DNA from: Escherichia phage phiWec179
Direction: 5' to 3' (one strand)
Length of the DNA stretch: 64,000 nt
Sequence record: LC739533.1
In this document: in pieces, positions 1 to 64,000 of the stretch
Numbering within the stretch: position 1 is the stretch's first letter
Layout of the letters: the number at the start of each line of letters is the position of its first letter
Made by a program: the position numbers and the translations under genes
The notes under the pieces: generated by a model
The model's input: only the letters and a program-made list of their open reading frames with translations
Told to the model about the DNA's origin: nothing
Database searches by the model: none

Positions 1-35
1 GATTTAGCCATGATGTTAATCTCTTTTTCAGTGAG

Positions 36-94
36 GCGGGAACTATTCCCGCGCCCTATGTAATACAGTTTACTCTTTTTATTCGTGCTGTCAA
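36..94 (-). promoter_or_regulatory. Early promoter (TTGACA-N16-TAAACT) with conserved 5' leader hairpin, copy 1
   Basis: Minus strand: -35 TTGACA (89-94), 16-nt spacer, -10 TAAACT (67-72), then GTATTACATAGGGCG and perfect hairpin GCGGGAA/TTCCCGC (36-52). ATG of the next leftward gene is at 9-11; that gene runs off the window. Confidence 0.6.
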
Positions 95-100
95 TGCTTT

Positions 101-454
101 TTATAAATCTTTTTTACGTTTTACATCGCTTGCATGACTGTATACAGCGATCCCATTATCACGACAAAAACGGGTAAGGTATGATCCGCGTGAAAACTCT
201 TTCCCTTCCAGGTCAACAACCTTGCTAAATTCTTCCAGGGCAACGGTATCAAAATGATCACCATAACCATATTGAAACGGCACGTTAACAACTTCAATCA
301 ATTTACCGCCGATCTCAACGTCCACGCTTAAAGAAAAATATGTGTTACCGTAGGACTGTTGAAACCAGCGACGGGCGCTAATGTGAACGGCTTCAATCTC
401 ACCAATTTTAAATTGAGTGTTACCCAGGATCGCAACGTTGATATTTTTAGCCAT
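101..454 (-). CDS. Hypothetical protein (117 aa)
   Basis: Intact ORF in the leftward early cluster; no motif recognised. Confidence 0.6.
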   Translation of the reverse strand: MAKNINVAILGNTQFKIGEIEAVHISARRWFQQSYGNTYFSLSVDVEIGGKLIEVVNVPFQYGYGDHFDTVALEEFSKVVDLEGKEFSRGSYLTRFCRDNGIAVYSHASDVKRKKDL

Positions 455-550
455 GATTTTTTCTCTCTTTTTGGTTAGTGGGAAGTGTTCCCGATAAAAG
501 TTATTATGCTTATACTATCGTTTTTTGTCAATAGTATAAGACTAAAACTT

Positions 551-730
551 TTAACGATAATCATCGTAGGCTTTATTAACCTGGCGAATATAACATTCGA
601 AAGCGAGATCAATAGAATCATATTCCCGCACATAATCCCCGTAAGAAACTACATACACACCTTTTTGATCCTCAAACGTCATGATGATAGAATCCAGGCC
701 GATGATTTCAGTTTTAGCGATGATAGTCAT
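551..730 (-). CDS. Small hypothetical protein (59 aa)
   Basis: ORF MTIIAKTEIIGLD...; just downstream of promoter copy 2; not in the ORF track (<60 aa). Confidence 0.45.
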   Translation of the reverse strand: MTIIAKTEIIGLDSIIMTFEDQKGVYVVSYGDYVREYDSIDLAFECYIRQVNKAYDDYR

Positions 731-751
731 AATAATAACCTTTTTATTGTT

Positions 752-808
752 GGCGGCACCATTGCCGCCCTACGTGATAAACTATACCAGAATTTTAAAC
801 AGTGTCAA
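752..808 (-). promoter_or_regulatory. Early promoter (TTGACA-N16-TATAGT) with conserved 5' leader hairpin, copy 2
   Basis: Minus strand: -35 (803-808), -10 (781-786), then TTATCACGTAGGGCGG and perfect 7-bp hairpin GGCGGCA-AUGG-UGCCGCC (752-769). Confidence 0.6.
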
Positions 809-818
809 ACGTTTTTTC

Positions 819-1064
819 TTAGTTTGCGAAATATGGCGCGGCGGCTGATGCCGTTAATCTCCAAGTGATTTGGCTATCGATCAAGTATTCTTCATTCTTG
901 ATCCGCACGGTATCAATCGAGAAGTTACTGAAAGGCTTGCTCTTGATTTTACGAACAACCGTTACACGACGGTTATTTTTCATCTCTTTTAACTGAATCC
1001 AGGCGTAACCTTTTTCATTGACAAATATTTCATTGTGATTGGTGATAGATGATAAGTGTTTCAT
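819..1064 (-). CDS. Hypothetical protein (81 aa)
   Basis: ORF directly downstream of promoter copy 3. Confidence 0.55.
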   Translation of the reverse strand: MKHLSSITNHNEIFVNEKGYAWIQLKEMKNNRRVTVVRKIKSKPFSNFSIDTVRIKNEEYLIDSQITWRLTASAAAPYFAN

Positions 1065-1087
1065 GATTTTTCTCTCTTCTGTTTTGA

Positions 1088-1147
1088 GCGGTGGACCATT
1101 CCGCCGCCCTATGTGTTACATCTTACTACTTTTTTAAACATTGTCAA
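1088..1147 (-). promoter_or_regulatory. Early promoter (TTGACA-N16-TAAGAT) with conserved 5' leader hairpin, copy 3
   Basis: Minus strand: -35 (1142-1147), -10 (1120-1125), then GTAACACATAGGGCGGCGG and hairpin (1088-1107, one mismatch). Confidence 0.6.
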
Positions 1148-1155
1148 GGATATTT

Positions 1156-1437
1156 TTAACTATATGATCCACATCGTTCGCAGTAGTGATCATCGTCGTC
1201 ATCTGCTACCTGGCTGATAAAATGATCTACCTTTGCTTTCAAATTATTATAATTGCTTTCTACTTCCTGTAGTCGTCGTTGGTAGTATTCCAGGGCTTGC
1301 ACATAGGCCATTTGTTCGGTTTTAGCTTGCATAGCTAAATTCATGCCACGCGTTTCATCGTATAACCAATAACCATCATTACATTCACTAATAGATAGTG
1401 TAGGGCTTAGTTTTTCGTGACGGATAACCTTGCTCAT
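1156..1437 (-). CDS. Hypothetical protein (93 aa)
   Basis: Intact ORF; acidic DDDDD stretch followed by CxxC near the C-terminus. Confidence 0.55.
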   Translation of the reverse strand: MSKVIRHEKLSPTLSISECNDGYWLYDETRGMNLAMQAKTEQMAYVQALEYYQRRLQEVESNYNNLKAKVDHFISQVADDDDDHYCERCGSYS

Positions 1438-1447
1438 AGTGTGCCCC

Positions 1448-1558
1448 TTACTTCAAAATGATTGTTGTGATAACTGCTACGGTGATCCAGAATGGAACAA
1501 CTAAGATAATAGCGTTAATCGTTCCAACTGTCAAACTATTTTCTTTCTTGATCATCAT
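1448..1558 (-). CDS. Putative small hydrophobic peptide (36 aa)
   Basis: MMIKKENSLTVGTINAIILVVPFWITVAVITTIILK; AAGGA RBS. The longer track ORF 1448..1681 would run through the promoter hairpin. Confidence 0.35.
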   Translation of the reverse strand: MMIKKENSLTVGTINAIILVVPFWITVAVITTIILK

Positions 1559-1565
1559 GTTTTCC

Positions 1566-1649
1566 TTACAGTGTCCAAAGAATGATTTCAAGTGCAGCAC
1601 GGAAACCAGGAATAAAATTGATTGCAAAAAACAGGGAAGTAGTAAACAT
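1566..1649 (-). CDS. Putative tiny hydrophobic peptide (27 aa)
   Basis: MFTTSLFFAINFIPGFRAALEIILWTL; ATG about 20 nt downstream of the copy 4 hairpin. Confidence 0.25.
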   Translation of the reverse strand: MFTTSLFFAINFIPGFRAALEIILWTL

Positions 1650-1671
1650 TTTTCTATCCTTTCAGTTGTGA

Positions 1672-1727
1672 GCGGCACCATTGCCGCCTGATGAGTTAAC
1701 TATAAGGGATCACGTTTTACCTGTCAA
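1672..1727 (-). promoter_or_regulatory. Early promoter (TTGACA-N17-TATAGT) with conserved 5' leader hairpin, copy 4
   Basis: Minus strand: -35 (1722-1727), -10 (1699-1704), then TAACTCATCAGGCGG and hairpin GCGGCAAUGGUGCCGC (1672-1687). Confidence 0.55.
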
Positions 1728-2281
1728 CCTAAATCATCAAAATAAAGATAATTTTTTTCGGCTTCTTTCTTCTCTTCCTGTGATGCCTCAAAGACTGGGA
1801 GAAAGTGATCAAAGGCGACGCACTCAACCGCTTGATCGTCTTCCTCTTCCTGGTCTTCCTCCTGGGCTATGGCTGCAATTTTGGCTAATTTCCTTTCAGC
1901 CTGGATCAGCTTACCATCTAAAACGCTTTTAGCGGTGCTGTACGCCGTCCAAGTGATGCGCTTACTTTCCAGCGCGGCATCAAGCGCCGCTATCTTGCTG
2001 GGGTATTCATCCAGGACACGAAAAGCCGGATCTACCTTGTACAGCGGATTATCTTTCGCGCCGTCGCTATCATCTGCGGCGCTTGCAATGTCAGCGTTAC
2101 CATTCGCCAGCCAACCAGGGCGATCGCTGCGTGTTTTGGTATTCCCATGACTACGCGCCGATCTGTTGCCTACTTGCTCGCCACTATAGCCAGGAGCATG
2201 ATCGATCATGTCGTCCGGTATAATGCGCGGATCATTAACGTCATGTTTTACCCAGGACTGGATCACATATTCGCGCCCCAT
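1724..2281 (-). CDS. Hypothetical protein (185 aa)
   Basis: Intact ORF with acidic C-terminal region (EEDQEEEDD); no motif recognised. Confidence 0.6.
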   Translation of the reverse strand: MGREYVIQSWVKHDVNDPRIIPDDMIDHAPGYSGEQVGNRSARSHGNTKTRSDRPGWLANGNADIASAADDSDGAKDNPLYKVDPAFRVLDEYPSKIAALDAALESKRITWTAYSTAKSVLDGKLIQAERKLAKIAAIAQEEDQEEEDDQAVECVAFDHFLPVFEASQEEKKEAEKNYLYFDDLG

Positions 2282-2541
2282 TATACACCCCTTTTAACAA
2301 TCATTTCACACACAAGAAATAAGCTGGCGGAATCACGGCAAGGATAGAAAGATGTACGATAATCTCTCACCCCTGCTTTTATGATCTCCGTGGTTTTACC
2401 TGATAGCACATTGTAAATAGTGTAACTTGTCGGACTGTTTTTATATACCTTGCCAGGGTAGATCATAACATAACGAGCAAGGTTATAAAATTCCTCGTTA
2501 CGAAAGGCTATGATCTTCCCGCATACCTTAAGAAAGTGCAC
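2281..2541 (-). CDS. Hypothetical protein (86 aa), GTG start
   Basis: GTG at 2539-2541 preceded by AAGGGGG RBS; stop overlaps the start of the downstream gene. Confidence 0.45.
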   Translation of the reverse strand: MHFLKVCGKIIAFRNEEFYNLARYVMIYPGKVYKNSPTSYTIYNVLSGKTTEIIKAGVRDYRTSFYPCRDSASLFLVCEMIVKRGV

Positions 2542-2551
2542 GTTAGCCCCC

Positions 2552-2824
2552 TTACAGCAAAAAGTTTACTTGTCTTGCTGTTAATGTAGTATCAACCATT
2601 TTCGGGCTTTTATAATTGACAAAACGCGCGGTTTTTTCAATAGCGAAGCCGAGATAATCTTGTTTGTTGAAATTACATTCTTTCTTAAATGTTTCCCGTG
2701 CAATGGCGATCGCTGCGTCCAGGGATAAACGCCCGTCAATATTGATATTTGCGAAAGATCCGCCACCGCTCATAGGTTTACCAGTGGTGCCCGTTACGAT
2801 CATTGTTGCGCTATATGATGCCAT
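2552..2824 (-). CDS. Hypothetical protein (90 aa)
   Basis: Start taken at the internal Met (MASYSATMIV...) downstream of the copy 5 hairpin; the track start at 2860 lies inside the hairpin. Confidence 0.55.
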   Translation of the reverse strand: MASYSATMIVTGTTGKPMSGGGSFANINIDGRLSLDAAIAIARETFKKECNFNKQDYLGFAIEKTARFVNYKSPKMVDTTLTARQVNFLL

Positions 2825-2846
2825 GATGATAATCTCTCTTAGTTGT

Positions 2847-2908
2847 GAGCGGTGGACCATTCCGCCGCTCTACGTGATACATCTTATCAGGTTGTTGCCT
2901 GTTGTCAA
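2847..2908 (-). promoter_or_regulatory. Early promoter (TTGACA-N16-TAAGAT) with conserved 5' leader hairpin, copy 5
   Basis: Minus strand: -35 (2903-2908), -10 (2881-2886), then GTATCACGTAGAGCGGCGG and hairpin 2847-2870. Confidence 0.6.
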
Positions 2909-2914
2909 TACTTT

Positions 2915-3112
2915 TTATTCAAGCCCTACGATATGTAAGACACGGCGATTAGCAATAGCGTGCTGGTCTTCTGTTATAACGCCCATTTCTACCAGTGAAT
3001 CAAGAAAGGAAAGCACCGTGATATATTCGTCATCGGGTACACTCATTTCATTAGTACCGTTTACCACTACGTTGATTTGTCCTGCTTTCGCTACAATGTG
3101 CAATGTTGCCAT
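2915..3112 (-). CDS. Hypothetical protein (65 aa)
   Basis: Intact ORF with GGAG RBS; first gene of the leftward small-gene cluster. Confidence 0.5.
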   Translation of the reverse strand: MATLHIVAKAGQINVVVNGTNEMSVPDDEYITVLSFLDSLVEMGVITEDQHAIANRRVLHIVGLE

Positions 3113-3309
3113 GATCTTAACTCCAGGTGATGAATGATGTTTTTTGTTGGTTGACGGTGGATTATGGAGATCCTCACCTTTGCCCGTCCTGCATTGCGCC
3201 CTCCTGTTGTTTATTGTCGTTGTGCCTCGCCCCCCTCGACAAGATTAATACTACGCTACCAGGTGCGGAACGTCAACGACTTTTTCAATCTTTTTTATTT
3301 TCTTTTTGC

Positions 3310-3338
3310 TTGCTATATATAAAGGAAAGGGCTATCAT
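3310..3338 (+). promoter_or_regulatory. Putative sigma70-like promoter (TTGCTA-N17-TATCAT)
   Basis: Hexamers at 3310-3315 and 3333-3338, upstream of the rightward ORF at 3387. Confidence 0.35.
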
Positions 3339-3386
3339 CTTTCTACCGCGCCAACCAGGGCGCACAACAGAAGAAAGGGCGACACC

Positions 3387-3653
3387 ATGACAACTACTAC
3401 ATTACACCTTATGCACTCGTTAGGCTGGCAAGGCGGCACGGTCCACCAGGTAGCAAGCGCAACGGGCTTAAAGGTTGAAACAGTTCTCAACCTGGGCGAT
3501 CATAAAGTGGAAGAGATAGACCATTTTGATCCGTTCGCTGATGGTTATCTCTGGGCTTGCAGTGGCGGCGGGGAAAGCAAGATACCGCCAGCCGCGCGGG
3601 GCGATATGCATTTTTGGTTAGGTGTTCTCTCCTGGCAAGAAAACAAAAAATAA
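3387..3653 (+). CDS. Hypothetical protein (88 aa)
   Basis: ORF MTTTTLHLMHSLGWQGG...; divergent from the leftward cluster. Confidence 0.45.
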   Translation: MTTTTLHLMHSLGWQGGTVHQVASATGLKVETVLNLGDHKVEEIDHFDPFADGYLWACSGGGESKIPPAARGDMHFWLGVLSWQENKK

Positions 3654-3655
3654 TC

Positions 3656-3684
3656 TTGACAAGCCCAGGGATCGGGCTTATACT
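3656..3684 (+). promoter_or_regulatory. Consensus sigma70 promoter (TTGACA-N17-TATACT) firing into a non-coding region
   Basis: Perfect -35 at 3656-3661, 17-nt spacer, -10 TATACT at 3679-3684. No credible ORF with an RBS lies downstream before about 4470. Confidence 0.6.
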
Positions 3685-3908
3685 GTTTTACATACAGAAG
3701 AGGAAGCGCCACCCCACGGCGTAAAGGCGGGGCTAACATACCAGGGGCACTGGTTGGAAGGTCGATCGCCGGGAGGCTGGGCGCTATATATTTGTAAAGA
3801 AATGTAAAGATAAAATAATCGCTTGCTTTCCTGGCTGGATCTGTTATTCTTATTACATGGCGAGGGGACACGGGAGCGCGAGACAATCACCGGACCTGCC
3901 CGTCATTC

Positions 3909-4020
3909 TGCAAATGAGAAAAATTCTCATTTGCAAATAAGACTCATTCGCATTTAATAATTGAATGAGAATCATTCTCATTCTCATTCGTATTTCGATT
4001 TTAAGTGAGAATAATTCTCA
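3909..4020. repeat. Three palindromic operator-like sites with core TGAGAA-N1-3-TTCTCA
   Basis: Palindromes at 3909-3935 (12-bp arms), 3963-3983 (10-bp arms) and 4006-4020 (7-bp arms). Confidence 0.7.
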
Positions 4021-4034
4021 TTTCGGTAATTTTC

Positions 4035-4219
4035 ACGTAAACTTTAGAATTTGCTTTTCAACTTTCACTTTTGTAAAAGCAAAAAAACTTTAAATACCTG
4101 GTGCGCGCGACTTTTTAAAAAATTTTTCTCGGTTTTTTGCTTTGAAATCTGGCCCACCAATTTGAGATAGTGTACGTAAACTTTAGAATTTGGTTTTGGA
4201 TTCTCACTTTTGTAAACTC
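4035..4219. repeat. Imperfect ~46-bp direct repeat pair plus TTGAGATA triplet
   Basis: ACGTAAACTTTAGAATTT identical at 4035-4052 and 4174-4191, with similar extensions ending ACTTTTGTAAA. TTGAGATA occurs at 4162, 4248 and 4271. AT-rich context. Confidence 0.7.
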
Positions 4220-4375
4220 GTAAAAAGTTTAAATAATTGTAGGGATTTTGAGATAGTTTGCTTGTAAGGTTTGAGATAATCCTTCCCGAAGATGTTACGC
4301 AGCCTACAGCCTACCTGAATGCTCGTCTAACGAGATTAACTCTAAAAGATGAGTGTTGGTGTAGCTAAAGAGAAA

Positions 4376-4402
4376 AGGCTCTCTACGGTGTTGTAGGAGC
4401 CT
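4376..4402. terminator. Intrinsic terminator hairpin, probably bidirectional
   Basis: Stem AGGCUC/GAGCCU with extended CUAC/GUAG pairing; T-rich tail on the minus strand (UUUUCUCUUU) after the leftward operon, weaker T-tract on plus. Confidence 0.55.
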
Positions 4403-4473
4403 TATTTCTGTGGCACAAAGTTGACGTATTCTTTTTAAAAACGAATTTTTTCAAAATATCACGAATATCGCCT

Positions 4474-5001
4474 TTATGGTATTTTGGCTGGGAACAGGAT
4501 TTTAATCAGATTGTTGTGGTATTGTCCTAAAAGATTCTGCCCTTTCCAGTTGGCAGGATTAAGCACCCCTGGTTCGTACATACCCATTCCAATTCCGTAA
4601 ACCTTATCATAAGGACTCGCCTCAACGAACGTTTTGAATTGGTACAGTCGCAAGTCAGAATAAAGATCAGGGTTCTGTGTATACTTCAAGCATAAGCCTC
4701 GCATTACGATACGCTCTCGGTACTCTTCCCACATGTCATTATTAAAACCAGACACCGCTCGACCCATGCGCTTGTAGTATGCCTGTCCCTTCTCGTCGTC
4801 ACGCTTCATTGAGTGATCAAGGATAGCTGCTGCGATTACCTGATCCTTGAACAGCAAAGCCTTACGCCACATCATGTATTGCTCTACACAACAGAAAGTT
4901 TCATTGTACCCTGGTTCCGTCTCTGTGAATGGTGCAATGTACCAATTGCTAAACACATCTTTATGTGAAAAGAAGAATACATATTCATTAGTTATTCGCA
5001 T
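4474..5001 (-). CDS. NADAR (YbiA-like, DUF1768) domain protein; candidate ADP-ribosyl-guanine hydrolase
   Basis: Recalled YbiA/NADAR family motifs: FFFSHKDVFSNWY, CCVEQYMMWRKALLF, RMGR, YTQNPDL...FVEASPYD..YGIGMG...NLLGQ. Confidence 0.8.
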   Translation of the reverse strand: MRITNEYVFFFSHKDVFSNWYIAPFTETEPGYNETFCCVEQYMMWRKALLFKDQVIAAAILDHSMKRDDEKGQAYYKRMGRAVSGFNNDMWEEYRERIVMRGLCLKYTQNPDLYSDLRLYQFKTFVEASPYDKVYGIGMGMYEPGVLNPANWKGQNLLGQYHNNLIKILFPAKIP

Positions 5002-5176
5002 TTTTCATGCCTCTTAAGACTTCAGCTTGCCCGTCTTGAAAAGCTTTCATCAGAACTATCTTAAGATTGACTTCCAAGCGTTCTTCATCCTCTTTATAAC
5101 AATCCAACACTGCCTTAAGTTCATCATAGTGGTTCAGAATAGGTTTAAAGATTTCATGATCTGCTAAACGTGCCAT
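4988..5176 (-). CDS. Hypothetical protein (62 aa)
   Basis: Start at MARLADHEIF with AAGGAG RBS; the track's upstream Met at 5212 has no RBS. Confidence 0.5.
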   Translation of the reverse strand: MARLADHEIFKPILNHYDELKAVLDCYKEDEERLEVNLKIVLMKAFQDGQAEVLRGMKNANN

Positions 5177-5189
5177 AGTTTCTCCTTTG

Positions 5190-5555
5190 TTAGTCCATCC
5201 ACCAGTAGCCATAAACTGCGTCTGCGTCGATGAGTTTGTGTTTGTTGTTCCGCATGTAGTCTAAGATAAGTAGACGTTTATTGTATCTGGAGAGATTATG
5301 ACCCTCTTTTCCGCCATAGTCAAAATATTTTGCAAGACTTTTACACTCAAACAAAATCAGTTCGGGAGTTTCTTCACATTGGTCTGTCTGGTACACTTGA
5401 CGGATGATCATGTATACGTCATCGTCTTCCGCTAAGTGCTCTACTGGTCCACACCCAGCAGGAATAAATTCATAGTCCCATCGAATCAGATGTTTCTCTA
5501 CTGCTTCAAAGAAATCCATTTTTTCGCTACGCATGATCTGAACATCAATTAACAT
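5190..5555 (-). CDS. Hypothetical protein (121 aa)
   Basis: ORF with AGGAGG RBS; overlaps the stop of the upstream gene. Confidence 0.55.
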   Translation of the reverse strand: MLIDVQIMRSEKMDFFEAVEKHLIRWDYEFIPAGCGPVEHLAEDDDVYMIIRQVYQTDQCEETPELILFECKSLAKYFDYGGKEGHNLSRYNKRLLILDYMRNNKHKLIDADAVYGYWWMD

Positions 5556-6561
5556 AATTTTCCTCCTGTCTCATTATTCCACCTGCTTGGTTGATAGCAC
5601 TTAAGACAACAGCCAAATCCTCACGCAGGAAGGTTTCACTATGACCGTCTTTCATGTGCAACGCTTCCACACAGCCGATAGACGGTAGGATCTGATCAGT
5701 CTTAGATTTTAGCTTACTCTCTAACGCCCTGCAAGCCTGGTAGGACGGCAGATCAAACAATGCTACACGTTGCATAAAGTAGTTATTATTTGCATTCTGA
5801 ATCTTCAAACGTATATCACTATCCTTTGCAATCCCCAGCTTGAAAGCTCCCGTATCTTCTCCATACTCATCAAGGATAACGTTGATGTAAAATTCTTGCT
5901 GTGATCTGCCTTTACATTCAGAACAACCATTCCCACTTAGATACTTATTAGGTGTTATCGTTTGTTCTCCGTGCTCACTACATAAATATTTAAACTTAGA
6001 CATGGTTCCCACCTTACCAACGAACCCTATAAACTGGTCCCCTCGTTCCTGGCAAGCTTCAGTCATACGGAAAATCCATTGCGCAGGAGTGTAACGATGG
6101 TTTTTAGAACAACGGCAAGCAAGCAGCCCATCTCTAAGACTGCTCCTCGTTACTTCAAACCTACCGTTACACACGCCAGCCTTTACATATTCGTCATGAG
6201 AACATACGGAACACTTAACTATCCAATAAGCCGCCCATCCTTTACTATCTAATCTATCACTACGATAATACTCACGCGGAACGTTATCAGGACACGCTTT
6301 GTTAAAGGTTGTGATATGGATTGAATCATCAATTAAACATGTTTGCCTTATTGCTTCCACCCTACAACCTTTACAACCACTTCCTATTTTAGCATTATCT
6401 ATAGAAGTTGTTCTCCATTCCCCATGTATAGAACATTCACAGGTTAGTTTAGTGCGTGCCCCCTTCCATTCACCATGCCACCCCGTAATGGTCCACGGTT
6501 TATCCTGGTAAGCTTGTTCTATTTCTTCCTGATATTCCTCCCAACTTTTAGCCCTCATCAT
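5545..6561 (-). CDS. T5orf172-type (GIY-YIG superfamily) domain protein with N-terminal Cys-rich repeats; homing-endonuclease-like
   Basis: C-terminus FKLGIAKDSDIRLKIQN...ACRALESKL...KDGHSETF fits the T5orf172 pattern; CxxC / C..HG repeats in the N-terminal part. Paralog of 10129..11082. Confidence 0.6.
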   Translation of the reverse strand: MMRAKSWEEYQEEIEQAYQDKPWTITGWHGEWKGARTKLTCECSIHGEWRTTSIDNAKIGSGCKGCRVEAIRQTCLIDDSIHITTFNKACPDNVPREYYRSDRLDSKGWAAYWIVKCSVCSHDEYVKAGVCNGRFEVTRSSLRDGLLACRCSKNHRYTPAQWIFRMTEACQERGDQFIGFVGKVGTMSKFKYLCSEHGEQTITPNKYLSGNGCSECKGRSQQEFYINVILDEYGEDTGAFKLGIAKDSDIRLKIQNANNNYFMQRVALFDLPSYQACRALESKLKSKTDQILPSIGCVEALHMKDGHSETFLREDLAVVLSAINQAGGIMRQEENYVN

Positions 6562-6575
6562 CCCCCCTACAACAA

Positions 6576-6593
6576 ATGCCCCTTGCGGGGCAT
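6576..6593 (-). terminator. GC hairpin (AUGCCCC-UUGC-GGGGCAU), terminator-like
   Basis: Between the AAA+ ATPase stop and the T5orf172 start; weak U-tract on the minus strand. Same GCCCCTTGCGGGGC core as the late terminator at 49347-49360. Confidence 0.35.
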
Positions 6594-6598
6594 CTTTA

Positions 6599-7738
6599 TT
6601 AGAACACGCTACTTAAGGTTGCAGATCGTGTAGTGGTTGGTTCCAGAACCACACGGAACGTATCCCCAGGTTTATCGCTCACTACTACAATCTTACCACC
6701 TTCGATCAGGTCACACTTCAAACCTTCGGCAGTAGCTTTCAGGTCGATGCGTGGATCGCCATCATCATCCAGGATAACGTAGCTGCTATCTTCGAGAGGC
6801 TCCAGTTCTTCGTCTTTCACGGCTTCCAGGTAGATGTTCAGTTCACATGCACCAGACAAGAACTTGGTAGGAGTGAACTCATGCCAGTTGTTGACCCAGT
6901 TAGGCTTGATAGCTTTACCGTTGACAACAATAGAGCTAATCGTCCAGCGTGCATCGTTACCCAGAGAGATACCCATCATCTCCAGACAGGTCTTGAACGT
7001 CATTTTCGGATAGAAGTTTAACTCTTCTACGATCCCTTGAATAACATCGAAAGACAGTTCAGTGCTAACATCCCACAAACGTTGGAAGCTTTCAACATGT
7101 TTGCGATTCTTCAGATTCTTGTCCAGGTAGTCCAGCATAGTTTCAATAGACAGTTTGTCGTAGTTGAAGCTATAGAAGATACGGCTCGGACGGTTGACGA
7201 AGTATTCCGAGATGTATCCGCTGTTCTTTGTCAGCATGAACAGTTTGTTACCGCTACCTGTGCCATCCAGCAGAGTCAGCAGTGCTTCCTGATCTTCCTT
7301 CTTGGAATACACTTTGTCGAACTCATCGAACAGTACTACTGCGCGTTCAGAGATCTTACTCATGAACTCCAGGAAATTGGCATCAGAATATGGCTGCGTT
7401 ACCAGAATAGTTGGGATTCCCAGGTCTTCCGCTTCCAACAGAGTGTTACTGATCAGTTTTGCCAGCATTGTCTTGCCACTGCCTTTTGTACCCGACAACA
7501 GGACACCTGTGTTCTTACCTTCTTTACTACGACGAGCGAAGGTACGGATAACGTGGGCTGCACGTTCTTTGGTTTCCCCGTACAGGCGATCAGGAATCGT
7601 GAACTTATCAGCGCGACTAAGAGAATAGTTACCATGTGGATCACAATTGACAGTCCAAACGCCAGCGGGGAGTTTATCAACCTCTACACCAAAATCTTTA
7701 TTAACAATTGCAACATCCCCATAAACTGTGTATTTCAT
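6599..7738 (-). CDS. AAA+ family ATPase
   Basis: Walker A GTKGSGKT, Walker B VVLFDEFD, downstream arginine-containing segment NRPSRI. Confidence 0.75.
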   Translation of the reverse strand: MKYTVYGDVAIVNKDFGVEVDKLPAGVWTVNCDPHGNYSLSRADKFTIPDRLYGETKERAAHVIRTFARRSKEGKNTGVLLSGTKGSGKTMLAKLISNTLLEAEDLGIPTILVTQPYSDANFLEFMSKISERAVVLFDEFDKVYSKKEDQEALLTLLDGTGSGNKLFMLTKNSGYISEYFVNRPSRIFYSFNYDKLSIETMLDYLDKNLKNRKHVESFQRLWDVSTELSFDVIQGIVEELNFYPKMTFKTCLEMMGISLGNDARWTISSIVVNGKAIKPNWVNNWHEFTPTKFLSGACELNIYLEAVKDEELEPLEDSSYVILDDDGDPRIDLKATAEGLKCDLIEGGKIVVVSDKPGDTFRVVLEPTTTRSATLSSVF

Positions 7739-7763
7739 TTACTTTCTCCTCTTCTGTTGGAAT

Positions 7764-7798
7764 AGACGTATTATCTCTTGTCTAATACGTCTTGTCAA
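7764..7798 (-). promoter_or_regulatory. Promoter (TTGACA-N17-GATAAT) embedded in a 10-bp inverted repeat
   Basis: Minus strand: -35 (7793-7798), -10 (7770-7775). Perfect inverted repeat AGACGTATTA (7764-7773) / TAATACGTCT (7783-7792) spans the -10 box. Confidence 0.5.
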
Positions 7799-7806
7799 TA
7801 CTTGTT

Positions 7807-8166
7807 TTAGATCCCTTCGCCTTTAGTGATGATAGCTTCCATCACCACAGCTTTCTTCTTACGTTGAACATCTTGACGGATCAGGAGGCTACCACCTTGA
7901 TCATCCTTATACTGCTTCATGATGATGAAGTTGTTGCCACACACAGCGCCGATAGCCACGTATGGGCGATTAGAATTATCCACATCCGCAGATGGGGTTA
8001 CATCCGTGCAAGTAAAGAACTTGCCATCAGGATCAGTATAAGCAAAGTGGCCTTTAGCAGTTACTGCAACTTCTCCGGTGCTTGTGGACTGTGCAGCCAC
8101 AAACGGTGCAGCAGATGCTACGAAACTTGCAGACAGCAGGGCTACAGCTAAAATAATCTTTTTCAT
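7807..8166 (-). CDS. Secreted protein with N-terminal signal peptide (119 aa)
   Basis: MKKIILAVALLSASFVASA then mature domain; AGAGGAG RBS. Confidence 0.65.
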   Translation of the reverse strand: MKKIILAVALLSASFVASAAPFVAAQSTSTGEVAVTAKGHFAYTDPDGKFFTCTDVTPSADVDNSNRPYVAIGAVCGNNFIIMKQYKDDQGGSLLIRQDVQRKKKAVVMEAIITKGEGI

Positions 8167-8178
8167 GGTGATCTCCTC

Positions 8179-8340
8179 TTATTCCAACAACATACACAAT
8201 GCAGCTACAACCAAGAACAGAGTAGCCACGCTTAAAGCGATAAACATTCCTAATTGAGAATGAAATTCGCCTATGATAGGTGCAGACAACGCACTTAGCA
8301 AACAACCTGTCAAACTTGCTTTGATAATAAGATCTAACAT
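8179..8340 (-). CDS. Small hydrophobic membrane protein (53 aa)
   Basis: MLDLIIKASLTGCLLSALSAPIIGEFHSQLGMFIALSVATLFLVVAALCMLLE; strong AGGAGG RBS; not in the ORF track. Confidence 0.45.
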   Translation of the reverse strand: MLDLIIKASLTGCLLSALSAPIIGEFHSQLGMFIALSVATLFLVVAALCMLLE

Positions 8341-8348
8341 ATTACCTC

Positions 8349-8600
8349 CTACAATTCCACAATAGTTTTATCTAAGTGGTGTGCCTCAACTTGAGATAAG
8401 GTTAGCACTTCAACCAAACCTCTGTCAATACCTAATTTGATCACTTGCAAATAATCACCGAAAAGATCAGAGATTTCAATCTGGTGTTCAGTAACCACCA
8501 CGACCTCGTTACCCTTGGTATACTCTCTCCAGATTCGTCCACACTTATAAATGAAATCTTTCTGGTCTTCACTGATCATCTTAGGCTTAACGCTTAACAT
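8349..8600 (-). CDS. Hypothetical protein (83 aa)
   Basis: Intact ORF with GGGAG RBS; ATG overlaps the upstream stop. Confidence 0.55.
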   Translation of the reverse strand: MLSVKPKMISEDQKDFIYKCGRIWREYTKGNEVVVVTEHQIEISDLFGDYLQVIKLGIDRGLVEVLTLSQVEAHHLDKTIVEL

Positions 8601-8938
8601 TACATACTCCCGTAGTCTGGTTCAATATGGTGTTTACGACAAATAGCATCCCAACGTTCACTACCGAAACCCCGTCCGTGTAGTGCATCGTATGCGAAAT
8701 GTTCTGCCAACCACAATACTACACCATCTGGTTCAGTGTCAAGCGGAATTCGAAATTCTCGATCATAACGCATACGGAGAACAAACTCATTACCGTCTTC
8801 CAGGAGATGCATGTGACTTTTCGCTCGTGATGCCAAGTCAAAGAAAGGTGCCTCGTCTTTCCAAACCTGGCGCTCAACCTCAATACCGTGATCAACTACC
8901 AGGGTAGCAATCACATCTTTCATTTCTTTACTAAACAT
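8600..8938 (-). CDS. Hypothetical protein (112 aa)
   Basis: Start at MFSKEMKDV with AGGAGGG RBS; the track start at 8968 would overlap the upstream gene by 22 nt. Confidence 0.55.
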   Translation of the reverse strand: MFSKEMKDVIATLVVDHGIEVERQVWKDEAPFFDLASRAKSHMHLLEDGNEFVLRMRYDREFRIPLDTEPDGVVLWLAEHFAYDALHGRGFGSERWDAICRKHHIEPDYGSM

Positions 8939-8946
8939 ATTCCCTC

Positions 8947-9192
8947 CTAATAATGTTTTAAAGTCCACTCAATACCTGACGGGTAACTGCCTCGACAAAT
9001 CTTACCATCGGAATGCCAGTTAATGCTATCAGGGAAAGTATGATTTAGTGTTTTTTCATGAGGAAGCCATTCTGTAGGCTTCTCTCCACCATTGATCCAT
9101 ACAAAACCTTCGTCTTCCAGTAAACCTAAAGCAAACTCCATCTCTTCTGCATCGTGAACCGTTACTTTCTGACCTTTCTGTAATTTAATCAT
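8947..9192 (-). CDS. Hypothetical protein (81 aa)
   Basis: Intact ORF in the leftward operon. Confidence 0.55.
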   Translation of the reverse strand: MIKLQKGQKVTVHDAEEMEFALGLLEDEGFVWINGGEKPTEWLPHEKTLNHTFPDSINWHSDGKICRGSYPSGIEWTLKHY

Positions 9193-9201
9193 ATTACCCC
9201 C

Positions 9202-9375
9202 TTAACCAATTAGTTGGACTGCCTTGCAGATGTAAATCCAAACAGGACTAAGCATAAGTGCTACAATACTGGGGTAAATCCCTTTTGGCTCTATCTCAAT
9301 TATTGATAAGATTAAGGTGACAGCACTGATAAACATATAAGCTCCCAAGAAAGCCAGCGTCAAGAATTCAGACAT
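9202..9375 (-). CDS. Small membrane protein (57 aa)
   Basis: Start at MSEFLTLAFLGAYMFISAVTLIL with GGAG RBS; two hydrophobic segments. Confidence 0.5.
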   Translation of the reverse strand: MSEFLTLAFLGAYMFISAVTLILSIIEIEPKGIYPSIVALMLSPVWIYICKAVQLIG

Positions 9376-9377
9376 AA

Positions 9378-9710
9378 TTAGCTCCACAAGTTATGAAAAT
9401 ATTCAGCAAACAGGCAACGACCTTCGATTTTATCCGTTTTGGTCATAACGGATTCAGGTTTAAAACCTTCAATCATTTGATCAATAATGGATAACCACTC
9501 CACTGTAGCTTCCCGCTCCTGCTCTTCTGTTAGTTTACGGTAATCTGACACATATTTAGCCCAAATCTTAGATGGGATAAGGATATCCCCTCGTTCCACA
9601 ATACGTGCCTTGAACGCGTACAGTCCAGCACAGATAATCGCGGAGAACGTATCATCCAGGTCTTGCAGATCTTCTACGCCAAATTGTAATTCATCATGGA
9701 TAATTTTCAT
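9378..9710 (-). CDS. Hypothetical protein (110 aa)
   Basis: Intact ORF; 4-nt overlap with the upstream gene. Confidence 0.6.
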   Translation of the reverse strand: MKIIHDELQFGVEDLQDLDDTFSAIICAGLYAFKARIVERGDILIPSKIWAKYVSDYRKLTEEQEREATVEWLSIIDQMIEGFKPESVMTKTDKIEGRCLFAEYFHNLWS

Positions 9711-9994
9711 TTTGTTTCTCCCCGCTCTGCGTCTAATTTCAATAAGAAGGCTGCATACTCTTCCGAACCTTTGTGTAAGAACATACGATAAGAACTCACC
9801 AGTTTCTTCGTTGTTGTATAACGCTCCATTCCGCCGACAACCCCTGTACCGAGAGTGTAGAGAACAACACCTTCAACCCCAACATGGGTTACGACTTCAA
9901 CCATGTCCGTGTTATCCCAGTGATATTTAGGGGATACAATAAGATCGCCAACTGCTAATTTGATGTTTGCCGCTTCGTCTTGTGAATAGTACAT
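9707..9994 (-). CDS. Hypothetical protein (95 aa)
   Basis: First gene of the leftward operon, downstream of the divergent promoter. Confidence 0.6.
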   Translation of the reverse strand: MYYSQDEAANIKLAVGDLIVSPKYHWDNTDMVEVVTHVGVEGVVLYTLGTGVVGGMERYTTTKKLVSSYRMFLHKGSEEYAAFLLKLDAERGETK

Positions 9995-10039
9995 TTTGTT
10001 CTCCTCTCACATTAGGACACGTTTTGTGTCGATGGGTGT

Positions 10040-10104
10040 AGATTACGTGAGCACAAAGGGGTTGTCAACTACTTATTGACAAAAATTTCTAAACGTTGTA
10101 AATT
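10040..10104. promoter_or_regulatory. Divergent back-to-back sigma70-like promoters
   Basis: Plus: TTGACA (10076-10081)-N17-TAAATT (10099-10104). Minus: TTGACA (10063-10068)-N17-TAATCT (10040-10045). The -35 boxes form the palindrome TTGTCAA-N7-TTGACAA (10062-10082). Confidence 0.6.
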
Positions 10105-10128
10105 AAAAACATCTACAAAGGAGGAAAC

Positions 10129-11082
10129 ATGAAATACGAAGATTTTAAACAAATAGTTAAAGACGATGTGGTATTTGAGAACTTACAGGAAGGTTGTGAA
10201 GTCTTAGGTTGGACAGAAAGAGATAGAAACTTTGCAAAAATATACGTAATACGTTGTAGTGTTTGTGCCAAAGACCCCGAAATGTATGGAGATGGTCTTT
10301 TTACAGCTACAAAAGGGCGTTTAGTGAAAGGTCAGAAATGTTGCGCGTGCGCTGTATCCTTTAAATACAGTCAAAACCAACACCTAATTCTGCTAAACAG
10401 GCATTTAAGTGTCGCAGGGTACAGCATAGTTTCTATTGGTGCTTGGGAGTGTTCTAAGACGAGAATAGAGTTTAGTTGTGAGAATGGACACACGAAGAAC
10501 AGAACCCTGGCTCAAGCAAAGGTAGTAGAACCTTGTAAACAGTGTCTTGAAGAAGGCTGTACAAAACACAAACAAGATGAGGCAGAGGCAAAAATTATGA
10601 AGATAATAGAAGATAAATGTTTACCTTATGTATTTGTAGGGTGGGATACTTCTTACAAGAATGTAACTTCAAAATTCAACCTCATCTGTTCGGATCACGG
10701 TTTAAAAACAATAAGATACGCTTGTTTCCTAAATGGTCATTTTTGTAACGAGTGTTCTGGTAGAAATTGCCTAAGTCTTTATTTATTAGGAGTTTATGAT
10801 AGAGACTTGTTGGTAGGTTTAAAATTTGGCATCTCTCAGAGTCCAGTAAGAAGGGTTCAACAGTTAAATAAAAGGAACTTATTTAAATGTAAAATACTAC
10901 AGATTTGGACTTTTACATCACATGATCAAGCTGTACGGATGGAAACATTATTAAAGAACACATTGCGAACTGGAATATTTACTAAAAGAGAGATGAAAGA
11001 TGGTCATACAGAAACCACAGAAGTTACTAATTTAGAAACCATAATGGACCTTATGACCTCATCTCATGGATTGGTTAGTTAA
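10129..11082 (+). CDS. T5orf172-type (GIY-YIG superfamily) domain protein with N-terminal Cys-rich repeats; homing-endonuclease-like
   Basis: C-terminus LKFGISQSPVRRVQQLN...AVRMETLLKN...KDGHTET; CxxC / C..HG repeats. Paralog of 5545..6561. Confidence 0.6.
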   Translation: MKYEDFKQIVKDDVVFENLQEGCEVLGWTERDRNFAKIYVIRCSVCAKDPEMYGDGLFTATKGRLVKGQKCCACAVSFKYSQNQHLILLNRHLSVAGYSIVSIGAWECSKTRIEFSCENGHTKNRTLAQAKVVEPCKQCLEEGCTKHKQDEAEAKIMKIIEDKCLPYVFVGWDTSYKNVTSKFNLICSDHGLKTIRYACFLNGHFCNECSGRNCLSLYLLGVYDRDLLVGLKFGISQSPVRRVQQLNKRNLFKCKILQIWTFTSHDQAVRMETLLKNTLRTGIFTKREMKDGHTETTEVTNLETIMDLMTSSHGLVS

Positions 11083-11377
11083 CAAAAACCTTAACATTTC
11101 CGATGTTCTTGCTGACTTCTTGTGAGAACATTGAAAGTACCTTGTCAAGCAGTTTTACTAATTCATTTGTAATTTGTTCCTCTGAACGAGAAGAAGTAAG
11201 TACCTTACTCTCACCAACGATGTGCATCACCTTGATAGGAGCATTCAGGATAACATTGTGCTTTTCATCTTCTTCGAAAGATGCTAACCACTTCTCATTA
11301 TTCCCGTGCAAAGCCACGATAACACCAAAACCGTTAATAGTTTGTGAAATGTTCTTAGTTGCTAATGTAATGTTCAT
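11075..11377 (-). CDS. Hypothetical protein (100 aa), antisense-oriented within the rightward block
   Basis: Own promoter and AGAGAGG RBS; 3' end overlaps the 3' end of 10129..11082 by 8 nt. Confidence 0.55.
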   Translation of the reverse strand: MNITLATKNISQTINGFGVIVALHGNNEKWLASFEEDEKHNVILNAPIKVMHIVGESKVLTSSRSEEQITNELVKLLDKVLSMFSQEVSKNIGNVKVFVN

Positions 11378-11405
11378 TGTTCACCTCTCTTAATAATGTA
11401 GGGCT

Positions 11406-11433
11406 ATTGTACACTAAAAATATTTCAGGTCAA
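11406..11433 (-). promoter_or_regulatory. Promoter (TTGACC-N16-TACAAT) for 11075..11377
   Basis: Minus strand: -35 (11428-11433), -10 (11406-11411). Confidence 0.5.
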
Positions 11434-11494
11434 GTGTTGACAAGCTTTTTGGTTCTGTTATGATTAGCTCATACTAAATGAGAGGAGAAAACAA

Positions 11495-11932
11495 ATGCAA
11501 AACATCAAACTGACTTGGACCGAAGCTAAAGAAGCAATGAAGGAAGGTAGACGTGTTAAACACGAGTATTTCTGTGGTGGGGAATGGTTTGAGATGCAAT
11601 ATGGTGTTATTCTGGACGAACATGGTTATAATATGACTGATTGGTATCGTGACGAAGCTTGGCAGGATGATGGTTGGTCTGTGGTTGAGAAAGAAGGTAA
11701 TGAGGAAGAAGGACTGTTGTCTAATGTAGAGCGCGAAATGCGGGAAACAAAGGTGCCCGAACTGGACTACCATCACCTGGAACTTCTTGTGGCAGCATCT
11801 TTCGCTACTGGAGATACAATGTGGCAAACTCCGGTGTCCCGTGTCGATAACCAAAATAAACCGTCTGCCCGTAATCACAAGCTTTACAAAGGTAAAGGTC
11901 ATAACAAACTGAAGAAAGGAAAGAAGAAATGA
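11495..11932 (+). CDS. DUF2829-like protein (the family that includes anti-Thoeris Tad2) with Lys-rich C-terminal extension
   Basis: N-terminus LTWTEAKEAMKEGRRVKHEYF and later WQDDGWSVV resemble the recalled DUF2829 pattern; family call is from memory. Confidence 0.4.
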   Translation: MQNIKLTWTEAKEAMKEGRRVKHEYFCGGEWFEMQYGVILDEHGYNMTDWYRDEAWQDDGWSVVEKEGNEEEGLLSNVEREMRETKVPELDYHHLELLVAASFATGDTMWQTPVSRVDNQNKPSARNHKLYKGKGHNKLKKGKKK

Positions 11933-12075
11933 TCTACAAAAACAAGTTCACTGGTTGTCTACGTAAGTTTGTCGATAAAAAAGGTTATGTTTCGCTTGAC
12001 AACGGGACTACATGGGTGCAGAATGGGACTTCAGAACAATTGATCAAGGCTCTGCCTTACTACGAGGAGGTTTAA
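11929..12075 (+). CDS. Small hypothetical protein (48 aa)
   Basis: ATGA-coupled to the upstream gene; ends immediately before the next ATG; not in the ORF track. Confidence 0.4.
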   Translation: MIYKNKFTGCLRKFVDKKGYVSLDNGTTWVQNGTSEQLIKALPYYEEV

Positions 12076-12399
12076 ATGTCCAACAATCTGTTTAGCGTGT
12101 CAATCGCACCGCGTGTTAATATTCGCTGTCAGTTTGTTACCTTGCCAGGCGTGACACACATTACTTTAGAGTATGATCCTCGTTCACGAGAGAACCCAAT
12201 TACAGGCAAGATTGATTCAGCCTACGGCGACTTCCTAATGGATCACCAAGCGATCTTATGTTGTGTGCAACGCTTACAGGCAGGGTCTTTATACATCTTT
12301 AAGAAGTCTGTGTTCCAAGAGATTGCTCAAGCAGTTGAAAGCGGTATGGAGACTCTTAACGCTATGATTGAAGCAGCCAACAAGAAGGAGGTTTTATGA
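12076..12399 (+). CDS. Hypothetical protein (107 aa)
   Basis: Tightly coupled operon member with GAGGAGG RBS. Confidence 0.6.
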   Translation: MSNNLFSVSIAPRVNIRCQFVTLPGVTHITLEYDPRSRENPITGKIDSAYGDFLMDHQAILCCVQRLQAGSLYIFKKSVFQEIAQAVESGMETLNAMIEAANKKEVL

Positions 12400-12653
12400 C
12401 ACTCTATCACGTAACCACTGAAGGCGATACCGAAGGTCGTACTACAAAAGACTTAGGGTATGTTGAAGCAGATTCGCCTGAACATGCAATCAAGTATCTG
12501 CACTCTATAGGGAAGTATGCAGGGTATAAATATGACATTCAAGAAGTTGAAGTCAACCCTGTACAAGTGGCAACACCTATGGTAGAGTTGCAGTATCTTA
12601 AAGCCAAGGTTACACCTGGGCCTTTGGGCGGTTATAAGGGAGAGGTAAAATGA
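12396..12653 (+). CDS. Hypothetical protein (85 aa)
   Basis: 4-nt overlap coupling; AAGGAGG RBS. Confidence 0.6.
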   Translation: MTLYHVTTEGDTEGRTTKDLGYVEADSPEHAIKYLHSIGKYAGYKYDIQEVEVNPVQVATPMVELQYLKAKVTPGPLGGYKGEVK

Positions 12654-12859
12654 GCGGTTGGATTAAGGTATCTGGCACCGAAGATGTTCCTGTAGGAGAG
12701 TGGCTTGTCATCATGGCAGACGGCAAGAAGGGCTTCTGTGAGGTGCACAAAGCCGCAAAAGGGACAATAGCAGTCATTAACCGTTTATTTTACTTTGACT
12801 GTGAACCTGTAATAGCGTATCATGCATTACCAACTTATGAAGAGGAGACTAACAAATGA
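12650..12859 (+). CDS. Hypothetical protein (69 aa)
   Basis: 4-nt overlap coupling. Confidence 0.55.
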   Translation: MSGWIKVSGTEDVPVGEWLVIMADGKKGFCEVHKAAKGTIAVINRLFYFDCEPVIAYHALPTYEEETNK

Positions 12860-13152
12860 GCCTTACCACTATGCACAAAACACTGCTCAAACTATTTAAC
12901 AATCAACGTAATCTTTTGATCGAAGATTTCCGTAGCTTTAAACGTAACAAGGTCAATCGTGCCTACATGCCTCATTCAGCCTTTGATGCCACGTTAAAAG
13001 AGTTTCGTAACCGTATCTCTGAAATGGATGCTTACATCCGTGGCACAAAGCTTGCACGCACAGTAACTATCCAAACAGGATTGTTGCACTTTTATGATGG
13101 AACTACCGGATCGATCTACAATCCAGACAGCATAGAGAATTATTTAAAATAG
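12856..13152 (+). CDS. Hypothetical protein (98 aa)
   Basis: 4-nt overlap coupling; last gene before the structured intergenic region. Confidence 0.55.
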   Translation: MSLTTMHKTLLKLFNNQRNLLIEDFRSFKRNKVNRAYMPHSAFDATLKEFRNRISEMDAYIRGTKLARTVTIQTGLLHFYDGTTGSIYNPDSIENYLK

Positions 13153-13354
13153 TTGTTGACTTTGATATACGAAGTATGCTACCCTACCCACGAAGTGCCG
13201 AGCGGGAGCGAGGTATAAGTGTTACCCTCCCGTTAGGGTAGAGGGTAGTAATTATAGTTTCTATCGTTAGATTGTTCGAAGAACAGAAACTTAGATCTTG
13301 TTCTTATCGTTAGATGATCGTAAGATCAAGAACATAATATAGAGGAGATAAAGA

Positions 13355-13891
13355 ATGAAATTGTTAGACTATGCGATGGTTATGGATCTTAGTGTGCTTC
13401 GTGACGATGCTCAATACATGACACAGAACCAGGATGGCACCTTAAACCTGTATTCTGCCTATCCACGTAATCATGGTCCAGTTACAACTTACGGTTGGGG
13501 TGATAGCAACTTCCTGGATTACTACCCAGCACCACGTAGCCTGGAAACTGCTGAAGATTGGTTCCACTCTATTATCAACTTGCAAGCAATCCGTGACTAC
13601 CAAGAGAGTGGGTCAGATAGCAACCTGGCAAATACATTGGGAACGTTGAATACCATCTCTTACAAAGAGAAGCCGCCTAAGCTTTACTTCCTGCGGGATA
13701 TTCCAGAAGGCACTTTCTTTGTCTATGGCGGTGCTGACGCTTCTGGTGAGCCTCCTATCTGGCAGAAAGTAGATGGCGGTTTAGCAGTTATGTTTGATAC
13801 AGGGATCACTTCTCCGCAAGATACTTTCTCTCAAGATCGTGTGTGGAAAATCTTGAAAGCGCATCTGACTGTTAGCCCAATCCGAGAATAA
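13355..13891 (+). CDS. Hypothetical protein (178 aa)
   Basis: Intact ORF with GAGGAG RBS. Confidence 0.6.
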   Translation: MKLLDYAMVMDLSVLRDDAQYMTQNQDGTLNLYSAYPRNHGPVTTYGWGDSNFLDYYPAPRSLETAEDWFHSIINLQAIRDYQESGSDSNLANTLGTLNTISYKEKPPKLYFLRDIPEGTFFVYGGADASGEPPIWQKVDGGLAVMFDTGITSPQDTFSQDRVWKILKAHLTVSPIRE

Positions 13892-13911
13892 TCCTAATCT
13901 GCAAATAAGTC

Positions 13912-13940
13912 TTGATCACGAGGTTGTATTCTGATAGAAT
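13912..13940 (+). promoter_or_regulatory. sigma70-like promoter (TTGATC-N17-TAGAAT)
   Basis: Hexamers at 13912-13917 and 13935-13940, upstream of the ORF at 13970. Confidence 0.5.
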
Positions 13941-13969
13941 GCAATCTCACTAAACAAAAGGAGATTTAA

Positions 13970-14167
13970 ATGGCTACGAAGAAACAAAAAATGAAGTGTC
14001 TGTCACTGACTCAACTGGGGCATAGTTCTGGTTGTGTGACGATCGGAAAAACCTACTCCACCACTTTGAATAAAGAGAACAACAGCTTTACATTCAAAGA
14101 TGACAATGGTAACATGCAAGTGGGGATTTACCCTGAGTGTGCATTCGGTACTTGGGAAAAAGTTTAA
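13970..14167 (+). CDS. Hypothetical protein (65 aa)
   Basis: ORF with AAGGAG RBS. Confidence 0.5.
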   Translation: MATKKQKMKCLSLTQLGHSSGCVTIGKTYSTTLNKENNSFTFKDDNGNMQVGIYPECAFGTWEKV

Positions 14168-14186
14168 TTAACTGATCGGAGGGAGT

Positions 14187-14360
14187 ATGCAAGACAAGAA
14201 AAACAATGTTCGTTATGCTTTGTACGGACGTATGGGCGTAGACTGCGAATGGAGACTTCTGTTACAGCGTATTCCCTCTTATCAAGAAGCTATGACGAAG
14301 AGAGAACATTATAAGAAGACGTGGAGACACGTTGTTTGCAAACATTACGAGGAGGCATAA
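14187..14360 (+). CDS. Small hypothetical protein (57 aa)
   Basis: MQDKKNNVRYALYGRMGVDCEWRLL...; GGAGGGAG RBS; stop overlaps the next ATG (TAATG); not in the ORF track. Confidence 0.4.
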   Translation: MQDKKNNVRYALYGRMGVDCEWRLLLQRIPSYQEAMTKREHYKKTWRHVVCKHYEEA

Positions 14361-14668
14361 TGAGCACATTATCAACAGCAGTCAAGTTCCACCAGGATTA
14401 TGAAGAAGCTGTCAAAGATGCTGACAATCCTTCCTCATTAGTGTTTGAGGATCGTACAGGTTTGAAGTGGGTTAAATCTTTCGATGAGATCTATTTCTGG
14501 TATCCGCAGGGAGCCACAAGCAATAGTTCTCTGTATAGCTACGAACTGGAATACCGTGGCCCTGTAGACGAAGATGAAAACTTTATCATGTATTTCGTAA
14601 ATAATGGTTGCGGTGAAACGTTTAATGTTGTATTCTCTAAAGCAGATGAGTCTGACGAGGAGGTGTAA
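14360..14668 (+). CDS. Hypothetical protein (102 aa), tandem paralog 1
   Basis: Start at MSTLSTAVKF after GAGGAGG RBS; shares ELEYRGPVDEDENFIMYFVNNGCGETFNVVF with the next gene. Confidence 0.6.
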   Translation: MSTLSTAVKFHQDYEEAVKDADNPSSLVFEDRTGLKWVKSFDEIYFWYPQGATSNSSLYSYELEYRGPVDEDENFIMYFVNNGCGETFNVVFSKADESDEEV

Positions 14669-14973
14669 TGCAGTACAATACGACTTTAAGTTTGGCAGTT
14701 GCAGCCCACATGCTGTACAATGATTCTGTGAAGGATGAGTTGTCGCCTGTGAGTTTAGCTTTCTATCTGATAGAAAGGGATTGGATGTTCTCTGGTGAGG
14801 ACGAAATCTACTACGTAAATTCGCGCGGTTTTATTGAAAGTTTTGAACTTGAACATCGCGCACCGACAGCAGAAGATGATCGTTTTATTATGTTCTGTGT
14901 AAATGATGGTTACGGAGAGGTATATGACGTAGTATTCTTCAAAAACCGACAGAAGACTGAAGAGGAATTCTAA
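14668..14973 (+). CDS. Hypothetical protein (101 aa), tandem paralog 2
   Basis: Carries ELEHRAPTAEDDRFIMFCVNDGYGEVYDVVF, matching the previous gene. Confidence 0.6.
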   Translation: MQYNTTLSLAVAAHMLYNDSVKDELSPVSLAFYLIERDWMFSGEDEIYYVNSRGFIESFELEHRAPTAEDDRFIMFCVNDGYGEVYDVVFFKNRQKTEEEF

Positions 14974-15336
14974 ATGAAAAAGCTACTTTGTGTCCTGATG
15001 TTGATGATTGCCACCAATGCTACAGCCGCCCGTGACGGTTTCAAGATTGGGGTGGAAGGTAGCCAATTCTTCACTTGGTACGGTGGTGAAGCTGTCTACC
15101 AGGTGGATGATAAAAAGTATAACTGTAAGTTTGATCGTATAGATCGTGGAGTAGATAATTGGGGCGACGCTTATAAAGCAACAGGTTTTTATTGCACCAA
15201 AGAAATCTACATTACGGTCAAAGAACCACAAGACAACAGAAAGGTGTTGTTTATTGTGATAAACCCTGCTAAATTTGAAGAACGTAAAGCTTACTATGCA
15301 GATATGTTCATTGAATACAAAAAGGAGGAAAAATGA
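14974..15336 (+). CDS. Secreted protein with signal peptide (120 aa)
   Basis: MKKLLCVLMLMIATNATAA signal peptide. Confidence 0.6.
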   Translation: MKKLLCVLMLMIATNATAARDGFKIGVEGSQFFTWYGGEAVYQVDDKKYNCKFDRIDRGVDNWGDAYKATGFYCTKEIYITVKEPQDNRKVLFIVINPAKFEERKAYYADMFIEYKKEEK

Positions 15337-15695
15337 GAGAAACAATCGTAGATGTTGTTATTAATGGACAACGTTATGTACCTGTTATAGAGAAAGCTGA
15401 ACCAGACGCTTTAGATGTTGTCTTTGAAGATGATGATCTTGGCACTGTTACTGTGCGTGAATATTTCAGACGACTACTCTCTACACTTTGGGAAGAAGAA
15501 GACAGTTTTAGTGGAAAACGACCTTTTGGTAACTCTTGCTGGCAGTTCGATTTGATTATCGGTTTGATCGATGCTGGCTACCTGGAGGGTAAAGTTTATC
15601 GTGACGAAGATGGAGGTATAGAAGATACCGACTATGATCGTGAAGAAGCAGATAAACTCATTCAAGGTCTAATTTCACGTATGTGTTTGGGGTAA
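15333..15695 (+). CDS. Hypothetical acidic protein (120 aa)
   Basis: 4-nt overlap coupling; acidic composition. Confidence 0.55.
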   Translation: MRETIVDVVINGQRYVPVIEKAEPDALDVVFEDDDLGTVTVREYFRRLLSTLWEEEDSFSGKRPFGNSCWQFDLIIGLIDAGYLEGKVYRDEDGGIEDTDYDREEADKLIQGLISRMCLG

Positions 15696-15696
15696 T

Positions 15697-16065
15697 ATGA
15701 AAGTCTTGAACTTCTACCATTTAGGTAAAGTTGTTCCCGACACTGCAATATACATTGGACGCGCGATGCCCCACTTCGGGTTGAAAGCGTCAAAGTTTGC
15801 CAACCCGTTCAAACTGAAAGAGGATGAACCAAGAGGTGCTACCATTCAAAGATACAAAGAGTGGTTGTGGGATCAGATCCGTTCTGGTAAGATAACTCTT
15901 GAAGATTTGTTGGAGTTGGAAGGTAAAGATGTAGTCTGCTTTTGCTCGCCCCAGAAATGTCATGGAGATGTGCTCGTTGCAGCCGTGGCATGGGCGCGAA
16001 GGGAATACGATAGACGTAATCCACCGTTTACGGATGGGTATTGGAACTGGGAGGAAAATCTATGA
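15697..16065 (+). CDS. DUF4326-like protein
   Basis: Recalled family motifs IYIGRAMPHFGL, FANPF, VCFCSPQKCHGDVL. Confidence 0.45.
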   Translation: MKVLNFYHLGKVVPDTAIYIGRAMPHFGLKASKFANPFKLKEDEPRGATIQRYKEWLWDQIRSGKITLEDLLELEGKDVVCFCSPQKCHGDVLVAAVAWARREYDRRNPPFTDGYWNWEENL

Positions 16066-16415
16066 AGAATATTATTGCGGTGGATGTATTTGGTGCAAGC
16101 GTCTTGCAAGACAAGCAAGCTATGCTGTACCACTATGAAGAAGATAAGCTTACGTACATTTATGTCGGGTCAGAAAAGTATCGTATCTTTGATTTGGCTT
16201 TGTTGAAAGAGGGTGATCTCCCTTTAACAGAGAAGCTATATGGCTTCAAATTCAGACGAGATGTAAAGCTTGATGGGAAGATTGCAGTGATTCAAGTTGA
16301 CGCGTATTATATCATTACCTTTGTCACCCCTGTGTTCAGCGATCTGAACGGAGAAGGTGCTATTAATGATGTGATCGTCCTGAAAGTAGGTAATGCATTG
16401 CACGATGTGAAATAA
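16062..16415 (+). CDS. Hypothetical protein (117 aa)
   Basis: Start at MKNIIAVDV with GGGAGG RBS; overlaps the upstream stop. Confidence 0.55.
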   Translation: MKNIIAVDVFGASVLQDKQAMLYHYEEDKLTYIYVGSEKYRIFDLALLKEGDLPLTEKLYGFKFRRDVKLDGKIAVIQVDAYYIITFVTPVFSDLNGEGAINDVIVLKVGNALHDVK

Positions 16416-16426
16416 CAGGAGGTAGT

Positions 16427-16936
16427 ATGTTCTTTGACGTAGATTCCTTATTCGTTGCCACTGCTGGACAATCTGCGGTTAACGCAGAGTTTGAAGAAAG
16501 GGAGGCGTGGATTGATGCTCATAACTATGATCCTACAAACCTAAACTGGTGCTGTATGGATATCAAAGGTATGAGCAGGGATAGTGCGTTTAGGGCATAC
16601 TACGCTGTATATACTCTTGACAATCTTTATCAGTATTTTGTATTCCGTAATATGATTGTCAACCTTAATCTTGCTGGGAGACTAAAGAACAAAAAAGAGT
16701 TTACTTTAGGGCACTACATACCGTTCAAAAAAGGTGGTGAACATTTTCCTTCCAACTGGACAGTGCAAATAAGAGTTGAAAATAACAACGCAGGTGATAC
16801 AATACCAAAAGTCAAAACAAAATGGTCATGGGAGAAACAGGAACGTTATATACGTTCCCATCTCCCACCAAACCTGAGAGAGCCGTATGCGAGTCGGGCC
16901 TTTCATTTAATGAATATTGTCAAGAGTTTTTACTAA
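16427..16936 (+). CDS. Hypothetical protein (169 aa)
   Basis: Intact ORF with AGGAGG RBS. Confidence 0.6.
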   Translation: MFFDVDSLFVATAGQSAVNAEFEEREAWIDAHNYDPTNLNWCCMDIKGMSRDSAFRAYYAVYTLDNLYQYFVFRNMIVNLNLAGRLKNKKEFTLGHYIPFKKGGEHFPSNWTVQIRVENNNAGDTIPKVKTKWSWEKQERYIRSHLPPNLREPYASRAFHLMNIVKSFY

Positions 16937-16946
16937 GGAGGATTTA

Positions 16947-18548
16947 GTGTCTAATACTTTGAGTTTCACTCCAACCGAAGAGCAATTTGCTATTGAGCGT
17001 GCTTTCGGGGAAAACCGTTTTGTAACTATTCAAGCAAAATCTGGTTCGGGGAAAACATCTACTCTATACATGTTGGCAAATGGCACAGACAAGAGCATCC
17101 TGTACCTGGCATTCAATAAGAGCATGGCGGAAGAGGCGCGTCGCAAGATGCCGCACAATGTAGAGTGTCGAACTCTGCACTCAATCTGCTATCAGAAGCT
17201 TCCACAAAACTTACGTCACAAACTCTCGCGTCCTGAAGGGAAGTATGTGAATGTGGCGGGAACAGGTAGCGAAATTGCCAAGAAGTTTAAGATCCAAAAC
17301 CTTATTGATAAAAACGGAAAGACTTTGGTCACTCGTGCTATGATCGGTTTAATGGTTAAACAAACTTTGGCTAAATATGAGTTTTCAGATGATGAGCATA
17401 TCTCTTTGAAACACTTCCCTAAAATGCACATCTCTGATCTGAAACGTAAGAATGTGAATGAGAATAAGCTGATCGCAGAAGTCGTTAAATATGCAAAACA
17501 ATTGTGGCGTGAGCGTATTGATCCTAACTCGGAAACGATCATGACTCATGACACCTATGTGAAACTGTTCGAACTATCGGGCGAAGATTTAGGGTATGAT
17601 ATCATCTTTGGTGATGAGTTCCAGGATGTTAACCCTGCATTCCTGTCTATCCTACGTAACGCAGAAAAGGCCAGTCGTATTGTGGTTGTAGGCGATGAGT
17701 TCCAGAGTATTTATCAGTTCCGAGGTAGTCAGAACATGATGAAAGAGACGGCTCAATATGGTGTAGAATTACCATTGACAGCATGTTTCCGTTTTGGTCC
17801 TAAAGTGGCAGACATTGCTAATGCGATCCTTAGCGATAAAACTCCACTGGCCCATCCACTGGTAGGGAAAGGGTATAACACGGTGACAGGTAGCTTCCAC
17901 TCGGATATAGTGGACTTCTCCAAACCGTACACAATCATCTTCCGTAAAAACCTGACGTTGCTTATGGATGCAATGGATCGTATTGCGAACGGAGAAGATA
18001 TCAATATTAACGTTGACACCAAAGATTTTATTGCTATGGTGGACAGTGTGAATGCGTTGCGTCGAGGAGATATTGACAAAGTGAAGCATGAAACCGTTCT
18101 ACCGTATGCAGACTGGCAGGAGTTTGTGGATTGTGCGGAATCAGATCCAGACGCTAAACGTCTACTGAATATTGTTGTTTCAGGTAAGGCTAACAACATT
18201 GCGTACACACTCCGTATGCACCGTAACTCACCTACAGCAAAGGTGACACTGACCACAGCACACAAATCGAAAGGTTTGGAATGGGACCAAGTTATTGTTG
18301 CAAATGACTTCCCTTCGAACTATGATAAGAAGACACGCGAGTGGGTAGGGCTGGAAGAATCTGAACGTAACCTTCTATATGTTGCTCACACACGTTGTAT
18401 TAAATGTTTGCAGTGGAATGAGACAGTGCATGAGATCTTAACCATGCAGCAATTAGGAGGAGACACATCTCCTAAAATGACGGAAGAAGATGAGATGGTT
18501 GCAGCATTGGCTCGTAAGATCAAGCAGATTCGATGCGAGGAGTATTAA
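16947..18548 (+). CDS. UvrD/Rep/PcrA-like superfamily 1 DNA helicase
   Basis: GTG start after AAGGAGG. Motif I AKSGSGKTST, motif II GDEFQDVN, motif III VVVGDEFQSIYQFRGS, motif VI VAHTRC. Confidence 0.8.
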   Translation: MSNTLSFTPTEEQFAIERAFGENRFVTIQAKSGSGKTSTLYMLANGTDKSILYLAFNKSMAEEARRKMPHNVECRTLHSICYQKLPQNLRHKLSRPEGKYVNVAGTGSEIAKKFKIQNLIDKNGKTLVTRAMIGLMVKQTLAKYEFSDDEHISLKHFPKMHISDLKRKNVNENKLIAEVVKYAKQLWRERIDPNSETIMTHDTYVKLFELSGEDLGYDIIFGDEFQDVNPAFLSILRNAEKASRIVVVGDEFQSIYQFRGSQNMMKETAQYGVELPLTACFRFGPKVADIANAILSDKTPLAHPLVGKGYNTVTGSFHSDIVDFSKPYTIIFRKNLTLLMDAMDRIANGEDININVDTKDFIAMVDSVNALRRGDIDKVKHETVLPYADWQEFVDCAESDPDAKRLLNIVVSGKANNIAYTLRMHRNSPTAKVTLTTAHKSKGLEWDQVIVANDFPSNYDKKTREWVGLEESERNLLYVAHTRCIKCLQWNETVHEILTMQQLGGDTSPKMTEEDEMVAALARKIKQIRCEEY

Positions 18549-18549
18549 T

Positions 18550-18801
18550 ATGGCGGGTTATCATTTAATAGATATTGAGAAACAACCTTACGGCAGTATT
18601 GAAAAGATTCAGGAAGAAGTTTATGAACTTTTTGATGCTGTCGAACAGGATTGCAAAGTTATGCAATTGGTTGAATTGTCTGATATTGTGGGTGCTGTTG
18701 AAGGTGTGCTGGAGACACAGTTTCCTGGGATGACGTTGCAAGATTTGATCACCATGTCAGACATTACCAAACGTGCTTTCCGCACAGGAGGAAGATCATG
18801 A
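18550..18801 (+). CDS. Putative MazG-like nucleotide pyrophosphohydrolase (small, all-alpha)
   Basis: EEVYELFDAVEQD...ELSDIVGAVEGV resembles the MazG EExxE...E..D pattern. Confidence 0.35.
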   Translation: MAGYHLIDIEKQPYGSIEKIQEEVYELFDAVEQDCKVMQLVELSDIVGAVEGVLETQFPGMTLQDLITMSDITKRAFRTGGRS

Positions 18802-19361
18802 ATGGGGAAGTCATTGCCAATGCGATCCACTATTACGGACGCTATGCACAAATGATTCAAGTACCTTACCTGGTAGATGCAGATATTCTTGCATACACAC
18901 TACCAGAAGGTAAAGAGGATCGCCCTTTGGGGCATCCTAATGGGAGATTCTATGTTGCCAGCGCAGAACAATCCTTCCTCCAGATGGAGAAAGATGGTTT
19001 TGAGTTTGTAGCAGAGCATCCTTATATGGCATTGACACCATGTTACCGCACAGAAGATGTTCTTGATGAAAGTCATTTTAACATCTTTCTGAAACTGGAA
19101 CTAATTGAGTTTTATCCGAAACATGGGCCTATAGCATATGCAAAGGATATGTGTAATTTTCTTTGGACCTATTATAGTCTGGAAACACGTATAGTAAAAA
19201 CTGAAATAGGGTTTGACGTGGAAGACAAATATGGGTTAGAATTAGGATCATTCGGGATGAAGAATTCTCCGAAAGGTCATCCGTACATGTATGCCACAGG
19301 CATAGCAGAACCACGAGCATCTATTGCTCTTAACCACAGAGAGGGGTTTATTTATGAATAA
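18798..19361 (+). CDS. Hypothetical protein (187 aa)
   Basis: Intact coupled ORF; weak resemblance to class II ligase motifs (see findings). Confidence 0.55.
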   Translation: MNGEVIANAIHYYGRYAQMIQVPYLVDADILAYTLPEGKEDRPLGHPNGRFYVASAEQSFLQMEKDGFEFVAEHPYMALTPCYRTEDVLDESHFNIFLKLELIEFYPKHGPIAYAKDMCNFLWTYYSLETRIVKTEIGFDVEDKYGLELGSFGMKNSPKGHPYMYATGIAEPRASIALNHREGFIYE

Positions 19362-20853
19362 GTCGATGGAAGAATTAGTTAAATATTATGTCCACACAGA
19401 AGACCTGACAGACGCAGAGTTTACCAAGATTTATGATCTGTGCGAACAGCTTCAACCTGGCCCGTGGAACAGTGAAGAAGACTTCCGTGCCGATGTTAAT
19501 CAAGATACAGGGTTTTTGTTCTTCGATCCTGCTAATGGCATTGATGCCGTACACAACGAAGATTATATCCCAGCAGGTCTTTCTGTTACCACTACAGAGC
19601 ATTTCGTTGATCTGCTTTTGGAGACAGCTTGGTGTGATTCCAAACCAATCTACTACTGCATGAAGGATACGCTACGTATGGCAGCAAGTCGCCTGTATGA
19701 CGGGAACTCTCGCTTATATACGGCTGTAGCCGAGCTTTATGGTAATGGTTGGACTGCCGATCAACTCCAAAAAGCTTGGGAAGAAGGGCGTGGTGGGCGT
19801 GACGTTGTTATTTTCTCTGAAGTTTTAGGGGTGGATTCTATCGCTTATGAAAATATTCCACGCTTAGGGACAAAACCAGAAATCATTGATGGAGAAGAAA
19901 TGTTAGATCTTATTTTAGCTAAAGTGGCAGGGCGATCTATTCACGAAGTGTGCGTATCTACCAGAAAGATCTCCACAAGTCAAATGGAATCTCTTTTAAA
20001 GATTTTCACCCTGGTGACTGGTGAAGGGTATTGGAAAGATGCTGAACATTTTCTGATGTATAGTCGTGGTCTGTCTGAACACTACTCTTTCTATAGTTCT
20101 AAGTCGGGGATTGATGGTCACAACAGTCCACAAGGATTAGAAATAGGTGTTGACGAATTTATCAAACTGTTTTTGAAGCATTTAGGTATTGACAATACCG
20201 AGAAATCATTGGAAGATATCCTTGCTGACTTAACAAAAGAAGGAGAAGAAGTGGAAGAGAATACTTTTGAAGTTGAAGAATATGTGGAAGAATACCTTCC
20301 GAACCCTGGGTTCCCTCCAGAGGGTAATCCTTATGTGAAGATCGTCTGCCGTAACGGGCAAACTTTCACAGGTCCAGCCGACGATATGGGTTGGAGGGTC
20401 GATGAGAACCATCCCCATGATCTGGATATGGTGAAATATATGATTGTTCCGCGTGTAGCCAAAGTGGAGGCTGCTCCAGATGAGGTAGTTGCTCCGGTAT
20501 ATGCACCGAAGCCACGTTATCGTAAGACGCGCCAAAAGCCTCCTGTAGGTAAGAAGCCAGTTGTGCGTATTCTCTACACTACACAACAAACGTACATGTT
20601 TAAGAATGTGGACAGTGTGCAGGTTACAGGTGAGAAAGTGTATATCCAGTATGCTCGTAATATTGCAGAAGGTATTGTTGAGTCTGTTGTTTCCGAGATC
20701 GACAGCAATCTGCTTCTCGCAGTGGTGATTGAAGAGAATGGACACCGTGATAATTTCTTAGCTAACATCGACGGTTCTTGGGATTACCAAGGGCATGATG
20801 GTACTGCCGTTAAAGGTGGTAAGCTGATGGGACGACAGTTCCTTTCTAAATAA
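19354..20853 (+). CDS. Hypothetical protein (499 aa)
   Basis: Long ORF followed by an intrinsic terminator; no motif recognised. Confidence 0.6.
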   Translation: MNKSMEELVKYYVHTEDLTDAEFTKIYDLCEQLQPGPWNSEEDFRADVNQDTGFLFFDPANGIDAVHNEDYIPAGLSVTTTEHFVDLLLETAWCDSKPIYYCMKDTLRMAASRLYDGNSRLYTAVAELYGNGWTADQLQKAWEEGRGGRDVVIFSEVLGVDSIAYENIPRLGTKPEIIDGEEMLDLILAKVAGRSIHEVCVSTRKISTSQMESLLKIFTLVTGEGYWKDAEHFLMYSRGLSEHYSFYSSKSGIDGHNSPQGLEIGVDEFIKLFLKHLGIDNTEKSLEDILADLTKEGEEVEENTFEVEEYVEEYLPNPGFPPEGNPYVKIVCRNGQTFTGPADDMGWRVDENHPHDLDMVKYMIVPRVAKVEAAPDEVVAPVYAPKPRYRKTRQKPPVGKKPVVRILYTTQQTYMFKNVDSVQVTGEKVYIQYARNIAEGIVESVVSEIDSNLLLAVVIEENGHRDNFLANIDGSWDYQGHDGTAVKGGKLMGRQFLSK

Positions 20854-20861
20854 TAAATAAG

Positions 20862-20886
20862 AAGGCGCTAAGTGCGCCTTTTTTGA
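20862..20886 (+). terminator. Rho-independent terminator
   Basis: Stem AAGGCGC / GCGCCTT with 5-nt loop, followed by TTTTTT. Confidence 0.7.
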
Positions 20887-20954
20887 TCCTGAACAAAGTC
20901 TTTCGATGGATAAATGGTAAAATAGAATCTCAATCTATTAAATAAGGAACCCAC

Positions 20955-22769
20955 ATGCATAATTTATATCAGGACGTATTTTCTTTTTTGGATAAAACTT
21001 GTGACACATATACACGAGAGAACGCAAACAAACCCTCTCACCTCGTTAACACACATAGGGACTTACTGGCGGGGATTTTAAGTAAGCACATGGCAATGAC
21101 TCAGATATTACCAAAGAACCTCGCAGAATGGCATACAGAAGGTTTTGGACATATCCATGATCTTGATTATCTGTTGTCTCCTCTTACGAATTGTTGTCTG
21201 GTAAACTACCAAGATATGCTGGAGAATGGCTTTAAAATCGGTGCTGCATATATTGAGAAACCTAAGTCCATTGGTGTAGCCACCACAGTGTTGACGCAAA
21301 TCATCCAGGCTGTTGCTTCAAGCCAGTATGGGGGACAAACTTGTGCTCATATTGATCAGGGGTTAAGTCAGTATGTTGAAGCTACCTACCTTAAGAATTT
21401 GAGAGAAACAGAACTACGTTACGGATACCCAGCCTGTAACGAAGCTTTAGCAGCAACAGATAAGGCTGTATATGATGCTATGCAGACATTGCTGTACCAG
21501 GTGAATACACTGATGAGCGTCAATGGACAATCTCCTTTCATCACTATCAGTATGGGATTAGATACAACAGTTTTTGGGAGAATGATCACTAAGAACTATC
21601 TTAAGGTACACAGTGAAGGGTTAGGGAAAGATCATGTCACACCTGTGTTCCCTAAAGTTGTGTTCTTCCTGGAGGAAGGTGTTAACATGGCAACTGAAGA
21701 TCCTAATTACGATCTGAAAAAACAAGCTTTAGAGTGTTGTGCAGATCGAATCTATCCTGACTTCATTTCTGTGCCTCTTAACAAGGAAGTGACAGGCTCT
21801 ACGAAAGGAAATGTTACCAGTATGGGGTGCCGTTCGTTCCTGTCTTACTACACTACAGAACAGGGAGAGAAGTATGATGGACGTTTTAATTTAGGAGTTG
21901 TGTCAATAAACTTACCATTAATTGCAGCTAAAGCAAAAACAGAAGGATATTGTTTCTCTGACCTACTTGATGAACATATGCGTCTGGCTTACGATGCTCA
22001 TATGCTTCGGGTGGAACGCCTACGTCATACACGCGCATCAGAGAACCCTATCCTGTTTATGGAAGGGGCTTTAGCACGTCTCAATGCTGACGATGAGATT
22101 GGAGTTTTGTTTGAGGGTGGGTATGCTTCAATCAGTATTGGGTATGTAGGATTGTCCGAAGCTTTGGAGATCTTATACTCTGAAGAAGCGGATAAGAAAG
22201 AGATGGGCAAAGCTATTCTGCAATACATGAAAGACACTTGTGCAGAGTTTAAAGAGTTGTCTAATCTGCCTTTCAGTTTGTATGGCACTCCTGCGGAATC
22301 CTTGTGCTACAAGTTTGCCACAGCTTTAAATAAAAATTATCCTAATCTGCATGTACGGGATTACCTGACCAACTCGTTCCATCAACCTGTTTGGGAGGTT
22401 ACAAATCCTTTTGAGAAGTGGGACTACGAAACAGGTTTTGCTCAAATCAGTAATGGCGGGAATATTAGTTATGTAGAAACTCCCAACCTGAAGAACAACT
22501 TGGAAGCTTTAGAAGCTTTGGTCGATTATGCTTATGAGCGCATCCATTACTTTGGCATCAATCAACCAGTGGATCAATGTTTCAAATGCAACTTTCATGG
22601 GGAGTTTAAAGCTACAGCAAAAGGTTTTGAATGCCCTTCGTGCGGGAATAATGAAGAAGAAACTATCTCCGTTATTCGTCGTGTTTCCGGTTATCTGTCT
22701 GCCCCTAACTCGCGCCCTTACAACAAAGGGAAAATGCAGGAAGTGTTACAAAGGGAGAAACATCTTTGA
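20955..22769 (+). CDS. nrdD: Anaerobic ribonucleoside-triphosphate reductase (class III RNR)
   Basis: C-terminal glycyl-radical motif RRVSGYL; zinc ribbon CFKCNFHGE...CPSCGN; 604 aa. Confidence 0.85.
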   Translation: MHNLYQDVFSFLDKTCDTYTRENANKPSHLVNTHRDLLAGILSKHMAMTQILPKNLAEWHTEGFGHIHDLDYLLSPLTNCCLVNYQDMLENGFKIGAAYIEKPKSIGVATTVLTQIIQAVASSQYGGQTCAHIDQGLSQYVEATYLKNLRETELRYGYPACNEALAATDKAVYDAMQTLLYQVNTLMSVNGQSPFITISMGLDTTVFGRMITKNYLKVHSEGLGKDHVTPVFPKVVFFLEEGVNMATEDPNYDLKKQALECCADRIYPDFISVPLNKEVTGSTKGNVTSMGCRSFLSYYTTEQGEKYDGRFNLGVVSINLPLIAAKAKTEGYCFSDLLDEHMRLAYDAHMLRVERLRHTRASENPILFMEGALARLNADDEIGVLFEGGYASISIGYVGLSEALEILYSEEADKKEMGKAILQYMKDTCAEFKELSNLPFSLYGTPAESLCYKFATALNKNYPNLHVRDYLTNSFHQPVWEVTNPFEKWDYETGFAQISNGGNISYVETPNLKNNLEALEALVDYAYERIHYFGINQPVDQCFKCNFHGEFKATAKGFECPSCGNNEEETISVIRRVSGYLSAPNSRPYNKGKMQEVLQREKHL

Positions 22770-23236
22770 ATTGTTCAGGCTATGAAGCAACAGACATGCT
22801 TAACGGAGAAGGGGTGAGATGCTCTCTATGGGTCAGTGGATGTAGCCACGGATGCAGAGGATGTTTCAATCAGAAAGCCTGGTCATACTCTTACGGCGCA
22901 GCTTTCACAGAAGCAGATGTAGAACGTGTGTTAGCAGATTTGGCACGACCTTTCATTAAAGGTGTAACAATCTTAGGGGGAGAACCTTTAGACCCACAGA
23001 ATATTGATGAAGTTTATAAGTTGATACTCCGAATCAAGGAAGTGTACGGGGAAGATAAGGATGTGATGGTGTATACAGGATATTTGTTTGAAGACATTCC
23101 TTCCCACATCAAGAATGTTGTGGATACAATCATGGATGGTAAATATGATTTAAATCAACCAACAGCAAAGCCATTCAGAGGTTCTGATAATCAGAGATTA
23201 TGGAACAAGAAGAATGGTATTTGGCAAGCAGATTAA
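22766..23236 (+). CDS. nrdG: Anaerobic RNR activating protein (radical SAM)
   Basis: CSHGCRGC (CxxxCxxC) cluster. Probable TTG start; N-terminus aligns with the E. coli NrdG N-terminus as recalled. Confidence 0.8.
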   Translation: MNCSGYEATDMLNGEGVRCSLWVSGCSHGCRGCFNQKAWSYSYGAAFTEADVERVLADLARPFIKGVTILGGEPLDPQNIDEVYKLILRIKEVYGEDKDVMVYTGYLFEDIPSHIKNVVDTIMDGKYDLNQPTAKPFRGSDNQRLWNKKNGIWQAD

Positions 23237-23249
23237 TACAGGAGATAAT

Positions 23250-23441
23250 ATGGTTACGTATTTTGCAGTTAAAAACGAAGTAGGGACGGCTGGGAAGCTG
23301 ATTCTGGACAGCGATCGAGATACCCGTGAGGTTATTTGTACCCTGATTGATATTTTACAAAGAAAAGAGTTGCTTTCTGATCGGGACATTGCTAATCTAT
23401 TGGATATCGGCGGTGACGAACTCGAACGACTGCCATTCTAA
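23250..23441 (+). CDS. Hypothetical protein (63 aa)
   Basis: Start at MVTYFAVKNEV with AGGAG RBS. Confidence 0.45.
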   Translation: MVTYFAVKNEVGTAGKLILDSDRDTREVICTLIDILQRKELLSDRDIANLLDIGGDELERLPF

Positions 23442-23453
23442 AGGAGACTAACA

Positions 23454-24056
23454 ATGCAACAACTGATCGTTAATATGCCTCGCACTGGTAATGAAGTTTT
23501 TGGCTCACCAGTAGACAAAGTTTGGAAAGCACACTTTCATCTGACCTTAGCCGAGGTAAGTAGTAAAGAGCTTATGCGAGCAGCAAAGATTATCGGTGCA
23601 AAATGCACAACTATCGATCTACATCGGGACACGCAATCACAGCGCGATCGTATGTTAACTAAGTATCAGGGTGGCATTGACACAGGCTTAATGTTGGAAT
23701 GTGTGGCAAAGTTAAAAGCGGCTGGCTTCAAAGTGTTACGCTATAAACTGGAACAAATGTTCAAGGACGTAGAACACGTAATGCAGATGAACCTAAGCAA
23801 AGAACATTACGGAGAAGTACACATCAAGACTCCTGCCTCTATGCCGGAGATTGATACTGGCTTCTTCCGTATCTCTTCTAATGCCGAAGAGGTGGATTAT
23901 CGTTTCTATAATGCCCGTCTGTATACCGAAGAAGATAAGTTGCAGTTCAAGAAAGCTTATGATATGCTTCTGGCAAATGATGTTGAAATAAAGGGCTACC
24001 ATGTAGAACAAGTGGTAGTAGACAGTAATCTTAACTTAGACGCATGGTGGGCTTAA
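23454..24056 (+). CDS. Hypothetical protein (200 aa)
   Basis: Intact ORF with AAGGAG RBS. One H-x-T-x element (HLTL) but no clear second one, so no family call. Confidence 0.55.
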   Translation: MQQLIVNMPRTGNEVFGSPVDKVWKAHFHLTLAEVSSKELMRAAKIIGAKCTTIDLHRDTQSQRDRMLTKYQGGIDTGLMLECVAKLKAAGFKVLRYKLEQMFKDVEHVMQMNLSKEHYGEVHIKTPASMPEIDTGFFRISSNAEEVDYRFYNARLYTEEDKLQFKKAYDMLLANDVEIKGYHVEQVVVDSNLNLDAWWA

Positions 24057-24057
24057 T

Positions 24058-24714
24058 ATGACTATTAAACATATCTCTTTTGATGTATGGAACACACTGA
24101 TCACAGCAAACCCCAATTACGCAGATATGCGAGCGTGGACTATCGCAAAATACGGGGATATTACGGAAGTAGAAGCAAGAGCAGCTTACAAGAAGATCAA
24201 AAAGGAACTGGACAATGCCGCACTTCAGGGAACAGCCGAGTGTGCAGCATATGCCTGGGAAAGACTTGGTTACGAACTTGGGATAACACCTTTGAAGTCT
24301 GCAAAGCTTCGTTTCGAGTGTGAACAGTGGTTCCTTAAGTTTCCACCGCATGTGGCTGTGGATTTACCGATGCACTTGCTGTATCTTTCGGGGCGTTATG
24401 ATTTGAGCATCAAGAGTAATACCAACTTCATATCAGGAGATATCTTGCGACGTGCCTGTAAGTTTGAAGGTTGGAATTGTTTTGAGTTCACACATTTCTC
24501 GGATGAAGCTTTACTTTGTAAACCAGATCCGCGATTCTTTGCTCGCACGATCACTTATTCTCCAATCCCTCTGGTAGGGCAGGAAGTGTTGCACGTAGGT
24601 GATAGTGAAGAATATGATGGAAAATGTGTTGACGTAGGATTTAACTTCTGTCATATTAAGAACCCTAACGACTTGTTAGATAAACTTGCTAAAGGAGAAC
24701 TTGTTAATGCGTAA
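24058..24714 (+). CDS. HAD-superfamily hydrolase-like protein
   Basis: Motif I-like ISFDVWNTLI (second Asp replaced), motif II SIKSNTN, motif III CKPDP, motif IV VGDSEEYD. Confidence 0.5.
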   Translation: MTIKHISFDVWNTLITANPNYADMRAWTIAKYGDITEVEARAAYKKIKKELDNAALQGTAECAAYAWERLGYELGITPLKSAKLRFECEQWFLKFPPHVAVDLPMHLLYLSGRYDLSIKSNTNFISGDILRRACKFEGWNCFEFTHFSDEALLCKPDPRFFARTITYSPIPLVGQEVLHVGDSEEYDGKCVDVGFNFCHIKNPNDLLDKLAKGELVNA

Positions 24715-25534
24715 TCAAACTCAAATCTTTGCTCACAAATTCGATAGTCTGGAAACTGCTCGCTTTGATATTCGTGACTATTCCAAACTGAAGTTTGGCA
24801 GCAACCAGGCGGCTCGCCGTATGGGGCGAACGCTGGCAGTCTCTTTCTATGACTTGGTAGTCAAGAATATGCCGGAAGAAGAATTTGTGGTGATTCCTTC
24901 ACCTTACAACCATGTGCATAACGCAGCAACCATGATGACCAATCAGTTCATCAACTTCCTGAACCTGTTGCTGTTGAATCACAAGGGTAGCCGTGCAGTA
25001 GAATTGGATACGATCCACCGCAAGGTGAGTTACATTAACGATTATGGTTTCCTGGACAAAGCGAGCCGTAAGAAACTGATTGATGGTGACACCTTCTATT
25101 GCAACAAAGATTTTTGGGGCAACAAGAAGCTGATCTTCATTGATGATGTGAACATCACGGGAACTCATGAAGACAAACTGATTGAGATCCTGGATGAAAA
25201 TAAAGTTACGAATGATGTTTACTTCCTGTATTTTGCGAAGTATACTGGTAATCAAGCAGACACAGAGGCTAAACTGAACTTCAACCATATTAACACGACA
25301 GATGCTTTTGTTAAGATGATCAATGAAGAATGTGATGCGCAGTGTCTTGTTCGTCCTATCAAGTATTTGATGGGACAAACACCGGAAGAGTTTAAAATCA
25401 TTCTTTCCCGTTTGCCGCACCAATACGTAGAAGCACTGTTCTTTGGGTGTCTTGGGGAAGGTTATGATAAGATCGAGAAGTATTCTGAAAACTTCGTCTT
25501 CCTGAACCGTTACTTTAACCAGCATATCCTGTAA
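24707..25534 (+). CDS. Type I phosphoribosyltransferase (PRTase) domain protein
   Basis: PRPP-binding loop KLIFIDDVNITGTHED. Start at MRNQTQ after AAAGGAG RBS. Confidence 0.65.
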   Translation: MRNQTQIFAHKFDSLETARFDIRDYSKLKFGSNQAARRMGRTLAVSFYDLVVKNMPEEEFVVIPSPYNHVHNAATMMTNQFINFLNLLLLNHKGSRAVELDTIHRKVSYINDYGFLDKASRKKLIDGDTFYCNKDFWGNKKLIFIDDVNITGTHEDKLIEILDENKVTNDVYFLYFAKYTGNQADTEAKLNFNHINTTDAFVKMINEECDAQCLVRPIKYLMGQTPEEFKIILSRLPHQYVEALFFGCLGEGYDKIEKYSENFVFLNRYFNQHIL

Positions 25535-25543
25535 GGAGGGAAA

Positions 25544-26026
25544 ATGTTGAAGGTTGTTACTGGGAATCTGATCGATGCCGCCAAGAATGGGAAAGTGAAC
25601 GTTATAGCCCACTGTTGTAACTGTATGTGTAATATGGGTGCAGGGATTGCTCCGCAAATTAAACGAGCATTTCCTTATGCATATGCAGCCGACTTGGATA
25701 CAGCGGCAGGTGATCAAAGCAAACTGGGTTCTTTTAGTTTAGGGGTGCCGGAGGAAGTGTCTGACCCACTGGTTTATAACCTGTACGGACAGTACCGTTA
25801 CGGGTATAACGGTAAAGGTCGTCAGTTGGACTATGATGCCCTGTACGATGCTCTTGAGGCTATGGCAAAGGATCTCCACAAATGGGTGAACACATCTGCC
25901 AAACATAAGATTGGTCTACCTATGATCGGAGCAGGGTTGGCAGGAGGTAATTGGGCTATCATTGAAGTGATGATTGAAGAAACTTTAGTAAAAACAGGTC
26001 ACGATGTGACTATTTATAAACTTTAA
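25544..26026 (+). CDS. Macro domain protein, TARG1/OARD1-like (ADP-ribose binding or hydrolysing)
   Basis: VNVIAHCCNCMCNMGAGIAPQIKRAFP and C-terminal LPMIGAGLAGGNWAIIEVMIEE...VTIYKL, close to recalled OARD1 motifs. Confidence 0.7.
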   Translation: MLKVVTGNLIDAAKNGKVNVIAHCCNCMCNMGAGIAPQIKRAFPYAYAADLDTAAGDQSKLGSFSLGVPEEVSDPLVYNLYGQYRYGYNGKGRQLDYDALYDALEAMAKDLHKWVNTSAKHKIGLPMIGAGLAGGNWAIIEVMIEETLVKTGHDVTIYKL

Positions 26027-26039
26027 GAGGAGAAATAAT

Positions 26040-26261
26040 ATGGGTGTTGTTGCAGGTGTTCTGGCAGTAGTTATCGTGTTTGTTCTGGCTTTCCTGATTA
26101 GTATGATTCCAGCATGGCTTCTGCTGCTGGCTTATAACTACGTTGTTGAAATGATGGGTCACACAGATATCACTGTTCCTATCACCTTCTGGACTGTGGT
26201 GTGTGTGGCATTTATCATGGCTGTACTACGTGGGATCTTTTCCTCAAGTTCTTCAAAATAA
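26040..26261 (+). CDS. Small membrane protein (73 aa)
   Basis: Two hydrophobic helices. Confidence 0.5.
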   Translation: MGVVAGVLAVVIVFVLAFLISMIPAWLLLLAYNYVVEMMGHTDITVPITFWTVVCVAFIMAVLRGIFSSSSSK

Positions 26262-26264
26262 GTG

Positions 26265-26323
26265 TTGACAAGGTTTTAGAATAGAGTAAGATGTATCACA
26301 TGAGGCGGGGAGTGGTTCCCCGC
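26265..26323 (+). promoter_or_regulatory. Conserved early promoter (TTGACA-N16-TAAGAT) with 5' leader hairpin, plus-strand copy upstream of terC
   Basis: -35 (26265-26270), -10 (26287-26292), then GTATCACATGAGGCGG and hairpin GCGGGGA/TCCCCGC (26305-26323). Confidence 0.6.
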
Positions 26324-26342
26324 AAAGAGAAAGGAGAAAATA

Positions 26343-27317
26343 ATGCAACTTGGTTTTCCAATCATTGATGTAGTGGTGTTGGTAGGTATTCTTGTTCTGT
26401 CGATCTGTGTTGACTTTTTTGGTCATCGTGAAAACAAGGAGATCTCTTTCAAATCCGCTGTGGCTTGGTCAGTATTCTGGATTGGTGTGTCTTTAGCCTA
26501 CTACGGTTTTGTATACTTCCAGCACGGCGCAGCTTTTGCAAACTTATTCTTGAGTGGATATGTGTTAGAGAAGTCGCTCTCGGTAGATAACTTGGTAGTG
26601 TTTGTAGCAGTGTTCTCCAGTTTCGGGATTAAGAGCACACACTTACAACACAAAATTCTACTCTGGGGTATTGCAGGTGCGATTGTCTTCCGAGGTGTGT
26701 TTGTAGCAGCAGGGACTTATCTGCTAAGTTTGGGTTGGTTTGTTAATATCATCTTCGGTGCTGTTATCCTGTTCTGTGCTTTTAAAATGGTAATGGCTGG
26801 CGGTGATGATGAAGAAGTGGATTACTCTAAACATTGGGCGACACGCTTTGTACGTAAACTATTCCCAGTATCGGATCAGATGGATGGCGAGAAGTTCTTC
26901 ACAATTAAGAATGGTGTTCGTGTAGCAACTCCGGCTCTGGTTTGTGTGTTCGTGATGGAAATGGTGGATGTGATCTTTGCAGTAGACTCGGTTCCGGCTG
27001 TAATTGCAGTGACACAAGAACCACTGCTTGTATTCTCTTCGATGCTCTGTGCAATCTTAGGCTTACGTGCTCTGTTCTTTGTTCTTAGTGTGGCCCTGAA
27101 GTATCTGGTTCACCTGGAAAAAGCAGTTATCGCAGTCCTGGTGTTTGTTGGTGTGAAACTGATGTATCACCCGTTTGCAGAAACGCTGCACGCAAAAGTG
27201 AGCTTCCTGCCAGCGCATATTGACCCGACGATCAGCATGTATATCGTGCTTGGTACTCTGACCCTGGGCGTGATTGCAAGTTTCATCTTCCCTGAAAAAG
27301 AAGAAGCTACCGCTTAA
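26343..27317 (+). CDS. terC: TerC-family integral membrane protein
   Basis: Signature segments EKSLSVDNLVVF and AVDSVPAVIAVTQEPLLVFSSMLCAILGLRALFF; multiple transmembrane helices. Confidence 0.85.
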   Translation: MQLGFPIIDVVVLVGILVLSICVDFFGHRENKEISFKSAVAWSVFWIGVSLAYYGFVYFQHGAAFANLFLSGYVLEKSLSVDNLVVFVAVFSSFGIKSTHLQHKILLWGIAGAIVFRGVFVAAGTYLLSLGWFVNIIFGAVILFCAFKMVMAGGDDEEVDYSKHWATRFVRKLFPVSDQMDGEKFFTIKNGVRVATPALVCVFVMEMVDVIFAVDSVPAVIAVTQEPLLVFSSMLCAILGLRALFFVLSVALKYLVHLEKAVIAVLVFVGVKLMYHPFAETLHAKVSFLPAHIDPTISMYIVLGTLTLGVIASFIFPEKEEATA

Positions 27318-27325
27318 TACCAATG

Positions 27326-27347
27326 AACCTCCTTCGGGAGGTTTCTT
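27326..27347 (+). terminator. Rho-independent terminator
   Basis: Stem AACCTCC / GGAGGTT with TTCG loop, followed by a T-rich tract. Confidence 0.65.
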
Positions 27348-27365
27348 ACTAACATAGGAGGAATT

Positions 27366-27716
27366 ATGTCTGTATATTTTGACGATGTTCAGGAATATGT
27401 TTGGTGTCTTTCTGGCACAATCTCGGAAGTAGAAGCTGCGATTCAAGAGGTTTTTCCTTACGCTTATGTAGAAGTTAAACAGGCACCTCCTATGGATCTT
27501 CCCCCTAATGTGGAAGCTTGTTGTGGTTCCGGCGAGGGTACAGTCATCCCAGTTCTGCGTTACGAACTACAAGCAGCAAGTGCAAATGTCGATGATATTA
27601 TTACAGAAATTAAGGCGTATGGTTTCTGGACCTCTCCTTACGCTAAATGGGATAACTCTGACACTTGGGATTTATTCTTCTGGGATAATGAGACAGATGA
27701 CGAGGTATTTCTGTAA
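27366..27716 (+). CDS. Hypothetical acidic protein (116 aa)
   Basis: Intact ORF with AGGAGG RBS. Confidence 0.55.
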   Translation: MSVYFDDVQEYVWCLSGTISEVEAAIQEVFPYAYVEVKQAPPMDLPPNVEACCGSGEGTVIPVLRYELQAASANVDDIITEIKAYGFWTSPYAKWDNSDTWDLFFWDNETDDEVFL

Positions 27717-27958
27717 TGAAAGTTGTTTGGGTTGTGTTTGAAAATATTTGTTTTGCAATAGGTTTGTTCGTCATACTTTTTGTGTTGACAAACGTGATCA
27801 ATGGTAGTAAAGTATCCCTATACAAAGACGGGGAGCAGATTTACTGCTTCTCTGGAGATTTCAAACACACCTGTGTTAATATGCAGAAAGAAGAAACTCC
27901 ACACCAGAAGTCAAGAGAAGATTTTGATTGGTGGTCACTACTTAATAACTTAAGATGA
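27716..27958 (+). CDS. Small membrane protein (80 aa)
   Basis: N-terminal transmembrane helix VVWVVFENICFAIGLFVILFVL. Confidence 0.5.
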   Translation: MKVVWVVFENICFAIGLFVILFVLTNVINGSKVSLYKDGEQIYCFSGDFKHTCVNMQKEETPHQKSREDFDWWSLLNNLR

Positions 27959-27967
27959 GGAGAAAAT

Positions 27968-28837
27968 ATGAAAAATATTCAGCCATTACCTGTAGTTGGG
28001 GATTTGTATTTCTTATCTGGTACGGGTTATTCCCCAGAAGCATTAGAAGTTAACAAGAACGTCTTCCGAGTGAAAGAAATAAGAGAAGAATGTAATGAAA
28101 TTGTTTTCGAAGGTATTACTAATGGAGTTCTTCAGTATGCAGAGATGCGTAGCTGCTTCCAGCAACCTTTCCGCCCGTTGGCAGACGAGTATAAGATTGC
28201 GGTAAATATTGATGATCTTAAAAAAGAACCAGGGTTCGAAGCGTTCTCTACTTTTATGGAAGATACGTATGTGGATGTAAAGAGATCTAACCTTTTCGCG
28301 GGGGATAATTTCCCTCACTTTGTGTCAGAGAAAAGTGATGGTTTTTCCGACTACGTGGATGCTGTAAACTATGATGTTTCTGAATTGACAGGAGAGCAGG
28401 ATTATCTTCTGCTGTCTCCTAAAGATTTCATGCGCGTAATGTATGCCGTAGCCGAACAGAAAAAGAAGAAAGAAAAGCTTGTAGCCAAAAAAGTTAAAAA
28501 GGTTAAAGGTAAACGTGCCAAAGGTGTTCCAGAACGTAAGCGCACCGTAAATAAGGCGACAGTCTTCTTTACCAGCGGTGAGCAATATACGATCAAAGGT
28601 TTTAAAGAAGTGGGTTACACTGCTGGCGGAAACCTTCTGTTCTTCACAGTTGCAGAAGAAGGAGAAACTTTTATCCGTTTTTCCAATATGTGGGAAATGT
28701 CTGTAGAAGATATTAAAAGTGTTGTTGTTTTAGGTGTACATAAGAGTTTCATTATTAATCAAATCTCTGATTTCAGTGCACACTTGACAGCACCAGATTT
28801 CGAAACTACCACAACAAGCTTTAACTTCAAGGTGTAA
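27968..28837 (+). CDS. Hypothetical protein with central Lys-rich segment (289 aa)
   Basis: Intact ORF with GAGGAG RBS; KKKKEKLVAKKVKKVKGKRAK stretch. Confidence 0.6.
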   Translation: MKNIQPLPVVGDLYFLSGTGYSPEALEVNKNVFRVKEIREECNEIVFEGITNGVLQYAEMRSCFQQPFRPLADEYKIAVNIDDLKKEPGFEAFSTFMEDTYVDVKRSNLFAGDNFPHFVSEKSDGFSDYVDAVNYDVSELTGEQDYLLLSPKDFMRVMYAVAEQKKKKEKLVAKKVKKVKGKRAKGVPERKRTVNKATVFFTSGEQYTIKGFKEVGYTAGGNLLFFTVAEEGETFIRFSNMWEMSVEDIKSVVVLGVHKSFIINQISDFSAHLTAPDFETTTTSFNFKV

Positions 28838-28840
28838 TGC

Positions 28841-29431
28841 ATGAATACCGAGAGAGATTTAAAACTCTTGTGGTGGGAAGTGATGCAGGAGATCAAGGAG
28901 GATTTCCCTGTTTACTACAACATGCTACGTGAAGCTGGATATACGGCTTGCGTTAGGAACAAAGTGAATAACTCTTTCGGTTGGTGCAACTACCGAGAAA
29001 AGATTGTTGTTGTGAATTGGCACTTGCATAAAAACTCCACAAGGGATATGATAGTGGACACAATGAAGCATGAGATTGCTCATGCGATCGACGGTTGTAT
29101 GGGTAAGTTCAGTCGTCATGGACCACACTGGCAAAAGCTGGCAGCAGAGTTGGGAGCCAATCCTAAAGCTACTTCCAAAGAACCGTTAAACCATGAGTAC
29201 AAATATGTTCTTGTTTTGGTGGACAGATTTGCCACAAGATGTGTTAGAGGGTATAATCGTAAACCTAACCGTATGACTCCAGGGAAACAACCACATATTT
29301 GGTTGAAGAGTGATAAAGAGGGGACAGAAGGAAAAATATGGTTGTATAAATGGGAAGATTGGGTTAAAGTAGCTAAAGAATATGGTGTTTCACCTTACAC
29401 AAGAGAAATAGAAGAGGAGAATGAAGAATGA
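28841..29431 (+). CDS. SprT-like zinc metalloprotease domain protein
   Basis: HExxH motif MKHEIAHAI followed by HGPHW. Confidence 0.5.
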   Translation: MNTERDLKLLWWEVMQEIKEDFPVYYNMLREAGYTACVRNKVNNSFGWCNYREKIVVVNWHLHKNSTRDMIVDTMKHEIAHAIDGCMGKFSRHGPHWQKLAAELGANPKATSKEPLNHEYKYVLVLVDRFATRCVRGYNRKPNRMTPGKQPHIWLKSDKEGTEGKIWLYKWEDWVKVAKEYGVSPYTREIEEENEE

Positions 29432-30540
29432 CAAGTCCATTTTTGAAAGCGGCAACTGGTGGTCAAAAGAAATCTGAAACGAGTGTACTGACTGCTACTA
29501 CAGATGCAAGCAAGTCCGTGTTCGCTCCGAGTGTCCTGGATGCAAGTCCAGTGTATGCTCCAGCAGCGCCAAAAGCTGTGCCTACCTTGCCAACAATGTC
29601 TCGTAAAGAGATTGAAGAAGTGGGTGCAGAAGCAGGTTTAACTCTCCGCACGCTGAATGCCGAAGTGTTAAAGCACCAACGTAGCAATCAAGGCGATGAA
29701 ATGAGCCAACGCCTTACCGCGCTGATTAAACAAGCCAAACAGCTTGATCCTGCTTCTATCAAGCAGAGCAAAGGTGTAGGCAAACTTATCAAGAAACTGA
29801 TGGGTATGAAGGAAGATCTGTTCGGGGAATTCGATAATGTGAACAACCGTATCGAAGAACTCGTTAAGAATCTTCAGATGGATATTCGTAAAGAAGAAGA
29901 TTCTCTGGTGTACCTGGAGAAGCTGCACCAGGCGATCGGACAGTACGCCGCAAGCCTGAATCGTGATATGGAATTACTCACAGCAGCTTATGAGCAAGAA
30001 CTGGCTAACTTTGAAGCTACGCCAGAAGATGACGTAGAAGCCCGTCAACGCGTCCGTGACACGCTTGATCTTCTGGAGATACGTATTGCTGACTTGAAGG
30101 CATTACGCTTGCTGTGCGTGCAAATGGGTCCGCGTGTATTGGGTATGCAGAAAGTATCTGCCAGCCTCATGCGTTCTGCTCGTAATATTGTGAACAATGT
30201 GATTCCTGCTTACTCGGCAAACTTCTCGATGTATATTGAAAGTCTGCGCCAGAAGAAAGCAGCAGAAACACAGAACAACGTTCTGGACGAGTTCAACCTG
30301 GCAATCAAACTGGGTAGCGATCTTGCCACACAGAACCAGATCGAAGCAGCAGCACTGGCTAACCGCCAAGTGTTGGATATCGAAACTCTGCGTCACGATC
30401 AGGAGAACTTGGTTAAGATGTTGGAAGAAACTAACCGCATCAATACGGAAGCCCGTGCTGCCCGTGTTGATTACATCAATGAAGTTCAATCTCTCGAAGA
30501 TGGGATGGTTGACGCTGTTAAGAAGGGGTTGGGTAAATGA
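29428..30540 (+). CDS. TelA-like (toxic anion resistance family) coiled-coil protein
   Basis: 370-aa largely helical protein adjacent to TerC and TerD; family call is from recalled profile and context. Confidence 0.45.
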   Translation: MTSPFLKAATGGQKKSETSVLTATTDASKSVFAPSVLDASPVYAPAAPKAVPTLPTMSRKEIEEVGAEAGLTLRTLNAEVLKHQRSNQGDEMSQRLTALIKQAKQLDPASIKQSKGVGKLIKKLMGMKEDLFGEFDNVNNRIEELVKNLQMDIRKEEDSLVYLEKLHQAIGQYAASLNRDMELLTAAYEQELANFEATPEDDVEARQRVRDTLDLLEIRIADLKALRLLCVQMGPRVLGMQKVSASLMRSARNIVNNVIPAYSANFSMYIESLRQKKAAETQNNVLDEFNLAIKLGSDLATQNQIEAAALANRQVLDIETLRHDQENLVKMLEETNRINTEARAARVDYINEVQSLEDGMVDAVKKGLGK

Positions 30541-30743
30541 GAATCCGTGTATACATGCTTGACGAACAAGCTGGAGAAATAGGTGTTCGTTATGATGAAG
30601 AGAAACGCTTTGCCCCAATGACCCAGCTACAAACTCCAGATATTTTTGCAGCTTGTCGTGACGGATATATCTATGAAGGTTGTCGCAACTTTGGCAGATT
30701 TAAAGTTATTTCTGATGTGGAATTTAACGAGGAGGAAGAATGA
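30537..30743 (+). CDS. Hypothetical protein (68 aa)
   Basis: 4-nt overlap coupling. Confidence 0.5.
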   Translation: MRIRVYMLDEQAGEIGVRYDEEKRFAPMTQLQTPDIFAACRDGYIYEGCRNFGRFKVISDVEFNEEEE

Positions 30744-30910
30744 AAACATTGCGTGTGAACATCGAAACTACCTGGCGAGATTTCGAGGTTGTTGATATTG
30801 AGATTGAAGACGATATGTCTCAAGAAGATATCGAAGATCTTGCAAAAGAAACATTTCAGGACTATTGTAATTACGGGTTCCATATTTTAGGGGAGGAAGA
30901 AGATGTTTAA
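30740..30910 (+). CDS. Small acidic hypothetical protein (56 aa)
   Basis: ATG overlaps the upstream stop and the stop overlaps the next ATG; not in the ORF track. Confidence 0.4.
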   Translation: MKTLRVNIETTWRDFEVVDIEIEDDMSQEDIEDLAKETFQDYCNYGFHILGEEEDV

Positions 30911-31301
30911 ACACACAAACGTAAACTTGAAATTAACAGTAACAGATCCGACTCTTTTCATCAATCTTACAAGCGGGGAAGTTTATGAAGTTATCACAGA
31001 CGAGGATGGTTCTTGCTTCCTTAAAGGTTATTATCTCTGTGAATCTGATGAGTTGGTATCTATTATCACCTTGGGAGAATACGAAGAACCAGGCTTCCGT
31101 GTGGAGGTTGTTAAGAATCCCGATATTATCCAGTTGACTCGCCAAGAACTGATCACAATCATGGAAGACGCTTTTATTGATGGATGGAAGACTCAAAACT
31201 ATGATTGGAGTGGCCCAGAAGACTTCCTGCGTCTTCATAAAGAGTATGACGATTCCAGCGAAACTACTATTGCCATTGATAGTATTAAGGCTGGTGTGTA
31301 A
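30903..31301 (+). CDS. Hypothetical protein (132 aa)
   Basis: Intact ORF with GGAGG RBS. Confidence 0.6.
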   Translation: MFKHTNVNLKLTVTDPTLFINLTSGEVYEVITDEDGSCFLKGYYLCESDELVSIITLGEYEEPGFRVEVVKNPDIIQLTRQELITIMEDAFIDGWKTQNYDWSGPEDFLRLHKEYDDSSETTIAIDSIKAGV

Positions 31302-31370
31302 TGAAAAGTGTTGACAACAATCTCCATAAGATGGATAATACCTCCATCGAAAAAACGGGAGGAGATAAGA

Positions 31371-31643
31371 ATGTTTGATTTTAAAATAAAGGATTCAAAA
31401 CCCCAAGATGTAGCAGTTCGTTTCGAAGAGTTGGGGATTGGTGAAACTTTCATGTATTATTCAGCATATGAAGAAAATGGTTTGGATACATTTGCAAACT
31501 TAGTATTCCTTAAAAGCGGCGGCGCGACTGCTGTTTGTTTGAATAGTTCATCAAGAGGGAGTGTCCATACCGTATCCCCAGATGTGCCGATGGTTGCAGT
31601 TCGTTTAGTAGTTACTGATATTACACTTACAGAGGAGAAATAA
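31371..31643 (+). CDS. Hypothetical protein (90 aa), cassette paralog A
   Basis: MFDFKIKDSKPQ...SAYEENGLD; paralog of 32665..32946. Start after GGGAGGAG RBS. Confidence 0.55.
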   Translation: MFDFKIKDSKPQDVAVRFEELGIGETFMYYSAYEENGLDTFANLVFLKSGGATAVCLNSSSRGSVHTVSPDVPMVAVRLVVTDITLTEEK

Positions 31644-31644
31644 T

Positions 31645-32445
31645 ATGTCCAATAAAATTAGCCTGAAGAAACGCCAAGACACCCTGACCATTTCACTGAA
31701 GAAAAAGAAAATTGTCAACGAAGATCAAAAGATCGTTCTGCGTGTTGCAAGCGCACTGGATATCTCCGGCAGCATGTCCAGCCTGTATCGTAACGGTACT
31801 GTAAGTGAGTTTGTTGGTAAGCTGCTTCCGTTTGGTATGCTGTTCGATGATAACGCGCAGATCGATATGTGGGCTTTCAACAATAGCTCTCGTGAAATCA
31901 CTCCAGCAACTGCTGATGTGTATGATGATTACGTTGGTAAATGCATTAATGGTCGTGTAACAGTCCAGGGTGGCACAAGCTATGCACCTGTTATGCAGGA
32001 TATTTACGATTCCTACTTCGGTAGCACCACTAAATATGAAACTGTAGAAACCCCTGTAACCAAAGAAGTTCCTAAGAAAGGTTTCTTCAACCGTTTACTG
32101 GGTAAAACCGAAACTGTAGAAGCTATTGTAGAAAAAACTGTAGCCGTTGCTGTGCCTGGTGTAGACGTTACTCCGGCAGTTGTGTTCTTCCAGACAGATG
32201 GAGAGAACGATGATCCGAGCCGTGTACTCTCCGTACTGGAAAAGAACAAGGGTAAACCTATTTACTGGTTCATGGTGGGTGTTGGTAGTGCTCGTTTCTC
32301 TTTCCTGAAAGATTTGGCTGAAGCTTACGACAACGTAGCATTCATTGGTCTGAACGATCTTTCCTTGACAGACGAGCAGCTTTACGATAAACTCTTGTCT
32401 GAAGAGTTCGGTGAGTGGGTTGAAAAGGTTGGTGCTAAGAAATGA
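31645..32445 (+). CDS. von Willebrand factor A (vWA) domain protein, TerY-like
   Basis: MIDAS motif DISGSMS, downstream GGTSYAP and VVFFQTDGENDD. N-terminus ISLKK...ISLKK resembles the TerD N-terminus. Confidence 0.7.
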   Translation: MSNKISLKKRQDTLTISLKKKKIVNEDQKIVLRVASALDISGSMSSLYRNGTVSEFVGKLLPFGMLFDDNAQIDMWAFNNSSREITPATADVYDDYVGKCINGRVTVQGGTSYAPVMQDIYDSYFGSTTKYETVETPVTKEVPKKGFFNRLLGKTETVEAIVEKTVAVAVPGVDVTPAVVFFQTDGENDDPSRVLSVLEKNKGKPIYWFMVGVGSARFSFLKDLAEAYDNVAFIGLNDLSLTDEQLYDKLLSEEFGEWVEKVGAKK

Positions 32446-32684
32446 TCGACACGCTGATCTCTCAAACGGTGTTGCAAGTGATGCGTGAGAGAGAAGCTTT
32501 CATCATGAAGGGTCTTAAAGATTATTTTGGGACTCTTTCTTTGGAAGAACTCAAACTACGCGTTGAGATCCATGCGTATCCTTCTTATGAAGAATGGATT
32601 GACAAAGCAAATAAAGCTGTTATAATGCGTATCAACAAACCAGAAATCACGACAGGAGGACAAGATGTTAAATTTCGCCATTAA
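32442..32684 (+). CDS. Hypothetical protein (80 aa)
   Basis: 4-nt overlap coupling. Confidence 0.5.
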   Translation: MIDTLISQTVLQVMREREAFIMKGLKDYFGTLSLEELKLRVEIHAYPSYEEWIDKANKAVIMRINKPEITTGGQDVKFRH

Positions 32685-32946
32685 GAAAGATAGCAAACCA
32701 AAGATTCAGACTTGTCGCATTGCAAATCTTACACATGGTGATTTGTTTGTTCTGAAAAGTGCCTACGACGAAGACGGTCTTGATCCAGAAGCAGTCGTCG
32801 TTTATATGGTGTTGCGGCGAGATGAAGACACCAAGCACCCATACAATGCGGTAGAGATGAATTACAATGCAATGTTGTGCTCAATACACTATACGGCAGA
32901 GTTGGTGCAGGTAGAGTTAACAGTTAACGAAATTAAACTTAAATAA
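32665..32946 (+). CDS. Hypothetical protein (93 aa), cassette paralog B
   Basis: MLNFAIKKDSKP...SAYDEDGLD; paralog of 31371..31643; AGGAGG RBS. Confidence 0.55.
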   Translation: MLNFAIKKDSKPKIQTCRIANLTHGDLFVLKSAYDEDGLDPEAVVVYMVLRRDEDTKHPYNAVEMNYNAMLCSIHYTAELVQVELTVNEIKLK

Positions 32947-32961
32947 TAGAGGAGACACATA

Positions 32962-33564
32962 ATGAGCGATAAAATTTCCCTGAAAAAAGGTTCCACCGAG
33001 AAGATTTCCCTGAAGAAAGTTGCTCCGGCACTGAAAGAACTGCGTCTGGAGTTCTCCTGGAAATCAAACTCTAAACTGGATCTGGATGTAAGCGCACTTG
33101 TATGCCGACACAACGCCTCTGGCAACCCTGAAATGCTGTCTGCACGTCATCTGGTTTGTTATGCTAACAAGTTTGATCCAGAACGTTCTGTATTCGCAGG
33201 TGATGATGTTCGTGACGGTACTGGTCAAATGGAACAAATCGATGTAACCTTGGCTAAGATCTCCGATAAAGCCGAAGAGATTGCTTTTGTCCTAACTATT
33301 GATGATGAAACGGGTCAGAAACGTCTGGGTCACGCTACTGAAGGTATGCTGAAGATCTTTGATGCCGAGCGTAACGTTGAGATCCTGGACTTCGACTTCT
33401 TGGCTCCTGAAGTGGCTGGTAATACCATCTGCCACGTAGCTTCCCTGGTTCGTGAAGACGGTGAATGGAAACTGAAAGCTTACGGTGTTGGTAAAGCAGG
33501 TATGGATATCTGTGATGTGGTTATGGCCTTCGGTGGTCAGAAAGAATGGTACGATTGCCCGTAA
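32962..33564 (+). CDS. terD: TerD-domain protein
   Basis: Aligns along its length with recalled TerD: ISLKKGSTEKISLKK, DLDVSAL, GDDVRDGTGQMEQIDV, IAFVLTIDDE, EDGEWKLKAYGVG. Confidence 0.8.
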   Translation: MSDKISLKKGSTEKISLKKVAPALKELRLEFSWKSNSKLDLDVSALVCRHNASGNPEMLSARHLVCYANKFDPERSVFAGDDVRDGTGQMEQIDVTLAKISDKAEEIAFVLTIDDETGQKRLGHATEGMLKIFDAERNVEILDFDFLAPEVAGNTICHVASLVREDGEWKLKAYGVGKAGMDICDVVMAFGGQKEWYDCP

Positions 33565-33584
33565 GATTTAACTGAAATGTTGTT

Positions 33585-33600
33585 GGGGGAGAAATCCCCC
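33585..33600 (+). terminator. GC hairpin (GGGGGA-GAAA-TCCCCC), weak terminator candidate
   Basis: Directly after the terD stop; no clean U-tract. Confidence 0.3.
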
Positions 33601-33601
33601 A

Positions 33602-33630
33602 TTGCAAAAACGCCTCTCATGTGTTATACT
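33602..33630 (+). promoter_or_regulatory. sigma70-like promoter (TTGCAA-N17-TATACT)
   Basis: Hexamers at 33602-33607 and 33625-33630; AAGGAGG RBS and TTG start follow. Confidence 0.55.
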
Positions 33631-33661
33631 GGTAGTTCATTCACCCAAAAGGAGGCAAAAT

Positions 33662-34183
33662 TTGCTGATAAAAAACTTTGTAACAGTTGCGTTACTATCC
33701 TTAACTGCTTTTACATTTACACCTGTCACGGCAACCGCCGAAGCTGCAAACGTAAAGACTGCTAAAGTAGTTCACAAATGTGCAAAGCAAGATACTAAAG
33801 AAAATCTCTTGGCTTGTGCAATTTACGCTGAAAGTCGTAATCAGGGTAAACGTGGGATGTATGCTGTAGGTAATGTAGTATTGAACAGGAAAGGTGATGA
33901 TTACTTCCCTGATAATATTAAAGATATTCTCTTCCAACGAGGACAATTCTCTTACAGGAAGAAGTTTAACGTTACCGAAGCAGAGCGATGGAAAGAAGCT
34001 AAAGCTATCGCAAAACGACTTATATACCTGGATACACACTTCCCTACACTTAGAGAAGCCCAGGACATGACAAAAGGTGCGACATTTTTTAAGAAAGTAA
34101 AAACCCGTGCACACTGGACAAAAGATATGGTCTTAGTGTATCGTTATAAAGAACATCAGTTCTACCTACCGACAAGGAGCTAA
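33662..34183 (+). CDS. Secreted cell-wall hydrolase, SleB/Hydrolase_2-like
   Basis: Probable TTG start. Signal peptide LIKNFVTVALLSLTAFTFTPVTATAEA; motifs AIYAESRNQG, GMYAVGNVVLNR, FPDNIKDILFQRGQF. Confidence 0.6.
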   Translation: MLIKNFVTVALLSLTAFTFTPVTATAEAANVKTAKVVHKCAKQDTKENLLACAIYAESRNQGKRGMYAVGNVVLNRKGDDYFPDNIKDILFQRGQFSYRKKFNVTEAERWKEAKAIAKRLIYLDTHFPTLREAQDMTKGATFFKKVKTRAHWTKDMVLVYRYKEHQFYLPTRS

Positions 34184-34184
34184 T

Positions 34185-34469
34185 ATGCGAGAAGATAATA
34201 CTGTTGTTGTTGCGAGCTATCTCGTTATCGGTTTAACCGAAGAAGATGTGTACTACATTCGTAAAGGTTTGGAAGCTTACGCTACCCTCTTCATGGAAGA
34301 CGAAAGCGATGTTGATAAATATTCCGTGGAGTTGATCAACGACAGTATTTATCCTTGCATAGCTCTTAAAGTAGATGCTGTTCTGTGGGAGCGTTTTGCA
34401 AGAAGTCACGATGCTATTGAATCTTCAATGGTTATGACACAAAACAACATTTTGGGGGTGATTCACTAA
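34185..34469 (+). CDS. Hypothetical protein (94 aa)
   Basis: Intact coupled ORF. Confidence 0.55.
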   Translation: MREDNTVVVASYLVIGLTEEDVYYIRKGLEAYATLFMEDESDVDKYSVELINDSIYPCIALKVDAVLWERFARSHDAIESSMVMTQNNILGVIH

Positions 34470-34699
34470 TGGCAGATATCATTGAGGTAAACTTCCGTAC
34501 TCGGAAGAAAGTAGAGAAATATACAATATTGAAAAGTGTTTGCGTTGTTTGTTTCAATAGTGTAATCTACGATTCAAGAAAGGGCGAAGACGGTAATGAG
34601 CCGTATATCGAACTGTCAAAGGGCAACGGTAGTTGCATTTGTAAAGCTTGTGCTGTTCAGATTAAGGGGGTTGTTGATGAAAACGAATGGGATAAATAA
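34469..34699 (+). CDS. Small Cys-rich protein (76 aa), possible zinc ribbon
   Basis: CVVC...CICKAC pairs. Confidence 0.5.
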   Translation: MADIIEVNFRTRKKVEKYTILKSVCVVCFNSVIYDSRKGEDGNEPYIELSKGNGSCICKACAVQIKGVVDENEWDK

Positions 34700-34871
34700 T
34701 ACAGGGGAACTTTCTCTTGAGAACGTAACAAACGACAAACTGATTAAAATGCGAGATGTAGCTTTGGATCATCTCCAAGACTCCTTCAAGGAATATATGG
34801 AAGCACGGGATCGTGTGCTTGAGATTCGTCAAGCAATGGTTAAACGCGGAATGGTGGTGGATTCTAAATAA
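34677..34871 (+). CDS. Hypothetical protein (64 aa)
   Basis: Start at MKTNGINN after AAGGGG RBS; the track's longer start at 34596 would overlap most of the upstream gene. Confidence 0.45.
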   Translation: MKTNGINNTGELSLENVTNDKLIKMRDVALDHLQDSFKEYMEARDRVLEIRQAMVKRGMVVDSK

Positions 34872-34880
34872 GGGGTCAGT

Positions 34881-35444
34881 ATGATTTATTATATTACCCC
34901 CTATCTAAGTGGAGATATCGGCAAAGCAATTAACGATGCTATTGCCGTTCTTCACGAAGATAGTTGGGTCTGTTTACGTGATATCGATACCATGTTCTTA
35001 CTGCCAGACCAACCTTCTATGTTGGAAGATTTGGTAGCAACCAATCCACCGTTTGATGTGATCGGTGCGTCTTGTAATCGTTTAGGTAGTGGTTATCAAC
35101 TTCTCGGTGGAAAGATTGATGATGATCCTAACATTCTGAACCATATTTCTCATGCCAAAGTTGCTCGTGATTACTATGGTGATGAAATTGAAGAAGTCCC
35201 ACAAGGCACTCCCTTAGCAGGTTTCTTTCTATTGTTCAGGAAATCATTATGGAAGGAGATCCCTTTTGAAGAACGTACCATCCAGTTCGATATAATCTTC
35301 TCAAACACTTTACATGAACGAGGAAAAAGGTTAGGATTGATGCGTGGGATGTATCTCTTCCATATTTACCGTTTAGGTCAAAAAGATCCTCAACGGGCAA
35401 TATCACACCTTATGCATTGTCATGATCACCGGAAAACTATTTAG
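34881..35444 (+). CDS. Putative glycosyltransferase-like protein
   Basis: DxD-like LRDIDTMF; call rests mainly on position at the head of the glycosyltransferase block. Confidence 0.35.
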   Translation: MIYYITPYLSGDIGKAINDAIAVLHEDSWVCLRDIDTMFLLPDQPSMLEDLVATNPPFDVIGASCNRLGSGYQLLGGKIDDDPNILNHISHAKVARDYYGDEIEEVPQGTPLAGFFLLFRKSLWKEIPFEERTIQFDIIFSNTLHERGKRLGLMRGMYLFHIYRLGQKDPQRAISHLMHCHDHRKTI

Positions 35445-35452
35445 GGGGAAAG

Positions 35453-36136
35453 ATGGAAAATATTAAAATTGGGGTTGGCGTTATCACTGTAGGTGTTCGT
35501 CCACTTAAAGATTACATGGTTGCACCTGGTGTAGACTTCAAAGTGTTTCACGATCCCGATCGTAAAGGTGTAGCTTATGCTCGCAACCAATTAATGAAAC
35601 AGTTCTACGATGAAGGTTTTGACTACTGGTTCATTTTTGACGATGATTGCTATCCGGTTAAACGTGGCTGGGAAGAATACTTCGTTAACCAGGCTGTCGA
35701 GAATGGTTGGGACTTCTTCGGTATGCCAGAATACTTCAAAGATACTGTGATAGGTTGTTCTGGAGAAGTAGTCTTCTGGGAATTGGCTATGTGTCAGTTT
35801 GCAATGTATTCTCGTGCAACTGTTGAGACGATGGGTTATTTCCGTCCTTATACACACGGATATGGTTTCGAAGATGCAGAATGGACTAATCGTCTGAAAG
35901 CTTCAGGTTTGAATAAAGGACTCCAGGGCGTACCTTGTCCGATGCGCATTATGGCGTACATTCACCCCGACGATGTTTTCGGTGATAACCCTTTACCTTT
36001 TGCTAATCTGACAAAAGAAGAGAAAGAATCAGCAATCGGGATCAATTGGGAAGAATACAAACTGTCTTTGGAGGATATTAATAATGGCAAAACACACATC
36101 TCTTTTGAAGAGGCTGAAGGATATGGCGTTAAATAA
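35453..36136 (+). CDS. GT-A fold glycosyltransferase
   Basis: DYWFIFDDDCYP (DxD) and GYGFEDAEW segments typical of GT-A enzymes. Confidence 0.6.
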   Translation: MENIKIGVGVITVGVRPLKDYMVAPGVDFKVFHDPDRKGVAYARNQLMKQFYDEGFDYWFIFDDDCYPVKRGWEEYFVNQAVENGWDFFGMPEYFKDTVIGCSGEVVFWELAMCQFAMYSRATVETMGYFRPYTHGYGFEDAEWTNRLKASGLNKGLQGVPCPMRIMAYIHPDDVFGDNPLPFANLTKEEKESAIGINWEEYKLSLEDINNGKTHISFEEAEGYGVK

Positions 36137-37070
36137 GAAACCAACCCTACTGTGTGACAACAAATTCAACAGTGGTTGTGATTACCATCGCATTGTCATG
36201 CCATTTTCTAACACAGAGATCAAGCCACGTACTGATGTACTGGTCTTTAACCGCATCTTCTCGAAGGGTGCTGATGAAGTAGCCAAACTTAAGCGCCAAG
36301 GTGTTAAGATTGTTGTAGATTTGGATGATTTCTATCAATTGAATCCAGAACACTACCTGGCGCATCTGTACGCGCCAAACACCCGCACAATCGTGGAAAT
36401 GGTTAAAATAGCAGATATTGTCATTGTCACAACCGAATACCTGGCGTACAAAGTTCGTCACTTAAACTCTAACGTTGTTGTGATCCGAAATGCTCTACCG
36501 TTTGATGATGGTCAATTCACTCTCTCGAATGATCGTACTTCGGGTACGCCTATCATTTGGGCTGGAGGTGCGAGTCATGAACCGGATTTACGTTTGCTTT
36601 CAAACACTTTTGATGATAGTTTATTGTCTATCGCAGGGTATGAAGCGAGCAGCACAGTGACAGGGCAAGAGTGGGTTAAGATCCGCCGTAGTTTGCCTAA
36701 TGCGCAGTATAAACCTGCTGTAGATTCTTTGAATCATTATATGTCTGCATACGATGGTCATGCTATGGCTGTAGCTCCGTTAGTAGATAACGACTTCAAC
36801 CATTGCAAGAGCAACCTGAAAGTATTAGAAGCTGGTGCTAAAGGCATTCCAATCGTTTGTTCTAAGGTATTACCTTACTACAACCCGATCGATGCCCGTG
36901 CAGTAACCTTCGCAGATAGCAAAGCAGAGTGGCACTATGAAGTTGTAAAACTACTTCGTAATCCAAACTACCGCGAAGATCGTGGACTGTTCTTGGCTGA
37001 ACATGTTCGTACTCACTACAACTTGAAGGATGCAAACGAATTGCGTCGTCAAGTGATCGAAAGTCTGTAG
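36084..37070 (+). CDS. GT-B fold glycosyltransferase, paralog 1
   Basis: C-terminal KSNLKVLEAGAKGIPIVCS nucleotide-sugar binding motif; paralog of 37071..38021. Start has GGAGGA RBS but overlaps the upstream gene by 53 nt. Confidence 0.6.
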   Translation: MAKHTSLLKRLKDMALNKKPTLLCDNKFNSGCDYHRIVMPFSNTEIKPRTDVLVFNRIFSKGADEVAKLKRQGVKIVVDLDDFYQLNPEHYLAHLYAPNTRTIVEMVKIADIVIVTTEYLAYKVRHLNSNVVVIRNALPFDDGQFTLSNDRTSGTPIIWAGGASHEPDLRLLSNTFDDSLLSIAGYEASSTVTGQEWVKIRRSLPNAQYKPAVDSLNHYMSAYDGHAMAVAPLVDNDFNHCKSNLKVLEAGAKGIPIVCSKVLPYYNPIDARAVTFADSKAEWHYEVVKLLRNPNYREDRGLFLAEHVRTHYNLKDANELRRQVIESL

Positions 37071-38021
37071 GTGTTTATGGGACAAATTATTCTTGACAAT
37101 CGTGGTGGAAAAGAATATAGTGTCTGTGATTATCACCGAGTAATGCTGCCTTACACAAGGCAGTTCTCGGCCCAACCGTCACAGAACGTATATGTCTTTA
37201 ACGGTGTCCCTACGAAAGGGAAACAAGGCTTCATAGCCCTTAAGAGCATGGGCTTTAAGATGGTAATGGATTTGGATGACTCTTTAAACATTCCCCAAGG
37301 CCATATGCTGGAAGACATTTTTGATGCAGGTATTCGAGAAGACTTGCAATGGTTCCTCGAACGCAGTGATCTTGTAACGACAACAACCCCTGCTCTCCAG
37401 GTGGAATTGTCCCAGTACAATCCTAACGTGCATATTATCCCAAATGGTTTACCGTTTGACGAGGATCAGTTTACGTTAACTCGTGATCGCTACTCCAAGT
37501 CCCCTGTAGTTTGGGCTGGAAGTGAAACACACAAGCAAGACCTGGCTCTACTACCGAACTTCGGGAGTGACTTAACGATTTGCGGATTCCGCAGAGATAG
37601 TGAAGTGTTAAGTAGTCAGCAATGGACCGATATACGTGAAAAGGTGGCTCCAAGCTGCAAATATGAGGCTGTTAGACCATATGAGAGCTATATGGAATCT
37701 TACGACGGTCATCAGATAATGCTTGCACCTCTAACAGATAACATGTTTAATAACGCTAAGAGTAACCTGAAGATTCTGGAAGCAGGTGCCAAGGGTTTAC
37801 CTTTAGTGTGTTCTCCCCGTGAAAACTACTTCACCGAAGAGTTTAAAGATTTGTTGTTCTTTGCAGAAACAAAAAGCGAGTGGGAAGATATTGTTAATTA
37901 CCTGATCCAGTGTCCTGATGTGGGTATTGAAAAGGGATTAGCTTTAGCTAAGTATGTTCGTAAGCATTACCATATTGATGTGCTGAATGAACGCCGTAGA
38001 TTATTATTTGAGGAGTTATAA
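37071..38021 (+). CDS. GT-B fold glycosyltransferase, paralog 2
   Basis: KSNLKILEAGAKGLPLVCS; shares CDYHR(I/V)(V/M)(M/L)P and other blocks with the previous gene. Start codon GTG 37071 or ATG 37077. Confidence 0.6.
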   Translation: MFMGQIILDNRGGKEYSVCDYHRVMLPYTRQFSAQPSQNVYVFNGVPTKGKQGFIALKSMGFKMVMDLDDSLNIPQGHMLEDIFDAGIREDLQWFLERSDLVTTTTPALQVELSQYNPNVHIIPNGLPFDEDQFTLTRDRYSKSPVVWAGSETHKQDLALLPNFGSDLTICGFRRDSEVLSSQQWTDIREKVAPSCKYEAVRPYESYMESYDGHQIMLAPLTDNMFNNAKSNLKILEAGAKGLPLVCSPRENYFTEEFKDLLFFAETKSEWEDIVNYLIQCPDVGIEKGLALAKYVRKHYHIDVLNERRRLLFEEL

Positions 38022-38299
38022 TGCTGAATACTTTTGATTTTGAATACACTACGAAAAGTGGTTTTAATGTTGTGGTGGAGGTTGACTATTACTACGAAGA
38101 GCCTGATCCACACTCACGGGAAAGTGATTGGGATTACCACGGCGGGTTACTGATCGACGGTATCCGTTTCTATGCGGGTCTGGAACAGATTAATGCGGAA
38201 GACATTAACGTCACCGTAACAGAAATCGCATACCAATTCAAAAAACATATGGAGGCATTAGAAGCCGAGTACATGATGGAAACTAACGAATCATTTTAA
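38021..38299 (+). CDS. Hypothetical acidic protein (92 aa)
   Basis: ATG overlaps the upstream stop. Confidence 0.5.
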   Translation: MLNTFDFEYTTKSGFNVVVEVDYYYEEPDPHSRESDWDYHGGLLIDGIRFYAGLEQINAEDINVTVTEIAYQFKKHMEALEAEYMMETNESF

Positions 38300-38314
38300 C
38301 AGGAGAGGATGACC

Positions 38315-38953
38315 ATGAGGTTAGTACAAGGTTGGGGGATTAATGATATAGGTAGTATCCCTAAAACAGGTTTTATCCGAGTAGCTTACAGGTGTTGGTC
38401 AAGAGTTTTAGAAAGATCTCACAGTAAAGCTTGGAAGAATAAGTATCCTACATACAAGGATGTAACATGTTGCGAAGACTGGAAATATTTTTCAGTATTC
38501 ATGGACTGGATGGAGACACAACCTTGGGAAGGAAACGATTTGGATAAGGATTTGTTAGGAGATGGTAGCTTATACTCCCCTCAAACTTGTGTTTTTATAC
38601 CTCCTGAAATAAATAAAGCTTTAGCTGCAAATAAAAAACAAGGAGAATTCTTATCTGGAGTCTGGTTTCAAACAAAGTCTAAAACTATGGTTAATAGTTT
38701 AAAACGTCCTTGGGCTGTTAAAGCCCATAGACAGGGTAGTAAAAAACCTGTATATTTAGGAAACTATTATTCAGAACAAGAAGCCCATAATGTGTGGTTG
38801 ACTACACGCGCAGAGGATATGTTATGGTGGTGCGACCAATGGGAAAACAACGAGAAGTATAATAAATCTTGGAAACCTGTGTTTAAAGAAGCTTTTAATA
38901 AGAAAGCTGAAGCTTATAGAGGGAGGATAAAAAATGTCATACATTGTCACTAA
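38315..38953 (+). CDS. AP2-domain homing-endonuclease-like protein, paralog A
   Basis: N-terminal W..RC...Y..V.C.DW..F..F..W and LDKDLLGDGSLYSPQTC segment; C-terminal AP2-like VYLGNYYSEQEAHNVW. No catalytic His seen in the HNH-like segment. Confidence 0.5.
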   Translation: MRLVQGWGINDIGSIPKTGFIRVAYRCWSRVLERSHSKAWKNKYPTYKDVTCCEDWKYFSVFMDWMETQPWEGNDLDKDLLGDGSLYSPQTCVFIPPEINKALAANKKQGEFLSGVWFQTKSKTMVNSLKRPWAVKAHRQGSKKPVYLGNYYSEQEAHNVWLTTRAEDMLWWCDQWENNEKYNKSWKPVFKEAFNKKAEAYRGRIKNVIHCH

Positions 38954-40715
38954 GTATGGTTTTGATGTAGATTTAAGCAAAGAGGGGCACACAGGGTGTC
39001 CCCGTTGTATGAAGAACGGAAAAGATAGATCGAAGAATAACTTGATGTGTTATGGGTTGGATTCTAACGATGAGCATAAAGGAGCAAAATGCTTCGCGTG
39101 TGAGTACACAATCCCCAGCGTTGAATGGTTACGAGAGAATGGTGAAGTTTTAGAAGAAGAGGAGGATATTGTGGGTTCGGAATTTAATAAAGAGATTCAT
39201 CGTAAGATTGTAGAAGAAACAGGCACTAACCCACGAGGCTACCGTGGGATCAAGGAAGAATATTCTAAATTCTACGGTGTACGTTACCAGTACAAACAAG
39301 AAGAATCTGGTGTTGTTGTGGAACATACTTTGTATCCAACAACTATCGGTAAAGAACTGGTAGGTTTTAAGCGTCGTATCCACCCTAAAGACTTCTCCAA
39401 GCCCATTGGTCAAGTAGGTAAAGATGTAGATTTGTTTGGACAAGTTCGTTTCCTTGAGCGTTCCCACACCGTAATCATTACTGGTGGTGAACATGATGCC
39501 TTGGCAGCATATCAAATGTTGGCAGAAGGTCTTGACAGGAAATATGAATTACCAGCAGTAGTTAGTGGCACAACTGGTGAAACCAGTATGTACAAACAGG
39601 TACAGGCACAGTACCCTTTCTTTGAGAAGTTCAAGAAGATCATCGTCTGCATGGATAATGATAAGGCAGGTAAAGAAGCTTTTGAGAACATTGTGAAGGT
39701 GTTGCCTCGTAATAAAGTTTACCTGATGAAGATGGAACTGAAAGATGCTAATGAATACCTGGTGCAAGATAAAGCAAAAGATTTTGTGAAAGCTTATTGG
39801 GGTGCAAAACTTTATACCCCAGCGGGTGTTTATGCTTCGAACGAACTTTATGAAGCTGCAATGGACTGTCTGGATGCACAAGTGATCACCCTCCCTCCGT
39901 TCATGCGTACTGCTGCGAACATGTTGGGTGGTGGTCTGGTAGAAGAAGAGATCACAGTTATTCTGGCTAAAACGAGTATCGGTAAGACGTTGATGGTCAA
40001 TGAGATCACCAAACACATTATCGTGGCTCATCCAGAACATGTGCTGGGTATTCTGTCTCTGGAGGCAACGTATAAGAAATACTCCCGTAACCTTCTTTCT
40101 TCGTTCCTGCATATTCCTTTGCATCGTAAGACTAAGGAAGAAAAGGCTGCGATCCTGGAAGAGAACAAGGAAGCTATCAATAACTTCTACGTTCGTGAAG
40201 ATGGTTCTCCTCGCTTCTTTGTTTGTGATGATCGTGGTGCAGACATTGATTCAATCAAGGAGAAAGTGCTGGAGATGATCATCTACTTCGGCATTACCAT
40301 CCTGGTAATTGACCCATACTCGGATCTGTTGTCGGGGATGAGTGTTCAGGAACAAGAAGAGTTGGCAACGTGGTTGAAGCGCATCATGAAAGAATACGGC
40401 ATCACGATCATTGTAATCTCGCACGTTAAGAAAGCTGCCAACAATGGTAACGAACACTTAACAGAAGATGATGCAATGGGTAGTAGCTTCTTGGCTAAAG
40501 GCGCAGGTATTACACTGGCACTGGAACGAGATAAGGCTAACGATGACCCCGTACTTAGAAACACAACTTTTTGTTATATTCTCAAAAACCGAGAGTTTTC
40601 AGAAACTGGTCCGGCTGGGGAGTTTTATTACGATATTAAAACTGCCACGCTACACGACAAAGCACAGTATTTTGCTAACCCTGATAATGCAGGTGGTGCA
40701 GAAGGCGCGTATTGA
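38934..40715 (+). CDS. Bifunctional primase-helicase (T7 gp4-like)
   Basis: N-terminal zinc ribbon CPRC...CFAC, TOPRIM-like VIITGGEHDALAAYQ, DnaB-like Walker A ILAKTSIGKT and IIVISHVKK. Confidence 0.8.
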   Translation: MSYIVTKYGFDVDLSKEGHTGCPRCMKNGKDRSKNNLMCYGLDSNDEHKGAKCFACEYTIPSVEWLRENGEVLEEEEDIVGSEFNKEIHRKIVEETGTNPRGYRGIKEEYSKFYGVRYQYKQEESGVVVEHTLYPTTIGKELVGFKRRIHPKDFSKPIGQVGKDVDLFGQVRFLERSHTVIITGGEHDALAAYQMLAEGLDRKYELPAVVSGTTGETSMYKQVQAQYPFFEKFKKIIVCMDNDKAGKEAFENIVKVLPRNKVYLMKMELKDANEYLVQDKAKDFVKAYWGAKLYTPAGVYASNELYEAAMDCLDAQVITLPPFMRTAANMLGGGLVEEEITVILAKTSIGKTLMVNEITKHIIVAHPEHVLGILSLEATYKKYSRNLLSSFLHIPLHRKTKEEKAAILEENKEAINNFYVREDGSPRFFVCDDRGADIDSIKEKVLEMIIYFGITILVIDPYSDLLSGMSVQEQEELATWLKRIMKEYGITIIVISHVKKAANNGNEHLTEDDAMGSSFLAKGAGITLALERDKANDDPVLRNTTFCYILKNREFSETGPAGEFYYDIKTATLHDKAQYFANPDNAGGAEGAY

Positions 40716-40721
40716 TTCAGA

Positions 40722-40745
40722 AGGGGCGCAAGCCCCTCTTGACTT
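40722..40745 (+). terminator. Terminator-like hairpin (AGGGGC-GCAA-GCCCCT)
   Basis: After the primase-helicase stop; followed by CTTGACTTTTGATT. Confidence 0.45.
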
Positions 40746-40798
40746 TTGATTGAGGAATGTGATACCCTTCAGGTTGAGTTACATAATATGGAGGACTA

Positions 40799-43396
40799 AT
40801 GAGTAAGTTTACATGGGATATTGAAGCAACCGCATTACTGAACAATGACACAATTGATTACCTGGCAAGCCCTTATCGATTGAAAGACACTTTTGGTATG
40901 CATTGTATTTGTCTGGAAAACCACGAAACAGGAGAGATCATTGCTTTTCACGATGGTCCTAAGTACATTTTCGATGGTCGTCCTTATGAAGAGTCTGACG
41001 GTAAGTACACTTATGTACTGAAGGAGTATGTGGCACAAGAATACACACACTTTCCTCTGTCAGATTTTCCAGATTTTGTCAACCATACAGGCAAGTTCGC
41101 AGATAAGCCTGAATACCTCGTAGAAATGGCTGTAGCCCACAACGGCATCAACTATGACCACTTGGCAGTTAAGCTTTACTACGGGCTGAATTACAGCGTT
41201 AAATACAATACTTGGGGTGATTCGAAAGTTAAGATTATTGATACCCTGATCCTTAGTAAAGTATTGAACCCTGATCGCAAGGTTGATGGTAAACCTGGGC
41301 ACAACTTGAATGCTCTTTCTAAAAAAGCTGGCGGTGATGTTAAGATTGATTTCCGTAAAGAGCTTCCAGAAGGAGAACGATTCAAGACTTTCGCAGCAGA
41401 TATGTTGTACTACTGTATCTACGACAACAAGGCAACTACAGCAGTATATTATTACCTCATGGAAGAATGGGGCGATTATAAGAAGTGGCAAGAGCCGTTC
41501 GACTTGGAGCAACGTATTGCGGATATCATCACCCGTCAAGAACACCGTGGCTTTAAGTTCAACATGCAACAAGCTGAACAGAACCTGGAATTCTTGGACA
41601 AAGAAATGGAACGTCTACGTTTGTTGGTAGAGCCTATTCTTCCACCTAAGCCAGCGACTAAAGGTTATCTGAAAGATTTTATTCCGCCGAAACTTCAAAT
41701 CAAGAAGAACGGTGAGCCAACAAACCATATCATCAGGTTTGCGGAGAAACATGGCGGTAGCCTTGAAGAACGTGAAGGTGATTGGTGGCTGCTTGTTTTA
41801 GATAAAGAGTTTAAGTTACCGATCTCAAGTGAAGAACCTATTTGTGAACCTACCATTCCGTCTACGCTGAATGATACGACACACATTAAAAACTGGCTTG
41901 TAGGTTTAGGTTGGGTTCCGTCTGAATATAAAGACAAGGATTTGACGCTTAAATCTGGTTCGAAGATCAAGAAAGATCCTGACGACTTAGAGAAAGGTAT
42001 TCTGTCTTATGTCAAACAGACCTTGGAAAGCAATTTCTGTAATGACCGTTGCGAACACTTACAAGCCGATGCTGAAACACTGGAGCTTAGAATCCGTGAA
42101 CGTCTGGCTAAAGGGAAAGGTCGTGGTCTTAAAGTGCTGACCAACCCATGCTTCACGAAGGGGCAGGAGAAAGAGATTTGTCCTAATCTTGAAGCACTGG
42201 GCGAGAAGTTCCCGTATGCCACACAGATTGTGCAGTACCTGACGTACAAACATCGTCGAAACTCTATTTTGGGCGGTGGTGCAGATTGGGAAGACGATGA
42301 GGAAGATCAAGAATACGACAAAGGTTTCTTGGCAGCAGTTCGTGCCGATGGTCGTATAGCGACTCCAGCGGCTACATGTGACGCTGCAACATCTCGTATG
42401 AAGCATCGCTCTGTTGCTAACGTTCCTCGCGTTACATCGTTGTTTGGGTACGAAATGCGTAACTTGTTTGGGGTAGAAACACCGCGTTACTTCCAGATCG
42501 GTTATGACTTTGACTCCTTGGAAGCAAAGATTGAGTCGCATTATTGTTGGCGCTACGAACCGGAGCCTCATGAATACTGTAACGCTCTCTTGTTGGAGAA
42601 GCCTAACGATGTTCATACCATGATGGCAAGACGTATCACAGAAACTATTGGACGTAAGTTTGAACGTAGTCCAGCTAAATCTGTTAAATACGGGATTACA
42701 TATGGAGCACAGGCAGACAAAGTTGCTAAGACAATTGGTAGTGATAAGTACACAGGACAACTGGTATTTGATGCGTTCTGGGAAGCAGCTTTCCCGTTAG
42801 CACAACTGAAAGAGAAGTTGAATGCTTTCTGGGTTAACACTGGCAAGCAGTATGTTCTCGGTATTGATGGACGTAAAGTTCCAACACGATCTGCACATGC
42901 AATCTTAAACTCCTTGTTCCAAAGTGGCGGGGTTATCTGTGCCAAGCGTGCAATGGTAATCTATGACGATATGATTGAAGAGGAAGGTTTAGCTGTTGAC
43001 TTCTTCGTAGATGACTGGAAGAATAAAGAGTTCGTTCAGCAAATGATTGCTTACCACGATGAAGCGCAGCTTGAAGTATCTCGTAACTTGGTGGAATTTA
43101 AATGGTTCTCCAAAGAGTCTTTAGGTTGGGTTAAAGTGGATGACGAGAAAGAGCAGAAGAAAATAGATGCGGAATGTCTTGCAAAAGCTAATGAATGGAA
43201 GCATAATAAAGAGAAAGAGACAGGGCAGATTTGGGCTAACGTTCACGAATCACCTAAAGGTGGTTGGTTTACCGCTTATAGTCGTGCCGGAGAACTTGCT
43301 TCTCTTGCTGTTATCAAAGCTGGGGAATATTACAAACTAAACGTTCAGCTTACCGCTGGATACGATGTTGGTAGTTCCTGGGCCAGTTGTCATTGA
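40799..43396 (+). CDS. Family A DNA polymerase with 3'-5' proofreading exonuclease
   Basis: Exo I FTWDIEAT; motif A IGYDFDSLEAK; motif B RSPAKSVKYGITYG; motif C IAYHDEAQ. Confidence 0.85.
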   Translation: MSKFTWDIEATALLNNDTIDYLASPYRLKDTFGMHCICLENHETGEIIAFHDGPKYIFDGRPYEESDGKYTYVLKEYVAQEYTHFPLSDFPDFVNHTGKFADKPEYLVEMAVAHNGINYDHLAVKLYYGLNYSVKYNTWGDSKVKIIDTLILSKVLNPDRKVDGKPGHNLNALSKKAGGDVKIDFRKELPEGERFKTFAADMLYYCIYDNKATTAVYYYLMEEWGDYKKWQEPFDLEQRIADIITRQEHRGFKFNMQQAEQNLEFLDKEMERLRLLVEPILPPKPATKGYLKDFIPPKLQIKKNGEPTNHIIRFAEKHGGSLEEREGDWWLLVLDKEFKLPISSEEPICEPTIPSTLNDTTHIKNWLVGLGWVPSEYKDKDLTLKSGSKIKKDPDDLEKGILSYVKQTLESNFCNDRCEHLQADAETLELRIRERLAKGKGRGLKVLTNPCFTKGQEKEICPNLEALGEKFPYATQIVQYLTYKHRRNSILGGGADWEDDEEDQEYDKGFLAAVRADGRIATPAATCDAATSRMKHRSVANVPRVTSLFGYEMRNLFGVETPRYFQIGYDFDSLEAKIESHYCWRYEPEPHEYCNALLLEKPNDVHTMMARRITETIGRKFERSPAKSVKYGITYGAQADKVAKTIGSDKYTGQLVFDAFWEAAFPLAQLKEKLNAFWVNTGKQYVLGIDGRKVPTRSAHAILNSLFQSGGVICAKRAMVIYDDMIEEEGLAVDFFVDDWKNKEFVQQMIAYHDEAQLEVSRNLVEFKWFSKESLGWVKVDDEKEQKKIDAECLAKANEWKHNKEKETGQIWANVHESPKGGWFTAYSRAGELASLAVIKAGEYYKLNVQLTAGYDVGSSWASCH

Positions 43397-43423
43397 CATT
43401 TACTTGATTTTAAAGGAGTTTTT

Positions 43424-44020
43424 ATGCTTACTGTATATGGTGAAGGTATTAATGATCTGGAGGGTGAGAGCACTCTACCTGGTAGTAAGAAACTGACTCC
43501 TCATTATATGAAATGGATGGCTATGTTGGGGAGGTGTTACTCCCCTTGCCAACAAGAACGTGATCCTTGTTATCATGGGGTGCTGGTCTGTGAAGAATGG
43601 AAGCTGTTTTCCAACTTCTATGCTTGGTTAAAAACTTGGGAAGAGTGGGAGAAATTAGAATTAGACAAGGATATTATTGGAGGGGGAGTTTACTCCCCTA
43701 ACACCTGCCTTTTAGTAACAGGAGATCTTAACAAGTTCTTAGCTTATAGAGTGAGTAAAAGATCTCATGGAACTATGGTAGGTTTACATTACGAAAAAGA
43801 TCGTAAGAAGTATAAAGCCAATATTAAAACAGGCTCACGCATGGTAACACTTGGACGTTTTGATACTGAACTTGAGGCGCATCTTTGTTGGTTGAAAGCT
43901 AAAGCAGAACAACTTACAAAGTTTTTTGAAACAGAAGACAAAAGAGTTGTTCCACATCTTAAAGCATTGTATAATGATATGCTTGAACATATTGAACAAC
44001 GTAAGGAGTGGACACGATAG
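43424..44020 (+). CDS. AP2-domain homing-endonuclease-like protein, paralog B
   Basis: W..MLGRC...Y..V.VCEEW..F..F..W, LDKDIIGGGVYSPNTC, AP2-like MVTLGRFDTELEAHLCW; paralog of 38315..38953. Confidence 0.5.
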   Translation: MLTVYGEGINDLEGESTLPGSKKLTPHYMKWMAMLGRCYSPCQQERDPCYHGVLVCEEWKLFSNFYAWLKTWEEWEKLELDKDIIGGGVYSPNTCLLVTGDLNKFLAYRVSKRSHGTMVGLHYEKDRKKYKANIKTGSRMVTLGRFDTELEAHLCWLKAKAEQLTKFFETEDKRVVPHLKALYNDMLEHIEQRKEWTR

Positions 44021-44028
44021 GAGGGTAT

Positions 44029-44223
44029 ATGCGTTACGATTTAGATTACTTTGGTATGCCTTACCTACCCGATGAGTTCGCAGATGAGGCGGAAGATCGT
44101 GAGTGGGATGATGGGGATATCCGTTGTTGGTCTTGTGGTAAAGACATGTCTTACGAACAACACATGCACAACGATGGCTTCTGTCCGCACTGTCAGAATG
44201 AAATAGATTTAGAGGAGGACTAA
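44029..44223 (+). CDS. Small zinc-ribbon protein (64 aa)
   Basis: CWSCGK...CPHCQN; AGGAGG RBS. Confidence 0.5.
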   Translation: MRYDLDYFGMPYLPDEFADEAEDREWDDGDIRCWSCGKDMSYEQHMHNDGFCPHCQNEIDLEED

Positions 44224-44225
44224 TA

Positions 44226-44393
44226 ATGACTTCCGGTATTATGATCTGTTATAAGATCGTTCGTATTGTTGGGGATGAAGTTACTACTCGCCACTTTATG
44301 ATTGAAAATCATGCTGATGAGGTGTATAATGATTGGCTGGAACAAGGCGGATACGACTTCGTATCTAAAGAAACTTTCCACTTAGAAGTATAA
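44226..44393 (+). CDS. Small hypothetical protein (55 aa)
   Basis: GGAGGA RBS then ATG; not in the ORF track. Confidence 0.4.
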   Translation: MTSGIMICYKIVRIVGDEVTTRHFMIENHADEVYNDWLEQGGYDFVSKETFHLEV

Positions 44394-44402
44394 GGAGAAG
44401 AA

Positions 44403-44621
44403 ATGCGTAAATTAGTGAGTTTTAATGTTTCAATTCTGATTGATGAACAAAATGAAGATGTTATTAAAGGTCTTGCAAATAAGATTGAAGGTGGAATGAC
44501 GGAAGCAGAAGTATGGGAAGAATGTGCTCGACTTTATGAAGCAGGTGTTCTTGAAGTCTTGGAAGATGAGATTAATATGGATGATGTTGTTAAAGTAACT
44601 GTGGAGCGTATCAATGACTAA
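44403..44621 (+). CDS. Hypothetical acidic protein (72 aa)
   Basis: AAGGAG RBS. Confidence 0.5.
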   Translation: MRKLVSFNVSILIDEQNEDVIKGLANKIEGGMTEAEVWEECARLYEAGVLEVLEDEINMDDVVKVTVERIND

Positions 44622-45219
44622 ATCAAGCCAGATTACCCTTGCCCGTGAGATCCTTACTGTTCTTAAGATTGCTGATCCTCGTTCAATCCTGGCAGGTGGC
44701 GCGGTCCGTGATTGGTACATGCTGGACATTGCAGGGCGAGATCTGGACTTCTATACATCATTCCAGCCACACCGAAACATAGATCAGGTGATTACGTTTA
44801 TCAAAGAGAATCTTAAAGGCACCAATGTAACCGTGTTAGGTCAGGAGGAAATGGGTGACAACTATGAGTCTATGATCGGACTGAAACATGTGTTTGAGTT
44901 TATCCGTGATGATCAGGTTTGCAATCTCATGATCATGGAACCATGCTACATGAGCAACATCCTGAAAAACTTTGATCTTTCTGTTTGCAAAGCTTCGTTT
45001 GATGGTGTAGAATATTACTTCGATCCTGACTTCCTGGTAACAGATGCAACAAATATTTGCTTCGTGCATAAGGATGTTAAAGTGGATGCGAAACACGTCC
45101 GTAAGATCGCGGATCGCTTCCCGCACATGCGTTTTGTACGTGACTTGGATGTGCAGCGTCGCACGCAAGATAAGGCTCTACCAAAGTTCGAAGATACTGA
45201 TGAAGATATTCCTTGGTAA
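44614..45219 (+). CDS. Minimal nucleotidyltransferase (CCA-adding/poly(A) polymerase head-domain-like) with SSB-tail-like C-terminus
   Basis: ILAGGAVRDWYMLDIAGRDLDFY resembles the GGxVRD...DxD head-domain motif. Protein ends EDTDEDIPW, resembling the SSB tip DDDIPF. Confidence 0.45.
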   Translation: MTKSSQITLAREILTVLKIADPRSILAGGAVRDWYMLDIAGRDLDFYTSFQPHRNIDQVITFIKENLKGTNVTVLGQEEMGDNYESMIGLKHVFEFIRDDQVCNLMIMEPCYMSNILKNFDLSVCKASFDGVEYYFDPDFLVTDATNICFVHKDVKVDAKHVRKIADRFPHMRFVRDLDVQRRTQDKALPKFEDTDEDIPW

Positions 45220-45263
45220 TAAAGCTTGACTTTCACTAATCTTTTATGATAGGATGACAATCA

Positions 45264-45659
45264 ATGACTGAACGTTCAAAAGTAAGTGTTGAAACTGAAT
45301 ACAGCGAATACCTGAACAGTTTGATACTTGTTGAAAAAGATGTAATAGGTCTGGATAACTCGTTCTTCTTTCAAATCCTGATAGGTAAGGGTGGACACCG
45401 AAAGTTATTCTCTCGCGTGGAAGACTCTGACCTATCCGAAACTGAAATAACGGTTAAAGAACTTATTAGCCTACAGGATAACATCCGAAAAGTTATTGAC
45501 ACAGCCGGGAACGCTGTTACAATAAAACTCGACATGCATTCTGTGCAATTTGTTCATTTTCCGAATGGAGAAATTGGAGTTGGAATAGGTAAAGGTAAGT
45601 ACCTTTTAGAAAAAGAAAACGCAGAGCTTCTTCGTGAGTTCTGTGCAAAAACAATGTGA
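45264..45659 (+). CDS. Hypothetical protein (131 aa)
   Basis: Intact ORF. Confidence 0.55.
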   Translation: MTERSKVSVETEYSEYLNSLILVEKDVIGLDNSFFFQILIGKGGHRKLFSRVEDSDLSETEITVKELISLQDNIRKVIDTAGNAVTIKLDMHSVQFVHFPNGEIGVGIGKGKYLLEKENAELLREFCAKTM

Positions 45660-45676
45660 ATATAGAGGAGATAATA

Positions 45677-46585
45677 ATGTCCGTAATTAATACTGAAACT
45701 GATCGTAAAGGCAAAACTGTAACTTATGCAACTGGTGTTGTAGACTACGTTAAACTGGATAAATTCGCAGAGCCTAAAACCTTCCAATGGGATGGTAAGT
45801 CGATTGTTTCTACTCACCGTGCTTCACTCGTTCTGAAAGAAAAGGGTGCCAAGCAGGATGCAAAAGGGACGTGGATTAGCCTGGGTGATATTGAACTGAA
45901 AGAAGGTTACGAAAATCTTCAGGTTAAAGATGGTGATACTTGGATCACTATCGAAAAAGGTGTTGAAGTTAGTATTGATATCGACAAAGTTGATACCAAA
46001 GGCGACAAAACTTACTACAATACCAAGAAATCTCGTATCACTGTTCTTTCTACTGAAGGTGTTCAGAAGAAAGAAAATAAATCTGGTGGGACTGGCGTTT
46101 CAGGTAATACTGGAAACAAACAATCCTTCAAAAAACGTGATACCGTAGGTCTTGAGACTGGTCATGCAGTTAACGGAGCTTTGGAACTGATTCGTAATGG
46201 TGTGAAAGGTGAAGCGTTTGATATTGCAGGTGTGGTTCAGTCTGCTACTGTGACTCTGAAAGCTGAAGTGGCTAAAGAGCGTGGCGTAGATATCAGTGAT
46301 TATGATCTGGGGGCTTCTGTTGGTCACGCTGTTCTGAATGCCTGTAAAGATCATTCCGGTAAGACTGTTTCGGTAGAAGATTTGATTGAAACTGCTCGTG
46401 AAGTTCTGGCACTTTCTGACAAGGTAGCTAATGCCATTCGTGGCGCAGCAGAACAACCTAAGAAAGAAGAAGCCAAGAAAGAGCCTAAGAAGGAAGAACC
46501 GAAGCAGGAGCCTAAACAAGAACCTGCTCCTCAACAAAATCCAGAAGAACCTCCAATGGACTTCGATGATGATATTCCATTCTGA
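45677..46585 (+). CDS. ssb: Putative single-stranded DNA-binding protein
   Basis: C-terminal acidic tail ends MDFDDDIPF, identical to the E. coli SSB tip as recalled; Lys/Glu/Pro-rich linker precedes it. Start at MSVINTETD after GAGGAG. Confidence 0.55.
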   Translation: MSVINTETDRKGKTVTYATGVVDYVKLDKFAEPKTFQWDGKSIVSTHRASLVLKEKGAKQDAKGTWISLGDIELKEGYENLQVKDGDTWITIEKGVEVSIDIDKVDTKGDKTYYNTKKSRITVLSTEGVQKKENKSGGTGVSGNTGNKQSFKKRDTVGLETGHAVNGALELIRNGVKGEAFDIAGVVQSATVTLKAEVAKERGVDISDYDLGASVGHAVLNACKDHSGKTVSVEDLIETAREVLALSDKVANAIRGAAEQPKKEEAKKEPKKEEPKQEPKQEPAPQQNPEEPPMDFDDDIPF

Positions 46586-46619
46586 TCTTATTGATTTATA
46601 AAGAGTTTTTATAAAAGAA

Positions 46620-46648
46620 AAGGGAACCTTTGCGGGTTCCCTTTTTTA
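46620..46648. terminator. Bidirectional intrinsic terminator between convergent early and late genes
   Basis: Stem GGGAACC / GGTTCCC flanked by A-run upstream and TTTTTT downstream, so U-tracts on both strands. Confidence 0.7.
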
Positions 46649-49324
46649 TTAGTCGTAATATTTCAAACCTGTAATAAACTTCGATCCCCAATCCGCACTT
46701 GCGGCGGTGAACGTCAACATCCAAGTTGTAGCTGTACCAGTGAAGACCTCTCGTTGCACAGTACCATCAGTGTGGTAAATGTCCACGCCAGTATGTCCAT
46801 TCTTAGGAATAGTGAAGGTAACAGCACTGGTAGTGTCTCGTGCATAAGAACAAACAAATGGTGTCCCCGCCCAGACTGGATTTGTCAAATCACCCATCTC
46901 AAGTTGTGGAACCCAAGCAATAAGACCTGCCGTACCATCTCCTGCGAAAGTGTCTGATCCACTTGCATTCAAAGCTATAATCTCATAGGTTATAGATGCT
47001 TGTTTGGCAACTGTCACTTTGTGTAGAATTACACGATACCAACCATTCCCCATATCGATTATGTTTGCATCTGCACCTGTAAATGTTCCAGCTACAAGAT
47101 CATAAGTCCCTTCGTTAATCTCATCTCCTGAAGTCAATTTGAGTTTCACTTTAGTGATCCCGTCTGGCTTCAAGAATACGGATGCCGCCCAGTGCTTACC
47201 TGCTGTAATATCAGAAGCTGTATTCACTGCTGATAAAATATGTTGTCCTGAAGTTGTAGAAGGTGTTAACTTGTAAGTGTTAGCCGTAGTTCCAATCGGA
47301 GAGTTGATTGTTGATGCTGTGACTGTCAAGTTCGTCTTCAACCACGGGGAAGCTGTTGTCAAGTTATTGTTGATAAAGATATGTGTACGGTTGGCTGCTA
47401 CAACACGTCTACCTTGTGGAGTTGTACCAACATATTCTAAAGGTGCTACGGGAGCAGAACTCTCTGTAGGTACAAGGATATCTCCAGAAGTCCTGGCATA
47501 ACGGTTACTCCTGTTGACCTTTACATCCACCGGAATAGTTTCTTGCGTCAAATCATAGTCCATCACAATCACCACAGCATTCACTGCGAGATAAGAACTA
47601 TCTTCGGCAGTTACCACGCCTTGATAAGTTGCTCTACAACCAATACGACAATCTCCATCAGTAACCGCTGTAATAACGCCTGTAACGGGGTCAACTGTTG
47701 CTACTGTAGGGTCGTTAGAGAAATACTCAACAACCATACCAGGGAGGTTTTCTGCCCCTGCTGGGGTTATTTCTGCCACCAATGTTTGCGTTGTCCCTTC
47801 ATCCATAGCTGAAAGACTTGGAGTATACACTTCCAACGTTGAAGCATAACCTCCAGAGCTATCTGATAAAGTTGTTCCTGCTGCATTCAGTGCTGTCATC
47901 CCCGCATCAAAACCACCTTCAGCCACAAACGTCATCAAACCAGAAGCAGATATTGTCATGTACGCTGGGGCAGATGTTGTGTAAGCTTCATTGAAGATTT
48001 TGGCTCCTGAAGGACTTACTGAATAGGTTAACTGTTTGCTCCCACCAACAATACAAATACCTAAAGAATCTGTAGTTAAACTGGTAGCCAACTCTGATCC
48101 TAAGATCGAATCTTGTGAAATAGGTGCGAACTTGTTAGAATTCAACGTCCCATTAAACAGAGGATTGGTCTTACCATCAACAGTAACACCAGAGTAAAAC
48201 AGATTACCATCGTAGACAAAGAAAGTTGCATGGTAGCCTAACTGGTTAGTCACATCCAGATTCTGACTGTGGACACTTGTTAGTTTGCTCATGTCCCAAC
48301 TCGGAACACCTTCGGGCTTAAGAGGCTTCTCAACAACCAAAGGATCTGTTGCCAGAGATGCGTAACCAACACCTAAGTTTCCTGTGTAGTTTTTACCTAC
48401 AGCCCACAAACTGTTATTAATACTTAAGAAGAAAGCGTGGCGACTCATTGGGAAACTCCATGCAGAGAAACCGCCAGAGAAGTTGCTTACTTTCGTATAA
48501 GTTGTCGCAGTGTTAGAACGTGCATACAAATAATTCGTTGTTCCAGTACCGCCAGAGGTATCTCCAATTACCAATGTCTGGGAAACTGTGTTAACGTAAT
48601 CTTTCACATAAACTGTTTCGGTAGAAGATATAGTCGCAGTAACGAAAGCTGTTGTTGTACTGTTGTTACCTGCCATACCTTTGCTTGCACCGCAAACACG
48701 TAATGAACCAACGTTGTTAAGGTAAGAACATTGGTTGTATCCTGCATCAAATGCTAAAGCAACAGAAGTTATTTGACGTGGACTTGGGATTTGGTTAGTA
48801 TTACTTGAACCAAGGCTCCCCACTGTGTTTTGTCCTGAACCATAAAGCACTCCATTGTTCATGAGCCACAAGGTATTATTATAACCCCCTTTAACCTCTT
48901 TCAGGTTGGCTAAGGTTATGATTGAGGTAATAGACGATGGGAAGCTGGTCCACGTAGTCATGCAAACATCAGCGCCGCCAGCGGCTGTAGATCCAACAAG
49001 ACCTGCTAACAAGCCAGCATACTGCCAACCACCACTTTGAAGCTTGATAACGAAGCAACGATCTGCCGGAAATATATCTTCTGCTGTTGTTGATGCCAAA
49101 TGGAAGGTAGAGTATTTTGCTGTACGTGTGCCGTCAGCAATCTCTCCGAACACATTATCCCCTTGAGTGAATAAACGCCCATCGTTCAAGAGGAGAGCTA
49201 AACTGGTTTTAGAGTTGCCAGAAGCGTCTGGGTAATCTAAAGTTATTACTTTCTTGATTATTCCTGCTGGAAGTGGAACTACACCTGTGCTGGTCATAAT
49301 CATCATTACTGGAATTGGAAACAT
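46649..49324 (-). CDS. Tail fibre / receptor-binding protein with Ig-like (Big_2-type) domain (891 aa)
   Basis: Segment NDPTVATVDPVTGVITAVTDGDCRIGCRATYQG resembles a bacterial Ig-like domain; Ser/Thr/Gly-rich beta-rich composition; sits in the late fibre block. Confidence 0.65.
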   Translation of the reverse strand: MFPIPVMMIMTSTGVVPLPAGIIKKVITLDYPDASGNSKTSLALLLNDGRLFTQGDNVFGEIADGTRTAKYSTFHLASTTAEDIFPADRCFVIKLQSGGWQYAGLLAGLVGSTAAGGADVCMTTWTSFPSSITSIITLANLKEVKGGYNNTLWLMNNGVLYGSGQNTVGSLGSSNTNQIPSPRQITSVALAFDAGYNQCSYLNNVGSLRVCGASKGMAGNNSTTTAFVTATISSTETVYVKDYVNTVSQTLVIGDTSGGTGTTNYLYARSNTATTYTKVSNFSGGFSAWSFPMSRHAFFLSINNSLWAVGKNYTGNLGVGYASLATDPLVVEKPLKPEGVPSWDMSKLTSVHSQNLDVTNQLGYHATFFVYDGNLFYSGVTVDGKTNPLFNGTLNSNKFAPISQDSILGSELATSLTTDSLGICIVGGSKQLTYSVSPSGAKIFNEAYTTSAPAYMTISASGLMTFVAEGGFDAGMTALNAAGTTLSDSSGGYASTLEVYTPSLSAMDEGTTQTLVAEITPAGAENLPGMVVEYFSNDPTVATVDPVTGVITAVTDGDCRIGCRATYQGVVTAEDSSYLAVNAVVIVMDYDLTQETIPVDVKVNRSNRYARTSGDILVPTESSAPVAPLEYVGTTPQGRRVVAANRTHIFINNNLTTASPWLKTNLTVTASTINSPIGTTANTYKLTPSTTSGQHILSAVNTASDITAGKHWAASVFLKPDGITKVKLKLTSGDEINEGTYDLVAGTFTGADANIIDMGNGWYRVILHKVTVAKQASITYEIIALNASGSDTFAGDGTAGLIAWVPQLEMGDLTNPVWAGTPFVCSYARDTTSAVTFTIPKNGHTGVDIYHTDGTVQREVFTGTATTWMLTFTAASADWGSKFITGLKYYD

Positions 49325-49344
49325 TTTTATCCTCCATAAAAGAA

Positions 49345-49362
49345 AAGCCCCTTGCGGGGCTT
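49345..49362 (-). terminator. Intrinsic terminator between tail-fibre genes
   Basis: Stem AAGCCCC / GGGGCTT with TTGC loop and U-tract on the minus strand; RBS GGAGG of the next gene follows. Confidence 0.6.
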
Positions 49363-49365
49363 CTA

Positions 49366-51411
49366 TTATCGTGTTACAACAACCATGTCCACGATATTAC
49401 CCGCACCTGGATACGTCAACTGTAGAATTGTCACAGCACTTGCTGCTGTTGCTACATCCGTATCGTTCAGTGCTCCGTAAGACGCATCCAGCGTCACGGT
49501 GTGTCCCGTTGTATCTTGCAGAAGGTAAATCATTGCAGAGAAAGCTTTCGGTTTTGTAGCTCCTGTAACTCCAGGCCATGCCCCGATCGTCAATGCATCT
49601 GTAACGTTGACCACGTACATATTGGTCGCCCCAGAAGGAGTCCAAGAAGTACCTGAACTTGCTACGGTAGTAGTTTCAAGTTCAAGATAACCTGCTGTTA
49701 CTTTTGTAGGCGTTATTGCCTCTGTAGGATCGCCAGCCGAGATTTCAATCCAATCACCATCAGAACGCCCGTAGGTCAAACCATCTTCAGGAGCTTCAGG
49801 AATGCTTGGAAGTGTACCAACTTGCGTCCAAACAGTAGCAGCGGTTTTCTTAAAGACAGCCCCTGTTGCAGTGTTGAAAGCGTAGTCGTTAATAACACCT
49901 TCGGCATTGGTTGGGTTGGTTGCAGCTACAAACCATTGCGCCCCGTCCTTACCATCTGTTCCATTAGTCCCTGGTGTACCGTTAGTTCCGTTTGTCCCGT
50001 TAGTACCTGCTGGACCTGGATCACCCTTATCCCCTTTGTCACCTTTATCGCCTTTTATGCTACCCATGTCAACAAAAGAGGCGGTGTTCGTATCTTTGTC
50101 GTAAGTGTAAATATAAAGGTTACTGGTGTCTTCTGTCAGATAAGCATCGCCATAGTTGTTGTACGTTGGCAGCGCAGAACCGTTTGGTACATGACCTTTG
50201 GCAGTGATAGATGTTCCACCAAGGCTTCCTACGTTCATCCAGTCTGTAGCGCCTTCTACCCAAACATACAAGTTGTTGTTGATAATATATGCATCACCAA
50301 CTTCCCCTGTTGCTGGGAGTTCAGATTCATTAGAGAGAACGTCTAAGATTTCCAAGCCAGAGCCTGTTGCCCCAACTGGACCTTGCGGACCTATTTCACC
50401 CTGATCGCCCTGTTCACCTTGAATCCCTTGGTCGCCTTTCTCACCTTTGATCGCTGCGATAAAATCTACTTCCGTCCCTGTGTTACCAATATCTAACCAA
50501 GATTGGTAAGCTGACTTCCCTTCGTCACCATCTGTCCCATCAAGACCATCAGTACCTGCTTCACCCTGCGGACCTTGTGGGCCTACAATGTTACCCATGT
50601 TAACCCAGTCTTCACCATTGGAGACATAAAGATATCCACCAATAGAGTAAGCTTGGCTTACGTTATTTGGGTTAGCTGCTGGTAGGTTAGCAGTAGAGTC
50701 AAGATCCCCACGGTAATCAAAACCGTTCGCATTAAGACCTGCTGCCCCTTGTGGACCTTGAGGACCAACGTCTCCTCGATCTCCTTTCAGAGATGCCAAG
50801 TAGTCGTAAATTGTACCAGTATTACCTACTGACAACCACACTTGGTACGCTGACTTCCCTTCTGGACCCAAAGAAGAAATCATTTTCCAAGTTGCGCCGT
50901 CCCAAGCGTAAATGGCATCTCCGACAATCCAACCGTCCCCTAAAGCATTACCTGTTGTAGGTAATTGGTTGATGTTGTTCAAAGATCCTTTGATATTTAA
51001 TTGTGCGCCAGTGTCACCTTTAAGAGACGCTAACCATTGTTGTTCTGTGCCTACGAAACCATTATCCAGAGCAATCTGGTAGGCTGATTTCCCAGCTTCA
51101 GGGATTTGAGTAGAGATGTTATTGATCTCTTGCTGCATTATTGCAAAACGGGCATTAATTACTGCGATATCATCAGCAGTACCTACGCTCTCCCATCCAG
51201 TGGAGTTAATACCACCTGTGCTTGCCGGAGTAGAGTTCTCAGGAACAACTTTCGGAAAAGCACCTTTCCATTTATAATAGTTACCGTCATCATCTAAAAG
51301 CAGAACTTCACGGGCATTACGTAAAGTAAATCCCGCTGCAAAGCTTCGACGTTTACGGTACGTAGCTTCGACCATATCTGCAATCGAGCTATTCGGTCTT
51401 GTTAAAAGCAT
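49366..51411 (-). CDS. Tail fibre protein with collagen-like Gly-X-Y tracts and phage tail-fibre repeats (681 aa)
   Basis: GDKGDKGDKGDPGPAGTNGTNGTNGTPGTNGTDGKDG, GPQGPQGEAGTDGLDGTDGDEG, GEKGDQGIQGEQGDQGEIGPQGPVG; three copies of GKSAYQ.WL..GNTGT...D(Y/F)(L/I)A.(L/I)KG. Confidence 0.75.
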   Translation of the reverse strand: MLLTRPNSSIADMVEATYRKRRSFAAGFTLRNAREVLLLDDDGNYYKWKGAFPKVVPENSTPASTGGINSTGWESVGTADDIAVINARFAIMQQEINNISTQIPEAGKSAYQIALDNGFVGTEQQWLASLKGDTGAQLNIKGSLNNINQLPTTGNALGDGWIVGDAIYAWDGATWKMISSLGPEGKSAYQVWLSVGNTGTIYDYLASLKGDRGDVGPQGPQGAAGLNANGFDYRGDLDSTANLPAANPNNVSQAYSIGGYLYVSNGEDWVNMGNIVGPQGPQGEAGTDGLDGTDGDEGKSAYQSWLDIGNTGTEVDFIAAIKGEKGDQGIQGEQGDQGEIGPQGPVGATGSGLEILDVLSNESELPATGEVGDAYIINNNLYVWVEGATDWMNVGSLGGTSITAKGHVPNGSALPTYNNYGDAYLTEDTSNLYIYTYDKDTNTASFVDMGSIKGDKGDKGDKGDPGPAGTNGTNGTNGTPGTNGTDGKDGAQWFVAATNPTNAEGVINDYAFNTATGAVFKKTAATVWTQVGTLPSIPEAPEDGLTYGRSDGDWIEISAGDPTEAITPTKVTAGYLELETTTVASSGTSWTPSGATNMYVVNVTDALTIGAWPGVTGATKPKAFSAMIYLLQDTTGHTVTLDASYGALNDTDVATAASAVTILQLTYPGAGNIVDMVVVTR

Positions 51412-51455
51412 TTATTTACTCCTGATTAATCATTCGTTTATCGTTGGGAGTTAAA

Positions 51456-51476
51456 AAGGGGGACAAGCCCCCTTTC
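51456..51476 (-). terminator. Intrinsic terminator after the tailspike gene
   Basis: Stem AAGGGGG / CCCCCTT with 5-nt loop and U-tract on the minus strand. Confidence 0.6.
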
Positions 51477-51478
51477 AC

Positions 51479-54400
51479 TTATGTCGTCGGAGTATCAATC
51501 ACCGGAGTAGGACGAATTACCGCAGTGTTACCAACCGCAACGTTGCTTGCGCTATTAGGAATAGTTGTGATACGTACTCCTGCTGCTGTCGCTGTTTGGA
51601 TAGGATCTGCGATATCCACCTTCACTGGGTTGGTCCAAGTATCGTTATCCTGATAAGGGGCACGAGTGATTACTGTGTCCAAATCAGATCCACCTGGACC
51701 TGCACCTGCGATACGGATACGTGTACCTGCTGACAGTGGGTAATGATATAACCAAGAAGCATTTGTCGCTGTACCGTTAGGTGTCAGGTTCTGCACAATC
51801 GATTTATCACCAACATTTGTCGCTCGGATACCGAAGGCTGGAATGTCTGGAATGTACGCACCACTTGTTGTTACAAGGAAGAACGTATTGTCTGCTTTAA
51901 CGATAATATCCCCTTTATCGAATTCTTTCCCAGTTGGGAAGTGCATCCCGTCAATGTTGCGACCTGGGATTGCTTCGATGTAGTAAGATTTACCAGTAGA
52001 GCCTACCAGAGCACCAATACCACCTGCGATGTTCGTATACATGTTCGCTTCAACGTTACAGTTGATACGATGAATATCCGAGTAACGGCAACGACTCCAT
52101 TGAGGACGTCCAGTTACCATTGTGTTTCCATTCGGATAGCAGTTTACGTTCACCATTTCCAGAACTGACTTCTCTCTACGGAAGAATCCATCGTAGAAAG
52201 TACCTGGACCAGATTCCGGTTGACCTACACACTCGAAAGAGTTACAAGTGATGTTAGCCATTGACAACCAAGAAGCGATACCAAACAATTGCAGAGCGTT
52301 ACAACGGATGTTATCGAAGCTAACGCGGTTCTCAAAACCTGGACCCGCTGATACACCTGCGAAGACACGTCCTGTAGCTGTATGTACGTTACGTACCGAG
52401 TAATTGAAGCAAGGGTTTGATGGGCGACCCTGTGCAGGAACAACAGGTTTACCATCCTCGCCTAAAACTGCGTTCGTACCCCATTCCAGATAGATCATAC
52501 GGATTGCACTTGGCAACGTATTGTCGTCTGTAATAGGCTCACCATAAACACCATCGATCGTGAAATCTTTACAGCCGTACATTACAACAGCGCCTGTTGC
52601 AAGCCCTGTACCAACAGAAACTGTCTGGTCAGGATCACCGTGGATGTTCTGGATAGAAATGTTACGACCAACTTCTACGTGAACAATCTGGCGGCAACGT
52701 TTCGCAAATACGTTACGGATTGTAATGTTCTTACAATACTGCGTATCTGGAATGTCATAACCGTATGGACCTTTACCTGCTACACCGATACCGATACCCC
52801 AGTTAGAAAGAGGAATTGGTGCGTTCGTTCCGTCGATGTGAGACAAGTAGATGTTCTCAATAACACAACCTTCATCGTAGTGCTTGTTGATTACGTTCAG
52901 TTCGATTGCATCGCCCTGCATATCCATAAACGTCAAGTTACGGAAGACACCGCGACTAACTGGTTCGCCAGTACCTTGTTGAAGGATACCGTAAAGTCCG
53001 TTTTTAAATGTACAGTTGTCAATCTCAAAAGTACCTGGAATTGGGTTGCCCTGGAATACCAAGCTACCAACCTGTCCTGGACGAGGTGCACCATCCCACA
53101 AGCAGTCATAGATACGCACATCGCCACCCCAATACATTACACGGGAGTTGCGGAAAGTCGTACCTTCCACTTTACAGTTCTGTAGACGGTAGTCACGTTG
53201 TCCACGGAAGACACCACCAAGGAGGGTGATCCCAGTAATATCAAAAGAACTTGTAGTGAAGGTCATATCACAACCATAAGCATTCAGGATCTTGCTCTTG
53301 GTTGCTGCTGTTGCCACGAGAGCCGCTTGGAAAGCTGCTTCTTGAGTAGCGTACACTGCACTGTTTGCAAACTCGGACAGGTAAACAACATCAAACAGAT
53401 CGTCAAACTTACCACCGTGTGGAGTTAACAGACCTTCTGTGTTTGTCAGTACCCAAGCATTTGGACCTACGCCACCAGAGGAGGCAAGGGTGTCACTCGC
53501 AGAGAGAGTTTTTGGCAAAGTGCCAGCCCAACGGTAACGACCTGCACCCATACCAATAGTCTGGTGTTTAAGGGTCAGGGTAATTTCATTACCGAAACTG
53601 GTAGGCAGATGTACATATTGCTGACGTTCAACTGCTAATGCTGCCAAGTCAACAGTACCAGAAGAGTGGGTAAGAACACCAGTATCTGATAAGCTAACAA
53701 ATGTCCCAGTTAAACCAGGTGGCAGGGTGTAAGCTATTTGGTTAGTGGCATCATACAGGGCTTTCAGACCTATTAAAGCTTGTCCTGATTTTGCGTAAGC
53801 CACTTCATAATTCAGGAAACCATATTTACGAGCGATTGTCTGAAGAGGAACAGCGTTCATATCTTCGGTCAATGTTTCAGTAGTTGTTTCCAGGTTAGAA
53901 ATTCGGTTTTCGAGGTTAGGATCGTTTTCTGCGCTTGCTACAATCTTACCGATGTAAGCAAACAACTGATTAGGTAATCCGGTTGCAGGATCATGTCCAA
54001 GTGGTTCGGACAAGATGATCTGACTGTTCTCAATACGGAATGCATCACCCACAATCTGGATAACGCCGTTGATAGTCACAATAGCACTATCGAACACGTA
54101 AGGAGGACTGATTACTTTTTCATAACCTGTTGCAGAGGTATACAACCAAGGAATAACTTCACTTGGGAGTTGTTCAGTCTGCATTCCCCACAGCACCCAG
54201 TTATTGTCCCCGACTGGAGTCCCTTGCATTGGGATAGGGTTCACCAGTGTTGCTGCTGGAGCGTAGTAGTATCCACTCAAGATTCCGTTCTGATAAAAAC
54301 GGAGTTGGTTGAATACTGTTTCATTAGTCCCTTGCGCCCAGGCAATAGGACTTTTGAAGTAAAAGTTATCAACCAAAGCCTTACGTAAAGTCGGAATCAA

Positions 54401-54529
54401 TCCTGATTCCGTATCAATACTTTCTGTTGCGCTTCCGTTGATGATATCGTGTATCTGGTTAGAAGAAAAGATTACCAGATCTACGCCCTGTTCCAGGGAC
54501 GTAGCGGGATATGTTGGGAATAGTGTCAT
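51479..54529 (-). CDS. Tailspike-like protein with right-handed beta-helix (depolymerase candidate) (1016 aa)
   Basis: Long run of short beta-strand repeats rich in N, G, C and aromatics (NCTFKNG, NITIRNV, NISIQNI), typical of pectate-lyase-fold tailspikes. Confidence 0.6.
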   Translation of the reverse strand: MTLFPTYPATSLEQGVDLVIFSSNQIHDIINGSATESIDTESGLIPTLRKALVDNFYFKSPIAWAQGTNETVFNQLRFYQNGILSGYYYAPAATLVNPIPMQGTPVGDNNWVLWGMQTEQLPSEVIPWLYTSATGYEKVISPPYVFDSAIVTINGVIQIVGDAFRIENSQIILSEPLGHDPATGLPNQLFAYIGKIVASAENDPNLENRISNLETTTETLTEDMNAVPLQTIARKYGFLNYEVAYAKSGQALIGLKALYDATNQIAYTLPPGLTGTFVSLSDTGVLTHSSGTVDLAALAVERQQYVHLPTSFGNEITLTLKHQTIGMGAGRYRWAGTLPKTLSASDTLASSGGVGPNAWVLTNTEGLLTPHGGKFDDLFDVVYLSEFANSAVYATQEAAFQAALVATAATKSKILNAYGCDMTFTTSSFDITGITLLGGVFRGQRDYRLQNCKVEGTTFRNSRVMYWGGDVRIYDCLWDGAPRPGQVGSLVFQGNPIPGTFEIDNCTFKNGLYGILQQGTGEPVSRGVFRNLTFMDMQGDAIELNVINKHYDEGCVIENIYLSHIDGTNAPIPLSNWGIGIGVAGKGPYGYDIPDTQYCKNITIRNVFAKRCRQIVHVEVGRNISIQNIHGDPDQTVSVGTGLATGAVVMYGCKDFTIDGVYGEPITDDNTLPSAIRMIYLEWGTNAVLGEDGKPVVPAQGRPSNPCFNYSVRNVHTATGRVFAGVSAGPGFENRVSFDNIRCNALQLFGIASWLSMANITCNSFECVGQPESGPGTFYDGFFRREKSVLEMVNVNCYPNGNTMVTGRPQWSRCRYSDIHRINCNVEANMYTNIAGGIGALVGSTGKSYYIEAIPGRNIDGMHFPTGKEFDKGDIIVKADNTFFLVTTSGAYIPDIPAFGIRATNVGDKSIVQNLTPNGTATNASWLYHYPLSAGTRIRIAGAGPGGSDLDTVITRAPYQDNDTWTNPVKVDIADPIQTATAAGVRITTIPNSASNVAVGNTAVIRPTPVIDTPTT

Positions 54530-54535
54530 TTATAA

Positions 54536-54871
54536 TTAACCCTTACTCTGTGTACGTTTAGTAATATCCTCTAACATCATCTGGATCGTTGCATTCTTGA
54601 GGTCCATGATTTTTTCAATCTTCTGCTCAAGAGTAGTATTGTTCGCCAGTAATGTAGAGTTAATCTGATTCAGCATTTGAGTAAGTTCAGCTTTCGTTGC
54701 GTAAGTGGATTCGACGAAAACAAGTTTCTTTTCCAACTCACGGGCCTTGTCTTCGACCTTCTCCAAATCAACACCAAACTTATCTATTTTTTGTTTAAAC
54801 AGGAACCAGATTAAACCGATTAGAGGGATGATTGCGTCCTTAGCAAGACCCCAGACTTCTTGAAATTCCAT
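54536..54871 (-). CDS. Hypothetical protein with N-terminal hydrophobic segment and coiled coil (111 aa)
   Basis: AIIPLIGLIWFLF then helical heptad-like region. Confidence 0.5.
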   Translation of the reverse strand: MEFQEVWGLAKDAIIPLIGLIWFLFKQKIDKFGVDLEKVEDKARELEKKLVFVESTYATKAELTQMLNQINSTLLANNTTLEQKIEKIMDLKNATIQMMLEDITKRTQSKG

Positions 54872-54882
54872 ATTTGCATCCC

Positions 54883-55428
54883 TTATTTTGTTGGTAAGGT
54901 AGGCCAGTTAACCTCGTAAGGATATCCCTCTTGAACAGGAACACGGTTCAATTCCACAACATAAACCTGGAGTTGCTTCAGTTCCGCAAGTTCTTCGGGT
55001 GTCGCTATCTCAAGGTCTTTTGCATATTGCAAAGGAGTGATAAGGGCAACGGCTGCTTCTTGCTTATTCTTTATTTCAGCAGAAACCTTGACAATCATTT
55101 GTTCACGACTGTACTCTTTATCTTTCAGTGTAAGAGTTTCTAAGTCTAAAACCTTGTCACGGATATCTTCGAAACTTGTAATCTCAAAATCAACTTGTGC
55201 AAGAGACATGTTTTCGGGACACAACAGAGTAGGATCTGTGTTCCAAAAAACTATACGGTTCTGATCGTCAAACACAACTTTCATTTTGTCGTTTTTTAAC
55301 AGACCATCGCGTAATTCATACCAATCAAAACCCTGGTCGCAAAGTAGGAACAAAATGTTCTCTACTTCTACGAGTTCTCTTAGGGCGGGATCTTCTGGGA
55401 TATACTTCTTAAAATTAGTGTAGAGCAT
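54883..55428 (-). CDS. Hypothetical protein, possible tail-fibre assembly factor (181 aa)
   Basis: Sits immediately downstream of a fibre gene; function inferred from position only. Confidence 0.4.
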   Translation of the reverse strand: MLYTNFKKYIPEDPALRELVEVENILFLLCDQGFDWYELRDGLLKNDKMKVVFDDQNRIVFWNTDPTLLCPENMSLAQVDFEITSFEDIRDKVLDLETLTLKDKEYSREQMIVKVSAEIKNKQEAAVALITPLQYAKDLEIATPEELAELKQLQVYVVELNRVPVQEGYPYEVNWPTLPTK

Positions 55429-56490
55429 TTAGCCTCCAATATCGTACCAGTTTCCGTTCACGTTTCGCTGGAGACGTTTGAAGTAAACACCACCAATGTT
55501 ATCCGCAGAACTACGGCCTGTTTCCTGAACAATAATACCAGAAAGAACATAGCCGGAAGAACAAACGTATGTCCAAGACACTTCGTTACCTGGTGGGTAA
55601 TATACGCCTTGGCTGGTATAACGTATGTCACGAACAAAGTTACCATTCGCATAGTTATAGTTGTTACTGATCTGGTTTTGCAAGTTACTGTTCACGCTGT
55701 CAATACGTGAGTTTAAGTTGTTGTTAACGTTGTTCAGGTTGTTTTGAACAGAGTTAATATTCGTTTGCAAGGTGTTCTGTAAAGAGCTTAAACGCGAGTT
55801 CAAGTAATCTAAACGAACCAGAGCATTGCCGTTCCCAGTATCTTGTCCACTATTAGATCGTGGATTATCAATCAGAACATAACCGCCATCATACAAACGT
55901 ACTGCACAGGATACGTTACCATTGGTAGGGTTCCTGCGATATATGTAAAGGTGTCCTCCGTTATTATATTCGGAAGAGATTTCACCGTTAGTTTGACCTG
56001 CAAAGTTTTTAAAGAAGATAGTAGCAGGATCTGAAGTAGATGTACCATTTACATAAATATCTCCACCATAGATAGCACCGCCGCCATCGCGTTTAACCAA
56101 CACGTTAGGGGTTACTGTCGTGCTTGTTGCATCTGTGATGTTTGAAGATAAGTGGTTGTGGCTATTATCTACAACTTGAATAGAAAGTGTTACTGCTGCA
56201 TTCCCGTTCCAGGTTACTTCACCTGTTGCATCCCCTGACATTGTTATTTTAGTACCAACCAGAGGAAGATACGTATTTGGTAATGTTGGAAGAAACTCGT
56301 CAACCAGATAACGAATCCATAATCCGTTATTGTTGAGTACCCAATTCATTTCTTCACAGGTCATGATTTGACCGTAATCCATACCCACGGTACGAATAAT
56401 TTCTTTAGGTCGAATCTTGTTTAAGTTTTGTGTTCCTGGGAGGGTAACTGTTTCTACAGCCCAATCAGGATAGTATATTGGCTTCGCCAT
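55429..56490 (-). CDS. Tail fibre protein (353 aa)
   Basis: Asn/Ser/Gln-rich helical repeat region (NSRLSSLQNTLQTNINSVQNNLNNVNNNLNSRIDSVNSNLQNQ) flanked by Gly/Thr-rich beta regions. Confidence 0.6.
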   Translation of the reverse strand: MAKPIYYPDWAVETVTLPGTQNLNKIRPKEIIRTVGMDYGQIMTCEEMNWVLNNNGLWIRYLVDEFLPTLPNTYLPLVGTKITMSGDATGEVTWNGNAAVTLSIQVVDNSHNHLSSNITDATSTTVTPNVLVKRDGGGAIYGGDIYVNGTSTSDPATIFFKNFAGQTNGEISSEYNNGGHLYIYRRNPTNGNVSCAVRLYDGGYVLIDNPRSNSGQDTGNGNALVRLDYLNSRLSSLQNTLQTNINSVQNNLNNVNNNLNSRIDSVNSNLQNQISNNYNYANGNFVRDIRYTSQGVYYPPGNEVSWTYVCSSGYVLSGIIVQETGRSSADNIGGVYFKRLQRNVNGNWYDIGG

Positions 56491-56499
56491 TGGAACTCC

Positions 56500-57129
56500 T
56501 TAATCGATTTGTTTCAGAAGCATACACATGCGTCCAGTTTCATCCCCTGTGGATTCCAAGTACAAGGAACCCAAACCACCAATACCATGAGGATCTTTGG
56601 TAGCGTAATAAGAGGTGAATCCAAAAGCTGATCCGGCTTTAGCTCCCAGTCGGTAGTTGCTTATAATTGGGAACACACTTAAAAGTTGCTCAAGAGCTTG
56701 ATCAGACTGAAGACACAAGTTATAAAAGAACACATCAAAGGATTTATTCAATCCCACATATGTGTTAATTGTATCTCGTTTTGTACCTGTGAAACGGGCG
56801 AAGATATCAATAATGTCCCCACGAGTCCCCGAAGAGGCAACACGATAAGCCCTGATTTTTAAAATTGTGCGGTACTCTTCATCATCAGAACCATTTCGTT
56901 CAATACCCATCTCTTCACCAAGGAGATCAAGATAATCTCCCGTGGCTGTAGATATTAAACGGTGTTTAGCAAGATAGATCATTGCCTGATCTATCTTTTG
57001 CTTTTCACTTGATACGATGTAGAGGAGCTTGACAATGTTAGGGGAAGATTTAAAATCTTCAATCAACAGATCTTTAACGTCTTCATTGATATTCTCCCAA
57101 GTCGTTACATGGTCAACACTCACTGCCAT
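56500..57129 (-). CDS. Baseplate-associated structural protein (209 aa)
   Basis: Position between the fibre gene and the large baseplate-like gene; composition consistent with a baseplate component. Confidence 0.45.
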   Translation of the reverse strand: MAVSVDHVTTWENINEDVKDLLIEDFKSSPNIVKLLYIVSSEKQKIDQAMIYLAKHRLISTATGDYLDLLGEEMGIERNGSDDEEYRTILKIRAYRVASSGTRGDIIDIFARFTGTKRDTINTYVGLNKSFDVFFYNLCLQSDQALEQLLSVFPIISNYRLGAKAGSAFGFTSYYATKDPHGIGGLGSLYLESTGDETGRMCMLLKQID

Positions 57130-57131
57130 TT

Positions 57132-58619
57132 TTAGACTCCATACTCGTAGGAAATGTTATCAAGGTCGAAAGACGGGACAATATTGTAGGCAGGAACAAT
57201 GTTCCCTTCTGTATATTTACTGTCGTCTTCATTATTAAGTTTAACATAAACACGGAGAGAAGTCAAGCGCCCAAAAGCAAGTGCTGCATAAATAACGCCT
57301 TTAATCTGGTCGTTAGTTACAGAAGAACCCAATTCGAAGTAGGCTTGCAGGTTATCCAGTGCTTTAACAATGTTTTCTTTCTCTGTTCCACTTAACGTTG
57401 TACCATTGATTGTCTGGTATACAAGTTTCAAGGAGTACGTTGCAGTAGCACCAGGAGAGAAGCGGATAATCTCTTGTCCACCGTCTTCCGTCATGACAGT
57501 AATGTTAGTTGTGCCATACGTCAAGGTATTGATTGGTTTAGTGTCGTAAATCACTTTAGCGACTTCTTCGGCACTCCCACCGTACACGATTGTCTGGAAA
57601 CTCATTGCAGGTGCATGTTCCTGATCGTGGATTGTCGGGTTGTCGTAAATCTTAACCTTAGTTACGCCATCAGTTTGCAACAAGGCTTTAACGATAGCTG
57701 CGCGTGTACCTGCGTTTGCTTCATCAAGGTTATCGTTGAAACGTGAGCGGAACTCTGCGTCTGTCTCTACATCTCGTCCTGAAGAGAAAGCATAGAAGTT
57801 ACCAGAATCAAGGTAGCCTGTGAAGGTTGAAGAGATTCCCGAAATGGATTCCACACCTACCGGATTGTACCCTGCTTCCGCCCCTACCACCGGAATTTCA
57901 CTCCACTTCATCCCAACAGGGACAGAAGCGTAGAATTTTATTGGTGTTACCAAACCAACAGGTTCTGCATCTCCCGCTGCTGCGAAGCCAACATAAACGT
58001 TACTTGCGTCTGTGTGGATTAAACCCTGATCCGTAGTGGAGAGGTTGTCTCGAATAAAGTTTGCAAGATCTGTAATGAATGTCGAAGACGCTGGAGAGAG
58101 TACACGACTGTTCAGACCACCATCATTTGCACTTTGTGCGTAGAAAGTTATGTTAGCCACACCTGTAGCTGTTGCATTCGCACGCGAGATTTGATATGCT
58201 GCGATCTTAGCATTCAACATGGTAGGTGCGCTGACATAATAGTTCATGTCGTTGTCTGCATTAAAATACGTATCTGTACCAAGTTCAAAAGTCCAAGGGG
58301 CTTTGTTGTTGCTTTTCACATAAGCAAAACCTGAACCAGGTGCAGCGGCTGAACGGTAGAAACCACGTTTGGAGAAGATCTCATCAAGGTAGATACCTTC
58401 GGCACCATCCAGTGTCTGGGTATTATAAACCCCTTGCATTCCTTCCCATAAGGTGTAGTCGGTATAAGCAATAATACGGAACAACTGCCCGAAGACAGTA
58501 TCCTCCGAAGTCGCTGCATCAGCACCAAAGGTGTTCTTAAGTGCAGTCATGTAGTTGTTAAGTACATCGTCGAATGTCGGGATTACAAATCCCGCATCGG
58601 TTAAACCATATTCATCCAT
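57132..58619 (-). CDS. Baseplate wedge protein (gp6/J-like candidate) (495 aa)
   Basis: Large structural ORF in the baseplate block, coupled to neighbours; family call is positional. Confidence 0.5.
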   Translation of the reverse strand: MDEYGLTDAGFVIPTFDDVLNNYMTALKNTFGADAATSEDTVFGQLFRIIAYTDYTLWEGMQGVYNTQTLDGAEGIYLDEIFSKRGFYRSAAAPGSGFAYVKSNNKAPWTFELGTDTYFNADNDMNYYVSAPTMLNAKIAAYQISRANATATGVANITFYAQSANDGGLNSRVLSPASSTFITDLANFIRDNLSTTDQGLIHTDASNVYVGFAAAGDAEPVGLVTPIKFYASVPVGMKWSEIPVVGAEAGYNPVGVESISGISSTFTGYLDSGNFYAFSSGRDVETDAEFRSRFNDNLDEANAGTRAAIVKALLQTDGVTKVKIYDNPTIHDQEHAPAMSFQTIVYGGSAEEVAKVIYDTKPINTLTYGTTNITVMTEDGGQEIIRFSPGATATYSLKLVYQTINGTTLSGTEKENIVKALDNLQAYFELGSSVTNDQIKGVIYAALAFGRLTSLRVYVKLNNEDDSKYTEGNIVPAYNIVPSFDLDNISYEYGV

Positions 58620-58876
58620 TACTCATCCTCTTTGTTGTGTTCAGGGGTGGAAGACCTACCCCAACGCAGGTCTATTAGATTTTTCATTAGTCGTGAGGGA
58701 GTGACCATAAAAACAAAAGCCCAGCCCATCCATTCAGGAATTTCTTTTTCTATTCCTAAAAAGATGAACATGCCTGTCATTGTCATCATACCTACGGCGT
58801 TCCATACTTTAGTGGAACTTACCCCGTTCCCAGGGTAAGTGCAGAACATGCCACGTAAAAATTTTTTAATGCTCAT
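58619..58876 (-). CDS. Small membrane protein within the structural block (85 aa)
   Basis: Two predicted transmembrane segments (VWNAVGMMTMTGMFIFLGI, WMGWAFVFMV). Confidence 0.5.
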   Translation of the reverse strand: MSIKKFLRGMFCTYPGNGVSSTKVWNAVGMMTMTGMFIFLGIEKEIPEWMGWAFVFMVTPSRLMKNLIDLRWGRSSTPEHNKEDE

Positions 58877-58877
58877 A

Positions 58878-61709
58878 TTATGGCCTCAAATCAATACCGA
58901 TGTTTGGTAAGCTGGATTGTGCATTGCTTCGACGATACAAAGCGTACAGACCAAAGCCACGGAGGATTTCTCCAGAGTGGAAACCAAACGCCGGAGCGTT
59001 ATCATTTGCAGAATCAGGGTTAGAACTCCAAGAACCGTTCATTACATGGTTAGGACCAGCAACAACATAATTCTCTTGCAGGAGGTCAAAGCAACGATCC
59101 GCTACGATGGAAATATTAGGGATCTGGTTTTCCAGATTAGCCAACCCGATATAACAACAACCTGCCAAGAACAACGCAGACATGTGTGATGTAAAGTCCC
59201 ACGTAGGAGCCGAGACTGTGCCATCAGGCATGAAGATTGTAGGGGTACGCCCTTCGTTGTTGTCTTGGAACCACTTCAGATAGTTCACCCAGTTCTTAGT
59301 TACTGTCATGAGTTTGGCTGGAATAGGTTCACCACGAGCTTGCAGTTCATGCAAACAACGAGCACCACAATAGAATGCACGAGCTTCATATCCGTCCCAA
59401 GCTTTTTCATTCCAGTGTTTCATTGTGAACTGGTTCTTTTCCCCGTACTTCAATGCATCCCAACGATCCCATACAAAGGCTTGAGCCATTGGTCCAGGCA
59501 TAACCGGATCAAATGTTTCATAGAACCACATTTGAGAGTCATAAAGGAAGTTGATACTTTCTGTTAAGCGTGTATACTCAATATTCTCACCAGCAAAGCA
59601 ATACAATACTGGGTACTGATATCCAGGGTAGGGCAGTCCACGCCAACCATCAAAGAGCGCCGTATTAGGATCGCTAATGTTGGAGAATGGAATAATACCT
59701 GGTGTGTAATGGAGGCTATTCAGTTTGTAGTCAACAATTACGCAGTCGCCAAGTTTCGCGCTGTATGGATTTTGTGCTTGCAAAGAGATGCGGAAATACA
59801 TTGTGTAATCATCACCATTTGCAGAAGAATACCGAGTAGGCACTTCATTCACACAATACCAATCAAACTGTGCGTTAACACCATTAACAGGATCAGTGTC
59901 CAGCCCAATGTTGATTTGGTCGAGAGCACTAATGTCGATAGTTGCAGGTTTAGGATCTGTTTCTGGGTGATTCGGTTGCCAAGAGCTTAACTGGAAACTT
60001 GCCGCAGTTATTGTCTTAGTTACCCAAGTCCCACCAGTTTTCTCCAACATAGCCCACCATCTCCATCCGTCTTTATCCGTCAATGTGATATTGAAATCAT
60101 CATTGTAAGTACGGTAAGATAAAGATTGGAGTGGTGCTACTTCTTCATCCAGTAGCCAGAAGCCAATAGAGATTCCACCGTCAGTATCCATAACCGCAGT
60201 GCAAATCTGATCGCTAATGTTGGCAGGTAAAATATTCGTCGTATACTGGAAGTTTACCACAGTATTGTCACCCCAGTCAATAACATTTCGCGGATCAGCA
60301 ACAATATACTGTCCACCGCCTGGAGGTGTCGAACGAATAAAACTGGATAATGGAATATCCATTGATTGGATAGAGGTTGTCGCTGTCGGAATACCGCAAC
60401 GATAATCTACCAAATCGTCATTCGTTTTTGTCTTACTCAAAGACAATTCAGGACGGAAGATAACAGGGACACCCGCATCATCCACACCTGCAAACTCTAC
60501 ACGCAATTTGGAATTATTATCCACACGGAACCAAATAGCTTGTTGCTCCATTGTCGTCTGTGCAGCCACCTTCTGACGAATGGTAATGTACCCTTGAGCA
60601 TCACGACCAAAATCAGCCGTAGATCCTGATGGATAGTAATAATCATAACTAATACCATCTGTGAACGGAATACTTGCCAATGTGGATTTACGGAAGAACT
60701 TGTCGAAACGGTCGATATCAGAGTAATCAATACAAACCATCAAAGAAGACTTCCACGCCAGACGATACTTTTCTTCTCCGGTGATCTTGTACATCATGTA
60801 ACAAGCATCGCACCACCAAGTTTCAGCATCGGAAGCATTATCTGCAAACGAAATATCAATCGGAACGTTTACAGGGCGGTTATGCCACATTTCGTTACGT
60901 CCGATCAGATAACCACCTTTGTCTACAGGGTTGCATGTTGCGTAGTTGAACTTATAGTTTCCAGTGACTGTCTTATTTTTCAGTTGAACCGTACCATACT
61001 CGGAAAGAGAGTGTCCAGTAGAAAGAATGTTTCCGTCCCAGTCTACTTTACGTCCCAGACGATCAATAATCCAATCCACATCCCACTGACTGCCCTTAAC
61101 ATCCCAATCTGTTGATCCGTCTGCTTTGGTGCCATACACTGTAGCGTTTACAGAGTTCCATCCCAGATTACCGTTGAAAGCAAACCAAGCTTTATCCAGG
61201 TATTCTCCCCAATGCGGAGCGCCTTTAGGAATCACTGTACGTCCGTTGGTCCAAGTCATCACGCTTCCTTTAAAGCCGCCGTGAGTTGGATACCCATCGT
61301 CTGTCAGAGGGTAGTGAGCCAAACGAGGCTCCTTTCCGTTGATGATCCAGTTAGGACGATATTTTGCCGGAGGATTAGGGATTGGCTGACCACCAAAAAA
61401 GTGGTCAATGTAAGCTTGCCAGTAAGTTTTAGCCAGGTCAAGATACTTAACATCGCCAGTCCCCAAATAAGCATAAGCACACCCCAGAACTAAAACAGAT
61501 TGACCTTCTGTGGTCGCATCTCCGTTGGGCTGTCCTTCCTGTCCAGTCCAGTTGATGAAGTGTCGGTTGTTTGCAAGAACATGCTCTGGGTTGATAAGGT
61601 AGTGCTGTACCGTTGGATCGATTGTCAAACCTGTGCTTCTTTCCATGAACTGGACATGACCATCAATCAGTTGGAAAGCATTATCAATATTGTGCTTAAT
61701 TTGAGACAT
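58878..61709 (-). CDS. Large structural protein, baseplate or tail-associated (943 aa)
   Basis: Long ORF rich in W, Y, G, N and D in the late block; no specific motif recognised. Confidence 0.55.
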   Translation of the reverse strand: MSQIKHNIDNAFQLIDGHVQFMERSTGLTIDPTVQHYLINPEHVLANNRHFINWTGQEGQPNGDATTEGQSVLVLGCAYAYLGTGDVKYLDLAKTYWQAYIDHFFGGQPIPNPPAKYRPNWIINGKEPRLAHYPLTDDGYPTHGGFKGSVMTWTNGRTVIPKGAPHWGEYLDKAWFAFNGNLGWNSVNATVYGTKADGSTDWDVKGSQWDVDWIIDRLGRKVDWDGNILSTGHSLSEYGTVQLKNKTVTGNYKFNYATCNPVDKGGYLIGRNEMWHNRPVNVPIDISFADNASDAETWWCDACYMMYKITGEEKYRLAWKSSLMVCIDYSDIDRFDKFFRKSTLASIPFTDGISYDYYYPSGSTADFGRDAQGYITIRQKVAAQTTMEQQAIWFRVDNNSKLRVEFAGVDDAGVPVIFRPELSLSKTKTNDDLVDYRCGIPTATTSIQSMDIPLSSFIRSTPPGGGQYIVADPRNVIDWGDNTVVNFQYTTNILPANISDQICTAVMDTDGGISIGFWLLDEEVAPLQSLSYRTYNDDFNITLTDKDGWRWWAMLEKTGGTWVTKTITAASFQLSSWQPNHPETDPKPATIDISALDQINIGLDTDPVNGVNAQFDWYCVNEVPTRYSSANGDDYTMYFRISLQAQNPYSAKLGDCVIVDYKLNSLHYTPGIIPFSNISDPNTALFDGWRGLPYPGYQYPVLYCFAGENIEYTRLTESINFLYDSQMWFYETFDPVMPGPMAQAFVWDRWDALKYGEKNQFTMKHWNEKAWDGYEARAFYCGARCLHELQARGEPIPAKLMTVTKNWVNYLKWFQDNNEGRTPTIFMPDGTVSAPTWDFTSHMSALFLAGCCYIGLANLENQIPNISIVADRCFDLLQENYVVAGPNHVMNGSWSSNPDSANDNAPAFGFHSGEILRGFGLYALYRRSNAQSSLPNIGIDLRP

Positions 61710-62182
61710 TAGATCACTCCCGCCATCACCATACTTCCAATCCAGGAAGCACCGTTGTCTAAACTGATAAATTCAAAAGTATCGATCGCACCTTGACGAT
61801 AACTCAAAACAGGTGCACGCCCAAAACTCCACTTAACCGACGCTGGCCATACCACTTTATTCGCCCCACTACCCTGACGCAAAGCCAGACTAAAGTTTAA
61901 AACTGTTGCTGTGGTAACGGGAATGTTTGTAAAGCTGATCGTACAAGTAGCAGAAGAGAGGGTAGCATAAAAATACTCTGCTGATCCCACATCTAAAGCT
62001 AAGGTACTGGTGGCGGTGCCACGGGTACTTAAACGGTTACGAGTAACCCCAGCACCATTCAAAAGAACACGAAGGGACGTTTTCTTAGTTATCCCTGCCT
62101 GATCCGTTACAAAGAAATCTGTATCTGAAACAGACGTGGTTTGAACCAAATCTGTAACTTTGATAGTTGTTAAATCTGCCAT
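61709..62182 (-). CDS. Structural protein (157 aa)
   Basis: Thr/Ser-rich beta-type ORF coupled to neighbours. Confidence 0.5.
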   Translation of the reverse strand: MADLTTIKVTDLVQTTSVSDTDFFVTDQAGITKKTSLRVLLNGAGVTRNRLSTRGTATSTLALDVGSAEYFYATLSSATCTISFTNIPVTTATVLNFSLALRQGSGANKVVWPASVKWSFGRAPVLSYRQGAIDTFEFISLDNGASWIGSMVMAGVI

Positions 62183-62183
62183 C

Positions 62184-62804
62184 TTATACTCCTGTCATAG
62201 CCGTAAGGCCGAAGTTATTACTTGTTGAAAGAACTGAACCAGAATCGCTAACCATCATGCGTTCAACAGCAGTTTCCGTCGCCCACTCATTCCACCAAGT
62301 AGAATATGTATTTTCAGGCAGACCAACAAAGTTAATGAAGCGGTACAGACGGTTAGAAGATTCAACAATGGTATATGCTTCACAAGTGATTGCTGCATTA
62401 TCATCGCCAGCTTCTGGGTAAATAAATTCTTCAGAAGGTTGGGTGTTGAAACTTGTTGTTACTGTGTCTGCGCCTACTGTGACAACAACATCCATATTAT
62501 AATAGCGTTGGTCACGATCGTAATAAGATTTGTAAGAATTGATTGTGTCAATATAAATGTTCTTGGCAATCTCTGCCAGGAAGATTCGGTCCACAATATC
62601 TTTCTTTCGTGCTACACCGATAATCTCTTGCAGGTAAGGAACACCGAACGTGGTGTTAAGGAACCATTCCCCACGATATGTTTTGAGGGTGATCCCTAAT
62701 GTCTGCGCTGCAATCTCGGTACGAGTGGTTGTCAAAACAAGATCCCCATCATCCATGATGAGGTCGTTGTCTGATCCCAATTTTAAATCATATGGGATAC
62801 CCAT
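62184..62804 (-). CDS. Baseplate protein candidate (206 aa)
   Basis: Located between the spike-like gene and other structural genes; family call is positional. Confidence 0.45.
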   Translation of the reverse strand: MGIPYDLKLGSDNDLIMDDGDLVLTTTRTEIAAQTLGITLKTYRGEWFLNTTFGVPYLQEIIGVARKKDIVDRIFLAEIAKNIYIDTINSYKSYYDRDQRYYNMDVVVTVGADTVTTSFNTQPSEEFIYPEAGDDNAAITCEAYTIVESSNRLYRFINFVGLPENTYSTWWNEWATETAVERMMVSDSGSVLSTSNNFGLTAMTGV

Positions 62805-62806
62805 TA

Positions 62807-63541
62807 TTATGCTCCTGAAGGTTTCAAGGATTCCGCACTTGAGCTTCCGCTCTGAATGTTGCGAACCGTATGGGTGTGGGTATGGAAGCCAATACCATTA
62901 CCGTCTGTCATCAATCCGTTCTGATCAATCTGTAGTCCGTTAATGTTTGCAGACGTGCCTTTGAAAGTCATGACACCACCTGTCAAATCCAGGGTGCCGG
63001 AACCGTCTGTCATTGTTATTCCAGAAGGAGTAATATCAATCTTCATTCCTTGACTATTCCATATCGATATAGTGCCAGAAGGATCGAAAGATGCATACGT
63101 GTTTTTGTTATTTGAAATAACTACCTTCTCGGAATCTACTGCTTCTGTTGAATCGGTGCCTGTGGAAATCTTAGGAATAAAGCAAATCGGATATAAACCG
63201 CAAGGCTGCATTAATGTAGTCGTTGTGGCTGCTTCTCCAGAAGTTTGCATTGCATTCGAAGGATCTCGTTCAGAGAAAATAACAACACCAATATCACCGG
63301 ATTTAATAGGGAAGGAGATACGCCCTGTACCTCCTCCATTAACCATAAAAGGAACATCGTGGAAGGTTGGATAGTCGATAGAATCTTCTTCTGATCGCGT
63401 ATTCTTCACAATGGATTCCAGTGTCAGTGTTTTTGCACCGTAATTAACACCTGTAACTCGCACTGGTAATGAGGTATGCACCTCTGCCAGTTGTTCTGTC
63501 ATCATGCCACGCATTGCTGTGACAAAGTTCAAAGCATCCAT
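62807..63541 (-). CDS. Baseplate central spike-like protein (gpV/gp5-like candidate) (244 aa)
   Basis: Gly/Thr/Ser-rich repeats (GGGTGRISFPIKSGDIG, TPSGITMTDGSGTLDLTGG) and His-rich HTHTHT near the C-terminus. Confidence 0.5.
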   Translation of the reverse strand: MDALNFVTAMRGMMTEQLAEVHTSLPVRVTGVNYGAKTLTLESIVKNTRSEEDSIDYPTFHDVPFMVNGGGTGRISFPIKSGDIGVVIFSERDPSNAMQTSGEAATTTTLMQPCGLYPICFIPKISTGTDSTEAVDSEKVVISNNKNTYASFDPSGTISIWNSQGMKIDITPSGITMTDGSGTLDLTGGVMTFKGTSANINGLQIDQNGLMTDGNGIGFHTHTHTVRNIQSGSSSAESLKPSGA

Positions 63542-64000
63542 TATTTACCTTCCTTCGTCATGATCGCAGATACAGATACGCACTCAACCTCGGTAATCCA
63601 CTCACTACCTTCCTTGTCTCCATGATGCGATACCGACACCACTTTAAATGGTCCATCGTAATCACGACTCTTCAGCCAGATAGTTTTTTCAGGTAAGATT
63701 GCACCATTCATTTGACATTTGAACTTCACACCGTCTGTAGGTTTCTTGGCTTTCTTAGAAGCTTTAGTCACCTTCTTGGCAGGTTTGATATCGTTGTGGA
63801 ATGGTTCTGGGCTTCCTATCAACCCTGTTTCAGGACTGATGTAGGCGCTTCTTGCGTTGGACATTTGTGAACGAGGTGTAACATAAACAGACCCATCTTG
63901 AATAGACACGTTATGATCAATACTCTTACAAATGTGTTCCAGGTAGTGTGAAGTATTTCCACACATCGCTGTCGCAGAAGAAAGGGTCTGATCATTGTCG
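63541..64000 (-). CDS. Structural protein, partial (5' end beyond the window)
   Basis: The reading frame stays open upstream of the Met at 63966 to the window edge and that Met has no RBS. Confidence 0.45.
   Translation of the reverse strand, partial: DNDQTLSSATAMCGNTSHYLEHICKSIDHNVSIQDGSVYVTPRSQMSNARSAYISPETGLIGSPEPFHNDIKPAKKVTKASKKAKKPTDGVKFKCQMNGAILPEKTIWLKSRDYDGPFKVVSVSHHGDKEGSEWITEVECVSVSAIMTKEGK

Follow-up and report, generated by a model that had tools for sequence, protein, structure and literature searches.

Within the 64,000-nucleotide stretch of Escherichia phage phiWec179 DNA analysed here (LC739533.1; hereafter, the window), two free-standing genes, ORF A and ORF B, border a primase-helicase gene and a family A DNA polymerase gene (Table 1). 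The last 20 nt of ORF A lie within the primase-helicase gene, and 28 nt separate the polymerase stop codon (43396) from the start of ORF B, so that the two genes lie directly before and directly after the replication genes, as the initial annotation had described. The annotated start of ORF A is equivalent to 38315, positions 38315-38953 corresponding to the GenBank CDS 86433-87071 of LC739534; a second in-frame ATG at 38309 is too near the Shine-Dalgarno sequence. The encoded proteins are 33% identical over 175 aa (BLASTP, E=3e-28) and are paralogs, i.e., two diverged copies of one gene type, which also agrees with the earlier description. With both proteins as tblastn queries, no third copy was found in the window; a weak AP2-like match at 62562-62651 lies antisense inside tail or baseplate genes and was dismissed as chance. 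Sigma-70 promoters and terminators around both genes, as counted in a scan, did not exceed the shuffled expectation.

Table 1. Coordinates of ORF A, ORF B, their predicted domains and motifs, and the neighbouring replication genes (window positions).
Feature	Positions	Strand	Details
ORF A, putative free-standing IPA-HNH-type homing endonuclease gene	38315-38953	+	212 aa from ATG 38315
ORF A N-terminal nuclease-like domain	38372-38638	+	~aa 20-108; alignment with ORF B and homologs
ORF A motif	38543-38614	+	D77-K78-D79 ... Y87-S-P ... C ... N100
ORF A AP2-like DNA-binding domain	38657-38830	+	~aa 115-172; inferred from family alignment and homology to ORF B AP2 region
Primase-helicase gene (Toprim + DnaB-like)	38934-40715	+	Pfam DnaB_C 3.1e-15, Toprim_2 4e-10; phrog_239 5e-162
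Recoded tract at 5' end of primase-helicase gene, immediately 3' of ORF A	38935-39054	+	
Family A DNA polymerase gene	40799-43396	+	Pfam DNA_pol_A 4.6e-14; phrog_17 3.5e-109
ORF B, putative free-standing IPA-HNH-type homing endonuclease gene	43424-44020	+	198 aa
ORF B N-terminal nuclease-like domain	43487-43759	+	aa 22-112; helical subdomain + beta-beta-alpha finger
ORF B motif	43664-43732	+	D81-K82-D83 ... Y90-S-P ... C95 ... N103
ORF B AP2 DNA-binding domain	43781-43927	+	aa ~120-168; three strands + helix

[quoted passage not shown] AF2 modelling (pLDDT ~90) located the beta-beta-alpha element at the motif; in ORF B, the finger consists of strands at residues ~78-81 and 96-99 and a helix at 100-107, and the helix that follows the AP2 domain reaches aa 196. 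The AP2-like domain of ORF A differs by an insertion of about 10 aa relative to ORF B. Pfam AP2 (PF00847) detected the domain in ORF B below its gathering score (E=0.095; 13.5 versus 33.3 bits) and gave no match to ORF A, and the proposed AP2 assignment is thus weak for single sequences and solid at the level of the family profile and structure. Relative to the plant AP2/ERF domains of ERF1 (1GCC/2GCC), TEM1 (7ET4), and WRI1 (7WQ5), the counterpart seen here belongs to a phage protein, in which a nuclease-like domain precedes it.

The nuclease-like domain is far less visible to standard searches. Pfam and NCBIfam scans assigned no nuclease family to either protein, the sub-threshold AP2 match in ORF B being the sole match, and Pfam HNH and HNH_3 matched neither ORF A or ORF B (E<=1) nor any of 33 homologs. 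No nuclease was found among PDB sequences by phmmer or hmmsearch, Foldseek returned no significant match in the PDB, the restriction enzyme PacI included, and hhalign of the N-domain profile against an approximate I-HmuI sequence gave a probability of 0.2%. A chromodomain-like match of full-length ORF B to At1g02740 among PDB sequences was rejected as spurious, as were weak matches of the N-domain profile to deoxycytidine kinase and ferritin, its only ones, as chance.

Both genes nonetheless belong, as judged from sequence, to a class of homing endonucleases that has already been described and named, and they are an ordinary kind of element. The ICP1-like Phage AP2-associated HNH (IPA-HNH) class was named by Barth et al. 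in 2023 (PMC10448857), with gp59, gp115-116, and gp209 of phage ICP1 as its founding proteins. Its members possess an N-terminal domain too divergent for Pfam HNH_3, for which HHsearch returned matches to HNH domains, followed by a C-terminal AP2 domain; their genes are free-standing and adjoin essential genes, with 29% located near DNA polymerase genes (PMC10448857). ORF A and ORF B share the HNH_3-invisible N-terminal domain, the AP2 domain, the free-standing organization, the essential-gene neighbours, and the patchy distribution. Both match phrog_953, “HNH endonuclease” (E=1.2e-51 for ORF A, 1.3e-69 for ORF B), with matches to PHROG families so annotated reaching E=1e-52 and 1e-70, and ORF B matches ICP1 gp209 with E=2e-6 over 85% of the query (tblastn). 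Specifically, gp209 carries LDKDIILKGNKCYHPDLCTFVPSEVN, and its motif, LDKDII...Y-H-P..C-T-F-V....N, follows the same pattern as those of the two window proteins. With 31,373 representatives of 50%-identity clusters recovered by profile search, the family is very large, and its sequences are only ~30% identical overall. Many copies occur in Barba and KIL-like (Flaumdravirus) phages, in agreement with Barth et al. (PMC10448857), KIL1 having copies at six places. What sets the present copies apart from the published members is their location in a coliphage of the Stephanstirmvirinae and the isolated lineage that ORF A represents. F-CphI, a free-standing phage homing endonuclease of unusual type, was considered as a member of the same family and rejected as an Endo VII-type enzyme.

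The canonical HNH_3/AP2 (“HNN-AP2”) homing endonucleases and I-HmuI (His-Me finger group 2; PF13392 and PF00847) resemble the two proteins in placing a nuclease finger ahead of an AP2 module, in their free-standing or intron-borne phage lifestyle, and in possessing no zinc-binding cysteine dyads (PMC2248197; PMC5714182). Unlike the two window proteins and their homologs, these enzymes keep the D-H histidine, the DNR, NLRE, and EN boxes, and a match to HNH_3. The corresponding segment reads LDKDLLGDGSLYSPQTC in ORF A and LDKDIIGGGVYSPNTC in ORF B, and the LDKD-type motif noted at the outset is present in both without a histidine in or close to it. Histidines occur at positions 38, 140, 160, 212, and 214 of ORF A and at 27, 51, 115, 122, 153, 178, and 189 of ORF B, and none is common to the two N-terminal domains. 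Likewise, no column of the N-terminal domain exceeds 24% His among 207 domain instances of the family. The Asp, Lys, Asp, Tyr, Cys, and Asn of the motif are each kept in 303-308 of 312 family domain instances, and the canonical HNH_3 histidine position, immediately after the first Asp at the end of strand 1, is occupied by Lys in 304 of them. The catalytic histidine is truly missing from the entire family. A loose form of the motif, D[KR]x6-10Y[ST]Px10N, has no match other than ORF A and ORF B when the window is translated in six frames (128,000 residues), and it also fits PacI.

The distribution of the genes supports mobility. phiWec188, which is 96% identical, possesses neither ORF A nor ORF B and shows clean indel junctions at both sites, confirming that the two genes are precise presence/absence insertions. 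In phiWec188, PsgM04F, and phAPEC8, the ORF B site is a short intergenic spacer, which contains a GC-rich hairpin in phiWec188. Among 50,697 phage records, ORF A is carried only by phiWec181 and phiWec186, the next best match being <40% identical. Among 5.8 billion proteins, a 99%-identical sequence cluster (P0207) is evidently the same gene, and the nearest relative besides it is 43% identical. The gene for this relative, on an unrelated metagenomic phage contig, likewise runs into the 5' end of a Toprim/DnaB primase-helicase gene, and another member of the family lies two genes further downstream on that contig. ORF B is more widespread, with orthologs of 64-90% identity in 36 other phage records (38 including phiWec181 and phiWec186), and it lies directly 3' of the polymerase gene at all three loci inspected (nieznany, PD06, and KP2025), a set that covers two genera plus an unclassified phage of Klebsiella. 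Lineages of the family thus follow the same neighbour gene across distant phages. In comparison with PD06, dS is 0.64 for ORF B and 1.98 for the adjacent polymerase C-terminus; the greater similarity of ORF B between genera fits a more recent horizontal spread of the homing endonuclease gene (HEG). These comparisons, including that with relatives lacking the insertions, bear out the earlier view of free-standing, homing endonuclease-like genes in a selfish position. The genes are under purifying selection, with a dN/dS of 0.08-0.26 for ORF B. Other mobile elements were observed nearby in relatives: PsgM04F has a T5orf172 HEG in the same neighbourhood, and the polymerases of nieznany and PD06 contain inteins.

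ORF A probably targets the primase-helicase gene, and a possible trace of homing is seen in that gene's first codons. The 120-nt tract directly downstream of ORF A differs from phiWec188 at 31 positions, as against ~0-5 differences per 60 nt further along the gene, and the first 180 nt contain 21 synonymous and eight non-synonymous codon changes. HEG-less phages are identical to one another at 111-113 of the 120 positions, versus 84-90 of 120 between the window's allele and theirs. No donor of the tract was found among phage records, where identity did not exceed 76.7%. This sequence is a candidate trace of co-conversion, or else a candidate immune form of the site targeted by ORF A; it could also simply mark a recombination boundary. 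Compared with the HEG-less allele, the sequence flanking ORF B is not recoded and gives no pointer to its target.

Among solved enzymes, only PacI resembles ORF A and ORF B in the active-site motif. PacI is an HNH enzyme in which Tyr replaces His as the general base (PMC4081073, section 37; PMC3384342; PMC5714182, His-Me finger group 20 of Jablonska et al., 2017), and its motif sequence (PDB 3LDY/3M7K) is VDRSDSFEGYSPQNARLACFICN. It shares the D-[K/R], Y-S-P, and N elements, with a Tyr-to-Asn spacing of 13 in all three proteins, and D81-K82, Y90-S-P, and N103 of ORF B correspond in sequence to D92-R93, Y100-S-P, and N113 of PacI. The differences are also clear. PacI is a homodimeric restriction enzyme that has no AP2 domain, carries Arg in place of the Lys that follows the Asp, and contains two Cys4 zinc sites formed by CxxC pairs (including CxxCN at the helix), whereas the family of ORF A and ORF B is devoid of CxxC pairs, has a single invariant Cys (C95 in ORF B), and reads G-D-L-N or P-E-I-N at the helix. 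Sequence homology was not detected when the N-domain profile was aligned with PacI or with a nine-member PacI family (hhalign E=0.16-0.36, probability <1%), and PacI was not listed in the PDB hmmsearch with that profile.

With moderate confidence, we favour the explanation that ORF A and ORF B are a pair of IPA-HNH HEGs inserted on either side of the primase-helicase/DNA-polymerase module in a Phapecoctavirus-like phage, homing at its outer borders with a PacI-like tyrosine site. During co-infection with a gene-less relative, the AP2 domain would anchor the protein on a site within, or adjoining, the conserved gene beside it; ORF A would bind the primase-helicase gene at its 5' end, and ORF B either the polymerase gene at its 3' end or the intergenic junction. 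The nuclease domain would then nick or cut, and recombinational repair would copy the HEG, together with some flanking sequence, into the recipient. Because both genes are free-standing, their cognate substrates would be HEG-less intergenic junctions and not intein- or intron-less alleles. In the active site, where the canonical His general base is absent, Asp (D81 in ORF B) and Asn (N103) may hold a single metal ion, and water may be activated by the invariant Tyr of the Y-S-P loop (Y90 in ORF B, Y87 in ORF A), assisted by the invariant Lys (K82) at the position of the canonical His and of PacI Arg93. The published description of the IPA-HNH class mentions neither the missing histidine nor PacI nor the tyrosine; the absence of the histidine is shown here, and the PacI-like site, the cleavage activity, the target sites, and the role of the Tyr are what we infer.

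The initial annotation had left open whether the proteins are inactive or use a non-canonical active site, and the latter is favoured by the near-invariance of the D-K-D, Y-S-P, C, and N residues, by the purifying selection, and by the likeness to PacI, an active His-less HNH enzyme and apparently the closest solved structure. The opposing case would make the N-terminal domain a dead nuclease-like domain, comparable to Smad MH1 and other His-less His-Me fingers, in proteins that only bind DNA, perhaps as regulators of the replication operon, with the patchy distribution arising from ordinary recombination or from other nucleases. The family-wide absence of the histidine is compatible with this, as is the fact that two of the three His-less groups in a survey of His-Me fingers are considered inactive (PMC5714182). 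There is precedent for the co-option of AP2 domains into transcription factors, HEGs of other classes, which could act in trans, occupy the same neighbourhood in relatives, and cleavage by any member of the IPA-HNH class has not been reported in the literature searched. However, near-invariant D, Y, N, and K residues in sequences of such low overall identity are not expected of a dead domain; the size of the family, its several copies per genome, as in KIL1, and the tracking of the same neighbour gene across distant phages form the pattern of a self-propagating element, and PacI shows that a His-less finger with such a motif can be fully active. We regard loss of activity as quite improbable.

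If the fold is active, the Lys might replace the histidine more directly. Under this alternative, the invariant Lys (K82 in ORF B, K78 in ORF A) would be the general base of a His-to-Lys variant of the I-HmuI-type HNH_3 fold, with the Tyr in a structural role. The Lys sits exactly at the position of the D-H histidine of canonical HNH_3 enzymes, its conservation equals that of the Tyr (304 versus 308 of 312), and the family pattern L-D-K-D...N-K-x-Y-S-P-x-T-C-x-F-V-x4-N overlays the HNH_3 pattern v-D-H-x-D...N-L-x-x-x-T-x-x-x-N. PHROGs places both proteins in HNH endonuclease families, alongside AP2-HNH families, the HHsearch matches of Barth et al. (PMC10448857) are to HNH domains, and the canonical AP2-linked endonucleases are of the HNH_3 or “HNN” type (PMC5714182, group 2; PMC2248197). 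Even so, a Lys base strikes us as unlikely. It is very improbable that the N-terminal domain is unrelated to HNH and His-Me fingers altogether, its beta-beta-alpha likeness being coincidental and a different, undescribed nuclease or protein-interaction fold being joined to the AP2 domain.

By itself, the HEG pair is routine phage biology: it adds two members to a class that received its name in 2023, at a location, beside DNA polymerase and replication genes, where such genes often occur. A broader and more tentative extension, which we think possible but somewhat less likely than not, is that the IPA-HNH family, with its >30,000 cluster representatives, is a mainly phage-borne lineage of which PacI and a few relatives are zinc-stabilised, domesticated cousins, and that the unusually conserved 120 nt at the start of the primase-helicase gene are the ORF A target, synonymously recoded here for immunity. 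phiWec181 and phiWec188, which are 96% identical and differ by both genes, constitute a natural donor/recipient pair, with the recoded 120-nt tract as the candidate target. The added value is mechanistic, in that a very large family labelled “HNH endonuclease” does not possess the catalytic His. Should Y90, K82, D81, and N103 prove catalytic, annotation pipelines would gain the motif D-K-D-x5-9-Y-S-P-x2-C-x7-N, and the tyrosine-based His-Me finger, so far the curiosity of one restriction enzyme, would turn out to be a common feature of phages.

The stretch 38000-44300 of the phiWec179 window is 100% identical in phiWec181 and phiWec186 (LC739534/LC739535; Stephanstirmvirinae, Phapecoctavirus), and the two genes considered here, ORF A and ORF B, are both annotated in GenBank as "hypothetical protein". 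Their products share 33% identity over 175 residues (E=3e-28) and are paralogs. The initial annotation had described a paralogous pair flanking the primase-helicase and polymerase genes, and this is borne out by the ORF coordinates, the neighboring genes (see table), the paralogy, and the lack of a third copy by tblastn within the window. A weak tblastn match at 62562-62651, in antisense orientation within tail genes, was dismissed as noise. The start proposed for ORF A, 38315, also agrees with the GenBank CDS; it is the second ATG, whose spacing to an upstream AGGAG is better than that of the first. At its 3' end, ORF A overlaps the primase-helicase gene by 20 nt.

Positions of ORF A, ORF B and the replication genes that they flank
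Feature	Coordinates	Strand	Remarks
ORF A	38309-38953	+	from ORF list
Primase-helicase gene	38934-40715		Toprim + DnaB_C
Family A DNA polymerase gene	40799-43396		28 nt from polymerase stop to ORF B start
ORF B	43424-44020	+	from ORF list

ORF A and ORF B are mobile insertions. Both are absent from phiWec188 and phiWec190, which are ~96% identical over the region, and this comparison with insertion-free relatives, advocated in the initial annotation, yields three colinear blocks separated by two clean gaps. At the ORF A site of phiWec188, an upstream 92-aa ORF and its ribosome-binding site are followed directly by the primase gene, which starts with GTG; in the window, this ribosome-binding site serves ORF A, which brings for the primase a new one and a new ATG. 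The ORF B site of phiWec188 is occupied by a 35-nt spacer with a GC-rich hairpin, in place of which the window carries ORF B.

The neighborhood of the two genes is a hot spot for mobile elements in related phages. For example, PsgM04F (OR584014; L002 3597-4490) possesses a gene for a 297-aa T5orf172 + DUF723 endonuclease between its primase-helicase and polymerase genes, at a site where the window has a spacer of only 83 nt. (PsgM04F is recorded as a Pseudomonas phage; given its ~97% identity to the E. coli phage considered here, that host assignment looks doubtful.) In phAPEC8-like phages (L003 3383-4618), two genes, one encoding a hypothetical protein and the other a putative N6-adenine methyltransferase, lie between the same neighbors; the window lacks both, having at 40716-40798 a short spacer with a terminator-like hairpin (40722-40737). 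The polymerase genes of nieznany (L004 4618-8187) and PD06 (L006 1159-4473) carry inteins, inserted in frame directly after the KSVKYG motif. The nieznany insertion, of 324 aa, bears the hallmarks of a first residue Cys and an end in ...TGN followed by Cys, and the polymerase of PD06 exceeds that of the window by 239 aa, the 294-aa segment aligned to the gap including displaced polymerase sequence and having approximate boundaries. When aligned with these two, the window polymerase has no insertion at KSVKYG. Finally, the polymerase of Klebsiella phage KP2025 (L007) is split and annotated as two pieces, with a gap of ~480 nt.

Further variation is seen on either side. Positions 44677-45217, inside a nucleotidyltransferase-like ORF (44614-45219), show 12-29 differences per 60 nt relative to phiWec188, with 0-6 in the flanks. 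This block is sharply bounded, lies ~600 nt beyond ORF B on its downstream side, and resembles an exchanged nucleotidyltransferase allele, which would make it another recombination mosaic boundary. Upstream of ORF A, differences from phiWec188 are moderately raised (8-12 per 60 nt) at 37460-37940, in the second glycosyltransferase-like gene (ORF 37071-38021).

The feature is real, was rightly described in the initial annotation, and is of an already known kind, the two genes being new members of the IPA-HNH class of homing endonuclease genes (HEGs). This class was defined from gp59, gp115-116 and gp209 of Vibrio phage ICP1 (Barth, Dunham and Seed 2023, PMC10448857), and comprises 431 genes in 240 phage genomes, enriched in Barba and Flaumdra phages, with 29% adjoining DNA polymerase genes (PMC10448857). 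Its N-terminal HNH-related domain is too divergent for Pfam HNH_3 and is detected by HHsearch alone, and an AP2 domain is found at the C-terminus (PMC10448857). Membership is assigned because ORF B matches ICP1 gp209 by tblastn (E=2e-6), with gp209 containing VLDKDIILKGNKCYHPDLCTFVPSEVN, and because Barba and KIL phages are matched as well. The class name was not found in other papers of the literature searched. That both genes belong to a homing endonuclease family is considered very probable. Canonical AP2-linked "HNN/HNH_3" endonucleases retain a D-H histidine (PMC2248197), which is missing here, and ORF A and ORF B therefore fall outside that group.

An exhaustive profile search recovered 31,373 cluster representatives with E<=0.001, of which 9,920 reached E<=1e-10. 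Across 33 aligned homologs, the invariant residues are R37, Y50, W59, F65, W68, D81, K82, D83, Y90, S91, C95, N103 and G120 (ORF B numbering), and among 312 instances of the N-terminal nuclease-like domain (N-domain) in 302 proteins, the motif residues D, K, D, Y, C and N occur 303, 304, 305, 308, 308 and 303 times, respectively. The histidine that the initial annotation had reported missing from the motif of both proteins is indeed missing, and from the whole family, with no column exceeding 24% His in 207 domain instances. Some representatives (P0051-P0059) possess two or three tandem N-domain copies per protein, as in the three stretches of the 571-aa P0051, and others carry DUF723/DUF4379 zinc-ribbon repeats at the N-terminus or end in an MqsA-like HTH tail.

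A resemblance is seen to PacI, an HNH enzyme with a tyrosine at the place of the histidine general base, and in which Asp and Asn hold a single metal ion (PMC4081073 section 37; PMC3384342; PMC5714182 group 20). The PacI sequence, checked against the PDB, contains LGVDRSDSFEGYSPQNARLACFICNRIK, and its D92, R93, Y100-S-P and N113 correspond to D81, K82, Y90-S-P and N103 of ORF B, Tyr and Asn being 13 residues apart in PacI and likewise in both window proteins. A loose pattern, D[KR]x6-10Y[ST]Px10N, set post hoc once the match had been seen, fits PacI; when the window was scanned in six frames (128,000 residues), ORF A and ORF B gave the only matches. That the two proteins work like PacI is the leading hypothesis and, given an active protein, a tyrosine mechanism has roughly even chances. 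Its rivals are that Lys itself is the general base, that the nuclease domain is dead and DNA binding its sole use, or that the N-domain fold is unrelated to HNH. In predicted models, the motif lies on a beta-hairpin, with a helix after it (strands ~78-81 and 96-99; helix 100-107, carrying N103). Profile-profile comparisons between the N-domain and PacI, or the nine-member PacI family, were not significant (E=0.16-0.36), with one of three reported local alignments pairing LDKD..YSP with VDRS..YSP and the others joining unrelated or different short segments; Foldseek gave no significant match, and PacI's two Cys4 zinc sites are missing here. For these reasons, the two are not assigned to the PacI family. 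The IPA-HNH paper mentions neither histidine, tyrosine nor PacI (PMC10448857).

The AP2 assignment barely registers in single sequences (Pfam AP2, E=0.095 for ORF B; no match for ORF A), and family and predicted structure provide its support. The AP2 repeats of WRI1 are matched by the 33-sequence family profile at E=2.9e-5, with a weaker match to ERF1; Pfam AP2 is matched by 9 of the 33 homologs (best 2.2e-7), and residues 121-168 of ORF B form three strands and a helix in its AlphaFold2 model (pLDDT 90.8).

ORF A represents an isolated lineage within the IPA-HNH class. Among 50,697 phage records its carriers are phiWec181/186 only, the next best match falling below 40% identity, and in a 5.8-billion-protein collection the closest relative, leaving aside a 99% copy, is 43% identical. 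This relative, on metagenome contig SRR30535860_62012 (L009 3899-4537), overlaps the beginning of a Toprim/DnaB primase-helicase gene, itself only 38% identical to the one in the window. A second family member (8504-9079) lies two genes downstream, beyond a gene for a 716-aa protein without a Pfam match; the contig also carries a classical PF01844 HNH gene. The contig is from an unrelated phage, yet repeats the window's architecture, and the ORF A lineage thus accompanies primase-helicase genes in phages that are only distantly related.

Just downstream of ORF A, the primase gene differs from its phiWec188 counterpart at 31 of its first 120 nt (38935-39054), relative to roughly 0-5 differences per 60 nt beyond; changed codons in the first 180 nt comprise 21 synonymous and 8 non-synonymous. 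HEG-less phages share 111-113/120 positions among themselves over this tract, whereas the window allele is identical to them at only 84-90/120. The tract is unusually well kept in phAPEC8 and nieznany, despite only ~78-79% identity to the window across the region, and no close match to the window's version was found in other phage records (best 76.7% identity). The recoded tract is interpreted here as a form of the ORF A target that was co-converted or became immune to cleavage; much the same picture would be expected from a mere recombination boundary.

A further 36 phage records contain ORF B orthologs (64-90% identity), making 38 once phiWec181/186 are included. In all three loci inspected, those of nieznany (Phapecoctavirus), PD06 (Justusliebigvirus) and KP2025, the ortholog directly follows the polymerase gene, even where downstream neighbors differ. 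ORF B evolves under purifying selection (dN/dS 0.08-0.26). Relative to PD06, dS is 0.64 for ORF B and 1.98 for the adjoining polymerase C-terminus, a pattern that more recent horizontal HEG spread would produce. Relative to the empty allele, the sequence on either side of ORF B is not unusually divergent.

The most likely mechanism for both proteins is an AP2-guided, single-metal beta-beta-alpha cleavage of the HEG-less allele. The AP2 domain would guide the protein to this allele, the beta-beta-alpha domain would cleave it using a single metal, with the invariant Tyr, aided by Lys, replacing the missing His, and repair would then copy the endonuclease gene into the cleaved allele. The element itself is ordinary; the catalytic hypothesis, however, extends to a family of very large size and can be put to a direct test with the phiWec181/phiWec188 pair.

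Follow-up and report, generated by a model that had tools for sequence, protein, structure and literature searches.

A stand-alone nucleotidyltransferase with an SSB-type C-terminal tip in the replication module of Escherichia phage phiWec179

Introduction

Class-II CCA-adding enzymes and bacterial poly(A) polymerase I (PAP I) contain a catalytic 'head' of the Pol-beta fold (PF01743, PolyA_pol), which carries motif A (GGxVRD ... DxD) and which, in proteins of 350-450 aa, is accompanied by motif B (RRD, ribose recognition), motif D (EDxxR, nucleotide templating) and the neck, body and tail domains for tRNA/RNA binding. The head can also be found alone, as in the 'CCA-adding enzyme head domain' protein NP_344798.1 (PDB 2la3), a head-only protein of ~190 aa.

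In E. coli SSB and in phage SSBs the docking peptide known as SSB-Ct (DDDIPF) occupies the extreme C-terminus, after an acidic linker of low model confidence, and four such tails are present on the SSB tetramer. A tail of a related kind is also found on a replication enzyme that is not an SSB. The C-terminal tail of the T7 gp4 helicase-primase is acidic, has Phe as its last residue, is similar to that of the SSB gp2.5 and binds the same sites of T7 DNA polymerase, thus providing an established precedent.

Phage-encoded nucleotidyltransferases (NTases) have also been met in the context of counter-defence. Gad2 (Gabija anti-defence 2, PF26128; found in Bacillus phage SPbetaL7, with a homolog in a Brevibacillus prophage) is itself a predicted NTase, the mechanism of which is still unknown (bioRxiv 10.1101/2023.05.01.538930; PMC12904381). 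The prototype has 400 aa, including an extra C-terminal region of ~250 aa, and is part of an anti-Gabija locus (bioRxiv 10.1101/2023.05.01.538930), and the published list of Gad2 homologs also contains short forms of 214-228 aa. The MNT-like phage NTases, which are likewise small, stand-alone proteins of the Pol-beta fold, synthesise competitor cyclic dinucleotides in a counter-defence role, and an SSB-type tail is not reported for them (bioRxiv 10.1101/2022.06.09.495361).

Here, a 201-aa NTase of Escherichia phage phiWec179, a member of the Stephanstirmvirinae, is described on the basis of a 64,000-nucleotide stretch of sequence record LC739533.1 (the window). Its fold is that of the class-II head, its motif A is intact and its C-terminus ends in a conserved peptide of the SSB-Ct type. 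The overall interpretation of the initial annotation, namely a minimal NTase ending in a mimic of the SSB tail, is partly supported.

The gene and its neighbourhood

Table 1. Features of the NTase locus (positions in the window)
Feature	Position	Strand	Remarks
DNA primase/helicase, phrog_239	38934..40715	+	
Family-A (T7-like) DNA polymerase	40799..43396	+	
72-aa ORF, phrog_25475, unknown function	44403..44621	+	stop overlaps NTase start
NTase CDS, 201 aa	44614..45219	+	ATG start; stop codon included; ends ...KFEDTDEDIPW
Folded catalytic core, residues 1-176 (Pol-beta superfamily, class-II CCA/PAP head-like)	44614..45141	+	
Active-site motif LAGGAVRDW...DLDFY, residues 26-47	44689..44754	+	
E95	44896..44898	+	conserved in 94% of NTase family
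Net-acidic linker, residues 177-195, low confidence	45142..45198	+	pLDDT 53-59; sequence and length vary among homologs
C-terminal tip DEDIPW, residues 196-201, SSB-type docking peptide ending in W	45199..45216	+	
Predicted sigma-70-like promoter, TTGACT-18-TAGGAT with TG	45226..45255	+	just 3' of NTase stop
131-aa protein, phrog_16560, unknown function	45264..45659	+	always between NTase and SSB-like gene
SSB-like protein, two genes downstream of NTase	45656..46585	+	mechanical ORF start GTG 45656
DDDIPF tip of SSB-like protein	46565..46582	+	last 12 residues, EPPMDFDDDIPF, identical to E. coli SSB

The NTase reading frame (table 1) is a real gene, given its match to PHROG 10174 ('nucleotidyltransferase', E 2.7e-45), its 100% identity in phages phiWec181 and phiWec186 and its conservation across 192 phage records. 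Its ATG, with GGAG ~9 nt upstream, lies in an 8-nt overlap with the stop of the preceding 72-aa ORF (ATGACTAA), an arrangement that suggests translational coupling.

In phi92, Tr1, KP13-26, phAPEC8 and metagenomic relatives the genes follow one another in the same order: primase/helicase, polymerase A, small ORFs, NTase, the 131-aa gene and the SSB-like gene. More broadly, a polymerase-A and/or primase-helicase homolog is found within 6 kb of the NTase at 50 of 77 viral loci (65%), almost always on the same strand. The TTGAC and TGnTAnnAT elements of the promoter predicted after the NTase are invariant across eight diverged lineages.

The true start of the SSB-like protein is probably ATG 45677 (302 aa), since its homologs start at MSVINTE. 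Its model comprises a beta-rich N-domain, a helical domain and a disordered tail, and a fold search returned weak OB-fold matches only (E > 0.02); thus, its SSB nature rests on the tail, on PHROG and depositor labels and on a preprint in which a likely relative is reported to trigger the DRT10 defence, a connection with ExoI being proposed (bioRxiv 10.64898/2026.04.29.721553). An [IVL]PF motif is present in 85 of 85 SSB-like neighbours, where it forms the last residues in 72 and is followed by an extension of 14-17 aa in 13.

The catalytic core and the comparison with CCA-adding enzymes and poly(A) polymerases

A GGAVRD...DLD motif in a protein of only 201 aa had been noted in the initial annotation, and the analysis bears this out: residues 26-47 read LAGGAVRDWYMLDIAGRDLDFY, and the family form of the motif is AGGA[VP]RDW...DLDFY, with G28, G29, W34, D43, D45 and Y47 invariant among 118 family members. 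E95 is, by inference only, a candidate for the third catalytic carboxylate. The structure prediction that had been proposed as a check yielded an NTase fold, the closest solved folds being those of CCA-adding enzymes and E. coli PAP I, while a search of PDB sequences with the NTase gave no match. No ssDNA-binding OB, gp32 or gp2.5 domain was found in the protein, the body of which is the NTase fold, and the core, mildly acidic at pI 5.7, gives no hint of binding nucleic acids strongly by itself.

The nearest folds, a weak match to the PolyA_pol head (E 0.032), the CCA-adding/poly(A) polymerase labels given by the depositors of phAPEC8 and other GenBank records, and the ten tRNA genes of the phage would all be in keeping with a tRNA CCA-adding or CCA-repair enzyme, or a poly(A) polymerase. 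However, the PF01743 score (15 bits) is below the cut-off of 23, and that against the NCBIfam CCA equivalog TIGR02692 is 13.3 bits with a cut-off of 438.8. Furthermore, motif B (RRD) occurs in 0 of 118 family members; motif D is absent from the NTase, E[DE]xxR being found in 14 of the 118 and in no conserved column; and the neck, body and tail domains are missing from the model. As for possible substrates, no tRNA genes were found within the window; the ten genes lie ~38 kb from the NTase, and nine of them encode CCA, while the NTase gene itself associates with replication genes. These features count against the repair or tailing of tRNA 3' ends that had been put forward at the outset, and make a tRNA- or poly(A)-directed enzyme highly improbable.

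The C-terminal tail and its DDIPW tip

The last 25 residues of the NTase (177-201) are modelled with pLDDT values of 53-59 and, if such low confidence is taken as disorder, would be disordered. The DDIPW tip is kept among homologs while the linker before it carries indels, and is found in Tr1 (34% identity), in P0040 (33%) and in the distant 305-aa P0189. Of the six-frame ORFs of at least 40 aa in the whole phage genome (427 + 369 + 279), just two have [DE][IL]P[FWY] at their end: the NTase and its SSB-like neighbour. That only two ORFs of the genome end in this way, and that the tip is kept at 33-34% identity, place the tail beyond chance.

The likeness of DEDIPW to the SSB tip DDDIPF, pointed out in the initial annotation, is real and conserved, and DDIPW occurs on genuine SSBs, the last residue being W and not F. 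Both peptides consist of D-D/E-D-I-P and an aromatic residue, and lie at the extreme C-terminus after an acidic linker of low confidence; they differ in that the NTase tip sits on an enzyme, and not on an ssDNA-binding protein, with one tail per monomer as modelled. A viral DNA scan for DDIPW, in which the tip codons GAT ATT CCT TGG were required, gave 47 exact matches, ~44 of which are in-frame ORF ends. The ORFs include Pfam SSB proteins with the canonical OB-fold (E 1e-23 to 1e-37), a gp32-type SSB (E 8e-31) and PHROG-labelled SSB families, along with a dNMP kinase and an AAA+ ATPase. The presence of W-ended tips on Pfam-confirmed SSBs and on a gp32-type SSB identifies W as a natural variant, and DDIPW is a natural SSB tip. 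Full-text searches of the literature gave no relevant report of a DIPW or DDIPW tip, or of an SSB-tail mimic, on a phage protein other than an SSB, and the W-ended variant is apparently undescribed so far.

The four codons are identical in four NTase lineages (p ~0.004 from codon usage), and a DNA-level constraint or a recombining cassette was considered; no conserved flanking DNA was found upstream, and the recurrence of the same codons in the 47 unrelated tips follows from the design of the scan.

Within the clade of the NTase the final residue is always W and never F; other clades of the family end in IPF-type tips (VEVVEIPF, EKPIPF, NNIPF). Most of the wider family has no SSB-type tail, which indicates that the tail is an add-on outside the chemistry. 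The sister NTases at syntenic loci end in LDDAWDDDNF, KPWEDL or PDFLDEI, and that of phi92 in NNEEFKI; judging from such sequences, the W of the tip may have descended from an internal [AP]W motif. The idea that the tails of the NTase and of the phage SSB co-vary was considered and rejected, as NTases ending in LDEAWDNDNF or PDFLDEI have an SSB-like neighbour that still ends in DFDDDIPF. The constant W in the NTase clade, set against ...[IVL]PF in the SSB-like neighbours, also implies that the two tips may not be interchangeable.

The NTase family and its relation to Gad2

The family comprises 2,732 clusters (E<=1e-3), nearly all of 175-230 aa and mostly viral in the sampled contexts. With hhalign, the family profile is homologous to nine published Gad2 homologs, one of them experimentally verified (97.7%, E 2.5e-12), over 126 columns spanning helix 1, the AGG turn, DxD and the FD-[ST]-[VI]-C and DFL motifs; against the one verified homolog the value is 93%. 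Identity of the NTase to Gad2 is ~25%, and precomputed matches of family members to Pfam PF26128 ('Gad2') are 'faint' or 'weak' where graded, some being ungraded. Beyond the homologous domain the two proteins diverge: the NTase has half the length of prototype Gad2, lies in a replication module and not in an anti-Gabija locus, and bears the SSB-type tip.

P0166 (400 aa, with a C-terminal NTase domain) was discarded as a Gad2 since it has no Bacillus-phage match and represents a different fusion. In 4MG and KpS8 the Gad2-like genes are found at other sites of the genome and are, thus, not positional orthologs of the NTase; in the listed relative K45PH128C2 the Gad2-like gene is near rIIA/rIIB. 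A Pfam search of the N-terminal extensions of longer family members gave nothing informative, and PADLOC returned no matches for the NTase, the 131-aa protein or the SSB-like protein.

A proposed role at SSB-coated DNA and the alternatives

As a tentative explanation of the whole, held with rather less than even confidence, the protein would be a tail-docked, stand-alone NTase acting at SSB-coated ssDNA and 3' ends. A Pol-beta-superfamily NTase with an intact motif, equivalent to a class-II CCA/PAP head without substrate-holding domains of its own, would be produced from the gene that closes the polymerase transcription unit of the replication module. Its flexible acidic linker of ~20 residues would present the DDIPW tip to the tail-binding pockets of proteins that read SSB tails; indeed, given its near identity with the SSB docking peptide, the tip probably directs the NTase to proteins of replication or repair. 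The immediate target of a tip of this kind would be such tail-reading proteins, and not ssDNA itself. Candidate partners are the phage replisome, i.e. the family-A polymerase, a possible reader of acidic-aromatic tails, and the primase-helicase, and/or SSB-interacting host proteins such as ExoI, RecQ, RecJ and PriA. Once docked, the catalytic head would be enriched at SSB-coated ssDNA and at the 3' ends of replicating phage DNA, where, judging from its nearest folds alone, it would most likely add nucleotides without a template to a nucleic-acid 3'-OH. The pay-off might be either end protection and counter-defence or an accessory role in replication. T7 gp4 offers a parallel, in that it is no SSB but a replication enzyme with an acidic-aromatic tail like that of SSBs, and a family-A polymerase and a fused primase-helicase are found in the phage; it belongs to another enzyme class, and the NTase tip is of the bacterial SSB-Ct type (DIP plus aromatic residue) and not of the T7 type.

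An overlapping but unlikely alternative makes anti-defence the primary function instead of a replication accessory role: like Gad2, the NTase would neutralise a DNA-end-sensing or nuclease-helicase defence such as Gabija, the tail aiming it at the protein or the DNA end. The profile-profile homology, the Pfam matches, the short forms among the published homologs, the NTase nature predicted for Gad2 and the DRT10 report on the likely SSB-like relative all point in this direction. Against it, the NTase is fixed and syntenic in the replication module across the subfamily, next to polymerase or helicase genes at most viral loci, which is unlike a typical, variable anti-defence locus; it also lacks the C-terminal part of prototype Gad2, its identity is low and PADLOC gave no matches. 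Not likely either, and to a similar degree, is that the tail is no SSB mimic, its likeness to DDDIPF being partly coincidental: it would be a lineage-specific acidic W motif for a co-evolving phage partner (e.g. the family-A polymerase, as for the gp4 and gp2.5 tails of T7, or the 131-aa neighbour), or would fold back as an autoinhibitory pseudo-substrate. The invariance of W would fit, as would the [AP]W followed by more acidic residues in sister clades (DAWDDDNF, PWEDL, PWEDEDI), the MAFFT pairing of GAT AAT GCT TGG GAT with GAT ATT CCT TGG TAA, the variation of the tails between lineages beside a constant SSB-like tip, and the T7 gp4 precedent. Yet DDIPW stands verbatim on canonical, gp32-type and other PHROG-labelled SSBs, DIPW recurs in deeply diverged NTases, IPF tips are found in other NTase clades, and the tail is not confidently docked on the core in the model.

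Very unlikely, too, is an enzyme that acts on proteins or makes small molecules. In one version the tail would put the head on a host SSB-interacting protein, which would be AMPylated or UMPylated; in the other the products of the NTase would be decoy nucleotides, as with the MNT-like enzymes. Small phage NTases making competitor cyclic dinucleotides do exist (bioRxiv 10.1101/2022.06.09.495361), and the present protein has an acidic core and no nucleic-acid-binding domain. The synthase version meets the objection that the MNT-like enzymes form another clade with another motif, GS-x-AY[GAN]T-x4-SDxD with NP-x-h2[DE], as compared by description, and not AGGA[VP]RDW...DLDFY, and the NTase was rejected as an enzyme of that type.

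Significance

The label 'tRNA nucleotidyltransferase / poly(A) polymerase', widespread for this protein in Stephanstirmvirinae genomes, is not supported and calls for correction of the annotation. As a minimal Gad2 relative with a recognisable docking peptide, the NTase offers a direct experimental handle on Gad2-type inhibition of Gabija. In a broader and very unlikely reading, DDIPF/DDIPW tips would act as portable labels on non-SSB enzymes (the NTase, an AEP primase, a 3'-5' exonuclease, a dNMP kinase and an AAA+ ATPase), and the NTase head, docked through its bait in the pocket with which host proteins of genome maintenance or defence (e.g. ExoI, RecQ, RecJ) receive the SSB tail, would nucleotidylate either the docked protein or the DNA 3' end about to be processed, thereby disarming end-sensing and nuclease defences. 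If true, this would supply the missing mechanism for the Gad2 superfamily. The occurrence, in the scan, of SSB-type tips on phage SSBs of unrelated folds and on enzymes of replication and nucleotide metabolism suggests a shared docking code, which would serve the assembly, or the hijack, of the machinery around ssDNA.

The nucleotidyltransferase and its family

The window is 100% identical to Escherichia phage phiWec181 (LC739534), a member of the Stephanstirmvirinae filed as Phapecoctavirus or in the proposed genus ‘Wecvirus’. Translation confirmed the nucleotidyltransferase (NTase) ORF with its SSB-like tail proposed in the initial annotation; its start codon, preceded by GGAG, overlaps the stop of a 72-aa ORF upstream (ATGACTAA), the gene matches PHROG 10174 ‘nucleotidyltransferase’ (E 2.7e-45), and it is present in 192 phage records (tblastn). 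The predicted fold is likewise supported, by a confident AlphaFold model calculated with 118 family members as input (pLDDT 87.4, pTM 0.81; ordered core, residues 1-176) and by a Foldseek search of the PDB, in which class-II CCA/A-adding enzymes rank at the top (3wfs, E 5e-5; 1miv; 3h3a). The Pfam match to the PolyA_pol head is sub-threshold (15 bits vs a cut-off of 23), and scores against the NCBIfam CCA equivalogs fall far under threshold. Residues 26-47 read LAGGAVRDWYMLDIAGRDLDFY, and A27, G28, G29, R32, W34, D43, D45, Y47, E95 and K164 are invariant or nearly so in the family, which speaks for an active enzyme.

A profile was searched against 1.84 billion representative proteins; 2,732 family clusters scored E<=1e-3, 982 of them E<=1e-10, and nearly all are 175-230 aa long. 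The precomputed Pfam annotation of family members is PF26128 (‘Gad2’ in the locus tables), where graded just ‘faint’ or ‘weak’. The Gabija anti-defence protein Gad2 (400 aa) of Bacillus phage SPbetaL7 is a predicted NTase (bioRxiv 10.1101/2023.05.01.538930), the mechanism of which was still unknown according to a February 2026 review (PMC12904381). When Gad2 homologs from Supplementary Table 10 of that preprint were compared profile against profile, the family alignment matched the experimentally verified Brevibacillus homolog at 93.2% (E 2.9e-7) and nine Gad2 homologs at 97.7% (E 2.5e-12) over 126 columns, i.e. the entire catalytic core. These matches place the family in the Gad2 NTase superfamily, as one of its distant branches. 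Orthology was rejected, as identity is about 25%, the genomic context differs and the 201-aa enzyme lacks the C-terminal 250 aa of Gad2.

Another clade of the family (P0051, at locus L051, P0093, P0097, P0113, P0116, P0117, P0120 and P0122) has a hydrophobic C-terminus, ...VSLPFWFGG[YD] or SPYFLGW. Clamp-binding C-termini exist on T4 polymerase, gp33 and gp55; by analogy, these ends, which resemble them, would be a second tether of the same enzyme to the replisome.

The C-terminal tail

Residues 177-201 are net acidic and modelled with low confidence (pLDDT 53-59), which we take as disorder. Eleven homologs (56-98% identity) differ in linker sequence and length yet retain (D/E)DDIPW, with P200 and W201 invariant. 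DIPW-type tips also close the NTase of Citrobacter phage Tr1 (34% identity; KPKDIPW), the family member P0040 (33%; FPDDIPW) and a distant 305-aa member (SSNDIPW). In the whole phage genome, [DE][IL]P[FWY] closes just two proteins, the NTase and its SSB-like neighbour; among other ORFs of the window, acidic-hydrophobic tail chemistry is found in a 116-aa protein alone, with an acidic tail and the hydrophobic end ...WDNETDDEVFL. Four NTase lineages of 33-62% protein identity encode the tip with the very same codons, GAT ATT CCT TGG (p ~0.004 from local codon usage), for which codon bias, recent tip exchange and DNA-level constraint are possibilities.

A viral contig collection was scanned for the exact tip DNA GANGATATTCCTTGGTAA, with codons fixed, so that counts are lower bounds. 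The scan yielded 47 stretches; about 44 of them terminate, in frame, an ORF of 55 aa or more after a low-complexity acidic linker, and only 2 belong to NTases. Carriers of DDIPW include canonical OB-fold SSBs (PF00436, E 1e-23 to 1e-37; e.g. ...NNGGGFGDMDDDIPW), a gp32-type SSB (PF08804, E 8e-31; ...SGFEDDDIPW), proteins of three PHROG families labelled ‘single strand DNA binding protein’ and others that are gp2.5- or DUF669-like by eye, without a family match. Carriers matching no SSB family are a Pam3-gp34-like protein, a dNMP kinase (phrog_139; locus L122) and a CbbQ/MoxR-type AAA+ ATPase (loci L103 and L109). At several loci (L098, L101, L092, L112, L116, L134) a W-tipped protein shares the locus with, and often adjoins, an F-tipped non-SSB enzyme: a Pam3-gp34-like protein (GDDIPW) adjoins an AEP primase (EEEIPF), and a canonical SSB (DDDIPW) has a PolB-type 3'-5' exonuclease (LDEIPF) in its locus. 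Since the F-version of the pattern gave at least 120 matches vs 47, the W-ended tip is a minority variant, yet a real one. Judged by these carriers, SSBs as well as non-SSB enzymes, DDIPW is a naturally occurring version of the SSB C-terminal tip, the NTase tail belongs to the SSB type in sequence, and phages recurrently place SSB-type tips on non-SSB DNA-metabolism enzymes. A full-text literature search found no description of W-ended SSB-type tips or of such tips on non-SSB phage enzymes; the annotated NTase family and the Gad2 superfamily are known, and the SSB-type W-tip is apparently undescribed.

Thus, of the SSB-tail mimic initially proposed, the SSB type of the tail stands, given DDIPW on canonical SSBs, whereas mimicry of host SSB must be tempered for several reasons. 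In this clade W is never swapped for F, the residue used by host SSB and by the phage SSB-like protein. Sister NTases that share the synteny end differently (...EPDVSFD...KKKTLDDAWDDDNF, KPWEDL, APWEDEDI, PDFLDEI; NNEEFKI in phi92), and their SSB-like neighbours still end in DFDDDIPF. Because an [AP]-W element is common to the tails and DNA alignment pairs DNAWD with DIPW-stop, W may already have been present in the ancestor of the tail family. An SSB-type tail is missing from most of the broader NTase family, and a tip of this type leads a protein to tail readers rather than to ssDNA as such. Host SSB-interacting proteins are candidate readers and so, equally, is the phage's own replisome; the tails of T7 gp4 and gp2.5 use common sites on the polymerase.

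Genomic context

In phiWec181, phAPEC8, phi92, Tr1, Klebsiella phage KP13-26 and metagenomic relatives, the order is constant: primase/helicase, family-A DNA polymerase, small ORFs (with or without HNH homing endonucleases), NTase, 131-aa protein and SSB-like protein. As a promoter-like element directly follows its stop (TTGAC and TGnTAnnAT invariant in eight diverged lineages, the -35 lying within a GGGG-TTGACA-AACCCC palindrome in several of them), the NTase is the last gene of the polymerase unit. At 50 of 77 viral-contig loci, a homolog of polymerase A and/or the primase-helicase lies no more than 6 kb from the family member, almost invariably on its strand; for a random gene, roughly 20% would be expected (a rough estimate for genomes of 45-150 kb). 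The replication link of the family spans far more phages than the Stephanstirmvirinae.

Two HNH endonuclease paralogs bracket the primase-helicase and polymerase genes; the one nearer the NTase is absent in phAPEC8-type genomes, the alignments of which begin at window position ~44017, a pattern typical for mobile homing endonucleases. Relatives also keep, upstream of the NTase, the gene for a 71-aa acidic protein that has two CxxC pairs and zinc-ribbon matches. Four glycosyltransferase-like genes, one weakly matching a T4-type HMC glucosyltransferase PHROG, immediately precede the primase/helicase, and LC739534 starts with dTDP-rhamnose biosynthesis genes; their target may be DNA, virion proteins or host glycans.

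Coordinates of the features (window positions unless a locus or record is named)
Feature	Position	Strand	Remarks
NTase ORF	44614-45219	+	201 aa, C-terminus KFEDTDEDIPW
NTase tip codons	45205-45219		identical at gene ends of loci L005, L002, L008
Promoter-like element	45220-45263		sigma-70-like, extended -10; between NTase stop and 131-aa gene; from sequence conservation
SSB-like gene	45656-46585	+	true start probably ATG 45677
71-aa CxxC protein	44008-44223	+	phrog_25582; relative at L008 5810-6004
HNH endonuclease paralogs	43424-44020; 38309-38953		phrog_953
Glycosyltransferase-like genes	34881-38021		four genes
dTDP-rhamnose genes	LC739534 1-3127
116-aa protein	27366-27716	+	phrog_27498
Loci with W- and F-tipped proteins	L098 2502-4941; L101 626-2720
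Extended SSB-like proteins	L001 5053-6000; L002 5073-6044		phi92 gp156; Tr1; also P0262, P0268, P0287, P0299, P0300, P0306, P0309, P0310, P0319

Possible roles

As a whole mechanism we tentatively favour an NTase with outsourced targeting. The protein would be a catalytically competent head without substrate-binding domains, the flexible linker and SSB-type tip of which dock on the readers of such tails at replication forks or ssDNA, where the enzyme would attach nucleotides to nucleic-acid 3'-OH ends; binding, partner, substrate and benefit are here what we infer. The tail could also be a lineage-specific one that serves a phage partner or is autoinhibitory, which we consider unlikely. Gad2-like counter-defence as the primary role is, in our view, just as unlikely. 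That the enzyme nucleotidylates proteins or small molecules we hold to be quite improbable.

The GenBank label, ‘tRNA nucleotidyl transferase / poly(A) polymerase’, agrees with the fold. However, motif B (RRD) occurs in 0/118 family members, motif D (EDxxR) forms no conserved column among them and is missing from the window's NTase, and the model contains no neck, body or tail domains, which argues strongly against a CCA-adding enzyme. All 10 tRNA genes of the phage lie outside the window, ~38 kb away, 9 of them with CCA already encoded, so that the label is a guess at fold level, unsupported as function. The tRNA repair suggested earlier is disfavoured, and the annotated CCA/poly(A) activity is very improbable indeed.

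The SSB-like neighbour and a possible link to host defence

The SSB-like neighbour and E. coli SSB share the same 12 C-terminal residues, EPPMDFDDDIPF. Since ...[IVL]PF is kept in 85/85 homologs with synonymous codon variation (nine tails examined at the DNA level), the tip bears the signature of protein-level selection. No Pfam SSB/OB match was found, and the AlphaFold model (beta-rich N-domain, helical domain, disordered tail) matches OB-protein folds weakly (E > 0.02). Some relatives run on past DDDIPF with a conserved extension of 14-17 aa, [AS]P[ILV]GL[QP]Y... (e.g. APIGLQYGRNFLHCF); as this places the tip inside the protein, recognition of the free carboxylate should be lost, and the extension could be a second docking motif or leave a masked tip.

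Bas52_0087 of a BASEL phage is a reported trigger of DRT10 defence, for which an interplay with ExoI has been proposed (bioRxiv 10.64898/2026.04.29.721553). Because the window's SSB-like family reaches rV5-like phages, Bas52_0087 is probably a relative of the SSB-like protein; if so, the SSB tips of this phage group would already be tied to host-defence cross-talk.
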